From Nitrosopumilaceae archaeon (GTDB lineage Archaea > Thermoproteota > Nitrososphaeria > Nitrososphaerales > Nitrosopumilaceae), in assembly GCA_965200155.1 (NCBI GenBank), contig CBDATR010000010.1, positions 160,001 through 224,000 of the forward strand: DNA of 64,000 bases, given 5' to 3'. Positions 1-64,000 of this stretch are shown one piece after another (positions within the stretch are counted from its first letter, which is position 1; every line of letters begins with the position of its first letter). The position numbers and the translations under genes are program-made. Below the pieces are notes generated by a model. It was not told where the DNA came from. It ran no database searches and saw only the letters and a list, made by a program, of their open reading frames with translations.

Positions 1-317
1 AGATAACAGTAATAGCAGATGCAGGATACCAGGGTATGAAAGACTTCCTACCCGGCGCAAAGGTCATAATTCCATACAGGGGTAGGGAATCACTCACTAA
101 AACTGAAAGGAAATACAACCAATATGTATCAAAAAGGCGCATATTAATCGAGCATGTAATTCGAATGCCAAAGGTATATCGTAGATTAAGTCAGGTATAT
201 GATGGTAGTCGTGAGGAATTCCGGGAAGATCTACTCGTAGTATCCGGGTTGCATAATTTACACATTATGCACAAGCATACCAGGTACAAGAAATTCTTGA
301 AAAATATCTGTCCATAA
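1..317 (+). pseudogene. IS5/ISL2-like (DDE_Tnp_4-type) transposase, C-terminal part, cut by the window edge
   Basis: Frame reads IADAGYQG...YNQYVSKRRILIEHVI, matching the D and E motifs of this family. Confidence 0.75.
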
Positions 318-391
318 TTTCCGTGTTATTATAATTCGAATATTACTTATCAGAAAATCCACTAAATCAATGGGTTTTGTGGTAACCATTT

Positions 392-483
392 GTGTGAGTT
401 CACCTATGTCTAAATTTACGCATAACTGATCGCGACAGTTAATGTGATTTGTACATAAGATTCCGGAAGACGTGAACTCATAC
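392..483 (+). mobile_element. 92-bp MITE-1
   Basis: TIR GTGTGAGTTCAC/GTGAACTCATAC; TSD AACCATTT. Confidence 0.95.
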
Positions 484-680
484 AACCATTTAGCTCACTC
501 ATGATATACGTCATCAAGATCCGGTCACCCCACTACATGACATTTGTAATCACGGCATACGTTAGTGCTGGCAGGTGCCATTAACATTGGTTTGTTCATG
601 CTTGACTGATTGTGTGCCATAAAATACACCCCAGTTTGAAGCAACATGGGCTATTCCTGTCAATCATGCGCATAAGGTCT
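484..680. repeat. Unassigned repeat, inverted homologue of 34561-34841; probably the end of another element
   Basis: Reverse complement closely matches 34561-34582 plus 34683-34841; both begin AGACCTTATGCGCAT. Confidence 0.7.
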
Positions 681-727
681 AGTTAATGTGATTTGTGCAT
701 AAGATTCCGGAAGACGTGAACTCATAC
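681..727 (+). mobile_element. Truncated MITE-1 (right half)
   Basis: agttaatgtg...gtgaactcatac matches MITE-1. Confidence 0.9.
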
Positions 728-785
728 CCTTTGTGGGCTTCCGGACCTATTTGAATAATGCCCAATATAGTTTGGAAGAGTTGCG

Positions 786-877
786 GTGTGAGTTCACCTG
801 TGTCTAAATTTACGCATAACTGATCGCGACAGTTAATGTGATTTGTGCATAAGATTCCGGAAGACGTGAACTCATAC
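786..877 (+). mobile_element. 92-bp MITE-1
   Basis: TIRs; TSD GAGTTGCG. Confidence 0.95.
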
Positions 878-919
878 GAGTTGCGCACCAAACTATCTGT
901 GTTAGCAAAGATTTAACAT

Positions 920-1384
920 GTGTCATATAATATGGTAGATATGGAACTTAGATCATCGTTTCAGAATGGACAGTCAATTCCACGAAAGTGTGGATATAAA
1001 GAGATGAATAGCAGTCCACCATTATACATATCAGGCATTCCGCAAACCACCCGATCTTTGGCGCTAATAATGGATGATCCCGACGCTATGGCTCCAGCCG
1101 GTAAGATATGGGTACACTGGCTATTATGGAATTTGGACCCGCACACAACAAACATTCCTGAGAATACGGTGCCCTCAGGTGCAGTGCAAGGCATGAACGA
1201 CTTTGAACAATCAGTATATGGCGGGCCTGCGCCTCCGGACAAACGTCATACATACGTCTTTAAGTTATATGCCTTAAATGTTATACTCGACCTAAAAACA
1301 GGATCCACAAAAAAAGAACTTGAAAGGACTATATCTGATCACATATTGGATGAAGCAATTCTCACTGGTACATATGATCCTTAA
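920..1384 (+). CDS. YbhB/YbcL family (PEBP/RKIP-like) protein
   Basis: LIMDDPDA, WVHW, YGGPAPP..HTYVFKLYAL motifs. Confidence 0.9.
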   Translation: MSYNMVDMELRSSFQNGQSIPRKCGYKEMNSSPPLYISGIPQTTRSLALIMDDPDAMAPAGKIWVHWLLWNLDPHTTNIPENTVPSGAVQGMNDFEQSVYGGPAPPDKRHTYVFKLYALNVILDLKTGSTKKELERTISDHILDEAILTGTYDP

Positions 1385-1460
1385 GTATGCGCCTTGGGGT
1401 GTGTAATTTTTTAATTTTCTGTATTGGGCACTACAAATAGGCCTACAAAACAAAGGTATG

Positions 1461-3205
1461 TTATGAGTTCACGTGTTTTGATCACATAATAAGATAGAAT
1501 GCATCCCAGTTTTTTAATTATAATTGCATTCTGGCAGCAACCTCGTTCATTACAGAAAGGCCCTGAGCCCTCCATGTCTGAACGCATGATACGAATGTGG
1601 ACATGCGGCGCATGGCCCTTTCACCACCCTTTATCTGGCCACTAATCTTGCGGAATACCACTGCGTATCAGAACCGGTTCCACTGCTCCGCTGGATTGTT
1701 GGTGGGCTCCACACTGTCATATTCTAGGAATACGAACATGCCTGGTATGGCCTTATTCAATCCTTTCACCTTCTTTTGCAGTTCAGTATCATCAACATCA
1801 TAATACTGATGCATCTGCTCCTGTCTCAAATGAGTGTCGTAATTGCGCGGACGGCCCGTAGCGATTCACGTGCGCTCCGGATCAAATCGTTGTCAAGTTT
1901 GATCCGGGCGTCCTGATCACCGGGATCGATATAGAATCCTGCATGTAATAAACTGGTATCGCGCAATAAATGCGCCCAACACAACTGGTGCTTCCCACCG
2001 TCATCAAACCGGTAACACACGGCGTACCTGTCTGTGACTATCGCGCCCTGGTAACCGTTCAGGTATTTGTCCACTACATATGAACTCCTACTTTTGTATA
2101 TCATCCACTCTTCGGCCCGCATCCCCCATATCCAACCACGCTTACCCGCCAGTGATATACCAGTTTCGTCCACATGAATGCTGGGTGATTTTATTATATT
2201 CTCATAAATTGTTTCCATAAATGATTCGCATGCATCGGCGGCCCTGGCAATTATGTTGTTTACCGCACCCACCGATATATTCAGGCCGAAGAGATCCCTC
2301 GAAATTACAGGTACGCGTTTTATTGGAATCTTTTCCGCACGCAATGCAGTGATGGCACCGCATAATTGAACCCCAAAACTACCACTCTTTGGGACGCCCG
2401 CTGCTGGGGCCAGTTGTTTTTTGCCGCACATACATGTGGCCATCTCTATCACATGAAGGGTCTCCTCTATTTTGGCTGGTATTAAGTATGAGTTCACGTC
2501 TTCCGGAATCTTATGCACAAATCACATTAACTGTCGCGATCAGTTATGCGTAAATTTAGACACAGGTGAACTCATACGGTATTAATTCCGTTATGTGTCG
2601 TTGTTTCCAACCAATTTTTGTCATTATATTGCCGCACTCACATAGTGGAGTATGCTCAAAGGTGTGATGTACTACTCTGCCGGGGTTGTGGGAACGGGAA
2701 ACCCCCTTGTGTCCCTTTTGAGCGCCAGCCTTTTTGGCTGATTTAGTACTGGCTTCTTTCTGTTGCTTATTATCTCCCTGTTTTCGCTTCTGTTCCTCCT
2801 GTTTTCGCTTCTTGTACTGGAGGGATTGAAGGGATGGTGGCGAGTGAGCATTCTCATAATATTTAAGTCGCGTTGTGAGTACCGCAATTTTCCTGTCTTT
2901 TTCTACTAATTCCTCTATCAATTCACTTACATAATTCCTAATAATTTGGAAATCTTGTGTGAGATTTCGTATTTCTTTTATGGTGTGTGACATATATGCT
3001 TCCAATACTCTCACACGTTCCTTGTAATGTGCAAGATCTTTCTCGGTAGACGCAAGGGTATCCTGAAGAAGTTTATTTTCCAGTTCCAATTCCTTATAGG
3101 ACCGGCGTCTTATCATTAGATTCTTATTGTAAATTTGGTATTTAAGTAAAATATTGTCATACCAATCTATATCTTAGTGAATGATCAAAACACGTGAACT
3201 CATAC
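1461..3205 (-). mobile_element. IS66-family single-ORF element, copy 1; frameshifted and MITE-interrupted
   Basis: 24-bp TIR GTATGAGTTCACGTGTTTTGATCA (first base mutated at 1461); IHVDETG, VTDRY, HQLCWAHLLR, EPTNN motifs. Confidence 0.9.
2486..2577 (-). mobile_element. 92-bp MITE-1 inside IS66 copy 1
   Basis: TSD GGTATTAA. Confidence 0.95.
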
Positions 3206-3283
3206 CACAAAGGTGTTAATTTTTGTATGTGATCATTTTGAACTTTTGTTATTTTGTAGACCTATTTGAATAATCTCCATTAA

Positions 3284-3374
3284 AGACTATGCAAACAGGT
3301 CAAAAAAAAATCCATAAAAGTAACGGATCTTCTACCTGCACATTTTGAGCTTTGTAGACCTATTTGTAATGTCC
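3284..3374. mobile_element. Possible ~90-bp MITE-3 with degenerate TIRs
   Basis: agactatgcaaacaggtc ... gacctatttgtaatgtcc; related motif at 744-763, 1426-1450 and 3252-3278. Confidence 0.4.
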
Positions 3375-3451
3375 TGTGTATATTAATCTCCAAGTAGGAG
3401 ATTCTTTAACTATATGAAGACCGTCAATAAAGACATGCTTGGTGCATGTGG

Positions 3452-3539
3452 ATATGAGTTCACCCACGTCTAAATTTATGATAACGGATCTCAACAATTA
3501 GTACATTGAGATTTGATTTAGGAAAACGCGAACTCGTAT
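3452..3539 (+). mobile_element. Diverged MITE-1 relative
   Basis: atatgagttcacc..gtctaaattt ... gcgaactcgtat. Confidence 0.65.
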
Positions 3540-3558
3540 AACGAAACAGTTACAAATA

Positions 3559-4065
3559 TTGGAAATGGCGGGTTGTAATATGGGAAAGCAATGGCAAGGA
3601 TTACGCTTGTTTAGTTATTTTAGGATTGGATATAGGACATACTTAGCGCTAGCGATCGGTATGATAAATTTTATGACCACATCATATTTCATAGTTATAA
3701 ATAGTGCGCCAGAAATCAAATCAATCTTTTCAACATTTGAGGTATATGTAGTAGTGGCGGTTTTTGTAGGCGTTCCGATCGTTGCAATATCAGGCTGGAT
3801 TCATTTTAAAAAAGCAGGCACCTACGCCGCCGAGGCCGCAATCATAACACAGGACAACATATACAACTACAAATGGCCAGAGGGCTACCGGAAGGAAGTA
3901 TTTGGTCGCGCGTACCTTGCTATATTGAGGGCAATGGTTAAGAGATCAAGATCAGAAGAGATTTCAAAGGACGAGCTTACAGAAATGGATGAAATTGAAA
4001 CTCAGCTAAGAAAATTAATAGACGGAGGGTATGTGGGAGATCCACCCAAGGGTGCGTTCAGATGA
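3559..4065 (+). CDS. Hypothetical two-TM membrane protein, paralogue of the next gene (start may be 3580)
   Basis: YFRxGY..Y, two hydrophobic helices, charged C-terminus. Confidence 0.7.
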   Translation: MEMAGCNMGKQWQGLRLFSYFRIGYRTYLALAIGMINFMTTSYFIVINSAPEIKSIFSTFEVYVVVAVFVGVPIVAISGWIHFKKAGTYAAEAAIITQDNIYNYKWPEGYRKEVFGRAYLAILRAMVKRSRSEEISKDELTEMDEIETQLRKLIDGGYVGDPPKGAFR

Positions 4066-4541
4066 GAAGGCAATTTCTATATCGCTTTTGGTTCTATTTT
4101 AGAACAGGATATGGCCAATACTTTATGTTTGCCCTAGCGATCTTCAATATGCTAACACTTACCTATTATCTCTTAATAGATAGTTATGAAGGGCTGGAAA
4201 TCATCTTTCCAAGCTTTACATCATATGTATTAATATTCTCGGTCATTGTAGTACCACTTTTGATATTTTTAGGTATAGCTCACATGCGAAAAACAGCTGC
4301 ATATCAAGCAGAGATGGAAGTTTCAATTAAGTCAAACCCATACATGTATAAATTGCCCCCCGGACACGAAAGAGAGGCAATAGCCCCATTACTACTAGAA
4401 TTGCTAATTCTTCTCCGAAAACCACAACAGTCAAAACTTAATGATGATGAATTGGAAAAAATTGAAGAATTGGAGGAGAAGCTCGAATTCCTTGCAAAAG
4501 GTGGAACCTTGGAACGGAAAAAGAAAATTGACGATCTATGA
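4062..4541 (+). CDS. Hypothetical two-TM membrane protein
   Basis: FWFYFRTGYGQYF; ATGA overlap with the upstream paralogue. Confidence 0.75.
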   Translation: MRRQFLYRFWFYFRTGYGQYFMFALAIFNMLTLTYYLLIDSYEGLEIIFPSFTSYVLIFSVIVVPLLIFLGIAHMRKTAAYQAEMEVSIKSNPYMYKLPPGHEREAIAPLLLELLILLRKPQQSKLNDDELEKIEELEEKLEFLAKGGTLERKKKIDDL

Positions 4542-4703
4542 GACAAGAGTGAGACGGAGACATAGATAGAAGAGTATTCAAATAGAACAACAAATCTCAA
4601 AACAGCCAGGTACAAATCCATTATTTTTGCGGATCTCCTGACATATGTGGTAACCGTTTAGGTTGTGTTAGAGATAAACATCTAGACGGTAAACTCATAG
4701 GCA

Positions 4704-4928
4704 GTATGAGTTCACGTGTTTTGATCACATAATAAGATAGAATGCATCCCAGTTTTTTAATTATAATTGCATTCTGGCAGCAACCTTGTTCATTACAGAA
4801 AGGCCCTGAGCCCGCCATGTCTGAACACATATGGACATGCGGCGCATGGCCCTTTCACCACCCTTTATCTGGCCACTAATCTTGCGGAATACCACTGCGT
4901 ATCGCAGAGCCTGCTACGCTGGATTGTT
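4704..4928 (-). mobile_element. IS66 right-end fragment
   Basis: TIR at 4704; sequence matches ~1461-1700. Confidence 0.85.
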
Positions 4929-5020
4929 GTATGAGTTCACCTGTGTCTAAATTTACGCATAACTGATCGCGATAGTTAATGTGATTTGTGTATAAGATTC
5001 CGGAAGACGTGAACTCATAC
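4929..5020 (+). mobile_element. 92-bp MITE-1 at a rearrangement junction
   Basis: TIRs intact; flanks GGATTGTT/GAATTAAT do not match. Confidence 0.95.
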
Positions 5021-6169
5021 GAATTAATACCAGCCAGAATAGAGGAGACCCTCATGTGATAGAGATGGCCTCCTGCATGTGTGGCAAAAAACAACTGGCC
5101 CCAGCAGCGGGCGTCCCAGAGAGTGGTGGTTTTGAGATGTGGTGCCATCACTGCATTGCGTGCGGAAAAGATTCCAATAAAACGCATACCTGTAATTTCG
5201 AAGGATCTCTTCGGCCTAAATATATCGGTGGGTGCAGTAAACAACATAATTGCCAGGGCCGCCGATGCATGTGAATCATTTATGGAAACAATTCATGAGA
5301 ATATAATAAAATCACCCAGCATTCATGTGGACGAAACTGGTATATCACTGGCGGGTAGGCGTGGCTGGGTATGGGGGATGCGAGCCGAAGAGTGGATGAT
5401 GTCCATATATGACAAAAGTAGGAGTTCAAATGTAGTGAACAAATACCTTAACGGTTACCAGGGAGCGATAGTAACGGACAGGTACGTTGTGTATCGCCGG
5501 TTTGATGACGGTGGGAAGCACCAGTTGTGTTGGGCGCATTTATTGCGCGATACCCAGGCATTACATGCAGGATTCTATATTGATCCCGGTGCTCAGGACG
5601 CCCGGATCAAACTTGACAACGACCTGAAAGGATTGTTCCGGAGCGCACGGGAATCCCTGAATCGCTGCGGGCCGTCCGCGCAATTACGACACTCATTTGA
5701 GACAGGAGCAGAATCCATTCTGCATCAATACTGTGATGTTGATGATGCTGAACTACAAAAGAAGGTAAAAGGATTGAATAAGGCCATACCAGGCATGTTT
5801 GTATTCTTAGAATATGACAGTGTAGAGCCCACCAACAATCCAGCGGAGCAGGCTTTGCGATACGCGGTGGTATTCCGCAAGATTAGTGGTATGAGTTCAC
5901 CTGTGTCTAAATTTACGCATAACTGATCGCGACAGTTAATGTGATTTGTGCATAAGATTCCGGAAGACGTGAACTCATACGATTAGTGGTCAGATAAAGG
6001 GTGGTGAAAGGGCCATGCGCCGCATGTCCACATTCGTATCATGTGTTCAGACATGGAGGGCTCAGGGCCTTTCTGTAATGAACGAGGTTGCTGCCAGAAT
6101 GCAGTTATAATTAAAAAAAACTGGGACGCATTCTATCTTATTATGTGATCAAAACACGTGAACTCATAC
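5021..6169 (+). mobile_element. IS66-family copy 2, 5'-truncated (transposase core 5081-5926)
   Basis: VDETG, TDRY, HQLCWAHLLR, EPTNNPAEQALR; right TIR ends at 6169. Confidence 0.9.
5889..5980 (+). mobile_element. 92-bp MITE-1 inside IS66 copy 2
   Basis: TSD GATTAGTG. Confidence 0.95.
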
Positions 6170-6757
6170 AAAAAATGGGTGTTATACAAATGATTAAGTC
6201 CAATAGATGCATAAAATATTTGGTATAAGCAGTAAAGGAGGGGGCGTGTATAGAGGTCCGTATAGGATTTTGTGCCCTGAAAAATTACCAGAATGCAATT
6301 TGAATCACATAGCTGTAATATTCGCGTTAAGCCGTCCAAGTTTGTATGGAAAATTTTTCAAAATAAGCACTTAAGTCAATAGGAGTCACAATAGACAATG
6401 AAGCAGATAAGAGTGTACCTGGACATACCAGTTTGCAGAATGTGTGCAGTAATAGACGCGGCAAGCATATTAGCACTAGACTGTGAGTATCATCAGGGTT
6501 CACTTCTTTTTCACTTATACTCCCCATTACCACGTCCCCGCCTTGTAAAACTGAATCGCTACCATTTGCCCACAAATATGATTATGAGTGATATCATATG
6601 GAACGGGCGCTATTGGTACACGCACTCCATCATTCTGTGGGGTCTTGCAGTGCCATCTTGTTGAGTGATTTTTAATTATTTATTATATTATTAATACTAT
6701 GGATACTAACAATACTATGTAAGTAATTAATAATAACTATATTAGCATACCATTATC

Positions 6758-7168
6758 ATGAAAATAGCCGTTGACACATGCGTTGTAATAGGCATAATGG
6801 AGGGCGCCTCGGTCGTCAGTAAACTGCGAAACAAGCTTAGGGGCAAGCAATACAAGATAGTGCTGTGTCGCCAAGTATTATGGGAGCTCAGACGGGTACG
6901 TAACCTGACAGTTGATGCAATTCTTGGTAGCCTGCGCAAGATATTTGGTGAGAGACGCGTCGGCATAATATCGGATCCCACAGATCTTGAGGATACCGCC
7001 CAAATGCTACGTAACCAGTATCACTATGCACATAATGGTGATCACCGCATTCTGGCCACATGCCGCATACATGGAATTGGTCTGATGACGCTTGATCGGG
7101 GAATGCTTAAGGTGGCCACCATGGTGGGAATTCCGGCATTTCACCCTAAATATGCAGGTGGGATATAA
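6758..7168 (+). CDS. PIN-domain (VapC-like) protein
   Basis: IAVDTCVV, ELRR, GDHRILATC, LMTLDR acidic PIN pattern. Confidence 0.75.
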   Translation: MKIAVDTCVVIGIMEGASVVSKLRNKLRGKQYKIVLCRQVLWELRRVRNLTVDAILGSLRKIFGERRVGIISDPTDLEDTAQMLRNQYHYAHNGDHRILATCRIHGIGLMTLDRGMLKVATMVGIPAFHPKYAGGI

Positions 7169-7820
7169 TGGCCAGGGCGTATCCGGTTATAGTACGATTT
7201 GACTATGATGACAGCCCTTGTATGCAGAAGAGCCACAACCGGAAAGGGAGCACACCCTGGAATTGGAAAGTTCCGGACCCATTGCAACAGTTGCCATCTC
7301 TGGCAGGACCAACAGATAAGCCACAACCCGTAAACGCGCTGACTAACGGTGTGTTCCGCTTACCGAATAATGATGACAAGCGCGCATGCAACCTCGAGTT
7401 GCTTGCAGATGGCGCATACGCGTCCAGGGATAACATGAAATCGTGTAGTGATAATCGAATCCGGACAACCATTCCACTTCAGCTAAATTCCACCAAAGGA
7501 AAGGCGACTCATGGGGACTTGCAGTCTTGGAGGAAGCCCGGAATCGCCCATTTTCCGCCTTTCTGATTAGGAAAAGGCCAAAAACAAGCAGTACTGAAAG
7601 GCGGCAAAAGGGTACAACAGGCGATGGATAATCGAGATAATCAGAGCCGGTTCCCGTTCAAACTATTATTCGGGCACGGATTAATGGCGCGGAAATGGGA
7701 TAACATGGTACAGGAAATCACAATGAGGGTAGCCAAGTACAACGAGTGGGTGGACGCGGCAGCAACGTAGATTACGATATGGGGAACCTGTATTCTGTCA
7801 AAGTCAGTTATACAACAAAC
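7168..7820 (+). pseudogene. IS5-family transposase remnant
   Basis: LLADGAYASRDN; later frame FKLLFGHGLMARKWDNMVQEI; frameshifted. Confidence 0.6.
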
Positions 7821-7864
7821 TTATGATACCGAAACCAAAAATAGTGTAAACCGGACATGTTACC

Positions 7865-9757
7865 ATGGCACTAGCAGGAATTGAGCTCAAGTATCTTACA
7901 AAACGTATATCCGAGGATACACAGGAATACTACGTCAGCAACATATACGGCATAGACAGGAATAGTATACTCTTCAAGCTTCATCACCCGGAGAAACCGG
8001 ACATACTACTGGTTTTATCTACAATGGGCATGTGGATCACAACCGCAAGGGTACAACAGATAGAGGAGAATAGGCTAATCCGGCGCCTGCGCAAGGACAT
8101 TATACGATTAAGGCTGACCAAGATTGATCAGCCGGGTCTGGAGCGGCTGGCATATCTTACGTTTGAGGGCTTTGATAAGCGCCTTGTACTGGTGGGCGAG
8201 TTCTTTGGGGATGGGAACATCATTCTATGCAATGATGCCATGAAGGTGCTTGCCTTACAGCACTCCATTGATGTTCGTCACAGGAGCATTAAGGTAGGGA
8301 CCCAGTATGAGCTCCCACCCCAGGTCGCGACCGACATACTGAGCATGAAGCCGGATAGTATACAGGATATTCAAAACACAGATATGGCTTGCGCCCGATG
8401 GATAGGCCGGAATATGGGCCTTCCAAGGAGATATACGGAAGGCATACTGAACATGACAGGCACTGAACCCAAGAGACCGGGAAGGACACTGGACGAATCT
8501 GAGGCTCAGGCCATATATGACACCTCCAGAAGACTGGTAGATGACATAATACATGGTAACCACACTCCCGTTATACTGCCGGGACACGAGGTAATTCCGG
8601 TGAGCATGGGAGCACAAGGAGAGACTCCGGTGAAGGATTTCATGTCCGGGCTTGATGAGGTATTCACAAGTACCATCCTTGAGAGGGGCCGCGATTTGAA
8701 TACAACACAAACCAAGGACGAGTCCAGGAATCTACAGAATCAGCTGGCAGAGCAGGAAAAGGCCATCAGTACCGTCCAGGACAGGCACAAGAGCATAACG
8801 CAGGTGGCAAACTCAATGTATGCAATACTTGCAGCAGGCGCAATACGGCTGGATGCACCCCAGGCCATACCAATACTGGAGCAGAACGGGGCCGCCATAG
8901 AAATGGAGAAAGGCATTCCTACCATGCATATAATGGACCAAAGAATACCAATAGACCTAGAGGCGCCCCTACAGTCTACTGCATCTCTACTATACAGTGA
9001 GGCCAAGAGACAGTCCGCGGCAGTTCCGGCCATAGAAAAAATGATACAAAAGACGCGCAAGAAATTGCAAAATGTCAGTGACAAGCAGGAGTCACAGGCA
9101 AGAAACATAGAGGCAACCCAGATAAGAAAGAAGAACTGGTTTGAGCGGTACAGATGGTTCTATACCTCTGATGGAATACTGGCCATCGGTGGCCGGGATG
9201 CACCCTCCAACTCCGCGGTAGTAAGGAAACACATGGAGGAGACAGACATTGTATTTCATGCACAAATATTTGGATCCCCCTTCTTCATACTGAAGGGAGC
9301 CAAACCCTCGCCCGCCAGCATACTGGAGACTGCGCAGGCCACAGTCTGTTTTAGCCGGGCATGGCGCGAGGGCATGTTCGGGTCCAGTGCGTTCTGGGTC
9401 ACCCCCCAGCAGGTAAAGAAGTCGGCGCCCAGCGGTCAGTTCCTGCCCAAGGGCTCCTTTACCATAGAGGGACAGCGAAATTTTATCAAGACATCCAGCA
9501 TGAGATTAGCCCTAGGATTTATGCAGCAGGGCGGACATGACATACTGGTATGCGGGCCTGTCGAGGCCGTTTCTGGTAGTGGATCGTCATATATTGTAGT
9601 GGAGCCAACAGGCTCGGATACAGTAATCACGGCCAAAAAGATACGAAGTGAGTTCATGGACATGGATGTGCCGGGCGCAAAAGAGCACACCATAGACGAC
9701 TACGTCAGGGTACTGCCAGCCGGAAAGAGTCATGTAGTGGGGGTCCATCATAAGTAA
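7865..9757 (+). CDS. rqcH: NFACT-family ribosome quality-control protein (Rqc2/RqcH)
   Basis: EFFGDGNIIL, WFERYRWF, GGRDA..N, FHAQIFGSP, QVKKSAPSGQFLPKGSF. Confidence 0.9.
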   Translation: MALAGIELKYLTKRISEDTQEYYVSNIYGIDRNSILFKLHHPEKPDILLVLSTMGMWITTARVQQIEENRLIRRLRKDIIRLRLTKIDQPGLERLAYLTFEGFDKRLVLVGEFFGDGNIILCNDAMKVLALQHSIDVRHRSIKVGTQYELPPQVATDILSMKPDSIQDIQNTDMACARWIGRNMGLPRRYTEGILNMTGTEPKRPGRTLDESEAQAIYDTSRRLVDDIIHGNHTPVILPGHEVIPVSMGAQGETPVKDFMSGLDEVFTSTILERGRDLNTTQTKDESRNLQNQLAEQEKAISTVQDRHKSITQVANSMYAILAAGAIRLDAPQAIPILEQNGAAIEMEKGIPTMHIMDQRIPIDLEAPLQSTASLLYSEAKRQSAAVPAIEKMIQKTRKKLQNVSDKQESQARNIEATQIRKKNWFERYRWFYTSDGILAIGGRDAPSNSAVVRKHMEETDIVFHAQIFGSPFFILKGAKPSPASILETAQATVCFSRAWREGMFGSSAFWVTPQQVKKSAPSGQFLPKGSFTIEGQRNFIKTSSMRLALGFMQQGGHDILVCGPVEAVSGSGSSYIVVEPTGSDTVITAKKIRSEFMDMDVPGAKEHTIDDYVRVLPAGKSHVVGVHHK

Positions 9758-10193
9758 ACATAGATTCCTGGCAGATGCCATGCTGGGCAACATAGCCAAA
9801 AAGTTGCGCATACTGGGCTATGATACCACATATTACTCAGACATGGACATGAATCGCGCCATAATGATGGCGCGCAAAACAGGGCGCGTCTTGATCACAA
9901 GCAACAGAAGGGTACGCCATCATAATACCATATTCATATCAACACACGACAATGCCATGAGACGCATAGTGCGCATGGCAGGGCTTGCCGTACGTGTATC
10001 CGGGGAGACCGCCCGCTGCCCCATATGCAATGGTGAAACCCGCGCCGCGATCAAGGATAGCATGAGCAATAGGGTTCCGCCCAAGGTATGGGAGCATAAT
10101 GACGCTTTCTGGGAATGTGTTATTTGTCATAACGTGTACTGGGAGGGCTCACATATCAAACGACTACGAGTGGATGCGGTAGAATGGGCGTAG
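9750..10193 (+). CDS. Mut7-C RNase domain protein (DUF82); probable ATA start at 9750, first ATG at 9780
   Basis: FLADAMLG..AKKLRILGYD, RCPICNG, C..C..VYWEGSH. Confidence 0.85.
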   Translation: MSKHRFLADAMLGNIAKKLRILGYDTTYYSDMDMNRAIMMARKTGRVLITSNRRVRHHNTIFISTHDNAMRRIVRMAGLAVRVSGETARCPICNGETRAAIKDSMSNRVPPKVWEHNDAFWECVICHNVYWEGSHIKRLRVDAVEWA

Positions 10194-10738
10194 ATGGCAA
10201 GTATCTGGTAGCGCAGGCGCGCCGGGCGGTATTATCATATATTCAGAGCGGGACACTACCGCAGCCGGATGAGCATTTTTGCAAAACATACACGCAGGAA
10301 TGCGGCGTATTTGTTACCATAAATCGTGACAGTATGCTGCGGGGCTGTATCGGGTATATTGAACCTGCAGGCATGCTGTGCCATACCGTGCCCCAGGCAG
10401 CTATCGCCGCGGCCACCGAAGACCCCCGGTTCCCGCCCCTCACAAATGGAGAACTTGACAGTGTAATATTCGAGGTTACCATACTGGCGCGGCCGCGCCT
10501 ATTGGAGGAACCACCCGAATATGCGAATCAAATAACAGTGGGACGTGACGGTCTGATGGTAAAAAGTGGAACCAAACAAGGGCTGCTGCTGCCCCAGGTG
10601 GCCACAGAGTACGGCTGGTCCGCCACAGAGTTTCTGGATAACACTTGCCGCAAGGCGGGCCTACAGCCGGACTGCTGGAAACGTAATGATACCCAGGTGT
10701 GGGCGTTTGGGGGCACGTGTTATACGGAGAGTGTATGA
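10184..10738 (+). CDS. AMMECR1/AmmeMemoRadiSam protein A family
   Basis: GVFVT, LRGCIG, DPRF, GLLLPQVA. Confidence 0.92.
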   Translation: MGVDGKYLVAQARRAVLSYIQSGTLPQPDEHFCKTYTQECGVFVTINRDSMLRGCIGYIEPAGMLCHTVPQAAIAAATEDPRFPPLTNGELDSVIFEVTILARPRLLEEPPEYANQITVGRDGLMVKSGTKQGLLLPQVATEYGWSATEFLDNTCRKAGLQPDCWKRNDTQVWAFGGTCYTESV

Positions 10739-11100
10739 GTTGAAGTATCCAGGGTAGCCATGGCCCCATTGGGAATGGAGCGGCGCTGATCCCCGGATAT
10801 AACAACAAGGGGGATTCCCGATATGGCACACCCGCTGGCGACAGTGGTATCTGCCTTTTCGCAAAGCATGGCGGCCGGAGCTACACCGTGTGATTTAATG
10901 GAGTATATGGTGTATGCACCTACGCTGCTACCGGCCCCGTGAGGGAAGGACAGGATGTGTCCTGCCAGCGATATGTTGTATAGTGGGTGTTCTGTATCAG
11001 TGATTTTGCCGCTCTGCTTGTCTATCATGCCCAGAAAGTTTATGGGTGTATCAGTATGTAGTATATGACCTTGCGCCTTTCCGGATACCAGCACCTTCAT
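10720..11100 (-). CDS. Aconitase X small subunit (DUF126); probable phosphomevalonate dehydratase small subunit
   Basis: PINFLG.ID...G, GAGSSVG; overlaps the DUF521 gene. Confidence 0.85.
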   Translation of the reverse strand: MKVLVSGKAQGHILHTDTPINFLGMIDKQSGKITDTEHPLYNISLAGHILSFPHGAGSSVGAYTIYSIKSHGVAPAAMLCEKADTTVASGCAISGIPLVVISGDQRRSIPNGAMATLDTSTHTLSV

Positions 11101-12257
11101 GCTGAGTCATCCCGTATTATATTTCGCAGCGGCTTGAGACAGACTCCAATCTTGTTGGATTTGGACATGTAGTATGCCCCCTTGACACTGGAGGTTATGA
11201 CACTGTCTGTATCCGATGATGACAGTAATGGTGTGAGGCAGGCGCAACAGTCGGCCAATAGTTTACAGCCGGACCCCTCTAATGACTGGGCATATCCCAA
11301 GGAGATAGCTCTCTCTTTTACCGTTCTTGGACAGAAAATCATGCACTCTTTTTTGAATTTGCGACCTGCCATCATGCGTACGAGATCCTGAATTTCTGTC
11401 ATTCCCAGCTGGGGACTGCCCAGTATGATACGATCCCCGGACTCGGCAGTATTTAATGACTCCAATATTCTATTGGACTGATTCTTATCAAAGGAGACCG
11501 CATCAGAGCATTCATCGGGTTTGTCATTACCAAAGTCCAGACGGGCGCATGTTCCGGATGTACCGGCTCCCCCACATAATGCCTTGCAGCTTCGCCTGTC
11601 CCGGGGCATGCCGCCCCCCACGCGGGTGTAGTTCTCAGATATTTGCCCCGACATGTATCCTAATAGTCCCCAGTCCAGTTCGGTGGGATCATCAATGTCC
11701 ATGCGGATAAACGCGTCAGGCTGGGATTCCCCCCGCAGTGAGGTGTGGGGACTCTTGCCGGTCAGTGCGCTGGCCAGGGCGGTAAAGGCGCTCTCCTTGT
11801 TGGTTTTTAGGCCATCAAAAGTATTGGCATGAATGGCCGCATTACTCTCTGCCAGGGCAACCTGGGAATCCTGCGGCGGCATGTCAAATATGTCATACGG
11901 CACACATGAGAACGAGGTTACAACACCCATACGCCTGTACGACTCTCTTATGGATTCCTGTTTTTCTATGAAATTCTGGTCCAAGTCATACGAGCCAACA
12001 TGGTCCCGGTCATAACCCATGGGATTCAGGGTGGTCCAGACCCGTACCCGAGCCCTGTCCCGGATGGAACGAAGAAACTCCTCGCCCGCATCCCCTATTG
12101 TATTGTAGTTTACGCCGGAGAGGTGCACCCACTTAACGGGGATTAGTCTTGACGCGTCAGCTGCCTCCCCGGCAGACACCAAGACGCGATACGCCATCTG
12201 CATGATTTCGCCGTGCTCCCCCAATAGGGCCGCTTCCTCGTATTTGTCCAGTATCAT
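11097..12257 (-). CDS. Aconitase X catalytic subunit (DUF521); probable phosphomevalonate dehydratase large subunit
   Basis: HLSGVNY.TIG, TTLNP, SCVPY, ESNA, DCCAC. Confidence 0.88.
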   Translation of the reverse strand: MILDKYEEAALLGEHGEIMQMAYRVLVSAGEAADASRLIPVKWVHLSGVNYNTIGDAGEEFLRSIRDRARVRVWTTLNPMGYDRDHVGSYDLDQNFIEKQESIRESYRRMGVVTSFSCVPYDIFDMPPQDSQVALAESNAAIHANTFDGLKTNKESAFTALASALTGKSPHTSLRGESQPDAFIRMDIDDPTELDWGLLGYMSGQISENYTRVGGGMPRDRRSCKALCGGAGTSGTCARLDFGNDKPDECSDAVSFDKNQSNRILESLNTAESGDRIILGSPQLGMTEIQDLVRMMAGRKFKKECMIFCPRTVKERAISLGYAQSLEGSGCKLLADCCACLTPLLSSSDTDSVITSSVKGAYYMSKSNKIGVCLKPLRNIIRDDSA

Positions 12258-12300
12258 TATCTGGTTAATGGTTTTAACGCAGGAATATTATGTGTATAGG

Positions 12301-12963
12301 ATGGTGCAGGTCGCAATATCGCACATACTGAAAGGTATGAGAGATACCATGAACGCGGTGCATCCGCCCAGAATGACTGCCCTGCGGGAGTTGCATGATG
12401 CGGAGAATCGGGGCCCCTTTAGCATACTTATAGGAACCATACTTTCTGCCAGGACCCGAGACGAGAATACCGCCAAGGTAGTCCGTCGACTCTTCTCCAA
12501 GTATGAGACACCTGCCCAGCTGGCCGCGGCCAATGTATCGGATGTGGAGGAAGTCATACGATCAATAGGGTTCTATCGCGTAAAGGCAAGACGCATAATT
12601 GAGGTCGCATCAATAATAGCAAAAGTGTATGGCGGCATAGTCCCCGATGACATGGAGAGATTGACTAATCTGCCGGGAGTTGGTCGCAAGACCGCCAACT
12701 GTGTATTGGTATACGCCTTTGACAAACCGGCAATACCGGTGGACATACATGTGCATCGCATATCCAACCGTCTTGGCATTGTGGATACAAAGACACCCGA
12801 GCAGACAGAGACTACCCTGACAGATATCATACCAAAAGAATACTGGCTTCAGATAAATGATACCTTTGTTATGTACGGCCAGAATATCTGCAAGCCCATC
12901 TCACCCATGTGCGGGGTCTGCCAAATAAGGGATACGTGCGCGTATTTCAGGAGCGCCGCTTGA
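12301..12963 (+). CDS. nth: Endonuclease III
   Basis: HhH LPGVGRKTA, VDIHVHR, C-X6-C-X2-C-X5-C. Confidence 0.93.
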   Translation: MVQVAISHILKGMRDTMNAVHPPRMTALRELHDAENRGPFSILIGTILSARTRDENTAKVVRRLFSKYETPAQLAAANVSDVEEVIRSIGFYRVKARRIIEVASIIAKVYGGIVPDDMERLTNLPGVGRKTANCVLVYAFDKPAIPVDIHVHRISNRLGIVDTKTPEQTETTLTDIIPKEYWLQINDTFVMYGQNICKPISPMCGVCQIRDTCAYFRSAA

Positions 12964-13615
12964 AGATGAATAGCACGCCGACCAGTACACCCACCGCGGC
13001 AGTGACTATAAACGGGAATAGCGAGTATATGTTCTCTATGGGATTTCCAGAGATTATTTCCACTTGTAATAGACCGGAGTTGGTGGCGGGGGGATCACTG
13101 GAACTTAGCATTCCAAATATAGAGTACGAGCCTACAGTGAATGTACCCACATCCAGGTTGCTCACCACTATACGTTCACCATTATTTACCGTCAGCCCAC
13201 CCTGATCTGTATAAGATGCAATTACGCGGGTCTCGGGAAACCAGCCCCGGCCTAGGTTGTTATGTATAACTACATAGCCCTCCCTTGGTAGCTGTGCCGC
13301 CAGCCAGAAATTACGCTCAGGGTCGGCGCCCATTCCAATCTCTATGAATCGCTCAGAGTCGAAGGCATCATGTATGCGTAACACCGCGTTACCCAAGGGA
13401 TTAGCGTAGAGTATGTCGTTATTGATGGTAATCTGCCAGCTGCGCTCATGTACATTGTCCAGCGACGCGACAGATGCATCCCGACCCACCTGATTGAATT
13501 CGTACCAGGGTATCTGGAGCTCCTCAATCTTTAGTGACGGATTCTTGATATCCTGTGCAAGAGCAGGTGAAACAGTCAGGGCCAGTAATGCGGCCACAAC
13601 TATCAGGCTTGCCAT
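12947..13615 (-). CDS. Hypothetical exported protein with C-terminal membrane anchor
   Basis: Signal peptide; C-terminal TM followed by KRRS. Confidence 0.75.
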   Translation of the reverse strand: MASLIVVAALLALTVSPALAQDIKNPSLKIEELQIPWYEFNQVGRDASVASLDNVHERSWQITINNDILYANPLGNAVLRIHDAFDSERFIEIGMGADPERNFWLAAQLPREGYVVIHNNLGRGWFPETRVIASYTDQGGLTVNNGERIVVSNLDVGTFTVGSYSIFGMLSSSDPPATNSGLLQVEIISGNPIENIYSLFPFIVTAAVGVLVGVLFIFKRRS

Positions 13616-13647
13616 ACAGTATCATTACGACAAGGGATCATAAATGT

Positions 13648-13947
13648 CTAGTGGGAGACGGTCATTTTCACCAGATAGACATTTTGAGATCCGGTATCAA
13701 AGAGGGATATGCGCACTTCCCCGGCATTGCATTCGGTAAGGAATGGCAAGTATGCCCGCTGGTCGCTGGTCAGCAGATCACAGTCATTACTCTTGCAGAA
13801 AGATGCCAGTCTTGAGTCAGAACTGTCCCTGCCCGGACTGGGCGGTGTTCCCACGTAGAGTATTTGCTTGTATGAGAGATGGATTTTTTGCTCGTTCCTT
13901 TTTGCCCAGCCAATTATTTGATAGTCCACCAGTATTCTATCATTCAT
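13648..13947 (-). CDS. Small PIN-like hypothetical protein
   Basis: ILVD, SDSRLASF, LLTSD. Confidence 0.5.
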   Translation of the reverse strand: MNDRILVDYQIIGWAKRNEQKIHLSYKQILYVGTPPSPGRDSSDSRLASFCKSNDCDLLTSDQRAYLPFLTECNAGEVRISLFDTGSQNVYLVKMTVSH

Positions 13948-14020
13948 GGCGCGTTTTATGCTTCATTTTCATATATACATAATCGGTATGTTTAAAGAAT
14001 ATTCAAAAGAGATGATTTTC

Positions 14021-14095
14021 GGGTCCATAGTCTAGATCGGTTATGACGTCGCCCTTACACGGCGAAGATCCGGGGTTCAAATCCCCGTGGACCCA
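14021..14095 (+). tRNA. tRNA-Val(TAC)
   Basis: Acceptor gggtcca/tggaccc, anticodon loop cttacac, GTTCAAATC. Confidence 0.95.
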
Positions 14096-14453
14096 TATCA
14101 TTCCCTATGCATTAATTCCAGAACGTATGATGACATAGACTGCAAGCATGCGTAACCATCTGCCACAATACCAATCATATTTACACTTACAGAAATGGCC
14201 CATTCCCCCCATGGCGCGTCGCACCTGCTAACCGACAATTGTACGCGGCCAGGACAATTCTAACCCTAGATGGCAGCCATACATAATATGGCCAGATGGA
14301 GGCGCCGTACCCTTATGCATAAAGGCAGGGACATGAAAATTACGATACTGTTAAGTGAACCCACATGATAAACACTCAGGCTATGATGGTCCAAGCAATT
14401 ACTGAACCACATTCACGTCTCCAAGTCACGCGTATGACCAGAGGTGTGCGGGA

Positions 14454-15428
14454 ATGATGCCATTATACATCACCAAAAAGTATCTTACAGTCTCGTGTTT
14501 CGCCCTCATTTCCATGATTACGTTGGGAGCAGTATTTGGACTCACATATGATATTACCACGGACCCGTCATACGCATCATGGCTTGTTGTATCATACGTA
14601 GCAGGTCTTACCATGATAATATTGCCATGTACCCTGCCCTTGGTATTCATCATAGTTCCATTAAGCATGGGAAAGGGCAGGCACCGGGGCCCACTCATGG
14701 CAGTGCTGTTTGGAGTAGGACTCACTGTAACCATAACAATGTATGGCGCCGGGGTGGGACTACTAGGCGGCACCGTAGGTCTAGATACTGTCTCAACCTA
14801 CATGTTCGTTATTGCAGGTATGGCAGCGTTCATCTTCGGGCTCTCTCAGATAGGCCTGATTCGACTACGACTGCCGTCATACTCTGGAACACCAGGTTTC
14901 ATACACAAACGGGGCGACTATGCAAAGGCCCTGCTCATGGGACTGTTACTGGGCAATGCAGGTGTAGGTTGCCCAAATCCATTATTCTACTGGTTACTGA
15001 TATACGTGGCAGGATTGGGGAGTGTCGAGGCAGGTGCCGGGGTAGGCGTGGTTCATGGCATAGGTCGTGCCGTTCCCCTGATATTGATATCAGTATTAGC
15101 CATAATGGGAATAAATGCATCTCGAGGCTTGGCAACAAACCGAATCAGAATAGAGCAGATCAGTGGATGGATGCTCATAGTACTGGGCTCTTTCCTCATA
15201 ATAAATGGCATACCCGGTGGCCACCAGTGGTATGAAGATACAATAGTGCACACAGGATGGAATGGTATAGTAAATATGCTGTCGTTACCTACAGAGTTTC
15301 ACATGAAATCACACACACATGCCCAAGATTCATTTCTATCAATACCCGTACAGCTAGTTCCATCCCTGCTGGCCCTAATGATCGGGACACCCATAGTATG
15401 GCATTATGCTCGGAGGGCCCTATCATGA
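14454..15428 (+). CDS. CcdA/DsbD-type transmembrane protein
   Basis: ILPCTLPL and GCPNP membrane cysteines; multi-TM. Confidence 0.8.
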   Translation: MMPLYITKKYLTVSCFALISMITLGAVFGLTYDITTDPSYASWLVVSYVAGLTMIILPCTLPLVFIIVPLSMGKGRHRGPLMAVLFGVGLTVTITMYGAGVGLLGGTVGLDTVSTYMFVIAGMAAFIFGLSQIGLIRLRLPSYSGTPGFIHKRGDYAKALLMGLLLGNAGVGCPNPLFYWLLIYVAGLGSVEAGAGVGVVHGIGRAVPLILISVLAIMGINASRGLATNRIRIEQISGWMLIVLGSFLIINGIPGGHQWYEDTIVHTGWNGIVNMLSLPTEFHMKSHTHAQDSFLSIPVQLVPSLLALMIGTPIVWHYARRALS

Positions 15429-15556
15429 GAGACCCGGTCTGTGGTATGGATATAGAGGACGGAGACAGTATAACTTACAAAGGCAAGGAGTACAAATTCT
15501 GTTGCGCCACATGTAGATGGGCATTTGAGTCAAATCCTTCCGCATATATTGATTAA
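15425..15556 (+). CDS. YHS/TRASH metal-binding protein
   Basis: DPVCGM...YKFCCATC...F..NP. Confidence 0.85.
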   Translation: MRDPVCGMDIEDGDSITYKGKEYKFCCATCRWAFESNPSAYID

Positions 15557-15743
15557 TCTGTAAGGTAACCGCGACTCTGCCATGACAACAAGCTCGTCAC
15601 ATTGAATCAGCTCCCGCGAGTATTCCGGAATAGCCTCTCATCAATTCTGAAACATGCCAAGTCATAAGGCTCGCACGACCCCAACCATGCAGACACATAG
15701 TACAGCTATGAGTAGGGTGGCTGTCTCTGAGCAGACTTACCAT

Positions 15744-15834
15744 TATAGCGGTCACCATAAGTCCTTGGATGACAGATACATTTGTCACATACAATCCCTG
15801 TCTCACATGTCAAAGAATTATGGTGTTTGCTATA
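15744..15834. mobile_element. 91-bp MITE-2, sharing the TIR of the tnpB elements
   Basis: TATAGCGGTCACCATAAGTC ... GAATTATGGTGTTTGCTATA. Confidence 0.8.
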
Positions 15835-15847
15835 CGTGATTTGTATA

Positions 15848-16786
15848 TGTAATGTATGAAAAGTCGGTCCGCTAGTCATTGGCATCCCGCTCCACCCATT
15901 TTGTATAATTTGCTCTAATTGTCTGGGTCGCCTTTTTATTCCTGGAGTGGTGTTTCGCCGTTATCTATATCCAGTGAGACGTGCAACCTTCTCTCATTGT
16001 AGTAGTCCACATAATCCCGGAGACTGTCATATCTTGTCCTCAATCATTCCATGGAAGCGCTCCAGTTTGCCATTTGTCTGCGGGTGGCATGGTCTGGAAT
16101 TGATTAGTATGATGTCTTGATCCAGCAGTTCTTCCTAGAATAGTGTGGGTTTCCAGTTCTTTTTGCCCTTTTATTGTCCTACGAAACACGCGCCGTTATC
16201 CAAGATGCAGGGGCGCCGAATCGTTTCATTGCCGGTCTCAGTAATAGAGCGGCGTTCTCTGAGGTTGCATGCTCAAATAGTGCCGCCCCGACTATACACC
16301 TGGATGCATCATCTATGAGATTCAGTCCCCCTGAAGCGCTCATCTTTCATGACATGCCAGTGCCACATTGCATTGGAATATTTACGCTCATAGCGTACCC
16401 ACTCTGACTTTGCAGGTGATGATCCTGCCGTACCGTTCTTTTTCATTATGCGATATACTGCGCGATATATTGTAATTCTGTCTAAGCCTCTTTGCAATAC
16501 GTACTACTCCGGCGGGATCCTTGCTGTATGCTTCAGTTACCATTCGTATCTGGGTGGCGGTGATTGGTATCATAGGCCTGCCCATCTTTACTCGAGTCGT
16601 TCCCGTTCTCTGGTTCACAATCTTCGTACGTGTCTTGTTTCAGGTCTTGAGCTATTTTGGTGGCGGCAACACCTCTTTTGCGTTGTCTTACTATTGATTC
16701 CTCTGTTATTCTCTTTACCATCTGGCTTGTGCAATCTGAACTACTGTACGCCGGATCCTAAGCGGACTTACTTTTCGTACTATTGA
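15848..16786 (-). mobile_element. IS481-like element, copy 1 (degraded)
   Basis: HTH and integrase-core fragments (RYERKYSNAMWH, DASRCIVG, HPQTNGKLER); 16-bp TSD ATACGTGATTTGTATA. Confidence 0.85.
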
Positions 16787-16838
16787 ATACGTGATTTGTA
16801 TACACAAATCTTATATTTTAAACACTACTTTCTAATGC

Positions 16839-17090
16839 ATGGCACATGTCAGTACACCACAAGACATAGAGAAGGAATCTAGGCGTGTGATTGAAGCACT
16901 GTATGGTGATATTACAGATTTTCGCGTAAATGTATTCTTCCCTGTCCCCGAAAAAGGTACACGTGTAGCTTGGGACATACAAGTAAATTTTATGCTCAAT
17001 GATTTGAAATATACAGTAGACCTAGAGATCCAAGAGAAAGATGGTCAGGTGACCAATGCCCGTTTAATTGACACCATGACACCACTCTAG
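16839..17090 (+). CDS. Small hypothetical protein
   Basis: Clean ORF with an upstream TATA-like element. Confidence 0.7.
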   Translation: MAHVSTPQDIEKESRRVIEALYGDITDFRVNVFFPVPEKGTRVAWDIQVNFMLNDLKYTVDLEIQEKDGQVTNARLIDTMTPL

Positions 17091-17800
17091 AATGTCAGTG
17101 CAGTTATCTGGTATACAATAATAATTCCCAAAAGTATGCTCAGTGTACCGGCAGCATAGCGAACCATCTTTCGTATACGCTCGCTGGCCATGCCCAAGGA
17201 TGCACCCAAGAGACCCCCCAATGCGCACATTCCCGCGGCAGATCCTGCTCCAAATACCAACATGAACAGTATTACCATATCCAGATCTGCCAGTGTCGCA
17301 GAAGTTAATGCAACAAGCGCACCACTCCCGGCCAAGCCGTGCACCAGCCCTATAATGTACGAGCGATGTATGTGAGCGTGTCCCCCGTCCCGATGATCAT
17401 GCTTGTGCGAGTGAATAGTTCCATCAGAATGGGCATGAACATGCTCGTGGGTGAATCTGCCTTTGAGAATAGCCAGTATGCCCATTATAATTAACATCAA
17501 GCCCACGGCAAACTCCATCCACTCAAATATCCAGTTCTGTATGGCAGACGCTGCCACATATGCCAGCAAGCCAAAGCCCACCAAGGTAGTGGTATGACCG
17601 GCCCCCCAAACAGCTCCTGTCACAGATGATCGTGTAATCCCGGCCCAGACCTTCCGCAATCTTGATTTGGTATGCTGACTAGCCACAAGAGTACTTACTG
17701 CAGTCATATGATCCGGCTCAAATGCATGACTCAATCCCATACTGGCACCCAAGCTTAGCGCCAACGCAATGACATGACTGTCTGCCAGTATCGTATCCAC
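17087..17800 (-). CDS. High-affinity nickel transporter (UreH/NiCoT-like)
   Basis: HAFEPDH, WGAGH, His-rich loop, HGLAGS. Confidence 0.85.
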   Translation of the reverse strand: MDTILADSHVIALALSLGASMGLSHAFEPDHMTAVSTLVASQHTKSRLRKVWAGITRSSVTGAVWGAGHTTTLVGFGLLAYVAASAIQNWIFEWMEFAVGLMLIIMGILAILKGRFTHEHVHAHSDGTIHSHKHDHRDGGHAHIHRSYIIGLVHGLAGSGALVALTSATLADLDMVILFMLVFGAGSAAGMCALGGLLGASLGMASERIRKMVRYAAGTLSILLGIIIVYQITALTF

Positions 17801-17997
17801 GAAACAGTGACGCGCGTATGCTATAAAAAAAATCTTACATAATTCTACTCAGACAAACTTGTCCACAGGATTGCACTGGTAACCATGTACAGGTATCACT
17901 ATCTGTCGTGCAGATATGGATTAGATCATACCACTATTAATTGCCAGAGTAGTAGTGACCAAAAAACCAATTAATAAAACAAGAGCAGGCACCATAT

Positions 17998-19101
17998 ATG
18001 GTGGCAAAAAAAACAGCCATGTCAGGCTTTTATAAAAAGACGCCCGATGAACGTCTTCACATAGTAGAAGACTTTGCCAATCTACAAGAGCAGGATAGAA
18101 AAGCTCTGCGTGCAGGCCTGGATATCAAGGCGGCGGACAATCTAGTAGAGAATGCTGTGGGAACATTCACGCTGCCCCTAGGCGTGGCTACCAACTTTCG
18201 AATAAACAGTCGTGACTACATAATACCCATGGTTATCGAGGAACCCTCCGTAATAGCGGCCGCGTCCGCAGGAGCAAAATCTACTGACAATGTTGAGGTG
18301 ACAGTATCCCGGTCGCACGTAACCGGCCAGATACAAGTGCTGGACGTACAGACCGAAGCGGCGGACATTATAATGACCAGGAAGAGCGACATAATCGCTG
18401 CGGCCAAAGAGATACTCTCCAAGCACATGTCCATAGTAGAGATGCACAGCACGAATCTGGATACTACACCAAATATGATTAAGGTGGAAATTGTGATAGA
18501 TGCGGGCGAGGCAATGGGTGCCAATGCCATTAATACTTTATGCGAGGGCATAGCACCATTAATAGAGGAGATAACCGGTGGGCGCGTACTATTACGCATA
18601 CTCTCCAACGCCATGCCCCGTATGGCAAATGCCAGTGCGTACTTTGACGTAGAAGATCCTGTAGCAGAGGGCATACTAAACGCGTATAGATTTGCCGCCG
18701 CAGACAGACACCGCGCCGTAACCCACAACAAGGGAATAATGAACGGAGTGGTTGCTGTGGGGTTAGCCACCGGGCAGGATACACGCGCCCTAGAGGCAGC
18801 AGCCCACGCGTATGCAGCGGAGTCCGGTCGTTACAGTCCGCTTTCCAGCTGGGAGATATGTCAAGGCAGGCTATTGGGCAAGCTGAGCATCCCATTGGGC
18901 GTAGGTACCAGAGGGGGACTTACAACACACCATGCCACGGCGGCAGCGTGTCTCAAAATACTACAGAATCCCACGGCCGGGGATCTGGCGGGAATAATGG
19001 CCGCAGTTGGACTGTGTCAGAACTTTTCGGCGCTAAGGGCTCTTGCTACCGATGGCATTCAGAAGGGCCACATGAAGCTGCACAAGAGACGACTCACATA
19101 G
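17998..19101 (+). CDS. HMG-CoA reductase, class II
   Basis: ENAVG, EEPSV, AMGAN, HNKGIMNG, GIQKGHM. Confidence 0.92.
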   Translation: MVAKKTAMSGFYKKTPDERLHIVEDFANLQEQDRKALRAGLDIKAADNLVENAVGTFTLPLGVATNFRINSRDYIIPMVIEEPSVIAAASAGAKSTDNVEVTVSRSHVTGQIQVLDVQTEAADIIMTRKSDIIAAAKEILSKHMSIVEMHSTNLDTTPNMIKVEIVIDAGEAMGANAINTLCEGIAPLIEEITGGRVLLRILSNAMPRMANASAYFDVEDPVAEGILNAYRFAAADRHRAVTHNKGIMNGVVAVGLATGQDTRALEAAAHAYAAESGRYSPLSSWEICQGRLLGKLSIPLGVGTRGGLTTHHATAAACLKILQNPTAGDLAGIMAAVGLCQNFSALRALATDGIQKGHMKLHKRRLT

Positions 19102-19264
19102 TAGAAATTCTGTCCACGCCATATGTTTCTGCCACTACAATGGTGTGCCGGGAGAGTACTGGATTGGGCAAACAATACGACTTTACATACTGAAGACAGT
19201 ACATGATGTGCAGAATGAGCCGATCATAATATTTATCTAGTTTGGCTACCCTTACCCAAATGCA

Positions 19265-20380
19265 ATGGGAATGGAATTTTATGGCGATGACTATCGTGGC
19301 GCCGACGTGGCGCCTTTTGTGGGAATAAACACCTTCCTGCACCTGCCATGGGTAAAAAGCTATGATGAACTGAAGCGGGCAAAGCCGGATGTGGCCATTG
19401 TGGGAGAACCTTTCGATTTTGGCACAACCATCAGGCCGGGAGCAAGATACGGACCCAGAGCTCTGAGAGCGGCATCCACCATACCATCCCCCCCTTATGA
19501 GAGATTCAACATAGAGACCGGCGCTGATCCCTTTGGCACTTTCAGGACTGTAGATTATGGGGACGTGAATGTATCCCCGGGAGATGTTATAGAGTCACAC
19601 AAGCGAATGTCACAGAAAGTGAAGGAGGTCCTAGAGCAAGACGGCATTCCAGTCATGCTAGGCGGGGATCACTCCATAACATATGCCAACGTCCGCGCCT
19701 TTGCAAAAAAATACAAGAACATCGGAATGATTCACTTTGACACCCATGCAGATTGCGCACCTCAGGGGTTGACCGGATACAAGTATGATCATGGAGCCCA
19801 CATACGCCGCATAATGGAGATGGGCTGCCTCAGGGGTCGCAACTACTCCTTGGTCGGGCCCCGCGGGTATTGGCCCGGTCCGGACTTGTACAAGTGGATG
19901 TCAGATCAGGACTTTCAATGGTTTACTATGCTGGATGTAGAAGAGTTAGGCATAGATTACATCGCCAAGGAGATAGCTGATCGCGCAAATGACGGTACGG
20001 ATGCAGTTTATCTGAGCTGGGATATAGACTCTTTTGATCCCGCGTATGCACCGGGTACCGGCGAGCCGGAACCCAACGGACTCACTTCCAGGGAGGGAAT
20101 ACGCATGATCCGGTTACTCTCCAAGTCCTTTGATCCTGATCGGTTTGCCATGGACCTGGTGGAGGTTGCCCCCGCGTATGATGTCAGTGACAACAGCTCG
20201 TACAATGGCGGCATAACATCAGGTCTAGGCCAGAGATTGGTAGTGGAGCTTCTAGCAGGACTCTCGCTTACAAAGAGGGGATTGGATGAGGGAAGCCCTG
20301 TCCGTCCACGGGATTATCGAGGTACCGGTCACACATACAATTTTGGCAATCCACGCTCCACAATACCCAAACGGGAGTAG
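19265..20380 (+). CDS. Ureohydrolase (agmatinase/arginase family)
   Basis: GGDHS, DTHAD, DIDSFDP..APGTG. Confidence 0.9.
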   Translation: MGMEFYGDDYRGADVAPFVGINTFLHLPWVKSYDELKRAKPDVAIVGEPFDFGTTIRPGARYGPRALRAASTIPSPPYERFNIETGADPFGTFRTVDYGDVNVSPGDVIESHKRMSQKVKEVLEQDGIPVMLGGDHSITYANVRAFAKKYKNIGMIHFDTHADCAPQGLTGYKYDHGAHIRRIMEMGCLRGRNYSLVGPRGYWPGPDLYKWMSDQDFQWFTMLDVEELGIDYIAKEIADRANDGTDAVYLSWDIDSFDPAYAPGTGEPEPNGLTSREGIRMIRLLSKSFDPDRFAMDLVEVAPAYDVSDNSSYNGGITSGLGQRLVVELLAGLSLTKRGLDEGSPVRPRDYRGTGHTYNFGNPRSTIPKRE

Positions 20381-20442
20381 TAGTGGACCGCAAAAAGTCA
20401 GGGATCATGCATTCTACAAGATACGTGTTCCAAACCAATGTA

Positions 20443-20524
20443 GTATGAATTTACGCGATATGCCCAAATCACACTAGTCGCCAAGATCTGTTATGCGTAA
20501 ATTTGGACGTAGGCAAACCCGTAC
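20443..20524 (-). mobile_element. Highly diverged MITE-1 relative
   Basis: caaatcacac...gttatgcgtaaatttggac core; decayed TIRs. Confidence 0.55.
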
Positions 20525-20650
20525 AATTTATGGGTATGCTAATTATTTTAATAAAAAGTATTTAGAAGTGTAAAATCATTAATAAACATCTATGGAAATA
20601 GGAAAAAATAGTTTTAAAATACTTAAATTAAAGAGATATATTTACCATAT

Positions 20651-22219
20651 ATGGCGGAGATTGGCAGTTTTGGTATAGCAGTAGGGATGTTCATTGCCCT
20701 CACTTTGGCAGTAGGTCTCATATCCTCCAGAATGGTACAAAAGAGCGGAAAGCGGCTCATAGTAGCGGGTAAGAGCTTACCACTCGTTATGGTAGGAACG
20801 ATGTTGGCTGCGCAGGCAGTGGATGGCAATTCCTCGCTAGGCAATGTTGCACTGGTCTATCAGTTTGGGTTTTGGGGAGGGGCAATAGTGCCCATGGGCC
20901 TTGGCGCGTGTCTCCTGATGGTGGGGGCATTCTATGCCAAGCCCCTGAACAAAATGTCCATGATCACCCTGCCGGACTTTTACTATAGACGATTCGGTAA
21001 TGGTGCAGAGGGGATATCCAGTGTTTTGTTGATCATAAGCTTTGTCATACTTATGGCAGGAAATTTGGCCGCGTGTGGATTCATACTGGAAACGGTGTTC
21101 GGGATAGATTACTTCTGGGGCATACTAATAGCGTCCATCGTGGTACTGGCATATACCACTGCGGGGGGACTGTTTGCATCAGCATATACCAATCTCTTTC
21201 AGGTGTATTTGGCCATTGGCGCGTTCTGGGCCGGATTCATATTCTTTGCCGGGGGCCTCTCCGGCACGCCCTGGGATACCATAGTGGGTGCTGCGCCGCC
21301 AGAGTTTCTGGACTTGTCCGGGTTATATGATATTGCCAATGGCGCACTGATAAACTGGGGCGGATTTCTGGCCCTGGCCCTGGGCGATATTATAGCGCTG
21401 GACTTTATGGAGCGGGTCTTTGCGGCTCGCAACCCCAAGACTGCACAGCGAGGGGCGCTCATGGGAGGAGCGCTTACCATCTTTACTGTGGTGCCCACCA
21501 GCATGCTGGGCATAGTGGCGCTGTACTACCTGCCGGCAGATACACTACCGGACTTGGCCCTGCCGCTGCTCAGTGTAGAGCACATGCCCTTTGCCGTAGG
21601 CGCAGCCATTTTGATGGGAGTGGTGGGCGCATCAATGTCCACTGCCAGCGGCGGGTTGCTGGCAGTCTCAAGCGTAATATCCCGAAATCTGATCAACAGA
21701 ATAATTCGCCGAAGATGGCTTGGAAAACCAACCAGTAATGATCAACAACTGCTCTGGATAACGCGTATAGTACTATTTCCCATGATTGCGGCCGGAACCA
21801 TACTGGGATACGTGCTCCCGGCACCAGGCATATACCTGATACTGGCATTTGACATTGTATTTGCAGGAGCACTGGCCCCCCTTACACTGGGACTCTTCTG
21901 GAAGAAGGCTAACATGCCCGCGGCTATCGCCTCGCTTTTGGTAGGCAGTAGTATACGACTGGCATTCTTCTTTACGATGCCGCCGGAACTTGCAGGGTTG
22001 GATCAGTTAATTCCGCCCATGATATCTTTTGCGCTTTTCATAGGTGTCGCCCTAGCGACTCAAGGCAGATACCCCGGAAAGGCTCGCCACGACGTAAGGG
22101 ACTATGTACCACCGGAGGAGGATATAGTGTCTGGCGAAGATTTGAAGCATTTCCAGGAAGGCGGCGCCATGGGTTCGGAGGGAGCTATCACCGACCTGGG
22201 TCAGCCACCCAAGCCATGA
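20651..22219 (+). CDS. Sodium:solute symporter family protein
   Basis: AGKSLP, TLPDFYYRRFG, YTTAGGL, ASMST; multi-TM. Confidence 0.9.
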   Translation: MAEIGSFGIAVGMFIALTLAVGLISSRMVQKSGKRLIVAGKSLPLVMVGTMLAAQAVDGNSSLGNVALVYQFGFWGGAIVPMGLGACLLMVGAFYAKPLNKMSMITLPDFYYRRFGNGAEGISSVLLIISFVILMAGNLAACGFILETVFGIDYFWGILIASIVVLAYTTAGGLFASAYTNLFQVYLAIGAFWAGFIFFAGGLSGTPWDTIVGAAPPEFLDLSGLYDIANGALINWGGFLALALGDIIALDFMERVFAARNPKTAQRGALMGGALTIFTVVPTSMLGIVALYYLPADTLPDLALPLLSVEHMPFAVGAAILMGVVGASMSTASGGLLAVSSVISRNLINRIIRRRWLGKPTSNDQQLLWITRIVLFPMIAAGTILGYVLPAPGIYLILAFDIVFAGALAPLTLGLFWKKANMPAAIASLLVGSSIRLAFFFTMPPELAGLDQLIPPMISFALFIGVALATQGRYPGKARHDVRDYVPPEEDIVSGEDLKHFQEGGAMGSEGAITDLGQPPKP

Positions 22220-22254
22220 TTTGTTTTAAATGCAATAAAACTAGATGAAGATGC

Positions 22255-23889
22255 GTGAAGTATCCGGATCTTATAAACCCCGAGATGTCATGGATATCCC
22301 GGTCCCAGCAATATAATTTGGACGCGGGCATGCTCATGGCCCACAAGGCAAAGACGTCACTGGGGCCGCGCGGTATGGAAAAGATGTATGTGGACATAAT
22401 AGGGGAGGAGACCGTTACCGCACACGGGGGGGCATTCATGAGAAAGTTTGACGTGGATCATCCCGCGGCCAAGGCTGTGATAGATGGTGTCAATACTGTT
22501 GATACACACGTTGGAGATGGAACTATCTCTGCGGCCATACTTGTAGGAGCACTTTTGGAGCAGGTAGGCGCTCTGCTAAAGTCTGGCATACCAACTGCCA
22601 CCATAATGCGGGGGTTTGAAATTGGTGCGCAGTATGCGCTGGAAACACTGGATTGTATAAGGATCAGGGGTAACTCAAAGACTGATCTGCAGGTAGTATC
22701 CTCGTGCTTGGCGGGAAAGACCATAGCGCTGGCCAATGACAATCTGGCAGAGTGGATAGTAGAAGCGGTGCTGCATGTTGGCGCGGATACGGACATGATA
22801 AAGATAGAGGAGAAGCCAGGGAATTTTACAGATGTACAGTTGATACGGGGAACGGTAATAGACAAACCCGCAGATAACACGCACATGCCCCGGTCTCTCT
22901 TCGACACACAGGTACTGCTACTCAATGATACATTGGAAGCCACACGCACAAGGACCGAGTCTAGCATTGATATATCATCTCCAGAGATGATGGGTGCGTT
23001 CAAGGAGCAAGAGAATTTCAATGTAATGGCCATCGTGGAGAAGGTGGTAAACTCTGGCGCGCAGTTTGTGGTATCAAGAAAGGGCATAGGGGAGATGGCA
23101 CAAGCCGTTCTGGCCCGTATGGGAGTAATGACGGTGCGCCGGGCCAAGTATAATGACTTGTGGTGGTTGGAAAAGGCCACCGGTGCCACCACATGTACTA
23201 GTGTGGAAGACATATCCCCCCACGAGCTCGGGCATGCGGATACTGTACGTCAAGAGATGGTCGGCAGAGACTCAATGATATTTGTCGAGTCCGCAACCCC
23301 CCGTTCGGTTACATTCATGTTGCGCGCTAGCTCCAAGCGCTACCTGGATGAGTTTCACCGTAATGTCCTAAATGCCATAAGATCACTTAGAAACTATAGG
23401 GAGTGTCCCTTTGTGGTGTATGGAGGAGGGGCATGCGAGGCCATACTGGCCCGGCGGATTAGGGAGAGAGCTCCCTACAACCAAGGAAAGATTCCGCTAA
23501 TACTGGGATGCTTTGCTACTGCCTTGGAGGAGATACCCATGACCCTGGCGCGTAATGTGGGAATGGATACCCTTGATGCAATGCCCATGCTACGGCACAA
23601 GTGTGCCACAGAACCTTCAGGATGGTGGGGGGTAGACTCTGCATCCAGGAGCATATGCAGAATACATAATGTAATTGATACATATCTTGTAAAGAAGCAG
23701 ATTATAATCACGGCGCAGGAGACAGCCAATCAAATACTGAATGTGGACGATACATTCATGAAAGACATTATAGACAATACACACTGCCACTTGGATGGGA
23801 CAGTGCACGCCCACAAAGATCCCGGTAGGAACCATAACCATTGGGAGCAAGAGGGACTAGAACAGCGACAGATGCACCAATATTACTAA
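22255..23889 (+). CDS. Divergent thermosome/TCP-1 chaperonin with His-rich tail
   Basis: TSLGPRGMEKM, GDGT, GGGACE. Confidence 0.88.
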   Translation: MKYPDLINPEMSWISRSQQYNLDAGMLMAHKAKTSLGPRGMEKMYVDIIGEETVTAHGGAFMRKFDVDHPAAKAVIDGVNTVDTHVGDGTISAAILVGALLEQVGALLKSGIPTATIMRGFEIGAQYALETLDCIRIRGNSKTDLQVVSSCLAGKTIALANDNLAEWIVEAVLHVGADTDMIKIEEKPGNFTDVQLIRGTVIDKPADNTHMPRSLFDTQVLLLNDTLEATRTRTESSIDISSPEMMGAFKEQENFNVMAIVEKVVNSGAQFVVSRKGIGEMAQAVLARMGVMTVRRAKYNDLWWLEKATGATTCTSVEDISPHELGHADTVRQEMVGRDSMIFVESATPRSVTFMLRASSKRYLDEFHRNVLNAIRSLRNYRECPFVVYGGGACEAILARRIRERAPYNQGKIPLILGCFATALEEIPMTLARNVGMDTLDAMPMLRHKCATEPSGWWGVDSASRSICRIHNVIDTYLVKKQIIITAQETANQILNVDDTFMKDIIDNTHCHLDGTVHAHKDPGRNHNHWEQEGLEQRQMHQYY

Positions 23890-24498
23890 GCGGGATATAC
23901 GATTAACGGACACATTAATCAGAATTAATCCTGTCGGGCGCTAGTTCATGTGTAGATTGGGTCACACTAACTTTAGAACCATTATAGCGGTCACCATAAG
24001 TCTTTGAGAACATGCTACCTCGTTCCTGGACAGTACCTGGCTTTGGCTTGTCACCATTATTTCCGCCCTGGCGCCTCCGGTTGGGCGGGGAACGGTTCCC
24101 CCCGGACGACACGCTCTGCCGCCCCATACAGGGAAACCTGTTACTAAACGCCGCGTTGATATCGACGTGAAATTCCTGGTTGCATATTGAATGTGTCCCT
24201 AGTTGATCGGATTTGTTGTCAACGTGTCCACACACGTGACAGGTCTGGTTCGTTGGGTGGGTAAACCGCCCCCTCATGTATCTCGCTGGCACAGCCGCCA
24301 ATTCAATCCCCGGTGCCTCGCACTTTTGTACTACTTTCCGGCGGAATTCCCCTAAACCCGGTTCTCGCGCATGGAACGGTTCATTGTTCTTTTCCGGTTC
24401 CCGCCATGACTGGTCATTGCTTTCGGTGATAAATCCTCTAGTACTACCTTGTCTGCACCTTTGGTGATCGCGTGGACCGTTCTATTCATGGAGTCGTT

Positions 24499-24590
24499 GT
24501 ATGAGTTCACGTCTTCCGGAATCTTGTGCACAAATCACATTAACTGTCGCGATCAGTTGTGCGTAAATTTAGACACAGGTGAACTCATAC
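24499..24590 (-). mobile_element. 92-bp MITE-1 in tnpB copy A, at a deletion
   Basis: No TSD (GAGTCGTT/CGAATTGA); the RuvC-I region is missing at this point. Confidence 0.93.
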
Positions 24591-25246
24591 CGAATTGACG
24601 CTCCCTGCTCTTGTTAACTCGTTCCACTATCTTGAATGAGCGCATGTCCCGGGAATGATCGATTGGTTTGGTTGCTCTCACCACACCAATGCCCGGCAGG
24701 TATAATTCGTGAGAACCGCGCCTTATCGGCGGACTCACACAAGACAGTATTACACTATTATTGTCACGCCGGTGTGGTATGTAATTAGAATTATCCTCGT
24801 ACGCGCGCCTGCACGCGACAGACACCTGTAGTATTGCATCCCGACCATAGCTGGTAACTCGCGCATCCACTCCAGATCAGGGCGCCACTTTGTCAATTCC
24901 AAGAGCAAACCATTCTTGTTGGACGGGTAAACCGTCCCCGGATAACCGTTCTAGAACGTGGTAGCTGATTCACGTATAATGAATCACCCTTCTTTAGGTC
25001 ATATGGTAACTTGGTGGACTCGTTCTTATTCTTGACCTTGGCCGGATCATGCTTCAATTCAAGAGTGGTTCCGGGTATGTAGTAACCACCAAGACTGATC
25101 TCGGACACCGCTCTATTATAGACATAATCGGATGTGTAACCAAACATCTTTGCGCGCCGGGAGAACTCCTTATCATTTTTCAACGGTATAATGACGGTCT
25201 GAATTATGTCACCCATCATCTGGCGATTCTACTCTAGTAGTTGTTC

Positions 25247-25253
25247 TATAAAA
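25247..25253 (-). promoter_or_regulatory. Putative TATA box of tnpB
   Basis: TTTTATA ending 27 nt upstream of ATG 25219, the spacing of a leaderless archaeal transcript. Confidence 0.5.
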
Positions 25254-25688
25254 CTACGGTCCTATACCCGGTAAAGACTTATGGTGGGCGCTATACAGGA
25301 CCGTGTCGCAGGACAGGGTACGACATACAGATAAGCTAAACCGGGCAGGATCATTGATGCAGTATTGCTCCACTTCAAGACAAACTCAGCAAGGGTTAGC
25401 GTGCCCATTAATCCGGGCATACAAGTTAGTGATTGTGTATGACAAATGTGTGCCCAGAAACTCAGGGTGATCTCTATAGTGTAGACTATACTAATCACTT
25501 GGAGATACCGCCCAAGGCATTTTACAAAAGCCAGTCAGCAAGTGACCCCAAAATGAATGAGGTCCGATGCAAATGACTTGGCGACATAATTTCCGTATGA
25601 TACAGGTGATTAGTGTAAATCTTAATCGGGGTCAACTGGAATGGTTACCTTTCGCGAGATTTTTAAGATATCATACTGTATTACGTAT

Positions 25689-25847
25689 GTGAAGTGCAGT
25701 ATATCAGAATGCAGGGCCAAAGGCATACAAAAGATCTCAGTAGGGTCCAAGGAGACTAGAAACCTGTGTGCCCGGCATCTACGCATATACATGAGCAGAT
25801 ATCAGCATCATAAACCAGAGTACACAAGGGCATCCGGCATGAGGTAG
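25689..25847 (+). CDS. Small putative zinc-finger protein
   Basis: C-X4-C...LC..H. Confidence 0.55.
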   Translation: MKCSISECRAKGIQKISVGSKETRNLCARHLRIYMSRYQHHKPEYTRASGMR

Positions 25848-25894
25848 ATCTTGCGGTAAAAAAATTTTATGAACCAGCCTTGCAGGATCAATAC

Positions 25895-26689
25895 ATGAAA
25901 CTCTTACTATTACCATTATTACTGCTGCCCATCGTCGCCTTTGGGGAGTCACAAACCGTCCCCACAGATGGAGGCACACTGGAGGTACGTATGACGTACC
26001 CAGATAATATAGTAGCTGAGGAACACTTTCCACTGCTCATAGAATTTATCAATCCCACAACAGGGATGTTACAGGAGCACATTGACTATATCATAACAAT
26101 AACCCGCAACGGAAACACTGTCTTTGGGCCCACGCCGCTGACTCATAGCACCGAGGGTGCATTACGGGGACTGGAACCGGCATTTCAGAATACTGGCGAC
26201 TATACCATAAATGTGAGCGTTGAGGGCATATTATTCCAGCCACTGGATCCAGAGAACGCATCATTAACTATACGCGTGGAAGATCCTGATAGTGGCGGAG
26301 GCTGTCTCATAGCTACGGCTGCATATGGTTCTGAAACGGCAATCCAGGTCCAACAGTTGCGGGACATAAGAGACAACGTGTTACTTTCCACTGATGCGGG
26401 GCGCGCCTTTATGGATGGATTTAACCCGATATATTATTGGTTCTCACCAACAGTAGCGGATATGGAGAGGCAGAACCCCCTCTTTCGCGAAGTGATAAGG
26501 GCAACCATGCAACCCATGCTGGGGTCACTACAAGTAATGGAGTATGCAGATACCAACGAGAAGGTCATTACGTATGGTATAGGCATAATACTGCTAAATG
26601 CCGCAATATACACGTCTCCCCTAGCAGGATTAGTTTGGATGTGCAGGTATGTCAGACCACGTATATCAAAGTCCCATACGAACGTCTAG
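25895..26689 (+). CDS. Exported protein with CFI-box-CTERM domain
   Basis: Signal peptide; GGCLIATAAYGSE..LR..RD..YY.FSP; C-terminal TM. Confidence 0.85.
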   Translation: MKLLLLPLLLLPIVAFGESQTVPTDGGTLEVRMTYPDNIVAEEHFPLLIEFINPTTGMLQEHIDYIITITRNGNTVFGPTPLTHSTEGALRGLEPAFQNTGDYTINVSVEGILFQPLDPENASLTIRVEDPDSGGGCLIATAAYGSETAIQVQQLRDIRDNVLLSTDAGRAFMDGFNPIYYWFSPTVADMERQNPLFREVIRATMQPMLGSLQVMEYADTNEKVITYGIGIILLNAAIYTSPLAGLVWMCRYVRPRISKSHTNV

Positions 26690-28747
26690 TACACGGCAAC
26701 CCTTCTCCAGAACAACTACCGGATTCATATCCAGCTCCTTTATGCGGGGGTGATCCGTTACCAGCTGTGAAACCCTCTGGATACATTCACACAGTGCGTC
26801 TATATCGGATGGCTTGTCGCCACGCGCACCCATGAGAAGCTTCTTGGCCTTTATAGAATCAATCATTACTCGAGCCTCCTGAGCAGTTACAGGGGCCATC
26901 CGGAACACAACGTCCTTGAGAATCTCCACGTAAACTCCACCCATCCCGAACATAAGCATGGGGCCAACACCGGGCTCCTGCTTGCAGCCTATGATAACCT
27001 CCTTGCCGCCGCGTACCATCTCTACGACCAGGCACCCATGTATGCTGGCCTGAGAGTCATACCTTCTTGCACTTTCGGTGATTTGTCCAAATGCCTCACG
27101 TACTTCTTCTTCGTCGGACAGGCCCACCCTGACACCGCCGGCATCGGACTTGTGGGTTATCTGGGGCGAGACTACTTTCATAACCACGGGAAATCCCATA
27201 TCTCGCGCGACGTTAACAGCCTCCTGAGAATTCTTGGCCATTACACTTTTGGGCAGTGGTAGTCCGTATGACTCAAGTATACGTTGGCCTTCTGCCTCCA
27301 GCAGGCTACTGCGATCATGGGCGCCGTTCAGTATCTCCCCTACCGCATCCCTGGAGACATTGTATTGTGTAATGTTGCCGGGGGGCGCATTTATCCATTC
27401 AGAGAATCGTAGCATGGCCTTCAGGGCGCGCACCGCCCCTTCCGCGTATGTATAGTAAGGAACACCACCTTCTGCCAGTATAGTTCGGTTGGTTGTGCCC
27501 TCATCAAGACCCATAAGACTGGCCAGGATTGTTTTCTTGTATTTTTTTGACATCTTTACAATTACCCGGGCGAGCCCGTCATAGTCCAGTGTGCCTGAGG
27601 GAGTACACATTACAATTGCCGAGCCCACCGTGTCATGTGACAGAACCCTTTCAAGCACATTTTCAAATCGAGCATAGTCTGCATCTCCCACTATATCCAC
27701 CGGATTGCGAGAGCTCCCCCACGGCGGTATGACATTATCTATGTGGGGTCGGATTGGTGTTATGTCCGCCATCTTGATGTCAAGTTTGGAGCAGGCATCA
27801 GTGGATATGATGGCGGGCCCTCCCGCATTGGATATGATAGCCAAGTCTCCGCTGGGCAGGGGTTGTTTGGAAAAGGCGGTAGCATAGTCGAATAATTCAT
27901 CCATACTGTCCACACGAATAACTCCGGCTTGTCGAAATAGGTCATCATATAGCTCATCAGAGCCCATCAGGGCGCCCGTGTGCGACATGGCCGCCTTGGC
28001 ACCCTCGGGGCTACGACCAGACTTTAGTACCAGTATGGGTTTTTTGTGTTCCCGGGTTACACTCCTACAGGTGTCTAGAAACTGTCTCCCATCACCAATG
28101 TCTTCCAGATACATTACTATCACTTTAGTCTGTTTGTGAGTGGCCAGTGTCCTGAGCACCTCTATCTCGCCGGTGGCTGCCTTATTACCAAGACTCACAA
28201 CCGCAGAGAAGCCTATCCCCTGAGCGGAAGCATCCTCGCATAATGCAGCACAGATGGCCCCGCTCTGAGACACCAAGGCTATGGATCCGGTCTTGGGGGT
28301 TATCTTTAGGAATGTGGAATTCATCATGGTCTCAGGGTCCAAGTTCATAACGCCCAAGCAGTTGGGACCTACCAGCTCCATCCCATACTGTGCAGAGATT
28401 TGCTTTAGTTGTGCCTCAAGGCAGGCGCCCGCCTCATCTACCTCTTTAAAACCAGCCGTTATCACAATAGCGCCCTTTACGCCCTTTTGGCCACACTCCT
28501 CCAAGACCCCGGGAACCAGTAAATTCTTTATTACGATAACCGTAAGATCCACATTGCCGGGAACATCAAGAACGGACTTGTAGGCCACTCTGTCGAATAC
28601 TTTGGCCCTAGTAGGGCTAATGGGATATATCTCTCCCTTAAACCCCTTCAGTATGTTGTTTGTGATTGTACTGCCTACGCGTCCGGGGCTATCGGAGGCG
28701 CCGATTATAGCTATGGAACGCGGGGTTAAAAAGACGGATCTAGTCAC
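26666..28747 (-). CDS. ADP-forming acyl-CoA synthetase, probably 4-hydroxybutyrate-CoA ligase (3HP/4HB cycle)
   Basis: GPNCLG, SQSGA, SHTG, NPVD, HKSDAGGV; N-terminus resembles the Nitrosopumilus enzyme as I recall it. Confidence 0.85.
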   Translation of the reverse strand: MTRSVFLTPRSIAIIGASDSPGRVGSTITNNILKGFKGEIYPISPTRAKVFDRVAYKSVLDVPGNVDLTVIVIKNLLVPGVLEECGQKGVKGAIVITAGFKEVDEAGACLEAQLKQISAQYGMELVGPNCLGVMNLDPETMMNSTFLKITPKTGSIALVSQSGAICAALCEDASAQGIGFSAVVSLGNKAATGEIEVLRTLATHKQTKVIVMYLEDIGDGRQFLDTCRSVTREHKKPILVLKSGRSPEGAKAAMSHTGALMGSDELYDDLFRQAGVIRVDSMDELFDYATAFSKQPLPSGDLAIISNAGGPAIISTDACSKLDIKMADITPIRPHIDNVIPPWGSSRNPVDIVGDADYARFENVLERVLSHDTVGSAIVMCTPSGTLDYDGLARVIVKMSKKYKKTILASLMGLDEGTTNRTILAEGGVPYYTYAEGAVRALKAMLRFSEWINAPPGNITQYNVSRDAVGEILNGAHDRSSLLEAEGQRILESYGLPLPKSVMAKNSQEAVNVARDMGFPVVMKVVSPQITHKSDAGGVRVGLSDEEEVREAFGQITESARRYDSQASIHGCLVVEMVRGGKEVIIGCKQEPGVGPMLMFGMGGVYVEILKDVVFRMAPVTAQEARVMIDSIKAKKLLMGARGDKPSDIDALCECIQRVSQLVTDHPRIKELDMNPVVVLEKGCRVLDVRMGL

Positions 28748-28885
28748 TGTGTACTACCGTTGGTAATTTGTATAATAAAGTTGGCGCATAGGCGCCTGTC
28801 ACTGTAATGATTTCATATGTTCAGATTGTACTAATAGTTGTGATTCCGTCGTGTATAAATTTAGGCACAAGGCAACTAACACACT

Positions 28886-29362
28886 CTATGTTGTATGCAA
28901 CATGCGTTCCTGCCTCAGTCTATATGCGGATACTGCTACAAACCCAAAGATGATAGCCAGTCCCGCATATGACAAGACTTGGCTATACTCAATGAGTATG
29001 GCTGTGGCTCCGGCGCCCAGTACGCTAGGCAACAAGGATAGCAAATAGAGCCACCACCCACAACAACCCAAGGGAACCAAGGAAAAGAATGAAAAGAATG
29101 AGGTTGTAGTGGTGGCGCCTGAGTTTCCTCCAAAGATACGCCTCTTGGCAGGTACCCTGCATCCCATCTCTTTTCCTTTCTCAGACAGAATGATCTGCAA
29201 CCCTATACCCACACTCATCCCGACTATCACGATGGAGTTAATTTGAAATGCCGCAGAGATAGACTGCACTGGATCCAGAGCAGGCGTAGTTACAACAACC
29301 ACCAAAAGATATGCCAGCATGGTGAGAATTGCAACAAGTATTCCCTTTGTTATGGGTCGCAT
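28886..29362 (-). CDS. Membrane protein with GCC motif, possible metal transport
   Basis: About four TM segments; LGCCGW. Confidence 0.65.
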   Translation of the reverse strand: MRPITKGILVAILTMLAYLLVVVVTTPALDPVQSISAAFQINSIVIVGMSVGIGLQIILSEKGKEMGCRVPAKRRIFGGNSGATTTTSFFSFFSLVPLGCCGWWLYLLSLLPSVLGAGATAILIEYSQVLSYAGLAIIFGFVAVSAYRLRQERMLHTT

Positions 29363-29363
29363 A

Positions 29364-30761
29364 TTACTGGCCTTCGTAAATCAGGGTCGAGTTATGAAAC
29401 GTTGCCCATTCAAACCAGAATCCAGGCTCGATTGGTAATCTTATGAGCTGTGTTCCATTGAATATGCCAGAGACAGCAGTGCCATTGTAGTCCCATTCCG
29501 AGCCGGAACCGGTGTCCATTATACTACCGTTCTCGAATCTAAACTCCAGTGTCTGGTTACCTACCGTACGATCAAATGCACGAGCGTTTTCCTGGTACAA
29601 GGAGAGCATGAGTACGTCCCTGGAACCAACTCGGTCATTTATCACAATCTCATTTTCTATATCCGTCTGCCGGTATGCCTTATACACACCATCATACCCC
29701 AACCCCATTATTATCTCCTTTTGGGGTAGTCTTTCATCATGATTGTCTATGGGAAAGTATATTCCCGGTGTGGTATAGTAGTTGCCATACGGGTCTACGC
29801 TGTAGGCGCGCGCATGACCGGTATCGGTGCTGAGTATTAGGGTATCCGGATGAATGCTCTGCCAGTCCGCCCATGTAATAAGATCAAATGGGATGAGACT
29901 CAGTTGTTGGCCGCTCAGAGGACCCCGTACTGCCATCCCCAGTGCTTGGCTCCAGTACGATTCCGTATATCGGTCATACATGAGTAAGTTACTTTGGTAT
30001 AGTAAACCGGAAACACCGAATTCCACGGGTTCATAGTCTATCACCCGACCAAATACCTGGCTAGTATAACATAATGGACAATATGTAACTGCCACGGGGA
30101 TATCCCCAATCTCGTCGTTTACTATCTCATGCCATACCAAGATGATAAGGGGGTACGCCTTTACCTCCCCATCAATGGCCAGTCCCATGACAACATCGGA
30201 TCCTGACATAAAGTCTGCATCTGCCGCAGTCACAAATTTGGGGTTGTCTATAGACGGTATTCCATCTCTGGGTACGCCACCGAATCTGATCTTGTCTAGC
30301 GGAATGGTATGTAACACACCATCTGTATTCATCACGCTAACCCCGCTATCGTATGCCATGACATTATCGTCGTACATAAGGGAGCTATGCGCCTCCACAA
30401 CCACCTCGCCGCTCATCCAGGGATGGACTAGGCAAAAGTACGGGAATGTACCCTCATCATCAAAGGTGTGCGAAAACTCAGTTCCCGGGCTGACAAGACC
30501 GCTGTCAAAGATGCCATCAGGTCCGCCTTCTGCAAGAACTCCGCTGATTATGGTGTGTGCCGCGTTGTCAACGTTGTCCCAGATTACCATATCACCCACG
30601 TTTATGGTGAGCGATGCAGGTACAAAACATTCGTTATTCGCCTCACAACCGGGTGTTGAGGAACCCTCTGCGTTTGAGACGCGGTACTCTTCGGCAAAAG
30701 ATGCAGGCATTACCAAGTAACATGCCACAACAAGTAAAAGCGAGTAAGCATAAAGTTGCAT
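29364..30761 (-). CDS. Plastocyanin-like domain fused to DUF3179
   Basis: AAH...YFCLVHPWM; DGIPSIDNP, WHEIVND, TYCPLC, FGVSG.LY.SNL. Confidence 0.85.
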   Translation of the reverse strand: MQLYAYSLLLVVACYLVMPASFAEEYRVSNAEGSSTPGCEANNECFVPASLTINVGDMVIWDNVDNAAHTIISGVLAEGGPDGIFDSGLVSPGTEFSHTFDDEGTFPYFCLVHPWMSGEVVVEAHSSLMYDDNVMAYDSGVSVMNTDGVLHTIPLDKIRFGGVPRDGIPSIDNPKFVTAADADFMSGSDVVMGLAIDGEVKAYPLIILVWHEIVNDEIGDIPVAVTYCPLCYTSQVFGRVIDYEPVEFGVSGLLYQSNLLMYDRYTESYWSQALGMAVRGPLSGQQLSLIPFDLITWADWQSIHPDTLILSTDTGHARAYSVDPYGNYYTTPGIYFPIDNHDERLPQKEIIMGLGYDGVYKAYRQTDIENEIVINDRVGSRDVLMLSLYQENARAFDRTVGNQTLEFRFENGSIMDTGSGSEWDYNGTAVSGIFNGTQLIRLPIEPGFWFEWATFHNSTLIYEGQ

Positions 30762-30927
30762 TTCTGTACTAACCAGACGGTATTTTATAAGAATATGGCA
30801 GTTTTATTTCTCTTCTTGCACATGTCAAAGGACTAGACTCTGCATCATAACAAACTTGTCTATGCAGTACATCGATGCGTTGTGCAATGTTTATAGCGGT
30901 CACCATAAGTCTTTGAGAACATGCTAC

Positions 30928-31019
30928 GTATGAGTTCACCTGTGTCTAAATTTACGCATAACTGATCGCGACAGTTAATGTGATTTGTGCACAAGATTCC
31001 GGAAGACGTGAACTCATAC
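30928..31019 (+). mobile_element. 92-bp MITE-1
   Basis: TSD CATGCTAC; empty site in copy A. Confidence 0.97.
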
Positions 31020-31507
31020 CATGCTACCTCGTTCCTGGACAGTACCTGGCTTTGGCTTGTCACCATTATTTCCGCCCTGGCGCCTCCGGTTGGGCGGGGA
31101 ACGGTTCCCCCCGGACGACACGCTCTGCCGCCCCATACAGGGAAACCGGTTACTAAACGCCGCGTTGATATCGACGTGAAATTCCTGGTTGCATATTGAA
31201 TGTGTCCCTAGTTGATCGGATTTGTTGTCAACGTGTCCACACACGTGACAGGTCTGGTTCGTTGGGTGGGTAAACCGCCCCCTCATGTATCTCGCTGGCA
31301 CAGCCGCCAATTCAATCCCCGGTGCCTCGCACTTTTGTACTACTTTCCGGCGGAATTCCCCTAAACCCGGTTCTCGCGCATGGAACGGTTCATTGTTCTT
31401 TTCCGGTTCCCGCCATGACTGGTCATTGCTTTCGGTGATAAATCCTCTAGTACTACCTTGTCTGCACCTTTGGTGATCGCGTGGACCGTTCTATTCATGG
31501 AGTCGTT

Positions 31508-31599
31508 GTATGAGTTCACGTCTTCCGGAATCTTGTGCACAAATCACATTAACTGTCGCGATCAGTTGTGCGTAAATTTAGACACAGGTGAACTCATAC
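31508..31599 (-). mobile_element. 92-bp MITE-1, same junctions as 24499
   Basis: No TSD; flanks identical to copy A. Confidence 0.93.
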
Positions 31600-32504
31600 C
31601 GAATTGACGCTCCCTGCTCTTGTTAACTCGTTCCACTATCTTGAATGAGCGCATGTCCCGGGAATGATCGATTGGTTTGGTTGCTCTCACCACACCAATG
31701 CCCGGCAGGTATAATTCGTGAGAACCGCGCCTTATCGGCGGACTCACACAAGACAGTATTACTCTATTATTGTCACGCCGGTGTGGTATGTAATTAGAAT
31801 TATCCTCGTACGCGCGCCTGCACGCGACAGACACCTGTAGTATTGCATCCCGACCATAGCTGGTAACTCGCGCATCCACTCCAGATCAGGGCGCCACTTT
31901 GTCAATTCCAAGAGCAAACCATTCTTGTTGGACGGGTAAACCGTCCCCGGATAACCGTTCTAGAACGTGGTAGCTGATTCACGTATAATGAATCACCCTT
32001 CTTTAGGTCATATGGTAACTTGGTGGACTCGTTCTTATTCTTGACCTTGGCCGGATCATGCTTCAATTCAAGAGTGGTTCCGGGTATGTAGTAACCACCA
32101 AGACTGATCTCGGACACCGCTCTATTATAGACATAATCGGATGTGTAACCAAACATCTTTGCGCGCCGGGAGAACTCCTTATCATTTTTCAACGGTATAA
32201 TGACGGTCTGAATTATGTCACCCATCATCTGGCGATTCTACTCTAGTAGTTGTTCTATAAAACTACGGTCCCATACCCGGTAAAGACTTATGGTGGGCGC
32301 TATACAATACCCTTCTTGCATGCCACAGATTCATGGAACATACTACAGTATAGAAACAACTCATAAGATATTTGGATCTATATCTTTTAGGGCAAGAGAT
32401 ATTGTGCATAGGCGCTCACCAATTTCATGTATAAATCATTGCCAATCGTAGCTATCCGTCGTTCATGAATTAAAATTAAAATAATTTAAAAAATGTTTGA
32501 GCTA

Positions 32505-34025
32505 CTAATCTAGTGAATCAGTAAGACCAGTATATCTTTCGCCAGTGGGAGCCCATTGTCCGTTTTCGGTCTTGTACACTAGGTAATTTCCAAGTGCCAA
32601 GTCGCCCGCTTCATTGAGGGCACCGGCGCCGTTACTCTTCATGTTCTCAGCAACATTATGGATGACTGATTTTATAGCATCTACCTCTGCGCTTTGGGCT
32701 TCTATAATCGAAAGTCCCACTAGCCATACCGCGTCGTATGACGAATACACAAATGTGGATGGTCCTTTAACACCTGTTTCCTGTTCCAAATGCAGCTTTA
32801 GTCTGTAATCATCCCTTGATACGTCAGGTAGATATCCGACCAACTGTACCTGATCAACGAACTCCATGACTATGGAATCATTAATGTCGGGATTACCTAC
32901 AAAGGCCTCTGCCGTATACCACTGGACCATTCTTAGTATATCATAATCATTTGCGGTCTGTATAATGGGTATAGTATTATCAAATTCCACGATGAACACC
33001 GCTACCTTATCTTGCCCATACGCGTCAACGGCTTGCTGCACCTCATTAGCCAAGAAGGCTATCTCTGTAGAGAATTCAGCCTGATCTGGATTGAGTCTGA
33101 CTCCTTCATAACTTGCAAAGCCACGTTCCTCGAAGCTATTCCGTACTCCGTCCACCAAGAAATCACCATATGTGTCACCACGCCATATTGGAACGAATAC
33201 CTCGAATCCATTTGCTTCCATCAGTTTCGCGACTCCCTTGCTCTGAATGCGATCATCGGATACTACCCGGAATAAGTTGTCATCTGCAATCGCCAAGGCG
33301 GGTGATGTTGAGCAGCAACCTACCAGTAGCATGTTGTTTGTATTCGCGTATGGTAATACCTGAGTGACAGCTCCACTGCTTGCAGGCCCTATCACTATAT
33401 CAATGTTTTTTGCGTTTATAGCCTGTATCTTTTCAAAGCTTACAACAGGACTGGTTGTATTGTCCTCTTTGGTATGCGCAAAACTCCATGACTCACCTGT
33501 TGCTTCCAAGTAGTCATTAAAGTCATTAATTGCAAGTTCGGCGGCAGCGTCAATCTGTATTCCTATGGAAGACAAGTCTCCGGTTAACGGGTAAAGGGTA
33601 GCAATGCCAACCTCGCCCTCGACCATCATCATGTCGTCCATCATGGCGCCGTCTGCTGTTACAATTATCTCACCCAACATCCAGGGGTGAACACTACAGA
33701 AGTATGGGAATTTACCCTCCTCATCAAAGGTGTGTGAAAACTCGGTTCCCGGGCTGACAATATCACTGCTAAATACGCCATCAGGTCCGCCTTCTGCAAG
33801 AACTCCGCTTTCTATGAAATGGGCTGCATTATCTGGATTGTCCCAGATTACAGTATCACCCACGTTTATGGTAAGTGAATAGGGAAGAAAACATTCGTTG
33901 TTCGTTTCACATCCAGGTGCTGATGCGCCTTCTGCATTGGAAACTCGATACTCTTCTGCAAATGCTGAAGGCACTACCGCGCCAGCTGCTGTAACGATTA
34001 AAAGGACGTAAATTAAATTTCTCAT
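32505..34025 (-). CDS. Plastocyanin-like domain fused to a branched-chain amino-acid ABC-type substrate-binding domain
   Basis: YFCSVHPWM; PLTGDLS, VIGPASS, STSPAL, YDAVW. Confidence 0.85.
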   Translation of the reverse strand: MRNLIYVLLIVTAAGAVVPSAFAEEYRVSNAEGASAPGCETNNECFLPYSLTINVGDTVIWDNPDNAAHFIESGVLAEGGPDGVFSSDIVSPGTEFSHTFDEEGKFPYFCSVHPWMLGEIIVTADGAMMDDMMMVEGEVGIATLYPLTGDLSSIGIQIDAAAELAINDFNDYLEATGESWSFAHTKEDNTTSPVVSFEKIQAINAKNIDIVIGPASSGAVTQVLPYANTNNMLLVGCCSTSPALAIADDNLFRVVSDDRIQSKGVAKLMEANGFEVFVPIWRGDTYGDFLVDGVRNSFEERGFASYEGVRLNPDQAEFSTEIAFLANEVQQAVDAYGQDKVAVFIVEFDNTIPIIQTANDYDILRMVQWYTAEAFVGNPDINDSIVMEFVDQVQLVGYLPDVSRDDYRLKLHLEQETGVKGPSTFVYSSYDAVWLVGLSIIEAQSAEVDAIKSVIHNVAENMKSNGAGALNEAGDLALGNYLVYKTENGQWAPTGERYTGLTDSLD

Positions 34026-34156
34026 TGCTTCACCACATTATACATCCTTTAAAAAACTATTACATAGGACAGTATTCAATTAGGTAGGTAAAACAGCAGC
34101 ACTCAAACTAATTATGTATAAAATCCATAGAAATAGCATATACTTAATCGAAAACA

Positions 34157-34560
34157 GGCAAAGCATTCCCGGTTAACATGCGATATGATCACAATTACAA
34201 CAGTAAAACATAAGATTTTGGATAAAAATCAGAAAATTATGCGCAGTCATAATGTGCCCCGTATTTTGCGATATTAAAAACAGAAATTATCCCGGTGCCG
34301 GCAATAACCCAAAGGGTTCCTTTTCCCATTCTTATCTGAGGTCACATTATGACCAGGTTCACATCAGCACATATGGCCTGATACTGCTGGTAGAACACGT
34401 CGATCGTCCCGATGAATACGGTTGACATTTTGGTTCACATTTCGTCCTGCCTATGGTACGCTCCACAGCTGATCTTGACTTGCCCACCGTAGCGTTGTGT
34501 TCCTTCTAATCATCGGTCAGCTTGCCATTCCTGGGTTTCTTGACTCCCTGGACCAATATT
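34157..34560 (-). pseudogene. IS5/ISL2-like transposase 3' remnant
   Basis: Inverted homologue of ~51575-51978. Confidence 0.7.
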
Positions 34561-34582
34561 AGACCTTATGCGCATAATTGAC

Positions 34583-34674
34583 GTATGAGTTCACGTATTC
34601 CGGAATCTTATACACAAATCACATTAACTGTCGCGATCAGTTATGCGTAAATTTAGACACAGGTGAACTCATAC
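34583..34674 (-). mobile_element. 92-bp MITE-1
   Basis: TSD TAATTGAC. Confidence 0.95.
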
Positions 34675-34841
34675 TAATTGACAGTAACAGCCCATGTTGC
34701 TTCAAACTGGGGTGTATTTTATTGCACACAATCAGTCAAGCATGAACAAACCAATGTGAGTGACACCAGCCAGCACTAACGTATGCCGTGATTGCAAATG
34801 TCGTGTAGTGGGGCGACCGGATCTTGATTACGTATATCATG

Positions 34842-34933
34842 GTATGAGTTCACATCTTCCGGAATCTTGTGCACAAATCACATTAACTGTCGCGATCAGT
34901 TGTGCGTAAATTTAGACACAGGTGAACTCATAC
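34842..34933 (-). mobile_element. 92-bp MITE-1 with adjacent deletion
   Basis: No TSD; right junction equivalent to that of the 392 copy. Confidence 0.92.
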
Positions 34934-34980
34934 AAACGGTTACGCGTACTTGTACAGGATGTCGTGATGCATATCTGTGA

Positions 34981-36207
34981 CTATGGTTTAAACTTTCTAA
35001 ACATTGATTTCTTTTTATTTTCAGAGATTTTTTCAAGAACTCTCTCTCTGTAATACGTGGCTCTTCTATTCTCTGGTTCCAATTCTAATACTTTGTCATA
35101 GCACTTTAATGATTCCTCAAGTCGATTCAGAGACAACAGTATTTTTCCCCTATAACTAATTGCATAAGCATATATTGGATTTATGACTAATGCTTGATCA
35201 CAATAAATCAATGCCTCATCATATCGCTTCTCATGCTCTAATATCCACACCATACTACAAATGGCTTTTATGTTGTCTGGCTCAATGGATATAGCTTTTT
35301 TACAAAACAATACTGCTGCCTTAACATTCTTAGTAGAGTATAATGAGACGCCCTTACTATACAATGCCCGCACATTGTCAGAATCAGTTTGAAGTGCCAT
35401 GTCAAAACATTCTAGCGCCTTTTTGAACATACCCTTACGATCGCATATCAGGCCTTTGGTTATGAGGGCATCAATATTGTGAGGTTCCGCCTCCAATGCT
35501 TTATCTAGATACGGAAATACTTCTTTAACACTGAAGCCTGCCATGTCTAGCGTCCATGCTTTTGATATCAGCGCCCGTGTGTTTTTAGGATCGAGCTCAA
35601 GCGCTCTTGTATACCATCTTAGTGCTCCCTCGTATTTCCCAGATTTGGCTAATTGTGCACCATTTTCATACATTTGCATGGACTTTGCGCAGTCCTCTCC
35701 AATTGCCTTGTTAAGATATATGATAGATTCCTGTTCTCTTCCCATTCTTCCAAGTACTTGACTCTGCGCATATAGGGCTCCAGTATTGGAATTATGCCGC
35801 CTAAGTATGGCATCTAGTATCCGTAGTGCTGCATCATGTTGGCCTATGTGACTCTTACACGATGCAATAGCTATTAGCGCCTCTGCGTGATTGGAATCCT
35901 TTTGCTGTATCTTCCGGAGAGATGAGATGGCATCCTCGTAGTTACCCAATCTCTCAAGTGCAAGACCGCGCCAGTACAGTGCCTCGCCCAACTTGTTGGC
36001 ACATATTAGCGCCGCATCAAAATGTTTTACCGATTGTTCATAATGTCCTGTCTTGTATTGAACTATACCTTTTCGTAGGTTGGCAGTAGAGTTCTTGGAG
36101 TTTATCCGTAACGCCTTTTCAAAGTTGATCATTGCTTTTTTATACTCACCATATTCTTCCCAATATGCCCCTTTGTTTATGTAGTACCACTCGTTCTTTG
36201 ACATCAA
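34981..36207 (-). CDS. TPR-repeat protein
   Basis: Repeated KG..L...G.Y..A...FD.AL units. Confidence 0.9.
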   Translation of the reverse strand: MMSKNEWYYINKGAYWEEYGEYKKAMINFEKALRINSKNSTANLRKGIVQYKTGHYEQSVKHFDAALICANKLGEALYWRGLALERLGNYEDAISSLRKIQQKDSNHAEALIAIASCKSHIGQHDAALRILDAILRRHNSNTGALYAQSQVLGRMGREQESIIYLNKAIGEDCAKSMQMYENGAQLAKSGKYEGALRWYTRALELDPKNTRALISKAWTLDMAGFSVKEVFPYLDKALEAEPHNIDALITKGLICDRKGMFKKALECFDMALQTDSDNVRALYSKGVSLYSTKNVKAAVLFCKKAISIEPDNIKAICSMVWILEHEKRYDEALIYCDQALVINPIYAYAISYRGKILLSLNRLEESLKCYDKVLELEPENRRATYYRERVLEKISENKKKSMFRKFKP

Positions 36208-36394
36208 CAGTGTTGTTTTAACCTGTAATTATTTTTAATCTTATAGTGGAGTTTATCCAAATAAGCCAACGAATTCACGGAAATGGTGTGGTGTGCACTT
36301 ATCCTTTACCAATGTCAGGCTAGGTGCTATAGCGAACACAATAAGTCTTTGACATACAAGACTAGGATTGTATGTGATAAATGGCAAATTTGTT

Positions 36395-36486
36395 GTATGA
36401 GTTCACGTCTTCCGGAATCTTATGCACAAATCACATTAACTGTCGCGATCAGTTATGCGTAAATTTAGACACAGGTGAACTCATAC
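36395..36486 (-). mobile_element. 92-bp MITE-1
   Basis: TIRs; no TSD. Confidence 0.93.
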
Positions 36487-36868
36487 AATTCTGGAGCGTA
36501 CTCAAGAGGTGGATGGATCACTCCCTACGATATTCGGATATCAATTACCACAAGTAGGCAGTGTATGATTTCAAAGATGGCCATAAGTTCGATTATGATT
36601 TTAACAAATTCTGGAACAGTAAACCAGCTGATGGATTAATGCTGCCAATCACGGAATCAGTACGCAAGGGTGAACCCAGTGATTCAAAAACAGAAAAAAC
36701 GGTTCAAAAAGTGCAGGCGGTGTGGAAAGCACATCCGCATCGGCCAGTATGACACAAAAGGCCAAACTAGGTGACCCACAAAGTAGTTGGTACACCATTT
36801 CATGCCACTCTGATCAGGGAATAAGTGGTGGATTTTTGTGCGTGATCGTTCTGGAGACCCATAGCATA

Positions 36869-36969
36869 GTATGAGTTCACGTCTTCCGGAATCTTATGCA
36901 CAAATCACATTAACTAGAACAACCTGTTCCATCAGTTATGCGTAAATTTAGACACAGGTGAACTCATAC
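36869..36969 (-). mobile_element. 101-bp MITE-1 variant
   Basis: TSD 7/8 (ATAGCATA/ATAACATA); central GTCGCG replaced by AGAACAACCTGTTCC. Confidence 0.9.
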
Positions 36970-37156
36970 ATAACATATGCACAGTCATTATACGCCGCTA
37001 AACTCATCATGAAGTATTCCATGTCCATAAAGTATGGTCGAGTACATTACTTACATCTGCTGATTCAGCCTGTCTGCCATTCCCTGTTGTGATATTTTAT
37101 GGAAAATCACCGCCAAGACTTATGGTGACTGCTATATGGCAGTATAACTGCTGATT

Positions 37157-37726
37157 CTACTCACTTGGGAACTTTTTTACAAGAACAAAGCGCGGCTCGT
37201 CCGGCTCTATATCCGGGTGCATGGATACGTTACTTATTATATTCCCGCGGTATGCCTGCCAGCGCCTAGCCATGTCCCGATACCGGTATGCCCCGGATAC
37301 GGGCGCCTCGTCTTTGCGGTACACCTCACAGCTCATTATGTATGACCTTGAGATACGGTACATCTCGGCCATTCCTGCCTCCAGCGTATCATCGTCCAGA
37401 TAATTTAGTAGTTGGTGAGTGAATACCATATCCACCGACGAATCCGCCAGTGGAAGCTGTGTTATATCACCCACACGAAAGTCACCCCGGGTTTCCAGTG
37501 TGCGTGCAATCTGTAGTGCAAGTATGTTTACGTCCATGCCCAAGATTCGGATATTATCGGGCATCATCCGGAGATCTATTCCGGTGCCGCACCCAATCTC
37601 CAGTACGCTCTGGCAGCGCAGGGACGTGACCAAGCCACTGACGAACTGGGCAAAATTTTGGTTATACCTATTCTCATTCTCCAGGGCATACTTGTTCCAG
37701 TATGCCTCGTCATACTCCATATTCAT
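37157..37726 (-). CDS. Class I SAM-dependent methyltransferase
   Basis: VLEIGCGTG; LPLADSSVDMV. Confidence 0.88.
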   Translation of the reverse strand: MNMEYDEAYWNKYALENENRYNQNFAQFVSGLVTSLRCQSVLEIGCGTGIDLRMMPDNIRILGMDVNILALQIARTLETRGDFRVGDITQLPLADSSVDMVFTHQLLNYLDDDTLEAGMAEMYRISRSYIMSCEVYRKDEAPVSGAYRYRDMARRWQAYRGNIISNVSMHPDIEPDEPRFVLVKKFPSE

Positions 37727-37972
37727 TCACAGGCATGAGTCACATTTGCACTTTATCATTATGGTGTCAAAGGTACAATCATGTGGACCCTCGGAATGGG
37801 AGTGCGCGGGTATAACTTTCATGCAATCATGGTGCCGTCCCTTCTTACAGAACCAGCATACTGAACCAGCTGGAACAGACTCGCATCTCACGGCTGTGTT
37901 TGGGAATATGGTATATTTAGGTGCTCATGGGGGCCGCCCAACTTATTTACAGACTCACGATATAGGGATATC

Positions 37973-38179
37973 ATGAACTGGACACTGGGTTTCGCGGCTC
38001 TGATATGCCTGGTGGTAGGATTGGTGGGTCAAGCCTTTGAGATGCGCCGCATACGTCAGACACAATACTTCGAGGACGAGATTGGCTCGCCGTCCATATT
38101 TGCCGATAGACGAAATTTCAAGTGGTACGGAGTGATAGGAGCGGGTGTCGTACTCTGGTATGCAGCAGAAAGAATGTAA
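37973..38179 (+). CDS. Small two-TM protein
   Basis: Clean ORF; GQAFEMR. Confidence 0.65.
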   Translation: MNWTLGFAALICLVVGLVGQAFEMRRIRQTQYFEDEIGSPSIFADRRNFKWYGVIGAGVVLWYAAERM

Positions 38180-38182
38180 GTG

Positions 38183-38977
38183 TTAGGAGGAGCCGGACAG
38201 GAAACGGGCGGTATTCTTTCCGGCCTCAGTCAGTGAGACATACCTGTTGCGGCCGCGCTTTTCCACATCAAGAAATCCCCAGTTGATCAAGGGACGTACA
38301 AGATTTTGGTCCATACTGGCAAGGCTGCCGGCTTCCGCATTACCCTGGGCACCCACTATAATATGATCCGAGTGTGAATTCATTGCATTATCATCTTGAC
38401 CGCGTATCATTATGATGCCCGCCTTTCTGAGCTGGCTTAGCAAGTCTATCTTGCGTACGGGACTTTGTGCCTCATATACTATCTTTAGGGTCTCTATCTG
38501 TATGGGCGAGGGTATACGGATATCATACTTTGGCATGTCCTGTATCTGCTTGACGCCGCTGGACAGGGGCTGGGTCTTCTCCTGGCGGTGATAGGTCTCC
38601 GGCTCTACATAGTACGAGTGGACATTGCCATCTCTGTTGAACATCATGCAAGCCATGACACACCCCACGGCCTGCATCTTGGAGCCGGAAGAAAGGTTGA
38701 CGAATATGTTGTTGTTGGTCTCTTCCTGTATTATCTCCCTAGTCGCCCGTATTATATCGAATAAATCCATCCGGTCGTGGGGCTTTTCGAGTACCTCAAT
38801 CTGTTCCTTCTCCAGCCTCTCCTGAATTATATCCTGGTATTGCTTGGCCTTACGGTCACTGTTATGCGCCATGAGCCAGACCCGATCCGCCTTGCGCTGC
38901 TCGGCGGGTATTACTATCCGGTCAGTCTCAAAGCCCACCGGAGCCACATGAACTCGCAGGGACGTAACCACATTCAT
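38183..38977 (-). CDS. DUF6293/HFX_2341-like CARF-fold plus wHTH regulator
   Basis: HVAPVGFETDRI, VNLSSGSK, YYVEPE.Y, C-terminal LTEAG. Confidence 0.75.
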   Translation of the reverse strand: MNVVTSLRVHVAPVGFETDRIVIPAEQRKADRVWLMAHNSDRKAKQYQDIIQERLEKEQIEVLEKPHDRMDLFDIIRATREIIQEETNNNIFVNLSSGSKMQAVGCVMACMMFNRDGNVHSYYVEPETYHRQEKTQPLSSGVKQIQDMPKYDIRIPSPIQIETLKIVYEAQSPVRKIDLLSQLRKAGIIMIRGQDDNAMNSHSDHIIVGAQGNAEAGSLASMDQNLVRPLINWGFLDVEKRGRNRYVSLTEAGKNTARFLSGSS

Positions 38978-39024
38978 GATGATATTGTAATATAAACAGT
39001 ATTTATACTAATCTAATAATTTGA

Positions 39025-39771
39025 CTATTCCCGGTTACGAAAGGGATTATTTGTATGTGGATCATTATTTCGGTAGGCCTCCAGCTCGTTTAGGCACAGT
39101 TGGTGAAAGACGGAGTGACCATTCTGTTTGGCCTGCGAGATAATATCGTTAATCTCCGAGTCCGGCATACCCTGTGCCGCCAGAAAGGAGTGATCCTGCA
39201 TGCCCATGTTATCATATATGGAGGCGCGTGTCATGGCCACATCCTGAAGATTACGATCAAGGCGTAGCGCCATATCATAGTATGTCAGGGCGTCATGAAA
39301 TTTTCCCAGTTGCTCAAGAGACAGCGCCCTGTTTAGAAGGGCAGTCATGTTATTGGGGTCCTGGAGAAGTACACACTCAAAGTATTCATTGGCGTCAGCG
39401 TACCGATCCAGCTCCACAGATGCAAGACCGGCGCTGTTGAGGGTCCAGATATCGTTGGGCTCTGTATCCAGTATTGTATCGCAGCATTCCAGGACGCCAG
39501 TGTGTTTATGCAGGTTCTCCAGGGCATATACCTTGTTTTTTAGTGCATAGGTATCCTTGCCATCCATATTTAGTACCGCATCGCAATAAGTCAAAGCCTC
39601 CTGGAACAGTCGCAGGTGCAGGCAGGCCATTGCAATATTCTGTAGTGCCAGCATGTTGCGAGGGTCTTTTTGTAGTAACGTGTTGCAGTAGTCGCGCAGC
39701 TCCGCAAACCGTCCTGCGTCGTGTAGTGTGGTGATTACAGTGGATGGATCCAGCGAGTGTGCCACAGGCAC
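39025..39771 (-). CDS. TPR-repeat protein
   Basis: TPR consensus units. Confidence 0.85.
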   Translation of the reverse strand: MPVAHSLDPSTVITTLHDAGRFAELRDYCNTLLQKDPRNMLALQNIAMACLHLRLFQEALTYCDAVLNMDGKDTYALKNKVYALENLHKHTGVLECCDTILDTEPNDIWTLNSAGLASVELDRYADANEYFECVLLQDPNNMTALLNRALSLEQLGKFHDALTYYDMALRLDRNLQDVAMTRASIYDNMGMQDHSFLAAQGMPDSEINDIISQAKQNGHSVFHQLCLNELEAYRNNDPHTNNPFRNRE

Positions 39772-39806
39772 ACTATGTCATGGAGTTATAAAAATACAAG
39801 ATAAAG

Positions 39807-40643
39807 TCATGATTTGGCCTTGCCAGCAACATCTAGAACCGCCAAGGCCCGTTTGTAGTGTACCTCGTCAATCATTTTGCCATCAAGAGTGGTGGCTCCA
39901 CGTCCCCCGGCCCTTGTGTTCTCATATGTATCGCGTACACGGCGAGCCCAGTCCAGTTCCGGCGTGGTGGGCGCAAATATATCATGGGCAATACCTACCT
40001 GGTCCGGGTGTATCAGTGACTTGCCAGCGTATCCCAGTCGGCGGCCCAACATACAGTCATTACGAAAACCGCCAGCATCCCGTATATCCTGCCAGACGCC
40101 ATCAATGGCTGGAATTCCGGCGGCAGCGGCATCCAGGGGCACCTTGGTACGGCCATACGCAGTGGCGGCAGTCTGGGCAGAGTACTCTATACCCATGTCG
40201 TGGAGCAAGTCAAATATTCCAAATACCAGTGCACGTATCATGGAGTTGTAGGTGGCTATGGGGTAACAGTTTACCACTCCCAATGCCGACTCTATGGACG
40301 GTATTATGCCAATGTTAGGAGCCAGGGTTTGAATAGTATCCAGATCCACGGGGCGATTCACTTTGGGAACAACTATACCCTCAAGTCCCGGTCTTGTCAC
40401 CGCCCCCAGATCCGCCTCCAAAAGACCGGAGGCTGGACTGTTAGTACGAACGTATACGCTGGATGAGAAGCCGCCGGAGTCCAAGGACGAGGCTATCATG
40501 TCCCGGGCATTTCCCTTCTCTTCCGGGGGAACAGAGTCTTCCAGATCCAAGCATATAATATCCGCCTGTAGGGCACGGGCTTTGTCAAGGAACCGCTTGT
40601 TGTTTCCCGGTACAAAAATAATGCTGCGGAGTAAGTTATACAT
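39807..40643 (-). CDS. CitE/HpcH family CoA-ester lyase
   Basis: RSIIFVPG, LDLEDSV, IESA, GKSLIHPDQ. Confidence 0.9.
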   Translation of the reverse strand: MYNLLRSIIFVPGNNKRFLDKARALQADIICLDLEDSVPPEEKGNARDMIASSLDSGGFSSSVYVRTNSPASGLLEADLGAVTRPGLEGIVVPKVNRPVDLDTIQTLAPNIGIIPSIESALGVVNCYPIATYNSMIRALVFGIFDLLHDMGIEYSAQTAATAYGRTKVPLDAAAAGIPAIDGVWQDIRDAGGFRNDCMLGRRLGYAGKSLIHPDQVGIAHDIFAPTTPELDWARRVRDTYENTRAGGRGATTLDGKMIDEVHYKRALAVLDVAGKAKS

Positions 40644-40656
40644 GCATTAGTAAAGG

Positions 40657-41730
40657 CTAATCGGGCTTTAATAGTATCTTGCCGAACATACCCCTGCCGT
40701 TAAGCATCTTGGTATGCGCTTCTGCAGCTTGCTCAAAGGGGTAAACCGAGTCTATAACCGACTTTATGTGACCGCGACCCATCCAAAAGAGGCCCTGTTC
40801 CAGTTCAGCTTTGGTACCCTGAGTGGCTCCCAGTATGTTGGTTCCCTTGAAGAATATGTGACGGAGATCCGTCTTGGCGTCATATCCGGTGGTTGCCCCA
40901 CAGGAGACCAAGGTAGCACCATACTTGAGTAGAGTTAGTTGCTTGTTCCAGTGTGTCTCGCCGATGTGATCAAATGACGTATCTATGCCTGGCAGAGTTC
41001 CCTTCTCCTTGGCAAGCTTCTTTGAGATGGACCAGACTTCCTTGTGCCAATCATCCTTGCGATGATCTACAGCATAGTCTGCCCCCAAGTCCTTGAGCTT
41101 GCCCAGTTTGTCACCGCTGGCGGTAGCTATCACGTCACAGTTGTAGAGCTTGGCTATCTGGATTCCAAAGGTGCCAACGCCGGAGCCACCACCCATTATA
41201 AGGACGGTTTGGCCTGGAATTATTTTGGCCCTTCCCACCAGCATATGCCAGGCAGTCAGTATGGTCATGGATGCGGCTGCAGCGTCATCGTATGATACGC
41301 CATTAGGTATCTTTGTGACATTTGCTTCTGGCAGGTGAACCCGCTCTGCATATGCGCCCCACAGTGGACCGGTTTGGAAACCCCAGATAGTCCTACTGGG
41401 ACAATCAAACTCCCTTCCGTCGGTACATAATTGGCACACACGACAAGCTAAGTTTGCATGGGAGACCACACGGTCGCCCACCTTAATGTTCCTGACATCA
41501 TCGCCTACTGCGACTACATCTCCTGCTGCATCAGAGCCGGATATATGGGGTAGTTTAACGGGCACAGGTGCGCCTCTCATACCCCAAATATCGTTGTAGT
41601 TCAGTGCAGCAGATTTTACCTCAAATATCACCTCATCGGGTTTGGGTACAGGATCGTCTATATCCTCAACATTCAATATCTTGGAATAGTCATCATCAGG
41701 TGCATATTCATGGTATACAACAGCTTTCAT
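40657..41730 (-). CDS. Zinc-binding medium-chain dehydrogenase/reductase
   Basis: MKAV start; C..C..C.......C; GGGSGVG. Confidence 0.9.
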   Translation of the reverse strand: MKAVVYHEYAPDDDYSKILNVEDIDDPVPKPDEVIFEVKSAALNYNDIWGMRGAPVPVKLPHISGSDAAGDVVAVGDDVRNIKVGDRVVSHANLACRVCQLCTDGREFDCPSRTIWGFQTGPLWGAYAERVHLPEANVTKIPNGVSYDDAAAASMTILTAWHMLVGRAKIIPGQTVLIMGGGSGVGTFGIQIAKLYNCDVIATASGDKLGKLKDLGADYAVDHRKDDWHKEVWSISKKLAKEKGTLPGIDTSFDHIGETHWNKQLTLLKYGATLVSCGATTGYDAKTDLRHIFFKGTNILGATQGTKAELEQGLFWMGRGHIKSVIDSVYPFEQAAEAHTKMLNGRGMFGKILLKPD

Positions 41731-41824
41731 TAAGTGACAGCTCTTTTGGCCATAATTATACCTAGTGAAACGCGTGTTTGGCAGTGAGTTTTTCCCTATG
41801 GTGACACTATTCACGTGCCAATAG

Positions 41825-43237
41825 TCATACGAACTTTATTTTTAGCCGTTCATCGTGTACCACTGCCACTGCACGCTTTAGGTTATCACCAAAGTCCTCA
41901 ATTACTATGAGTATGCGGGATGTCTCTTCCTGGGCATCCATGTTCACTATGTTCAGGCCTGCCTCCCCAATGCGATAAGATGTCCGGGATACGGTGTGCT
42001 GTACTCTCCACATGGAGTCACCGACTAGGGTAATGATTCCCCGGTCATATGTAATTGATGCTAGGGGATCAAAGCTTAGCAGATACCGCTCGTTTCGTTT
42101 TACAAAGTCACCATCGGTGAATAGTATACGAGTAAAGAGAACCCCATCCCTTGTAAAGGGCGAGAGTAATACAAACTCGCCATATCTTTTTTCAGAAGCC
42201 AGAGAGTTCATAAGTTTTGGCGACAGACCCGCCTCCATTCTCATTATGGCACAGTTACCCTTGCCGGTTACGATCTTTATTGGGTGCCCATCTTCCTGCT
42301 TGAGCGTGCGGTGTATTGTGGTAGTTCTGGAGGGGTTTGTCATGTCGGTTATGCGCAACGGCATATCAACACCATTATCCAGTATCTCCCTTATGGCCAC
42401 AGGGTCCAGTATCTTCATACCGAACATGCCAGCTATGCGTGCCTCATTGTATGAGAGGTGGGATATGTGGGTGAGTCCCGATTTCACAATCCGTGGGTCC
42501 GCGGAGACCACCGCGCTGTCCTTCTCCCAGTCTACGCTGGTCTTGTATTGCCTGTGAAATAGTATGCCCATGTCCGCGGCTGTACGATCCGTTCCCCCCC
42601 GCTCATATGTGCTCATGATGCCCGAGGTGGTCTTGCCTATAAAACCGCCCATGCATACTACATCATGCTCTCGGACCAGTCGTGCGGTGTAATCCAGCTG
42701 CTGCCGGGATTCCTCTGCAAGAAAGTTTGTAAACTCCAGGTTTTTGTCGGTTATGATTGGCCACTCCTCATAGGGCACAAATGCAGAGGACATGTTCTGG
42801 CTACTCAGTATGTAATGCATTATGGCAGACATTAGTAGTTCGCCGGAATATCCCAAGGCCCGGGCGCGGGTCTCGTCCGCGAATTGGCGCTCCTCATATG
42901 CCTCATTTAAGGCCGTCTCTGTCTTTTCCATGTGCGTGTCTATTGTGGAAAGGCACTGGTCCTGCAAGCTTGTATCTACCATCTTTGCTATTACATCATA
43001 GGTACGCCGAACGGTACTGATATCCGGGGTCAGGCCCATCTCCGCATTACGCCCCTGCTCCAGTATGACGTCGGTTATAGAACGTCGTGTATCATTATCC
43101 CGAGTCAAGGGTGCAGATACCACTGCAATCACCTTGGAGTGGGGAATCATGTTTTGGATGCGGTCAGTTATTGTGGGTATGGAACAGCCATTCTCGCCTA
43201 TGGCACTACCGCCAAACTTGGCGATTGTCAGTTTCAT
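41825..43237 (-). CDS. Aspartate kinase
   Basis: KFGGSA, VVSA, RGGTD, ADPR, C-terminal ACT-like domain. Confidence 0.9.
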   Translation of the reverse strand: MKLTIAKFGGSAIGENGCSIPTITDRIQNMIPHSKVIAVVSAPLTRDNDTRRSITDVILEQGRNAEMGLTPDISTVRRTYDVIAKMVDTSLQDQCLSTIDTHMEKTETALNEAYEERQFADETRARALGYSGELLMSAIMHYILSSQNMSSAFVPYEEWPIITDKNLEFTNFLAEESRQQLDYTARLVREHDVVCMGGFIGKTTSGIMSTYERGGTDRTAADMGILFHRQYKTSVDWEKDSAVVSADPRIVKSGLTHISHLSYNEARIAGMFGMKILDPVAIREILDNGVDMPLRITDMTNPSRTTTIHRTLKQEDGHPIKIVTGKGNCAIMRMEAGLSPKLMNSLASEKRYGEFVLLSPFTRDGVLFTRILFTDGDFVKRNERYLLSFDPLASITYDRGIITLVGDSMWRVQHTVSRTSYRIGEAGLNIVNMDAQEETSRILIVIEDFGDNLKRAVAVVHDERLKIKFV

Positions 43238-43405
43238 TATGGTGCAAAAAATATACACATACATTAATCATTTGTTTTTAAATACGCCAGCGGGAACTGA
43301 TTGTAATTAGCGTATACATGTCCATAATTACAAATTCACATATTTTTAATAAATTACGGATTAAAATGTGAGAGTTGGCAGCCCCGATTTTGGTGCAAGA
43401 TGCAT

Positions 43406-43497
43406 GTATGAGTTCACCTGTGTCTAAATTTACGCATAACTGATCGCGACAGTTAATGTGATTTGTGCATAAGATTCCGGAAGACGTGAACTCATAC
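43406..43497 (+). mobile_element. 92-bp MITE-1 (intergenic)
   Basis: TSD AGATGCAT. Confidence 0.97.
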
Positions 43498-43564
43498 AGA
43501 TGCATACGTGTAATTTACGTTTCCCTCGATTATGTAAATGAGATATTAGCTGCAGTGATTCATG

Positions 43565-44227
43565 CTAGGAGTGATTATTCACATAATGTAATACTATTTC
43601 ATCCCCCTGCCGGCGTGAGGATACTAGATTTAGCCGGGCAGCCCGTGAGATACGGGCAAACCCGTCACCGTCCACAATAGTGGGGGCGCGAGAGCCGCCT
43701 ACCAAATGGGGCGATATCATCAGTATTACTTCATCAAATAGATTATGTTTTACAAATTCCCAGTTTGTACTGCCGCCGCCCTCTACCATTATGCTCCGTA
43801 TATTCCTGGCCGCCAGCCTGCCCAGTAGCCACTTTATGGATATGCGGTGCCTCCTGGTCCTGATTATTTCCACGGGAAAATCAGACAACCGGGTCAGGTT
43901 CTCTGCGCTTATCCCACCGGTAACAACCAAAATGGTGGGAATTTCGTCTGCCGTACGGAGTATGTTGGACTTGTCGGGTATCTCGCCCAGGGGATCAAGT
44001 ATTACGCGAACCGGATTGGGGCCGGACACATGCCTAACGTTCAGTAACGGATTATCCAGTAGTGCAGTATTTTTGCCCACAAGTATGGCATCGGTCTTGG
44101 CCCGTAGAAGGTGTACCCGCATTGCGTCCTGCTTGGAGGATATGCCCGAGTCCCCCCTGGCGGTGGCTATCTTGCCATCTAGAGTTATTGCAGCGCTAAT
44201 TATTACACGAGGCCTAGATGCGCCCAT
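43565..44227 (-). CDS. 2,5-diamino-6-ribosylamino-4(3H)-pyrimidinone 5'-phosphate reductase (RibD C-terminal/ArfC)
   Basis: TLDGKIA, DNP.L, VEGGG. Confidence 0.9.
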   Translation of the reverse strand: MGASRPRVIISAAITLDGKIATARGDSGISSKQDAMRVHLLRAKTDAILVGKNTALLDNPLLNVRHVSGPNPVRVILDPLGEIPDKSNILRTADEIPTILVVTGGISAENLTRLSDFPVEIIRTRRHRISIKWLLGRLAARNIRSIMVEGGGSTNWEFVKHNLFDEVILMISPHLVGGSRAPTIVDGDGFARISRAARLNLVSSRRQGDEIVLHYVNNHS

Positions 44228-45350
44228 GCACTATCCTACCCCCTACGGAAACTGCCCGTATGGACTCTGGCGATGCCCGATGCACAAGGGCCGCGTGTGG
44301 CCGGTGCATGGGTTCCAGGTCTATGTGATGTTTCTCTATCAGTATAAAGTCTGCCGCCGCACCCCTGTCTATTACGCCCACTCTCATGCCCAGTATATGA
44401 CCGCCATTCACCGTTGCCATGCGCAGTACTTGTAGCGGACTTAGGCTGCACCGGGTAGCCTTCCAGGCAAAGTCCATCTCCCGGAACATGTCCGGATGGT
44501 TCACCATGACGTTATCTGTGCCTAACCCCAGAGTGATGTCATGACTTGCCATGCGGGGAATATCGGGTATCATACCGGTCAGGACTGCATTACAGCGTGG
44601 ACACACTACAATGCCCGTGCCCTGGGGGATACTGCGCAGCTCAGAATCAGTGGCGGCACCCATGTGCACAAGAAAACGGGGTTTCATTTGCAACGCTCTC
44701 TCCACCTCGCCCCGGCCTGTCATGTCTCTGGATTTTTGCACTGTGTCCGGGCTTTCTGCCGCATGAATGGCGCGTATCTTGTGCATACGGGAGTAATTAG
44801 TCAGTGTGTGATCCGTGTTCTCGTTGGCGCCGCTTATTCCCATTCCGTCACATTGGGATAGTACATTTTGTATGTCAGTATCCGGAGTGTTGCCAGTGTT
44901 TGGGCGCCCCAGTATGACGGCGCGTATAGGAATATCCCGGCATGCCTTTTGTAGTAGTCTTACCCCTTCTGCACCGCCCTCCCGAAAATCGGCAAAAGTG
45001 GTTATGCCCCTAGAAAGCATGCCCTTACAGGTTGCCCTCATGAAATCGACCAGATGATCAGGGCTGGCGGCATTCAGTATTTTCGACTTTACCCCGTATG
45101 CAGGATGCACACTGTCATCAAGTCCCCGGCCCAGGGATATGTCCTTGGCCACAGAGTCACCCACATGGGTGTGGCAGTTTACAAATCCAGGTACCAAAAG
45201 CATACCCTGGCAGTCAATTATATCATCATGTACACGGGGTCTTAGGGATTGAGATATCTCCACAAACTTGCCATCCTCAATTCTGGCGCACACAGAGTCC
45301 ACGTACTCTAGCCGGGGGCCCAGCATGGCCGATACGTTACGTATTAGCAT
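44214..45350 (-). CDS. Metal-dependent amidohydrolase
   Basis: PGFVNCHTH, IHAAE, LGTDN. Confidence 0.88.
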   Translation of the reverse strand: MLIRNVSAMLGPRLEYVDSVCARIEDGKFVEISQSLRPRVHDDIIDCQGMLLVPGFVNCHTHVGDSVAKDISLGRGLDDSVHPAYGVKSKILNAASPDHLVDFMRATCKGMLSRGITTFADFREGGAEGVRLLQKACRDIPIRAVILGRPNTGNTPDTDIQNVLSQCDGMGISGANENTDHTLTNYSRMHKIRAIHAAESPDTVQKSRDMTGRGEVERALQMKPRFLVHMGAATDSELRSIPQGTGIVVCPRCNAVLTGMIPDIPRMASHDITLGLGTDNVMVNHPDMFREMDFAWKATRCSLSPLQVLRMATVNGGHILGMRVGVIDRGAAADFILIEKHHIDLEPMHRPHAALVHRASPESIRAVSVGGRIVHGRI

Positions 45351-46069
45351 GACTCATAGACCTGGGGCCATTCTCCACCAGAGTCTCGCATCTCCCTTAT
45401 GGCATCCAGTGACTTGGTGGCCAGCGCCGCGGCATGCCTGCTGCGGGTGGCGCGACCGATACCGCAGTTTAGTGTTATTCCTAGATGCTCGTGAGTTTCA
45501 TGTATTAAATCCCGGACATCTTTAATGCCCTGGGAGCTGGACAGGACCATAAAATTATCACCGCCCATAAAGAATGACAGGGACTTGCGTTTCCTAAAGA
45601 AGTGTGCCATCATGCCGTATAGGTCAAGAATCTTGAGGGAGATATCATATGGCGATACGGTATGAGTCTGGGAGGTCAAATCATCCACGTCCAGGTGCAT
45701 TATGGCAATGTCATTGTTGTCATCGGGCTCGCCGCTGATAAAGACATCATCCTCTCTTGATTTTTGTGCCATGGCATTGGCGTCATAGGGAGTCAGGGCC
45801 ACCCCGGCATGCATTTGCAGTCCCACCTCAAATTCATCCAATAATTTATCCCGTATATTGATATGATCAGACTGGTCCAGGCCGTTGGATGCTATAATGT
45901 ACTCGTCATACCTGTTGGGAAAGACAAGACAGTCCCGCTCCGCAAACAGTCCTTGCAGTCTCCCGTATAATGAAGCCTGAAGCATTTGGAGGCGATGCTC
46001 CCGATCAGACCCCAGGGTCAGGGTCCAGGGTCCATATCCCTTTATTCTTGCCACCGTTACCTGTATCAT
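45344..46069 (-). CDS. gch3: GTP cyclohydrolase III
   Basis: YGPWTLTLGSDREH.LQ, FMGGDNF. Confidence 0.9.
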   Translation of the reverse strand: MIQVTVARIKGYGPWTLTLGSDREHRLQMLQASLYGRLQGLFAERDCLVFPNRYDEYIIASNGLDQSDHINIRDKLLDEFEVGLQMHAGVALTPYDANAMAQKSREDDVFISGEPDDNNDIAIMHLDVDDLTSQTHTVSPYDISLKILDLYGMMAHFFRKRKSLSFFMGGDNFMVLSSSQGIKDVRDLIHETHEHLGITLNCGIGRATRSRHAAALATKSLDAIREMRDSGGEWPQVYESC

Positions 46070-46479
46070 TTGATTCTGTCCAGCTCCTGACGTATATTTA
46101 CCAGAGCATCTATGGCACGCTCGGATACCGGCCGTATTCTGGCGTGTGCTTGTCGTTCATGCATTCCGGGCCCGGTTATTCCTAGGGATACAGGTTTTCC
46201 ATATTTCACAGACAGGTTTTGCAAGTGTGTCGCGGTGGTTTGTGCTATTACTTCATCATGTTTTGTCTGGCCCTTGATTATGGCTCCCAAGGTTGCCACG
46301 GCGTCTATCATATCCTTTCTGAGCAAAGCATCCACTACTACAGGCATGTCATAAGCTCCAGGCACCCGGCATACGTGTAAGACCTCCAGTCCCATCTTCT
46401 GTGCCCTCTCTTGCGCCACTTCCACCATTCGCCGAGTCACCTCATGATTGAACTCGGATACCACGATTCCTATTTTCAT
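46066..46479 (-). CDS. ribH: 6,7-dimethyl-8-ribityllumazine synthase
   Basis: VSEFN, VPGAYD, IKGQTKH. Confidence 0.93.
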   Translation of the reverse strand: MKIGIVVSEFNHEVTRRMVEVAQERAQKMGLEVLHVCRVPGAYDMPVVVDALLRKDMIDAVATLGAIIKGQTKHDEVIAQTTATHLQNLSVKYGKPVSLGITGPGMHERQAHARIRPVSERAIDALVNIRQELDRIK

Positions 46480-47138
46480 GACGCATCCACTCCTGCATGC
46501 TTTGGTATATCGCTGGCCATCACTAGGGGAATGTTATTCTTTTTGGCGTAACTCGTGGCGCCATCCAGGTCCAGCGCCATGTGAGTTTCCGAGTCCACCA
46601 TTTCGCAAATGGCCGTAACCGGTTTTAGTCCCGCAAGCCTTGCCAGGAATACGGACATCTCGGTGTGCCCCATCCTCTCCTCAATCCGGGAAGCCATTAA
46701 CAGTGGCACGTGACCAGGAGTACGAAAGGACTGGATAAAGAGGCGCCGGGAATCATCCTTTCCGTATAGTGTGGACAGCTCCCTTATTGTGCGCGCCCTG
46801 TCGTTATCGGTCACTCCCGTATAGGTATCCATGTGGTTTACGGGGATGGCAAAGGTGGGATGATCACCGTAGGGAGCCTTTCCCAGAATCATTTCCCCAG
46901 GTATAGAGGATTTGGCCAGTATGTCGTGCAGATATGTCAGTCCCAGACTGCAGGACAGGTCATGATCCAGTGCTGCACAAAGCAGTCCTCCCGCGTCCAT
47001 TCTCATGGTACTGATGTGTGCCGGTGTGACAAACTGGGCGGCCACCACCAAGTCAAACTCGTTCTCCCGGTTCTCAGAGTCATGCAGTATGACAAAACCG
47101 CCGTGACGCAGCGATTCCAGTGCGTCCGGCATGGGCAT
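46476..47138 (-). CDS. ribB: 3,4-dihydroxy-2-butanone-4-phosphate synthase
   Basis: RENEFD, TGVTD.DR, PGHVP, R.GHTE, ICEM. Confidence 0.92.
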   Translation of the reverse strand: MPMPDALESLRHGGFVILHDSENRENEFDLVVAAQFVTPAHISTMRMDAGGLLCAALDHDLSCSLGLTYLHDILAKSSIPGEMILGKAPYGDHPTFAIPVNHMDTYTGVTDNDRARTIRELSTLYGKDDSRRLFIQSFRTPGHVPLLMASRIEERMGHTEMSVFLARLAGLKPVTAICEMVDSETHMALDLDGATSYAKKNNIPLVMASDIPKHAGVDAS

Positions 47139-47162
47139 ATTACTGAAGTGTTGTAAATGATG

Positions 47163-47765
47163 TTATAAAGTAACTGATTTTTGCCGCATGGTGTATTTAC
47201 CCAATATATCAGTCTCGATGTTTACCCTGTCGCCTACCTTGCGCGTCTTGAAGTTTGTGACCGCCATGGTATGGGGTATAAGTGATACACATATCTTATT
47301 GTCAACGATATCAGTTACAGTAAGACTTACACCGTCTATGGCTATGGATCCCTTTTGCACTATGTATGAGGACAGGGTTTCAGGTACTGATACACACAGG
47401 CGCACCTGTTCTTCCTCTTCTGCTATTTCCTGTATGATACCGGTGCCGTCCACATGACCCAGTACAAAATGGCCCTCCAGTCTATCTCCGGCCCGCAGGC
47501 TACGCTCTATGTTTATTGTATGACCTGCCCTCAGTCCTCCCAACCCGGTGGAGCGTATTGTCTCGTGTATCATCTCAAAGGTACACACCGTGTCAAGTAT
47601 GGATGTTACAGTAAGGCAGACACCATTTATTGCAACACTGTCCCCTGTTTGCAGATCCTGCGCACATTCCATCAGGTCTATCGTTACAAGAGCGGCGCTA
47701 CGGTTTGCGGTATCATGTTTTATGGACTGGACAATTCCGGTTCCCTGTATTATCCCTGTGAACAA
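47163..47765 (-). CDS. ribE: Riboflavin synthase (alpha type)
   Basis: MFTGII, NGVCLTV, GHVDG, VNIETD. Confidence 0.93.
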   Translation of the reverse strand: MFTGIIQGTGIVQSIKHDTANRSAALVTIDLMECAQDLQTGDSVAINGVCLTVTSILDTVCTFEMIHETIRSTGLGGLRAGHTINIERSLRAGDRLEGHFVLGHVDGTGIIQEIAEEEEQVRLCVSVPETLSSYIVQKGSIAIDGVSLTVTDIVDNKICVSLIPHTMAVTNFKTRKVGDRVNIETDILGKYTMRQKSVTL

Positions 47766-47880
47766 CTACACTTGTACATATTGTGCAGTATGTATAATTT
47801 TGCGTAATTGTGAACTGTGGTTTCTCATTATCCCTGAATCCAGTTGATCGTAGCCGTTACAAACAGTAAAAGTTAAAAAA

Positions 47881-48324
47881 ATGCCCATATTTATTGATGC
47901 AATGGTCTCAGTAGATCTCCTATTACAGGCACAAAAGGATGAGGAGTCAGAGCGAATTGTCCGCAGGCTTGGCATACTAATCCAGCTTCAGAAGAATGCC
48001 TCAGAGTTCAACTGCGATATACGCACAGTATCACTGTGGAATGAGAGATTGCCTCAGGACACAGACAATATAGATGACATACGCCGCGCATTGTCGGACA
48101 AGCCAAGATCCGGCCGTCCCCCAAAGGTGGACGGGAAGCTGCTGGAGGAGGCCAAGTCATGGTACAAGAATCGAGTGTTCACGGTACCGGAACTACAAGA
48201 ACACCTGGAGAGTATTTCCGGAGTCAGTTTGAGCCAGTCGCAGATCAGGCGATATATCAGAAAATGGGGGTATGCTGCAAAAAAATATCCCAAGCCTGGA
48301 CTAGATAGACTCCCGGGAACATAG
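47881..48324 (+). pseudogene. IS630-family transposase N-terminal (HTH) remnant
   Basis: DKPRSGRPPK, T..EL..L, S.S.IRR..K.GY; no DDE domain follows. Confidence 0.75.
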
Positions 48325-48380
48325 AATTAATAGTAAACATCTAAGTCCGTGTTTTAATTACATACATGAATGTAACCGTT

Positions 48381-48413
48381 TATAGCAGTCACCATAAGTC
48401 TTGGCGGTGTTTT
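48381..48413. repeat. Isolated MITE-2-type TIR, truncated by IS66 copy 3
   Basis: TATAGCAGTCACCATAAGTCTTGGCGGTG is the reverse complement of the end at 37136. Confidence 0.8.
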
Positions 48414-48765
48414 GTATGAGTTCACGTGTTTTGATCACATAATAAGATAGAATGCATCCCAGTTTTTTAATTATAATTGCATGCTGGCAGCAACCTCATT
48501 CATTACAGAAAGGCCCTGAGCCCTCCGTGTCTGAACACATGTGGACATGCGGCGCATGGCCCTTTCACCACTCTTTATCTGACCACTAATCTTACGGAAT
48601 ACCACCGCGTATCAGAACCGGTTCCACTGCTCCGCTGGATTGTTGGTGGGCTCCACACTGTCATATTCTAGGAATACGAACATGCCTGGTATGGCCTTAT
48701 TCAATCCTTTTACCTTCTTTTGCAGTTCAGTATCCTCAACATCATAATACTGATGCATCTGCTCC

Positions 48766-48857
48766 GTGTGAGTTCACCTGTGTCTAAATTTACGCATAAC
48801 TGATCGCGACAGTTAACGTGATTTGTGCATAAGATTCCGGAAGACGTGAACTCATAC
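48766..48857 (+). mobile_element. 92-bp MITE-1
   Basis: TSD TCTGCTCC. Confidence 0.96.
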
Positions 48858-49395
48858 TCTGCTCCTGCCTCAAATGAGTGTCGTAATTGCGCGGACGGCC
48901 CGCAGCGATTCACGTGCGCTCCGGATCAAATCGTTGTCAAGTTTGATCCGGGCGTCATGATCACCGGGATCGATATAGAATCCTGCATGTAATATACTGG
49001 TATCGCGCAATAAATGCGCCCAGATGGTGCTTCCCATCGTCATCAAACCGGTAACACACAACGTACCTGTCTGTGACTATCGCGCCCTGGTAACCGTTCA
49101 GGTATTTGCCCACTACATATGAACTCCTACTTTTGTATATCATCCACTCTTCGGCCCGCATCCCCCATATCCAGCCACGCTTACCCGCCAGTGATATACC
49201 AGTTTCGTCCACATGAATGCTGGGTGATTTTATTATATTCTCATAAATTGTTTCCATAAATGATTCGCATGCATCGGCGGCCCTGGCAATTATGTTGTTC
49301 ACCGCACCCACCGATATATTCAGGCCGAAGAGATCCCTCGAAATTACAGGTATGCGCTTTATTGGAATCTTTTCCGCACGTAATGCAGTGATGGC

Positions 49396-49487
49396 GTATG
49401 AGTTCACGTCTTCCGGAATCTTGTGTACAAATCACATTAACTGTCGCGATCAGTTGTGCGTAAATTTAGACACAGGTGAACTCATAC
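49396..49487 (-). mobile_element. 92-bp MITE-1
   Basis: TSD GTGATGGC. Confidence 0.96.
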
Positions 49488-49864
49488 GTGATGGCACCAC
49501 ATCTCAAAACCACCACTCTCTGGGACGCCCGCTGCTGGGGCTAGTTGTTTTTTGCCGCACTTGCATGCAGCCATTTCTATCACATGAAGGGTCTCCTCTA
49601 TTCTGGCTGGTATTAATTCTGTTATGCGTCGTTGTTTCCAACCACTTTTTGTCATTATATTGCTGCACTCACATTGTGGAGTATGCTCAAAGGTGTGGCG
49701 CATTACTCTGTCGGGGTTGTGGGAACGGGAAACCCCCTTGTGTCCCTTTTGCGCGCCAACCTTTTTGGCTGATTTCGTACTGGCTTCTGTCTGTTGCTTA
49801 TTATCTCCCTGTTTCCGCTTCTTGTACTGGAGGGATTGAAGGGATGGTGGCGAGTGAGCATTCT

Positions 49865-49956
49865 GTATGAGTTCACGTCTTCCGGAATATTATGCACAAA
49901 TCACATTAACTGTCGCAATCAGTTATGCGTAAATTTAGACACAGGTGAACTCATAC
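49865..49956 (-). mobile_element. 92-bp MITE-1
   Basis: TSD AGCATTCT. Confidence 0.96.
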
Positions 49957-50129
49957 AGCATTCTCATAATGTTTAAGTCGCGTTGTGATTACCGCAATTT
50001 TCCCCTGTTTTTCTTTTAATTTCTCATTCAATTCATTTACATAATTCCTAATAATTTGGAAATCTTGTGTGAGATTTCGTATTTCTTTTGTGGTGCGGGA
50101 CACATATGCTTCCAATACTCTCACACGTT

Positions 50130-50309
50130 CCTTGTAATGTGCAAGATCTTTCTCGGTGGCCGCAAGACGTAGGACAAGGCGCATCTTGCCCATGGCCTCT
50201 GCCTTGTAATGTGCAAGTTCTTTCTCGGTAGCCGCAAGTATTATGTCTCCACGTTTTATCTCTCGCTCATTCTCCTTTAATGTGCAAGTTCTTTCTTGGT
50301 AGACGCAAG
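50130..50309. repeat. Three 36-37-bp direct repeats with 35-bp unique intervals, in the IS66 transposase N-terminus
   Basis: Units at 50130, 50202 and 50274 encode LAATEKxLAHYK. Confidence 0.85.
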
Positions 50310-50670
50310 GGTATCCTGAAGAAGCTTATTTTTTAGTTCCAATTCCTTATAGGACCGGCGCCTTCTCATTAGATTCTTATTGCAAATTTGATATTTAAGC
50401 AAAATATTGTCATACCAATCTATATCTTAGTGAATGATCAAAACACGTGAACTCATACGCATAAATTATAGTCATACGTAAATAAGTATGAATTTAATTA
50501 GTGCTTAATTTTTATTAATAATTATTTCATGACAATAATTTACCTTAATTTACACATGACAAATTGTGAGGATTATTTCTTATGCGACAATACGATTTTC
50601 GAGTGCGCGATTAGAAACCGTGAATTTATCGAGGCACAGATATATGAAGGCAAATTATGCAAAAAATACA

Positions 50671-51219
50671 ATGTCTACTGCATCACTGCGAAAGGATCAT
50701 GAGCTTATAGAAAAAGTTCTCAAGGCCATGAATGCTACAATACAATTACTGGAGTCAGGAAAGCGCGTACCAGAACAGATACTGAGCCAGACCGTTGACT
50801 TTGCAAAAAATTTTACTGATGCGTGCCATCATGCAAAAGAGGAAGAAGTACTGTTTCCCGCCCTGGAACGCACGGGCATGCCCACAAAGATGGGCCCCAT
50901 CGCGGTCATGCTTATGGAGCACCGTCAAGCCAGGGAACTGGCCCATAATATGGAGACAGGCATGGAGACGTACGTTCAGGACAATAATCCACAGGCGTTG
51001 CTAGATGCCATGAAACAATATGTCAGACACGTGACCGAACACCTGTGGAAGGAGAATAACCGCCTGTTTGTAATGGCCGAAGCGCGACTGCAGAATTCCT
51101 CGGATGTCATTACAAATATAGACAATGTTGAGCACAAACAGCTCAACGATATGGGAAAGAGTAGGACATATTATGAGAATCTGGTTACAGATATGAACAA
51201 AAGACTGAGCGATGTCTAG
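50671..51219 (+). CDS. Hemerythrin-domain protein
   Basis: DHELI, HHAKEE..LFP, EH, HLWKEN..LF. Confidence 0.9.
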   Translation: MSTASLRKDHELIEKVLKAMNATIQLLESGKRVPEQILSQTVDFAKNFTDACHHAKEEEVLFPALERTGMPTKMGPIAVMLMEHRQARELAHNMETGMETYVQDNNPQALLDAMKQYVRHVTEHLWKENNRLFVMAEARLQNSSDVITNIDNVEHKQLNDMGKSRTYYENLVTDMNKRLSDV

Positions 51220-51252
51220 CACATTTACAGACAAACGCATTGTACGGATTTT

Positions 51253-52070
51253 GTATGAGTTCACGTCTTCCGGAATCTTATGCACAAATCACATTAACTG
51301 TCGCGATCAGTTATGCGTAAATTTAGACACAGGCGAACTCACACAAAAGAAATTCTGCGCCTATACCATTCTGGTAATTACATCAGTCAAGACCGGAGCC
51401 ATAATATGGACCAGTGATGCCTTTGCGGGAAGCACCCATGATATCACCATGCTCAAGGAGTTTGCGCAAAAGCTGGGGGCAATCTATGACGGCATGATGG
51501 GAAGAAATGATCTAAAAGTATGACTGCATTCAGACCTTGGATTCAAGGTAATCGAAAAAGAACTCCCAGGCATAATATTTGTCCAGGGAGTCAAGAAACC
51601 CAGGAATGGCAAGCTGTCCGATGATGAAAAGGAACACAACGCTACGGTGGGCAAGTCAAGATCAGCTGTGGAGCGTACCATAGGCAGGACGAAAATGGGA
51701 ACCAAAATGTCAACCGTATTCATCGGGACGATCGACGAGTTCTACCAGCAGTATCAGGCCATATGTGCTGATGTGAACCTGACCATAATGCGGCCTCAGA
51801 TAAGAATGGGAAAAGGAACCCTTTGGGTTATTGCCGGCACCGGGATAATTTCTGTTTTTAATATCGCAAAATACGGGGCACATTATGACTGCGCATAATT
51901 TTCTGATTTTTATCCAAAATCTTGTGTTTTACCGTTGTAATTCTGATCATACCGCATGTTAACCGGGAATGCTTTGCCGTATGAGTTCACCTGTGTCTAA
52001 ATTTACGCACAACTGATCGCGACAGTTAATGTGATTTGTGCACAAGATTCCGGAAGACGTGAACTCATAC
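51253..52070. mobile_element. Composite transposon: inverted MITE-1 copies (51253-51344, 51979-52070) around IS5-like cargo
   Basis: 8-bp TSD CGGATTTT lies only outside the pair. Confidence 0.9.
51345..51978 (+). pseudogene. IS5/ISL2-like transposase fragment
   Basis: AGSTHDITML, SDLGF, HN..VGKSRSAVERTIGRTK; internal stop. Confidence 0.75.
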
Positions 52071-52125
52071 CGGATTTTAGCTACCGCGAATGACTGGCGC
52101 CATACTTTGTATTGTCACCAAAGTT

Positions 52126-52500
52126 TCAGGGTTTTCGCATTATGGATGAAAAGCTATGAATCGCCTGTTCCATGGATTTTATTCCCAGTATGCGTGTTTG
52201 GGCGTACCATTTTAGGAAGATTTCATAGTTATCCAGATAAGCCATAGTTGTGTTGGTCCAGATATTCACAGATGTCTTGAACATCTCCTGTGCCGGTGTG
52301 TTATCAATTGTAAAACCGGCCTGCTCCAAGGCATAGACTGACTTGAAAAAATCATCTGCCACATGCGTGTATTCCCGGTAGATATCCGAATACATCTTGA
52401 TGTAGATTGGTATCTGTGAATCCATCTTCTTGAGTATACGCTTGCTACCGTCCCGCATTATATCGCAAGAAGTATCACTTGACATGTATATTTTAGCCAT
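52126..52500 (-). CDS. Hypothetical protein
   Basis: Clean ORF between mapped features. Confidence 0.65.
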   Translation of the reverse strand: MAKIYMSSDTSCDIMRDGSKRILKKMDSQIPIYIKMYSDIYREYTHVADDFFKSVYALEQAGFTIDNTPAQEMFKTSVNIWTNTTMAYLDNYEIFLKWYAQTRILGIKSMEQAIHSFSSIMRKP

Positions 52501-52557
52501 TTTTGTCTATTAAATTATAGCTAAAACCCAAATATTTGACAACCGCGCCACTCCGGT

Positions 52558-53073
52558 CTAGAACGTCTGTTGCATATCGCTGCGTATCAAGTCTATCTTC
52601 TTGCGAAATGCCTTCTTTGCCAAGTCGTTATTTTTTAGGTTCATTACTCCGCCACAATTCCCGCACTTAAAGTCCAGTCCCAGCGTCTCCTCGAAAGTTA
52701 CCCGAGGGCAGTCATTACTGCCGCAATGATAGAATTGCGTGGAATTCTCATAATCCAGCCGCTGTTGGAGTCGCTCCATTATGTGACGCTTTTGGCTCTC
52801 GATGAATGTTTCCACCTCATCACGGCGAGTTCTCCAACGGTACACAAACCACCCCTTTCTCTCATCTTTGACGCGTATACCAGTTATCAGGGATTTCCCG
52901 AACAATCCATACAGTACCTTGCGCACCATGTTTATGCGCAGGCCGGTGGAGCTGGCTATCTCCTCATCGGTTGCATACTCGGTCTTTAAGAGTGACCGTG
53001 CCACCTTGAGGTACTCGTCACCACCGATCATCGCTGCTATACGAACAAAGGGGTCATCATACTTTCTTATCAA
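52558..53073 (-). CDS. tfe: Transcription factor E (TFIIE alpha)
   Basis: TDEEIA, VRKVLY, GWFVYRW, Zn ribbon. Confidence 0.92.
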   Translation of the reverse strand: MIRKYDDPFVRIAAMIGGDEYLKVARSLLKTEYATDEEIASSTGLRINMVRKVLYGLFGKSLITGIRVKDERKGWFVYRWRTRRDEVETFIESQKRHIMERLQQRLDYENSTQFYHCGSNDCPRVTFEETLGLDFKCGNCGGVMNLKNNDLAKKAFRKKIDLIRSDMQQTF

Positions 53074-53099
53074 TCACTTCAGTACTTGGAGATATTATA

Positions 53100-53621
53100 T
53101 TAATCCGTTACTACACGCTTGCCCCTATCCTGCGGAATGATACGAAACACGCCTCCGGGCATCCGTGCATCCAACTGAGCGCCCTGCTGTATGCGATCCA
53201 GCAAGACAGCCAATGCTGCTATCTCAGAGTGTGGTTGGCTTCCGACCGATACGTTATAGTCCGCCATATCATATATTTCCCTGGGCACCTTGCCTGCACC
53301 TATTACCACCAGCATACGTTGCAGGCGCATCACACCAGATAGGACATGATTAAGCATCTGCCCGTACATGGTGAGATGTACGATGCCGTATGAGTCAGCT
53401 TTTTTGCGGCGTATGACGCCCCGTATATTGTCATCCAGTATTACCTGGAATTGCCCACCCCAATTGTGATTCACTGCCTGTACGGTGTCACGTATATCCG
53501 CGCTAGCCTCGCTCATGTATATGCAACGGGCACCAAAGGCCCTGGAGACCAGTGCTGCGTGAGTGGTTACACGATCGTCCCGTACCAGCCGCTGCCCCAG
53601 CCGGGCCACCTCTATTATCAA
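53100..53621 (-). CDS. tRNA (cytidine56-2'-O)-methyltransferase aTrm56
   Basis: [27 protein letters not shown]. Confidence 0.92.
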
Positions 53622-54691
53622 TTTCCCTCCACGGCAGATACCAGTTGCCGCAATGATTGCAGACCCTGTCCGGTGACCGCGGAGATTGCCACCCACCGCT
53701 GTCTCTTTATGTCCAGTGTGTCAAGACATGCCTCCATATGGGGAATGGTGACTTTGTCTACCTTGTTCAGTGCAAAGACAAGCTTGGCGCGCTCTATGCC
53801 CAGCTGGTTTAGCGTGCTCATGCAGCTGCGATACTTTTTTTTCAGATTTGTCATATTGTCGCTTATATCCAGGACTACGATAATGGTGTCAGAGTATACC
53901 ATCTCCTCAAGAGTAGACCGGAATGCCTCTACCATATATGCGGGAAGCTTGTTGATGAATCCCACAGTGTCCGAAAGAAGGTATGTCGTGCCTTCTGCCT
54001 GGAATCGCCGTACTGTAGTGGAGAGGGTAGTAAAGAGATTCTCCCCCTGTTCCCGGTCTTCGCCGGTCAGGGCGTTGAATAGGGTGGTCTTGCCCGCGGA
54101 TGTATATCCCGCAAGGGATACAGTATGGAATCCCTGGCGCTTTCTCCCCTGCCGGTGCAACATACGCTGTTTGCCCGCCTTGGCTAGTTTGGCGCGGACC
54201 GAGGTCATACGATGCCGTATGTCATTGTAGTAAACATCCACCTCAAACTTACCTATCCCCATGAATCCCGGTTGCTCACCCATCTTGGCTAGACGGACCT
54301 TGTCCTTGGCACGTCCCGCCTCGTAGCGCATCTGCGCCAGTTTTACTTGTAGGCGCGACTCAGAGCTGGAGGCGCGCTTCTCGAATATGTCAAGTATGAG
54401 GGTCTCCCGGTCCAGGACGTTCCGGTGCAAACGGGAAGCCAGATTGTAATTCTGGCTGGGTCGCAGAACCTCGTCATATATTATCACGTCAGGGGTTAGC
54501 CTCTCGGCCAGATCATCCAGGCGCTCTACCATATACTCACTTATGCCATATTTGGGACGATCCAAAAATCGCTGGCGCATGATATGTGCAACCCCGTATC
54601 CGGCAGCATTGCAGAGAGCAACTGCTTCGTCCACCGCGTCCCGGCGGTCGTATGTGATTAGTATGGCAGAGCCCTCTTGTGTGACAGCCAT
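53618..54691 (-). CDS. hflX: GTPase HflX
   Basis: [25 protein letters not shown]. Confidence 0.93.
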
Positions 54692-54694
54692 GTT

Positions 54695-55348
54695 TCACGC
54701 CACCATGGTATCCAAGGGATGGATTTGGGCTATGGTGCGAGCTGCCAGCATGTCACGCTTTCCCCTCTGGTTACAGTTCCTGCTGCGAGAGCTTGTGTTA
54801 GCCTCATTTACAAACTCCAAATTATAGGGCGGCAGATCCTCCAGGGACAGCAGGGCTGCCAGCCGCCTGGCCGTATGCATGTCACCATTACCCACTCGCA
54901 CGGTCCGATATGAGGAGCCAGACCACCGCAGCATGACAGAGATGTATGATACCAGATGAGTATCAGAAAAGAACAGTACCTGTTCCACTTCTTGGCCCGC
55001 ATAGAATACTGCCACGCCCAGGAGCTTGCCGGGATCTATGCCTATTACCAGATGATCATCAAATGCATCGGCGCCACATCTGCTCAGGAGTGTAGCTAGG
55101 GCTATTCCGTATCCCATGGCTAGTTCATAATCATACATTACGCGTACAGTTGGCGGTACGGGAATAACCTCCTGCGGCGTGGTTAGTACGATATGACCGG
55201 AATAGTCATGCATCTGCAAAGGCACCAAGACATCATATTTTATGCCCATATGCGAGAGCCATTGTGTAAACTTGTAGTACGGCTTGGCGCGGGCCGTGGC
55301 TACCCCAATGCGATATTTTTCGATGTGGTTAATGATATGATTATTCAC
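54695..55348 (-). CDS. Hypothetical protein with C-terminal RNase H-like (YqgF-like) fold
   Basis: IGIDPG, VNE..TS, D..AA..IA. Confidence 0.7.
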   Translation of the reverse strand: MNNHIINHIEKYRIGVATARAKPYYKFTQWLSHMGIKYDVLVPLQMHDYSGHIVLTTPQEVIPVPPTVRVMYDYELAMGYGIALATLLSRCGADAFDDHLVIGIDPGKLLGVAVFYAGQEVEQVLFFSDTHLVSYISVMLRWSGSSYRTVRVGNGDMHTARRLAALLSLEDLPPYNLEFVNEANTSSRSRNCNQRGKRDMLAARTIAQIHPLDTMVA

Positions 55349-55385
55349 GTTAGGTTAATAATTTTTACGCGTCTTAGCGAGATTT

Positions 55386-56377
55386 TCAATAGTACGAAAA
55401 GTCCGCTTAGGATCCGGCGTACAGTAGTTCAGATTGCACAAGCCAGATGGTAAAGAGAATAACAGAGGAATCAAGACAAAAAGAGGCGTTGCCACAACCA
55501 AAATAGCTCAAGACATGAGACAAGACACGTACGAAGATTGTGAACCAGAGAACGGGAACGACTCGAGTAAAGATGGGCAGGTCCATGATACCAATCACCG
55601 CCACCCAGATACGAATGGTAACTGAAGCATACAGCAAGGATCCCGCCGTAGTACGTATTGCAAAGAGGCTTAGACAGAATTACAATATATCGCGCAGTAT
55701 ATCACATAATGAAAAAGAACGGTACAGCAGGATCATCACATGCAAAATCAGAGTGGGTACGCTATGAGCGTAAATATTCCAATGCAATGTGGCACTGGCA
55801 TGCCATGAATGAGCGCTTCAAGGGACTGAATCTCAGATGATGCATCCACCCACCCGCTCCAGGAGTCTCCTAGCGGCGGCGCGCTTCAAGGGACTGAATC
55901 TCATAGATGATGCATCCAGGTGTATAGTCGGAGCGGCACTATTTGAGCATGCAACCTCAGAGAACGCCATTCTATTACTGAGACGGGCAATGAAACGATT
56001 CGGCGCCCCTGCATCTCGGATAACGGCGCGTGTTTCGTAGGACAATAAAAGGGCAAAAAGAACTGGAAACCCACTATTCTAGGAAGAACTGCTGGATCAA
56101 GACATCATACTAATCAATTCCAGACCATACCACCCGCAGACAAATGGCAAACTGGAGCGCGTCCATGGAATGATTGAGGATGAGATATGACATTATGACA
56201 GTCTCCGGGATTATGTTGACTACTACAATGAGAGAATGTTGCACTTCTCACTGGATATAGATAACGGCGAAACGCCGCTTCAGGAATAAAAAGGCGACCC
56301 AGACAATTAGGGCAAATGATGTAAAATGGATGGAGCGAGATACCAATGACTAGCGGACCGACTTTTCATACATTACA
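55386..56377 (+). mobile_element. IS481-like element, copy 2 (degraded)
   Basis: Inverted homologue of 15848-16786; 16-bp TSD CGTCTTAGCGAGATTT. Confidence 0.87.
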
Positions 56378-56450
56378 CGTCTTAGCGAGATTTAACGCCG
56401 GATACACGTCTAAATCAATAGAGTGTATCAGGGCGAATCTCTGCCACGTT

Positions 56451-56538
56451 TGGTGCGGGAGGCGGGATTCGAACCCGCGAACCCCTTAGAGACAGGGTCC
56501 TAAGCCCTGCGCCTTTGACCAGGCTTGGCAACTCCCGC
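56451..56538 (-). tRNA. tRNA-Leu(TAG), CCA encoded
   Basis: Cloverleaf with long variable arm; loop cttagga. Confidence 0.95.
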
Positions 56539-56883
56539 AGACTATGCTGGATGATGGTGAATTTATCTATTGGTGATTGGGTGTTACCAAACAGGAACAG
56601 AACTGATCGCATAAAGACAGATCACACGGATAACAACCGTCAAGCATAAGTTGCGTATGTAAAAATAGGTCACACCTTCCCGGTATCTCACAAAAGGGGT
56701 ATCCTAGGTTTTTATCTAGTCCAGGGTTAGCTTGCTTATAACAAAATTACGTCGATTAGTCTACTCCCGTCCATTTTGAGTCGTCCTCCCCTGACGCGCA
56801 CCTGTTATGCCCTCTGAGTGATGACTCCATATTCTTCATGTTAAGCGCCCTAAACGGCCACAATATCACACTTAAAGACGCAT

Positions 56884-57771
56884 TTGGGAAAATGTTGCGT
56901 AATGGTAGACCAGTCTACAATGAAGGGTTTTGGTGGGACAGAACGGGTGAACCATGATGCAAGCGATTTTTACTCCCGAAAGATGTTTTCTGGCATAGAT
57001 TCAGACCAGTCAGAGTATGATAACAATATTGGTCAGTACCGCAATACCATACTAAATCAGGATAGTGCAAGGCTGGGAATGATACCGGATTCATGCGTTC
57101 ATTTGATGGTGACCTCACCACCGTACAACGTAGGCAAGGACTATGATGATGATATCACGTTATCACAGTATCTGGAGATGTTAAATGATGTATTCAAGGA
57201 GACATTTCGAATATTGGTGAATGGCGGCCGCGCCTGCATCAATATAGCCAATGTGGGACGCAAGCCGTACATTCCACTGCACTCGTACATCATTGGAATA
57301 ATGTCAAAGATTGGTTTTCTGATGAGGGGAGAGATAATCTGGGAGAAGGGAGCCGGTGCAGGGGCGTCTACTGCATGGGGTTCCTGGATGTCCGCCACTA
57401 ATCCCACACTCAGGGATACACATGAGTACATACTGGTATTTTCAAAGGGAAAGTTTGGCAGGAAACGCGGAATCAATACTATAACCCGGGACGAGTTCCT
57501 GGATTATACAAAAAGTGTATGGTCGTTCAAACCGGAGAGCGCTAGAGCGCTGAATCACCCGGCACCGTTCCCGGTGGAATTACCATACCGGTGCATACAG
57601 CTGTATTCATTCCAGGGCGATGTTGTGTTCGATCCATTTTGCGGTTCCGGCACCAGCGCAATAGCGGCAATCCGGTCTGGTCGTGATTACCTGATGGCCG
57701 ACAAGGACAGCGAATATGTCATGACTGCAAAGAAACGAGTAGAAAGTGAAATGTTTTACATCTCAAATTAG
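56884..57771 (+). CDS. Site-specific DNA methyltransferase (N4-C/N6-A, beta class)
   Basis: TSPPY precedes HPAPFP and DPFCGSG. Confidence 0.92.
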   Translation: MGKCCVMVDQSTMKGFGGTERVNHDASDFYSRKMFSGIDSDQSEYDNNIGQYRNTILNQDSARLGMIPDSCVHLMVTSPPYNVGKDYDDDITLSQYLEMLNDVFKETFRILVNGGRACINIANVGRKPYIPLHSYIIGIMSKIGFLMRGEIIWEKGAGAGASTAWGSWMSATNPTLRDTHEYILVFSKGKFGRKRGINTITRDEFLDYTKSVWSFKPESARALNHPAPFPVELPYRCIQLYSFQGDVVFDPFCGSGTSAIAAIRSGRDYLMADKDSEYVMTAKKRVESEMFYISN

Positions 57772-57999
57772 TCCAACTTGGGCCATTCCCATTTGTACTG
57801 GATTTGGATTGGTATTCGTCCCATTTGGTCTATGAGTCCATGGTTCAAACGTGTGCTCAGACTGTAATAGTCGGGCGTGGACAATACTCAGGGGGACTGC
57901 TGGTGCCAAGTGCACCATTTATGCATGCCGAGACGACCCAAACGGTTACGCAGACAGCTTCACAAGATTTTTAATCTGTAGTTACTTTCAAAGCAATAA

Positions 58000-58077
58000 G
58001 CCCTTGTAGTATAGCCCGGTCTAGAATTCGGCCCTGTCACGGCTGAGACGCGTGTTCAAATCCCGCCAAGGGCGCCA
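58000..58077 (+). tRNA. tRNA-Asp(GTC), CCA encoded
   Basis: Acceptor gcccttg/caagggc; loop ctgtcac. Confidence 0.92.
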
Positions 58078-58871
58078 TAATCCATTACAGCGTATATCTG
58101 GTCTGCCACATCTTTATCGGCCGCGGCCACAAAGGATACCCTGGTACCGTAACCCAGGTCCGCATCCAGGGGTTTCTTGTATTCATCCAGAATCAAGCCG
58201 CCAGCCTCCTTTACCAAGAGGTATCCCGCGGCTACGTCCTGTATTCTTATCTTGTTGCGAATATCCACAAAGGCATCCAACAGTCCCGCAGAGAAATGAG
58301 CCATCTCCAAGGCATTGGCCCCCATATGCCTTATGTGACTGTTCTTTAGTAGCGGCTGTATACACCGTACCATCTGCGCGTCTACGCCGGAGAGATTAAT
58401 GCCGATTATGGTGTATCCGGATTCACCCCTGCCCGCCTGTATTGGCTTATCGTCAAGAAATGCACCGCCACCACTACTAGCCTTATAGGTATGGCCACTG
58501 TGCAAATCCTTTATGACCCCGGCTACCACACCGCTCAGCGCGCAACTGGTGGCAAATGCCAGTGAGCTGCAAAAGAACGGAAAACCCCGTACCGCATTTG
58601 CCGTGCCGTCTATCGCGTCCATTATGACATAACCCTGAGGATCCGGAGATAATTCTACCCTGCCACACTCCTCGCCCAGTACCACGCAGGGAAACTCCTT
58701 CTCTCGCAAAAAGTCCAGTACCACGCCCTCTGCAGTAACGTCTATGTTCTTGCTGATATCACCACCGGCCCCCCGGCCAAAATCGCCTCCCGCGTTGGCG
58801 GTACCGGCCATATCCTTGACACTATGATATATGAGATCCGACGCTTCCTGTAGGATTGATAGGGGCTCCAT
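58056..58871 (-). CDS. Inositol monophosphatase/FBPase family
   Basis: GEE, DAIDGTAN, DVAAG. Confidence 0.9.
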   Translation of the reverse strand: MEPLSILQEASDLIYHSVKDMAGTANAGGDFGRGAGGDISKNIDVTAEGVVLDFLREKEFPCVVLGEECGRVELSPDPQGYVIMDAIDGTANAVRGFPFFCSSLAFATSCALSGVVAGVIKDLHSGHTYKASSGGGAFLDDKPIQAGRGESGYTIIGINLSGVDAQMVRCIQPLLKNSHIRHMGANALEMAHFSAGLLDAFVDIRNKIRIQDVAAGYLLVKEAGGLILDEYKKPLDADLGYGTRVSFVAAADKDVADQIYAVMDYGALGGI

Positions 58872-58963
58872 TCAAGAGGATACATACAAGCAGGTAATTA
58901 ATCCAGCGATGACATATGGGTACTCCTCAAAAGAATAAAAGGTAAGACAGGCATCCGCATGAT

Positions 58964-60064
58964 ATGATAGGCAAGGATGAATCTGTGACCAGTCGGGAAG
59001 GGCTGAGCAGTACAAAGGCAGGCAGGGCAATCATGAAAGAGGCACTCTTCAAGTCCAAGGGTTACCGCATGTTCAATCAGTACAGGGATCAAACTATAGA
59101 GCAGATGTACGATTTTGAGGAAAGATTCGTCAATGACTTGTTGCAAGCCATAAAGGAGGATAATAATCCCAACACGACACAGGAGGAGTTTGGGAGTATC
59201 GTGGGCACGGATCAGCTGGCCCTGGATCCTTCCATCACGGATACTGTGAAGACGCGACTGACAGACCGGTACACATTACAGGACAGGGTACGCCGTATAC
59301 TGAACTCAAATTTTGTCAAGATGACATTTCCCGTATTTAACGCACTCTTTGATGCCGCGAACCATGCAGACCATACAATGAAGCAAGATATAGTGGAGGG
59401 TCACATACTGGCAATAGATCTCAGCGAGCCCATGGATCGTATAGTAGACAAGGACGAGGATCAGGAATTCCTGGACGACTACAGGCTTATGATTCCATAT
59501 ATCCTAAGGATAGCACAGGAGAAGATAGGACGGGGAGGAGAGTCCGTGCTAAAGACTTTCGAGGAGGGCTTTGCGGACGCGCGCGCAGGCCAGTACATGG
59601 ACGAGAGACTCAAATCACAGCCCCATAGCATAACAGAGTCCCAGATGGACTTTTCCTACAAAAAGTATCGCGCCGTAATGGGGACGGCCGGTAGGAATAT
59701 GGCGCTCTCCGACTCTTCGTTAGGGGAGATATTCTACATGGGAATGTCCCACGCTGCAGAGGCGGTGGGATGTGGTAACGAGATGGAGGACTCGCTTCGT
59801 AACGGATACGTAAAGATACCTTCCTGGCCTCTCTATTATACCACTCTTGCAGGCGACATAAGCAAGGGATTCGCCAGTACCATGAAGAGGAGTGATACGT
59901 ATCTGGAACAGGCGCGCATATCACTGGACATATTACCGGATAACTTTACGCATATAGAGTTCCTAAAGTTTCTCTTTCTTACAGTGGAGCACTACAACCA
60001 ATTCTGGTACAACAAAATTACAAAGAACGACGCCTGGACCGGGCTTCGTATGCCGAAAGAATGA
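58964..60064 (+). CDS. Conserved hypothetical protein
   Basis: Long ORF overlapping the RFC gene start. Confidence 0.8.
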   Translation: MIGKDESVTSREGLSSTKAGRAIMKEALFKSKGYRMFNQYRDQTIEQMYDFEERFVNDLLQAIKEDNNPNTTQEEFGSIVGTDQLALDPSITDTVKTRLTDRYTLQDRVRRILNSNFVKMTFPVFNALFDAANHADHTMKQDIVEGHILAIDLSEPMDRIVDKDEDQEFLDDYRLMIPYILRIAQEKIGRGGESVLKTFEEGFADARAGQYMDERLKSQPHSITESQMDFSYKKYRAVMGTAGRNMALSDSSLGEIFYMGMSHAAEAVGCGNEMEDSLRNGYVKIPSWPLYYTTLAGDISKGFASTMKRSDTYLEQARISLDILPDNFTHIEFLKFLFLTVEHYNQFWYNKITKNDAWTGLRMPKE

Positions 60065-61209
60065 TGTGGTCGGAGCGGTATCGCCCCGCATCCATTGGTG
60101 ACATGGTGGGAAACGAGAAGGCGCGTAGCGAGGTAATGGAGTGGTTCCTAGAATGGAAGCCCGGAGCCAAACCACTGCTCCTTACCGGACCGCCTGGAAT
60201 AGGCAAGACCACCATAGCCAGCATAGCATCGGTCACCCTTGGCTATGACATGGTGGAGATGAACGCCAGTGATGCCCGAAGCAAGTCACGCATAAACAGG
60301 ATGCTAGGACCCACCCTGACCAGTACAGGACTGAGGGATAGAATGATGATATTCGTGGACGAGGTTGATGGCATACACGGCAGTTCCGATTATGGCGGGG
60401 GCGAGGCACTGCTACGCCTGTTAAAGAAGCCCCCAATTCCAATCGTAATGGCATCCAACTCTCAGGATACCGCCAAGATGAAGAGCATAGCAAAAGCCTC
60501 AAAGATGGTGCAGTTCCAACCGGTACCCCCCCGGCTTTTGCGCATGCGTTTAGTACACGTGCTAAAGCAGGAGGGCGCTACCCTGGGACCTGGTGCTATA
60601 ATACGAACAATATCCCAATCCCAAGGAGACATGCGCGCCCTGCTGAATCTGGCCCAATCCATGGTTACGGGATTCCGCCCGGAGACCGGACGGAGTGTCA
60701 CCGATATGGATGCCCAGAATGGAGTAGAGGCATTCTTTTCGGCAAAATCCCCCGACCAGGCTACCCTGATGCTATACACCATGCAGATAAATCCGCGTGA
60801 CAAGATAAACGCGTTCTACTCCAGTGTGGTGACCAGTACACTGGAGGCGCCCAAGATGGCACGCTTACTGAGAGTGTTATCACAAGCGGACATGTTGTAT
60901 GGTCGTATCATGGCCACACAGAACTGGAGACTCCTAAGGTACCTAAACACAATATTGACAGGGATGTACGGGAACGATACAACGGTTCAGTACGCCCAGT
61001 ATAACCTGCCGTTTCCTGCCATAAACCGAATTCGTTTTGATTCAGGCAGGATTGGCGCCATCAACAAATGGCTGGGCAAGCAGCTGCACATGTCCGCTAG
61101 CGCCGCGGCGAGTATTGCTACACCCTACTATATGGCACTGGTCCAGAACGGGACCCTGGAGGCGCCAGAAGAATTCCTGGACATCATAGCAAAGGAGGCC
61201 AAATCATGA
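60061..61209 (+). CDS. rfcL: Replication factor C large subunit
   Basis: WSERYRP, GPPGIGKT, NASD, DEVDG, GDMR. Confidence 0.9.
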   Translation: MMWSERYRPASIGDMVGNEKARSEVMEWFLEWKPGAKPLLLTGPPGIGKTTIASIASVTLGYDMVEMNASDARSKSRINRMLGPTLTSTGLRDRMMIFVDEVDGIHGSSDYGGGEALLRLLKKPPIPIVMASNSQDTAKMKSIAKASKMVQFQPVPPRLLRMRLVHVLKQEGATLGPGAIIRTISQSQGDMRALLNLAQSMVTGFRPETGRSVTDMDAQNGVEAFFSAKSPDQATLMLYTMQINPRDKINAFYSSVVTSTLEAPKMARLLRVLSQADMLYGRIMATQNWRLLRYLNTILTGMYGNDTTVQYAQYNLPFPAINRIRFDSGRIGAINKWLGKQLHMSASAAASIATPYYMALVQNGTLEAPEEFLDIIAKEAKS

Positions 61210-61520
61210 GCTGGGTACAGATTAACATGAAGTTTGCCAGCGTCTGTATGATATGTAAGAAACGCCTAAGGGCAGGCGAGCCGGGCCTGTGGGCCAAGGG
61301 TGTGGGTGTAAAGCATGTTCAATGCGCCCAGGAGAGCGGCGCAACATGCATCATGTGTGGCAGTCCTGCCGGTTGCCAGCAGTGCTCTGTGTCAGAGGAC
61401 TGTGATTACAAGAATGTCTCCCTGTGCATATGCAGTAACTGTGAGGGTACAATTACCATAGCCAAGTATGGAATGGCCGCGGAGAAAAAGTTCCACGCCC
61501 TGAGTTCAGGCAAGGGCTAA
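61206..61520 (+). CDS. Cys-rich putative zinc-binding protein
   Basis: Several CxxC motifs; ATGA overlap with rfcL. Confidence 0.75.
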   Translation: MSWVQINMKFASVCMICKKRLRAGEPGLWAKGVGVKHVQCAQESGATCIMCGSPAGCQQCSVSEDCDYKNVSLCICSNCEGTITIAKYGMAAEKKFHALSSGKG

Positions 61521-61547
61521 ATTATACGCGCCGCAACAGAAATGTCA

Positions 61548-61621
61548 GGGTCTATGGCGCAGCCAGGTAGCGCACCGGACTTTTAATCCGGCTGTCGTGG
61601 GTTCGAATCCCTCTAGACCCG
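61548..61621 (+). tRNA. tRNA-Lys(TTT)
   Basis: Acceptor gggtcta/tagaccc; loop cttttaa. Confidence 0.93.
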
Positions 61622-61784
61622 CATCTATGCTCTTCCCAAGAGACACAAGTCGACATGCCATGTCGCAATAATGACCAAGGGATCATGCACATTATGTTCC
61701 CAGATTATACTTACTGTATATAGATAAAAAAGAATTATCATACTATGCGCATATTCTATATAGTATCACAGTCAATAAACAGGA

Positions 61785-62837
61785 ATGTCCGAGAAATACG
61801 AAACCCGTAAAATACAGTTTACCGGCAAGTCATCATATACAATATCCCTTCCAAAACCATGGATAGAGGACTTGGGACTGATGCAGGGGGACCTGGTTCG
61901 AATATACAGAAAGGGCTCCACTAACCTAGAACTGTATCCCCCCAATGTGAAGCCGCAAACACCACAGACTGAGGAAGCCACCATCGAGATACAACCCAAC
62001 GAGGAACCGGATGCCATCGGCCGCAAGCTTATCTCGCTGTACTTTATGGGATTCAGAATAATCAATATCAAGCCGCAGTCCGACAGACTGAGCCCGCACC
62101 ATCGCTTGCGCATAAAGGAGTCTGTCCGCCGCATGCTCATGGGCTCCGAGATAATATCAGACTCCTCGGATATGATAACTATTCAAGTACTGATCAATTT
62201 GGTGGAGCTCAATGTTGAGAGCGCCTTTAAGAGGATGGTACACTTGGCGAAGTCTGTCTCAAGGGATGCCCTCTTGGCAGTGCAGGAGAATAACCGGGAA
62301 CTGGCGAGGGAGGTAACTGACATGGACGACGAGATAGACCGGTTCAGTTTTTACATAATACGGCAGCTAAAGCTTGCCATACAGAGCGAACACATACTCA
62401 AGGAGGTGGGATTCCACAACGCTCGTGACTGCCTGGGATACCGGGTACTGGTCAAGAACATAGAGCGTGCAGGTGATCACGCAGTCATGATGGCCAAAGA
62501 CGTACTGGAATTCGACAAAAAAATAGACAAGGACGCCATTGCCGTACTGCAAGATATGAACGGCTTTGCTCTCTCTGTACTTGATGACGCCTGCCTGGCT
62601 CTGTTCAAGGCAGACTATATCCAGGCTGAGAACACCATCACAAAGGCCGCGCAGATAGCTCAGCACGAGAAGAACATTCAGGAAGTGACCGCATCTATAT
62701 GGGATAGCGAGATAGTATTCCGCATAAGACGCATAGCGGATAACATAAAGCGCATATCTGAGTATTCGGTTGACATTGCAGAGATAGTGCTAAACATGAA
62801 CGTAGAGAAGACGCTCAAGCAGAAAAGGATTGATTAA
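61785..62837 (+). CDS. phoU: AbrB-PhoU phosphate uptake regulator
   Basis: RKIQFTG.SSY.ISLPK.W; DDEIDR; ERAGDH. Confidence 0.9.
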   Translation: MSEKYETRKIQFTGKSSYTISLPKPWIEDLGLMQGDLVRIYRKGSTNLELYPPNVKPQTPQTEEATIEIQPNEEPDAIGRKLISLYFMGFRIINIKPQSDRLSPHHRLRIKESVRRMLMGSEIISDSSDMITIQVLINLVELNVESAFKRMVHLAKSVSRDALLAVQENNRELAREVTDMDDEIDRFSFYIIRQLKLAIQSEHILKEVGFHNARDCLGYRVLVKNIERAGDHAVMMAKDVLEFDKKIDKDAIAVLQDMNGFALSVLDDACLALFKADYIQAENTITKAAQIAQHEKNIQEVTASIWDSEIVFRIRRIADNIKRISEYSVDIAEIVLNMNVEKTLKQKRID

Positions 62838-63017
62838 TAAGTCTCATTTTCAGGGATGCGGAAAAGCGGCACATTTATTTAAATTTTAGTATGTTTTAGT
62901 ATACAATTCAATACCCTTTACTTCTGGAATAAAATTTACTTACAAATATGCCTAATTTTTTGAATAAATTAGGGATCTAATGTTAAATATGGTGTGAATC
63001 TACCATATACTATCAAA

Positions 63018-63323
63018 ATGACTTGTAAAGGAATTTGCACGAGATACAAGGCCCAAAAACCAGTAGGTACAGGCCGGTATGCATCAGGCCAACGGCGATG
63101 CCAGATATGCGAGATCTTCATAAAATGGGAGGGTCTCTGGTGTCCGTGCTGCGGGTACAGACTTCGAACAAAACCAAGAAACCTAAAGTACAAAGCAAAG
63201 CTGCGCGCCAGAGTGGAATCGATAGAAGCTCAAGAAGCCCAAAATGCAGAAGTGACCAGTTCAGGAAATGAATGGGTCCCAGACAGCCAGGCTCAAGAGG
63301 CAGAAGTACCGGTACAAAAGTAG
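63018..63323 (+). CDS. Small Cys-rich zinc-finger protein
   Basis: CKGIC, CQIC, CPCCGYRLR. Confidence 0.8.
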   Translation: MTCKGICTRYKAQKPVGTGRYASGQRRCQICEIFIKWEGLWCPCCGYRLRTKPRNLKYKAKLRARVESIEAQEAQNAEVTSSGNEWVPDSQAQEAEVPVQK

Positions 63324-63667
63324 TGGCATTGGACCCTCCACGCGGATTACAAGAGGTGGATGTCTGTGTGGAGGACCGCATTTTTTCCTTACGCATAATA
63401 TCATACCAGAATGGATGTTTTGTGTCAGTAAGTGAGGGCGATGCCAGGATAGGCTCACTTATAGTATCCTTGTACAACGGTTCCACGCCGGTGACTACAC
63501 AAGTGATACCTGCCAAGTACGAATCGCTGTTTATGAGGCTGGTGTCAGAGAAGCTGGCCGTACGAACCAACGGCGTGGCCATAGTTAGCGTAAGCATAAG
63601 GCAGGACATAACCGCAGCCATCTCCAAGGAGATAATGCACGAGATAGATAGATTATCCTTAGGTTAA
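63323..63667 (+). CDS. Hypothetical protein, possibly proteasome assembly chaperone-like
   Basis: NGCFVSVSEG..RIGS; ORF fits between neighbours. Confidence 0.55.
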   Translation: MALDPPRGLQEVDVCVEDRIFSLRIISYQNGCFVSVSEGDARIGSLIVSLYNGSTPVTTQVIPAKYESLFMRLVSEKLAVRTNGVAIVSVSIRQDITAAISKEIMHEIDRLSLG

Positions 63668-63672
63668 GGTAG

Positions 63673-64000
63673 TTACAAATAGTCGTCTAGGCGCGTCTTT
63701 TCAAGTCCCGGAATGCGGGCTATCTCAAACCCCTCAGGTCGCTTGTCTAGGGGTCGCGTGGCATCAATACCCAACTTGGCGGTTTTGAGATTAGCCTGAT
63801 CGCTGGACGGATCCAGGCTGGAGCCACGAACACCAGATATGACATACATGTCCTTATCCGCCTGGAAACGGGTGGCCATGGCATATTCTATTGACGCGGC
63901 ATCATCGGGGTTGATGTCATTATCTACAACTACAACCTGCTTAAGTGACCGATGCGCCTCAAAAGTTCGCTGTATTATATGGCGAACATCGGTCTTGGCA
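63673..64000 (-). CDS. UbiD-family decarboxylase, C-terminus (partial)
   Basis: VVVDNDI, ATRFQ, SSLDPS, KLGIDAT. Confidence 0.88.
   Translation of the reverse strand, partial: AKTDVRHIIQRTFEAHRSLKQVVVVDNDINPDDAASIEYAMATRFQADKDMYVISGVRGSSLDPSSDQANLKTAKLGIDATRPLDKRPEGFEIARIPGLEKTRLDDYL

Follow-up and report, generated by a model that had tools for sequence, protein, structure and literature searches.

The two tnpB loci in the window, by which we mean the whole 64,000-nt stretch of DNA analysed here (contig CBDATR010000010.1, 160,001-224,000), are probably decayed copies of a ~1.47-kb non-autonomous IS630-type cut-and-paste element that carried tnpB as its only cargo, was moved in trans and, when intact, may have homed by means of its nuclease. 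TnpB, in use as a genome-editing tool, is the protein from which Cas12 descends; what it does in nature has been established for IS200/IS605 elements, whose excision leaves no scar. What the window holds is dead copies of a known arrangement; the wider family amounts to a natural experiment, in which one nuclease clade resides in two sets of DDE ends. Coordinates below are those of the window unless a label precedes them; labels beginning with C, G or L denote contigs, genomes and loci.

Two dead tnpB elements and their reading frames

23983-25295, minus strand: copy A (1313 bp) of family T1, the non-autonomous element with tnpB; intergenic, between a thermosome gene (ends at 23889) and an ORF from 25880
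25273-25295, minus strand: copy A end upstream of tnpB (left in the tnpB sense), TATAGCGCCCACCATAAGTCTTT when read from outside
25246-25253, minus strand: TATA-like box TTTTATAG, ~27-30 nt 5' of the ATG at 25219
24893-25219, minus strand: N-terminal tnpB fragment, a 108-aa ORF with YVYNRAV, aligning with residues 1-51 of an intact relative
24553-24870, minus strand: middle tnpB fragment in other frames, aligning with residues 85-191 of the intact relative
24499-24590, no strand assigned: 92-bp MITE in copy A, ends GTATGAGTTCAC...GTGAACTCATAC, occupying the place of residues ~192-289 (RuvC-I region)
24352-24531, minus strand: tnpB fragment with the RuvC-II motif VVLEDL
23915-24301, minus strand: tnpB fragment with the zinc-ribbon CHVC (TCHVCG) and RuvC-III DINAA, PF07282 E 2e-4, under the cut-off
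23983-24005, plus strand: copy A end downstream of tnpB (right in the tnpB sense), TATAGCGGTCACCATAAGTCTTT when read from outside; expected start of the omegaRNA guide
30892-32304, minus strand: copy B of the same element (T1), 1413 bp, intergenic (the genes on either side end at 30761 and 32505)
30892-30914 and 32282-32304: inverted ends of copy B
31508-31599, no strand assigned: 92-bp MITE in copy B, the same insertion as in copy A
30928-31019, no strand assigned: second 92-bp MITE, inverted, in copy B only, with the 8-bp duplication CATGCTAC at 30920-30927 and 31020-31027

The inverted repeat is 23 bp long and imperfect (TATAGCGGTCACCATAAGTCTTT / AAAGACTTATGGTGGGCGCTATA, 21/23 complementary), with TA at its outer edges, and is present in both copies, just as the earlier note had read it. 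End to end, the two copies are 99.8% identical and have a MITE, a deletion and frameshifts in common; comparison of their flanks confirmed that these are unrelated. The claim of an exact match from TIR to TIR did not survive, in that copy B equals copy A plus three substitutions (24139, 24754 and 25263) and a 100-bp insert, which consists of the 92-bp MITE at 30928-31019 and the 8-bp duplication. The other 92-bp MITE, common to both copies, had been overlooked.

By its motifs and homology, the cargo gene is a TnpB, of the RNA-guided nuclease family. YVYNRAV, VVLEDL, TCHVCG and DINAA, the motifs first noticed in the letters, were all found in the minus-strand ORF fragments. The fragment at 23915-24301, whose open frame extends through the inverted end into the flank, matches PF07282 (Cas12f1-like_TNB), though short of the curated cut-off. 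The 333-aa L010, a longer copy from the family, exceeds that cut-off for the same model (E 1e-8) and has matches under the cut-off to PF01385 (OrfB_IS605; E 8e-6) and to the NCBIfam model guided_TnpB (E 1e-14). An intact relative (450 aa, at L045:1481-2833 on the minus strand) aligns with the solved TnpB chain 8iaz_A (E 4e-11), with GVDVG, IVVES, CxxC...CxxC and HADVNAA in register. This relative has all three members of the RuvC D-E-D triad; in the window copies VVLEDL and DINAA are kept, the GVDVG segment is gone and the triad is incomplete.

In both copies the shared MITE (24499-24590 / 31508-31599) takes the place of some 98 missing codons, those of the RuvC-I region among them, and the frame has several breaks. 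Both copies are dead, in agreement with their first description as pseudogenes. The ~170-nt 3' tail of that description turned out, on alignment to the intact relative, to be mostly frameshifted C-terminal TnpB coding sequence. Its TATA box fared better: the TATA-like sequence is present and kept in 12/14 aligned family copies (read by eye), and it may function as a promoter.

The earlier note spoke of two transposed copies. There are indeed two near-identical copies, but transposition does not follow from this, as gene conversion would look alike. Copies A and B may descend from old T1 insertions that occurred independently, 5.6 kb from each other and with matching orientation, and conversion may since have homogenised them by carrying MITE, deletion and frameshifts from one copy into the other, an account we take seriously while leaning somewhat away from it. 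Their identity breaks off precisely where the homologous segment ends, a limit that conversion would likewise produce; other T1 copies are 8-20% diverged, the assembly contains no intact transposase with these ends, and both dead copies adjoin TG, as old insertions by live elements would. On the other hand, the identity continues up to the last bases, including an A-for-G variant just inside the upstream repeat that occurs at only these 2/26 ends, and movement in trans is routine for dead non-autonomous elements. The arguments are decisive on neither side.

Ends in common with an IS630-type element

T1 is represented in its own genome by 124 BLAST pieces. At least 17 copies in the assembly have both ends; upstream family ends number 26 and downstream ones 23, and the inverted repeat is present at every one of these ends genome-wide (26/26 and 23/23). 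A genome-wide search for intact tnpB copies, suggested at the outset, returned none, every two-ended copy being broken; likewise, the majority consensus of 14 family copies has no open frame. The frame changes differ copy by copy, and the decay was therefore mostly independent. A metagenome scan for close intact T1 relatives gave 32 loci, all of them distant, with ≤53% identity over short pieces. When a 22-nt end pattern was searched with up to 3 mismatches, 104 matches were obtained in this genome versus 0 for the reversed control, which puts the repeat far above chance, and only 2 of 300 other genomes of the family matched, once each.

T1 has its 23-bp ends, with an identical outer boundary, in common with E2 (a decayed IS630-type DDE element), E3 (a second tnpB family) and MITE M. 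The following lie in the window:

36328-37136, no strand assigned: E2 remnant, ends 36328-36350 and 37114-37136, with a DDE-region piece (tblastn match C10:196444-196635)
15744-15834, no strand assigned: MITE of ~90 bp (family M) with the same inverted ends

A DDE element with this TIR had been predicted in the earlier note, and E2 is such an element, though its matches are sub-threshold and frameshifted. The motifs DESH...DMAH...PYLNPVEEFW are readable in one example (G000:C13:13691-15735). Two frame pieces match DDE_3 at E 1.5e-3 and 4e-3, under the cut-off, and two collinear, sub-threshold matches were seen to NCBIfam transpos_IS630 (E 3e-3 for profile positions 125-213, E 1.3e-5 for 238-296). 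An IS630-type transposase that is intact aligns with the E2 pieces at the motifs DESH and P(Y/F)LNP(V/A)E. In the 5-6 E2 copies with a DDE region, one frameshift is common to all, and stops are present as well. No intact transposase with these ends was found in the assembly (87.6% complete), where all IS630 matches fall below curated cut-offs. Nor does the tnpB element contain a DDE_3-type transposase; it is non-autonomous, which supports the initial view of a unit bounded by inverted ends and without a transposase of its own. Two candidate partners were rejected: an IS66-like gene near C43:108300-110360, which is part of a separate element with long ends of its own, and the IS630-type transposase of G005, the ends of which differ and which has no tblastn match in this genome.

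Evidence for insertion at TA comes chiefly from the sibling elements. Filled sites of MITE M read CTCACA-TA..TA-TGCCC and empty paralogous sites CTCACA-TA-TGCCC, so that the expected empty sites with a single TA do exist for this MITE, for which alone TA duplication is shown. At the points where E2 has inserted into T1 copies, uninterrupted copies read TA. Nested insertions in general are rampant in this genome. In the tnpB elements, too, both edges read TA; a search for clean empty sites of these elements found none. Searches for paralogous empty sites with the T1 flanks gave self matches only. For orthologous empty sites, the relatives within the genus (66-70% nucleotide identity in the thermosome gene) proved too distant and lack synteny. 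In contigs of four sequencing runs (X1, X3, X8 and X6), flanks were joined to the copy A ends and none skipped the element; the joints listed in these contigs came from repeats. Two further comparisons involve diverged paralogues: a related element termed E4 (C43:100739-101705), set against its C22 paralogue, shows no TA at a junction where the left homology is only 9 nt, and E3, set against its C9 paralogue, shows GT.

The reported lack of a tnpA was confirmed. Y1_Tnp (PF01797) gave 0 matches in the assembly (87.6% complete) and was found in 0/10 genomes of the genus, though TnpB relatives are present in 9/10. Resolvase (PF00239, serine TnpA) likewise gave 0 matches in the assembly and was found in 1/10 genus genomes (G001). 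Given the lack of Y1 and serine TnpA, and given ends that are common to a DDE element, a TA-duplicating MITE and a second tnpB family, the likeliest identity of T1 is a non-autonomous IS630-type transposon that carries tnpB as cargo, and we infer that it was mobilised in trans.

A one-sided flank motif and its possible origin

Beside the upstream end of T1, the flank reads (A)TTG. Position -1 is G at 23 of the 26 upstream ends; T occupies -2 at 17 and -3 at 16 of them, and A occupies -4 at 10, while TG and TTG are seen in 16/26 and 9/26, respectively. The remaining ends that carry this repeat show G at -1 in 16/80 (Fisher P = 5e-10 versus 23/26). The corresponding flanks in the window are:

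25296-25299, minus strand: flank abutting the copy A upstream end, CCTG in the tnpB sense, where the family as a whole has its TAM-like (A)TTG motif
32305-32308, minus strand: flank abutting the copy B upstream end, ATTG in the tnpB sense

The second tnpB family, E3, has AC next to its upstream end in 5/5 cases, and elements with the same ends and either no cargo or another cargo are without the motif.

Intact relatives of the same TnpB clade occur in two sister genomes, G005 and G006, where they have IS1595-type ends and 8-bp duplications, with the stop codon lying inside the inverted end. Of 19 two-ended copies, 15 have a duplication matching at ≥7/8 positions, and G directly precedes the duplication in 14 of these 15, compared to 1/6 for non-T elements with the same IS1595-type ends (read by eye). 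The motif reads ATTG before TA in this genome and A-T-N-G before T-W-A in the sister genomes. In G005, IS1595-type ends are used by three tnpB families, and in G006 the clade keeps them at only 56-58% protein identity. In this genome, IS1595-type ends gave 50 matches and 7 pairs, none with tnpB; of the pairs, six are short and MITE-like (150-253 bp), and the seventh, 3144 bp long, bears an IS1595 transposase. The flank motif thus appears to go with the nuclease clade and not with the transposase type, and (A)TTG looks like a TAM that accompanies this nuclease in both transposase systems.

How such a pattern could arise may be pictured as follows. An IS630/Tc1-type DDE transposase from a family in the same genome would bind the 23-bp ends in trans, excise the element, insert it at TA and duplicate the TA. 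An intact tnpB would be read from the TATA-like box just inside the upstream end, and the omegaRNA would overlap the 3' end of tnpB and the downstream inverted end, with the flank beyond supplying the guide. The nuclease would go on to recognise its own site free of the element, namely (A)TTG, then TA, then the right flank. Cutting of this element-free site would be followed by repair from a filled copy, and such homing would keep or spread insertions that adjoin the motif. Motif, duplication and right flank together make up the element-free allele, to which the guide RNA of the element itself would correspond; the pattern would accordingly be a footprint of restorative homing. We propose, tentatively and with doubt slightly outweighing belief, that the nuclease and not the transposase decides which DDE insertions persist, the flank motif being a trace of RNA-guided restorative homing by tnpB modules that swap end sets. 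Copies A and B are nuclease-dead, yet TG is found at both flanks; this fits selection by the nuclease only if the sites were occupied before the decay, as under gene conversion, or else arose by chance (~1 in 16). With respect to the putative omegaRNA, an Rfam search gave 0 matches, folds of the end regions were no better than shuffles (z-scores of -1.1 and +0.1), and alifold on 15 related ends predicted 72 pairs, 4 of them with compensatory change. The intact multi-copy relatives in G005 and G006, together with a nuclease-specific motif, make the homing idea directly testable.

It is also conceivable that a tnpB element landed by chance in an IS630-derived MITE and was carried passively, with no tie between nuclease and DDE transposase and some other meaning for the flank motif. 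MITEs with these ends do exist, insertions are often nested here, and no copy in this genome has a live nuclease. We consider such nesting unlikely, however, as there is no room for internal IS605/IS607 ends: the upstream repeat lies ~53 nt from the ATG, TnpB homology reaches residue 429/450 of the intact relative, ~43 nt short of the element end, and in the sister genomes even the stop codon falls within the end. Two tnpB families use the 23-bp ends in this genome; three use IS1595-type ends in G005, and the clade retains these in G006 despite its divergence. The association of the motif with nuclease clade, not transposase type, also argues against passive carriage. The earlier note had named, as the pattern that would count against its proposal, intact homologues that stop at IS605/IS607 ends and mostly occur without the TIRs; what we found is that all family ends carry the repeat and that the relatives end in inverted repeats with 8-bp duplications.

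Single-strand peel-and-paste makes no target duplications. This weighs on a last reading, very improbable in our estimation, in which T1 is an ordinary IS200/IS605-type (IS1341-group) solo tnpB with its Y1 TnpA elsewhere, (A)TTG is the TnpA target and the IS630 likeness of the ends is incidental: perfect target duplications of 8 bp flank the intact relatives that are closest, Y1_Tnp is missing from the assembly and from all 10 genus genomes, the same 23 bp stand inverted at both ends with the outer boundary seen in the DDE-bearing element and the TA-duplicating MITE, and no hairpin was noticed on reading the element ends. To its credit are the one-sided, family-specific motif of 3-4 nt at the left end, a hallmark of IS200/IS605 elements (family knowledge; a passage of PMC13565253), the one paralogue comparison without TA at the empty junction, and the hairpin-like palindromic ends (read by eye) of another G005 TnpB family (~435 aa).

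Relation to described systems

The placement of tnpB within IS630 ends was itself already described in 2023. Passages of Altae-Tran et al. (2023; PMC10691335) report DDE-linked prokaryotic TnpBs with inverted ends, an IS630-linked branch among them, and solo TnpBs with the same ends, and hence carriage in TIR transposons is not, as had been suggested, characteristic of Fanzors. In the IS630-linked 'DDE-6' branch, as in T1, a prokaryotic tnpB lies between symmetrical inverted DDE (IS630-family) ends; the same passages place the tnpB 3' end <250 bp from the transposon end and presume solo copies to be trans-mobilised, again as seen or proposed here. They differ in that the IS630 transposase and an HTH protein occur there together with TnpB, whereas here these are separate elements that share only ends. 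Furthermore, the host here is an archaeon of the Nitrosopumilaceae and all copies are decayed, and the likeness drawn here is one of arrangement. A one-sided flank motif is not mentioned in those passages.

The IS1341 group (tnpB-only IS200/IS605) resembles T1 in that a solo tnpB of ~1.3-1.5 kb fills the element, with a fixed motif on the left and a variable flank on the other side. T1 is unlike this group in having 23-bp TIRs instead of subterminal hairpins, in the lack of a Y1 TnpA in the genome and genus, and in having relatives with 8-bp duplications.

Fanzor1 of Tc1/mariner and other eukaryotic DDE transposons is a TnpB-family cargo in a TA-duplicating TIR transposon, as T1 probably was, and its proposed geometry also puts the duplication between TAM and guide region. 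Here, in contrast, the host is prokaryotic and the protein matches bacterial and archaeal TnpB models, the likeness drawn here being one of organisation. Passages of a 2026 review (PMC13565253) say that the 5' duplication of Fanzors forms part of the TAM, and treat as a puzzle why DDE transposons keep such a nuclease. If the motif described above is a TAM, it would be sequence-level evidence for restorative homing in the service of prokaryotic DDE transposons, as is assumed for eukaryotic Fanzors.

Finally, T1 is similar to IS630-family MITEs and other non-autonomous derivatives in that it uses a partner's ends, has no transposase, occurs in tens of copies and probably targets TA. It is unlike them in carrying a full-length protein-coding cargo with a promoter-like box of its own.

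Two decayed tnpB elements

Two copies of a tnpB-bearing element, family T1, lie in the window:

Copy A: 23983-25295, tnpB on the minus strand, 1313 bp
Copy B: 30892-32304, tnpB on the minus strand, 1413 bp

As an earlier note on this DNA had described, imperfect 23-bp inverted repeats with TA at the outer edges delimit each copy, and the flanks are unrelated. One end reads TATAGCGGTCACCATAAGTCTTT and the other is nearly its complement (21/23). Both insertions are intergenic: copy A has a thermosome gene on one side and an unassigned ORF on the other, and copy B is flanked by genes of the DUF3179/plastocyanin and periplasmic-binding/plastocyanin types. These two minus-strand neighbours of copy B, at 29364-30761 and 32505-34025, share a 300-nt direct repeat of 76% identity (30369-30668 and 33633-33932); it corresponds to their N-terminal parts, where Pfam places a plastocyanin-type copper-binding domain. 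Copies A and B had been taken to match exactly. In fact, they differ by 3 substitutions, and copy B alone contains an additional 92-bp MITE (30928-31019) with an 8-bp duplication, CATGCTAC.

The TnpB motifs quoted in the earlier note are present in tnpB fragments on the minus strand of the element. Alignment to an intact 450-aa relative recovers residues 1-51, 85-191 and 290-429 in three different frames, while both copies lack residues ~192-289 and with them the RuvC-I aspartate region. Another copy of the 92-bp MITE occupies the place of the missing region (24499-24590 in A, 31508-31599 in B). Given these losses and the three frames, both copies are dead, and their designation as pseudogenes holds. 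Most of what was read as a ~170-nt 3' tail, supposedly non-coding, is frameshifted sequence encoding the TnpB C-terminus. A TATA-like element, TTTTATAG, lies 27-30 nt ahead of the tnpB ATG and, read by eye, is kept in 12/14 aligned family copies. The coding region also contains two copies of a GC-rich palindrome of 22 nt, GGGGGCGGTTTACCCACCCAAC when read in tnpB sense (24252-24273, 24918-24939), and a related stretch at about 24080-24100. Compared with the intact relative, the palindrome appears as an 8-codon insert. It has 34-55 matches genome-wide, depending on the sub-pattern, and may be a tiny mobile hairpin repeat.

In the source assembly (2.38 Mb, 51 contigs, 87.6% complete), where the window spans C10:160001-224000, the T1 element is represented by 124 BLAST pieces, with 17 copies retaining both ends; 26 upstream and 23 downstream ends (relative to tnpB sense) could be classified. 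tnpB is open in no T1 copy of this genome, where at most 333 aa run without a stop, and the majority consensus is not open either. Frame changes vary between copies, indicating that decay was mostly independent and that the ancestor was probably intact. Both Pfam and NCBIfam assign the T1 protein to TnpB, and when the intact relative is aligned with a solved TnpB chain, its D, E, zinc-ribbon and D motifs fall in register. The reported lack of tnpA was borne out, as neither Y1 TnpA nor a serine recombinase was found in the 87.6% complete assembly. Among 10 genomes of the genus, TnpB relatives are present in nine, a serine recombinase in one and Y1 TnpA in none.

Ends shared with an IS630-type family

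The 23-bp end occurs 144 times in the source genome at up to 5 mismatches. It is common to several distinct element families, and the outer boundary is always identical.

Element families with 23-bp ends in the source genome
T1: tnpB family of the window
E3: second decayed tnpB family, 1.1-1.3 kb
M: MITE, ~90 bp
E2: ~2-kb family, two-ended copy C13:13691-15735; remnant in the window at 36328-37136

E2 supplies, in part, the DDE transposase with the same TIR that the earlier note had proposed to look for: the family bears matching ends, but its IS630-type matches are decayed and fall below cut-off. Its frames match IS630-type models only (DDE_3 and NCBIfam transpos_IS630), with two pieces matching in collinear order, under the curated cut-offs. 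The motifs QDESHF, LFVDMAH and YPVGHPYLNPVEEFW can be read by eye, and the pieces align with an intact IS630-type transposase of a sister genome at QDESHF and YPVGHPYLNPVEEFW. No intact transposase with 23-bp ends was found in the assembly. All 5-6 E2 copies holding the DDE region share a frameshift and stops. The common frame change, between the second D and E (C43:18160-18718, C31:33460-34018, C13:14782-15340, C10:396621-397177 and C23:24327-24778), may have been inherited as a defect or may reflect programmed frameshifting.

Filled sites of MITE M have two TAs and empty paralogous sites have one, which indicates TA duplication. Where E2 has inserted within T1 copies, the corresponding positions of uninterrupted copies read TA. 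The empty single-TA sites that the earlier note had proposed to look for exist for M, but no clean empty site was found for T1 itself. Two comparisons of E3 and a related element, E4, with diverged paralogues revealed no TA, and contigs of four sequencing runs contain the copy A site in the filled state only. At up to 3 mismatches, the end pattern has 104 matches in the source genome and one in each of two others (G001, G006), and is absent from the remaining 298 of 301 genomes of the family. On these sequence comparisons, T1 is best read as a non-autonomous element of IS630 type that carries tnpB as cargo and is mobilised in trans. With the corrections above, the original observation is real and its core interpretation is supported, although it is not new in kind.

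A flank motif and relatives with IS1595-type ends

In tnpB sense, the T1 upstream flank ends in G in 23/26 cases, TG in 16/26, TTG in 9/26 and ATTG in 7/26. At the comparison ends, namely the downstream T1 flank and either side of E2 and M, G is found in only 16/80 (Fisher p 5e-10). For E3, the upstream flank ends in AC in 5/5. Because elements with the same ends and no tnpB lack the motif, the transposase cannot explain it. Its side and strand are those of the TnpB-recognised motif (TAM) in IS200/IS605 elements. TG also adjoins copies A and B, although the nuclease of each is dead; either these sites were filled before decay, with later gene conversion, or a dead copy came to lie there by chance (about 1 in 16), or a nuclease supplied in trans was at work.

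The search for intact tnpB came up empty in the source genome but yielded open copies of the same clade in a complete sister genome, G005, where other ends bound them. This genome has 15 two-ended copies of the 450-aa TnpB, all but one matched as open frames in the genus search (copy 530419-531633 has a TAG). The clade has the YVYNRAV motif in common with the window and 35-60% identity to the window fragments. Inverted repeats of 14 bp, GGGAATTATATACA, form the ends of every copy, most copies have perfect 8-bp duplications, and this end pattern has 101 matches versus 8 in the control. In a second sister genome, G006, copies with such ends encode proteins of 56-58% identity. At L069-L079 of G005, these IS1595-type ends (GGGAATTATATAC..) bound three TnpB families (450, 445 and 470 aa), a 115-bp MITE, and 2.7-2.8-kb elements encoding an IS1595-family transposase (Pfam DDE_Tnp_IS1595, E 1e-40) and DNA methylases, one of which (at L070) has an HNH domain. 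Hence, one nuclease clade appears as cargo of IS630-type ends in the source genome and of IS1595-type ends in its sisters.

Pooling G005 and G006, 15/19 two-ended copies have duplications matching at 7 or more of 8 positions. The base immediately before the upstream duplication is G in 14/15, T occurs at -11 in 10/15 and A at -12 in 10/15, and the duplication begins with T in 12/15. Other elements with these ends, read by eye, have G at that position in 1/6. The resulting A-T-N-G|T-W-A matches ATTG|TA of the source genome. Since the motif follows the nuclease clade over two transposase systems that are unrelated and duplicate 2 bp and 8 bp, respectively, it is best explained as the nuclease's candidate TAM.

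The source genome has an open IS1595-family transposase gene (C7:12645-13571) 64% identical to that of G005, and 50 IS1595-type end matches. None of the 7 pairs found encloses a tnpB; six are MITE-like (150-253 bp) and one is a transposase-bearing element of 3144 bp. In G005, two identical 1639-bp tnpB elements (L071 and L072; C1:1455264-1456902 and 2049469-2051107) have swapped flanks: TAATTTCC stands to the left of one and to the right of the other. This suggests recombination between the two, with inversion of about 0.6 Mb. A further G005 TnpB family (L142-L151; about 435 aa, at least 10 open copies) is without IS1595-type ends. Its palindromic, hairpin-like ends resemble those of IS200/IS605, yet Y1 TnpA was found in none of the 10 genus genomes.

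Proposed mechanism and other mobile elements

T1 has its ends in common with a DDE family, its siblings insert at TA and duplicate it, the ends delimit the mobile unit, and a nuclease-linked flank motif exists. We propose that an IS630-type transposase, acting in trans, would cut and paste the element. An intact tnpB would be expressed from the box within the upstream end, and the omegaRNA would terminate in the flank past the downstream end. An allele without the element, in which the motif is followed by the duplication and the right flank, would be the target of the copy's own guide. TnpB would cut this allele and repair from the filled copy would restore the element, so that insertions adjoining the motif would persist. 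The putative omegaRNA has no Rfam match, folds no better than shuffles and shows weak covariation. Such restorative-homing logic has been described for IS200/IS605 elements (10.1101/2023.03.14.532601) and has been discussed for DDE transposons (PMC13565253).

The earlier note had regarded TIR-bounded tnpB as a Fanzor trait. However, Altae-Tran et al. (2023, PMC10691335) describe six DDE-associated prokaryotic TnpB branches with inverted terminal repeats, one linked to IS630-family transposases, and solo TnpBs with nearly identical ends, presumably mobilised in trans; a 2026 review (PMC13565253) names ISL2, IS630 and IS1031 as DDE partners. The window arrangement is therefore known in kind, and here dead. 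Full-text literature searches returned no paper linking TnpB to IS1595 and none on a flank motif specific to the nuclease in DDE elements of prokaryotes, although the supplementary lists of the 2023 paper may contain such cases. The interest is at the level of the family, where a single nuclease clade is combined with two DDE end sets and one flank motif, rather than in the inert window copies. This pattern is testable with intact relatives.

Two further element types recur in the window.

Other mobile elements in the window
92-bp MITE (12-bp ends, GTATGAGTTCAC): 24499-24590, 30928-31019, 31508-31599, 34583-34674, 34837-34933; diverged, 20459-20529
~2.05-kb element: about 1521-3116, 4764-6107, 48474-50369

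BLAST gives roughly 450-560 matches per position of the 92-bp MITE over the 2.4-Mb genome, and its 8-bp duplication is visible at copy B. The ends of the MITE match the start of IS66-like elements of this genome, of which it is probably a non-autonomous derivative. The ~2.05-kb element, which we take from a motif to be IS66-like, is exemplified by C43:108306-110360, a copy whose two ORFs encode 256 and 242 aa; the terminal inverted repeats measure about 285 bp. Dozens of copies are present in the source genome, many with open frames.
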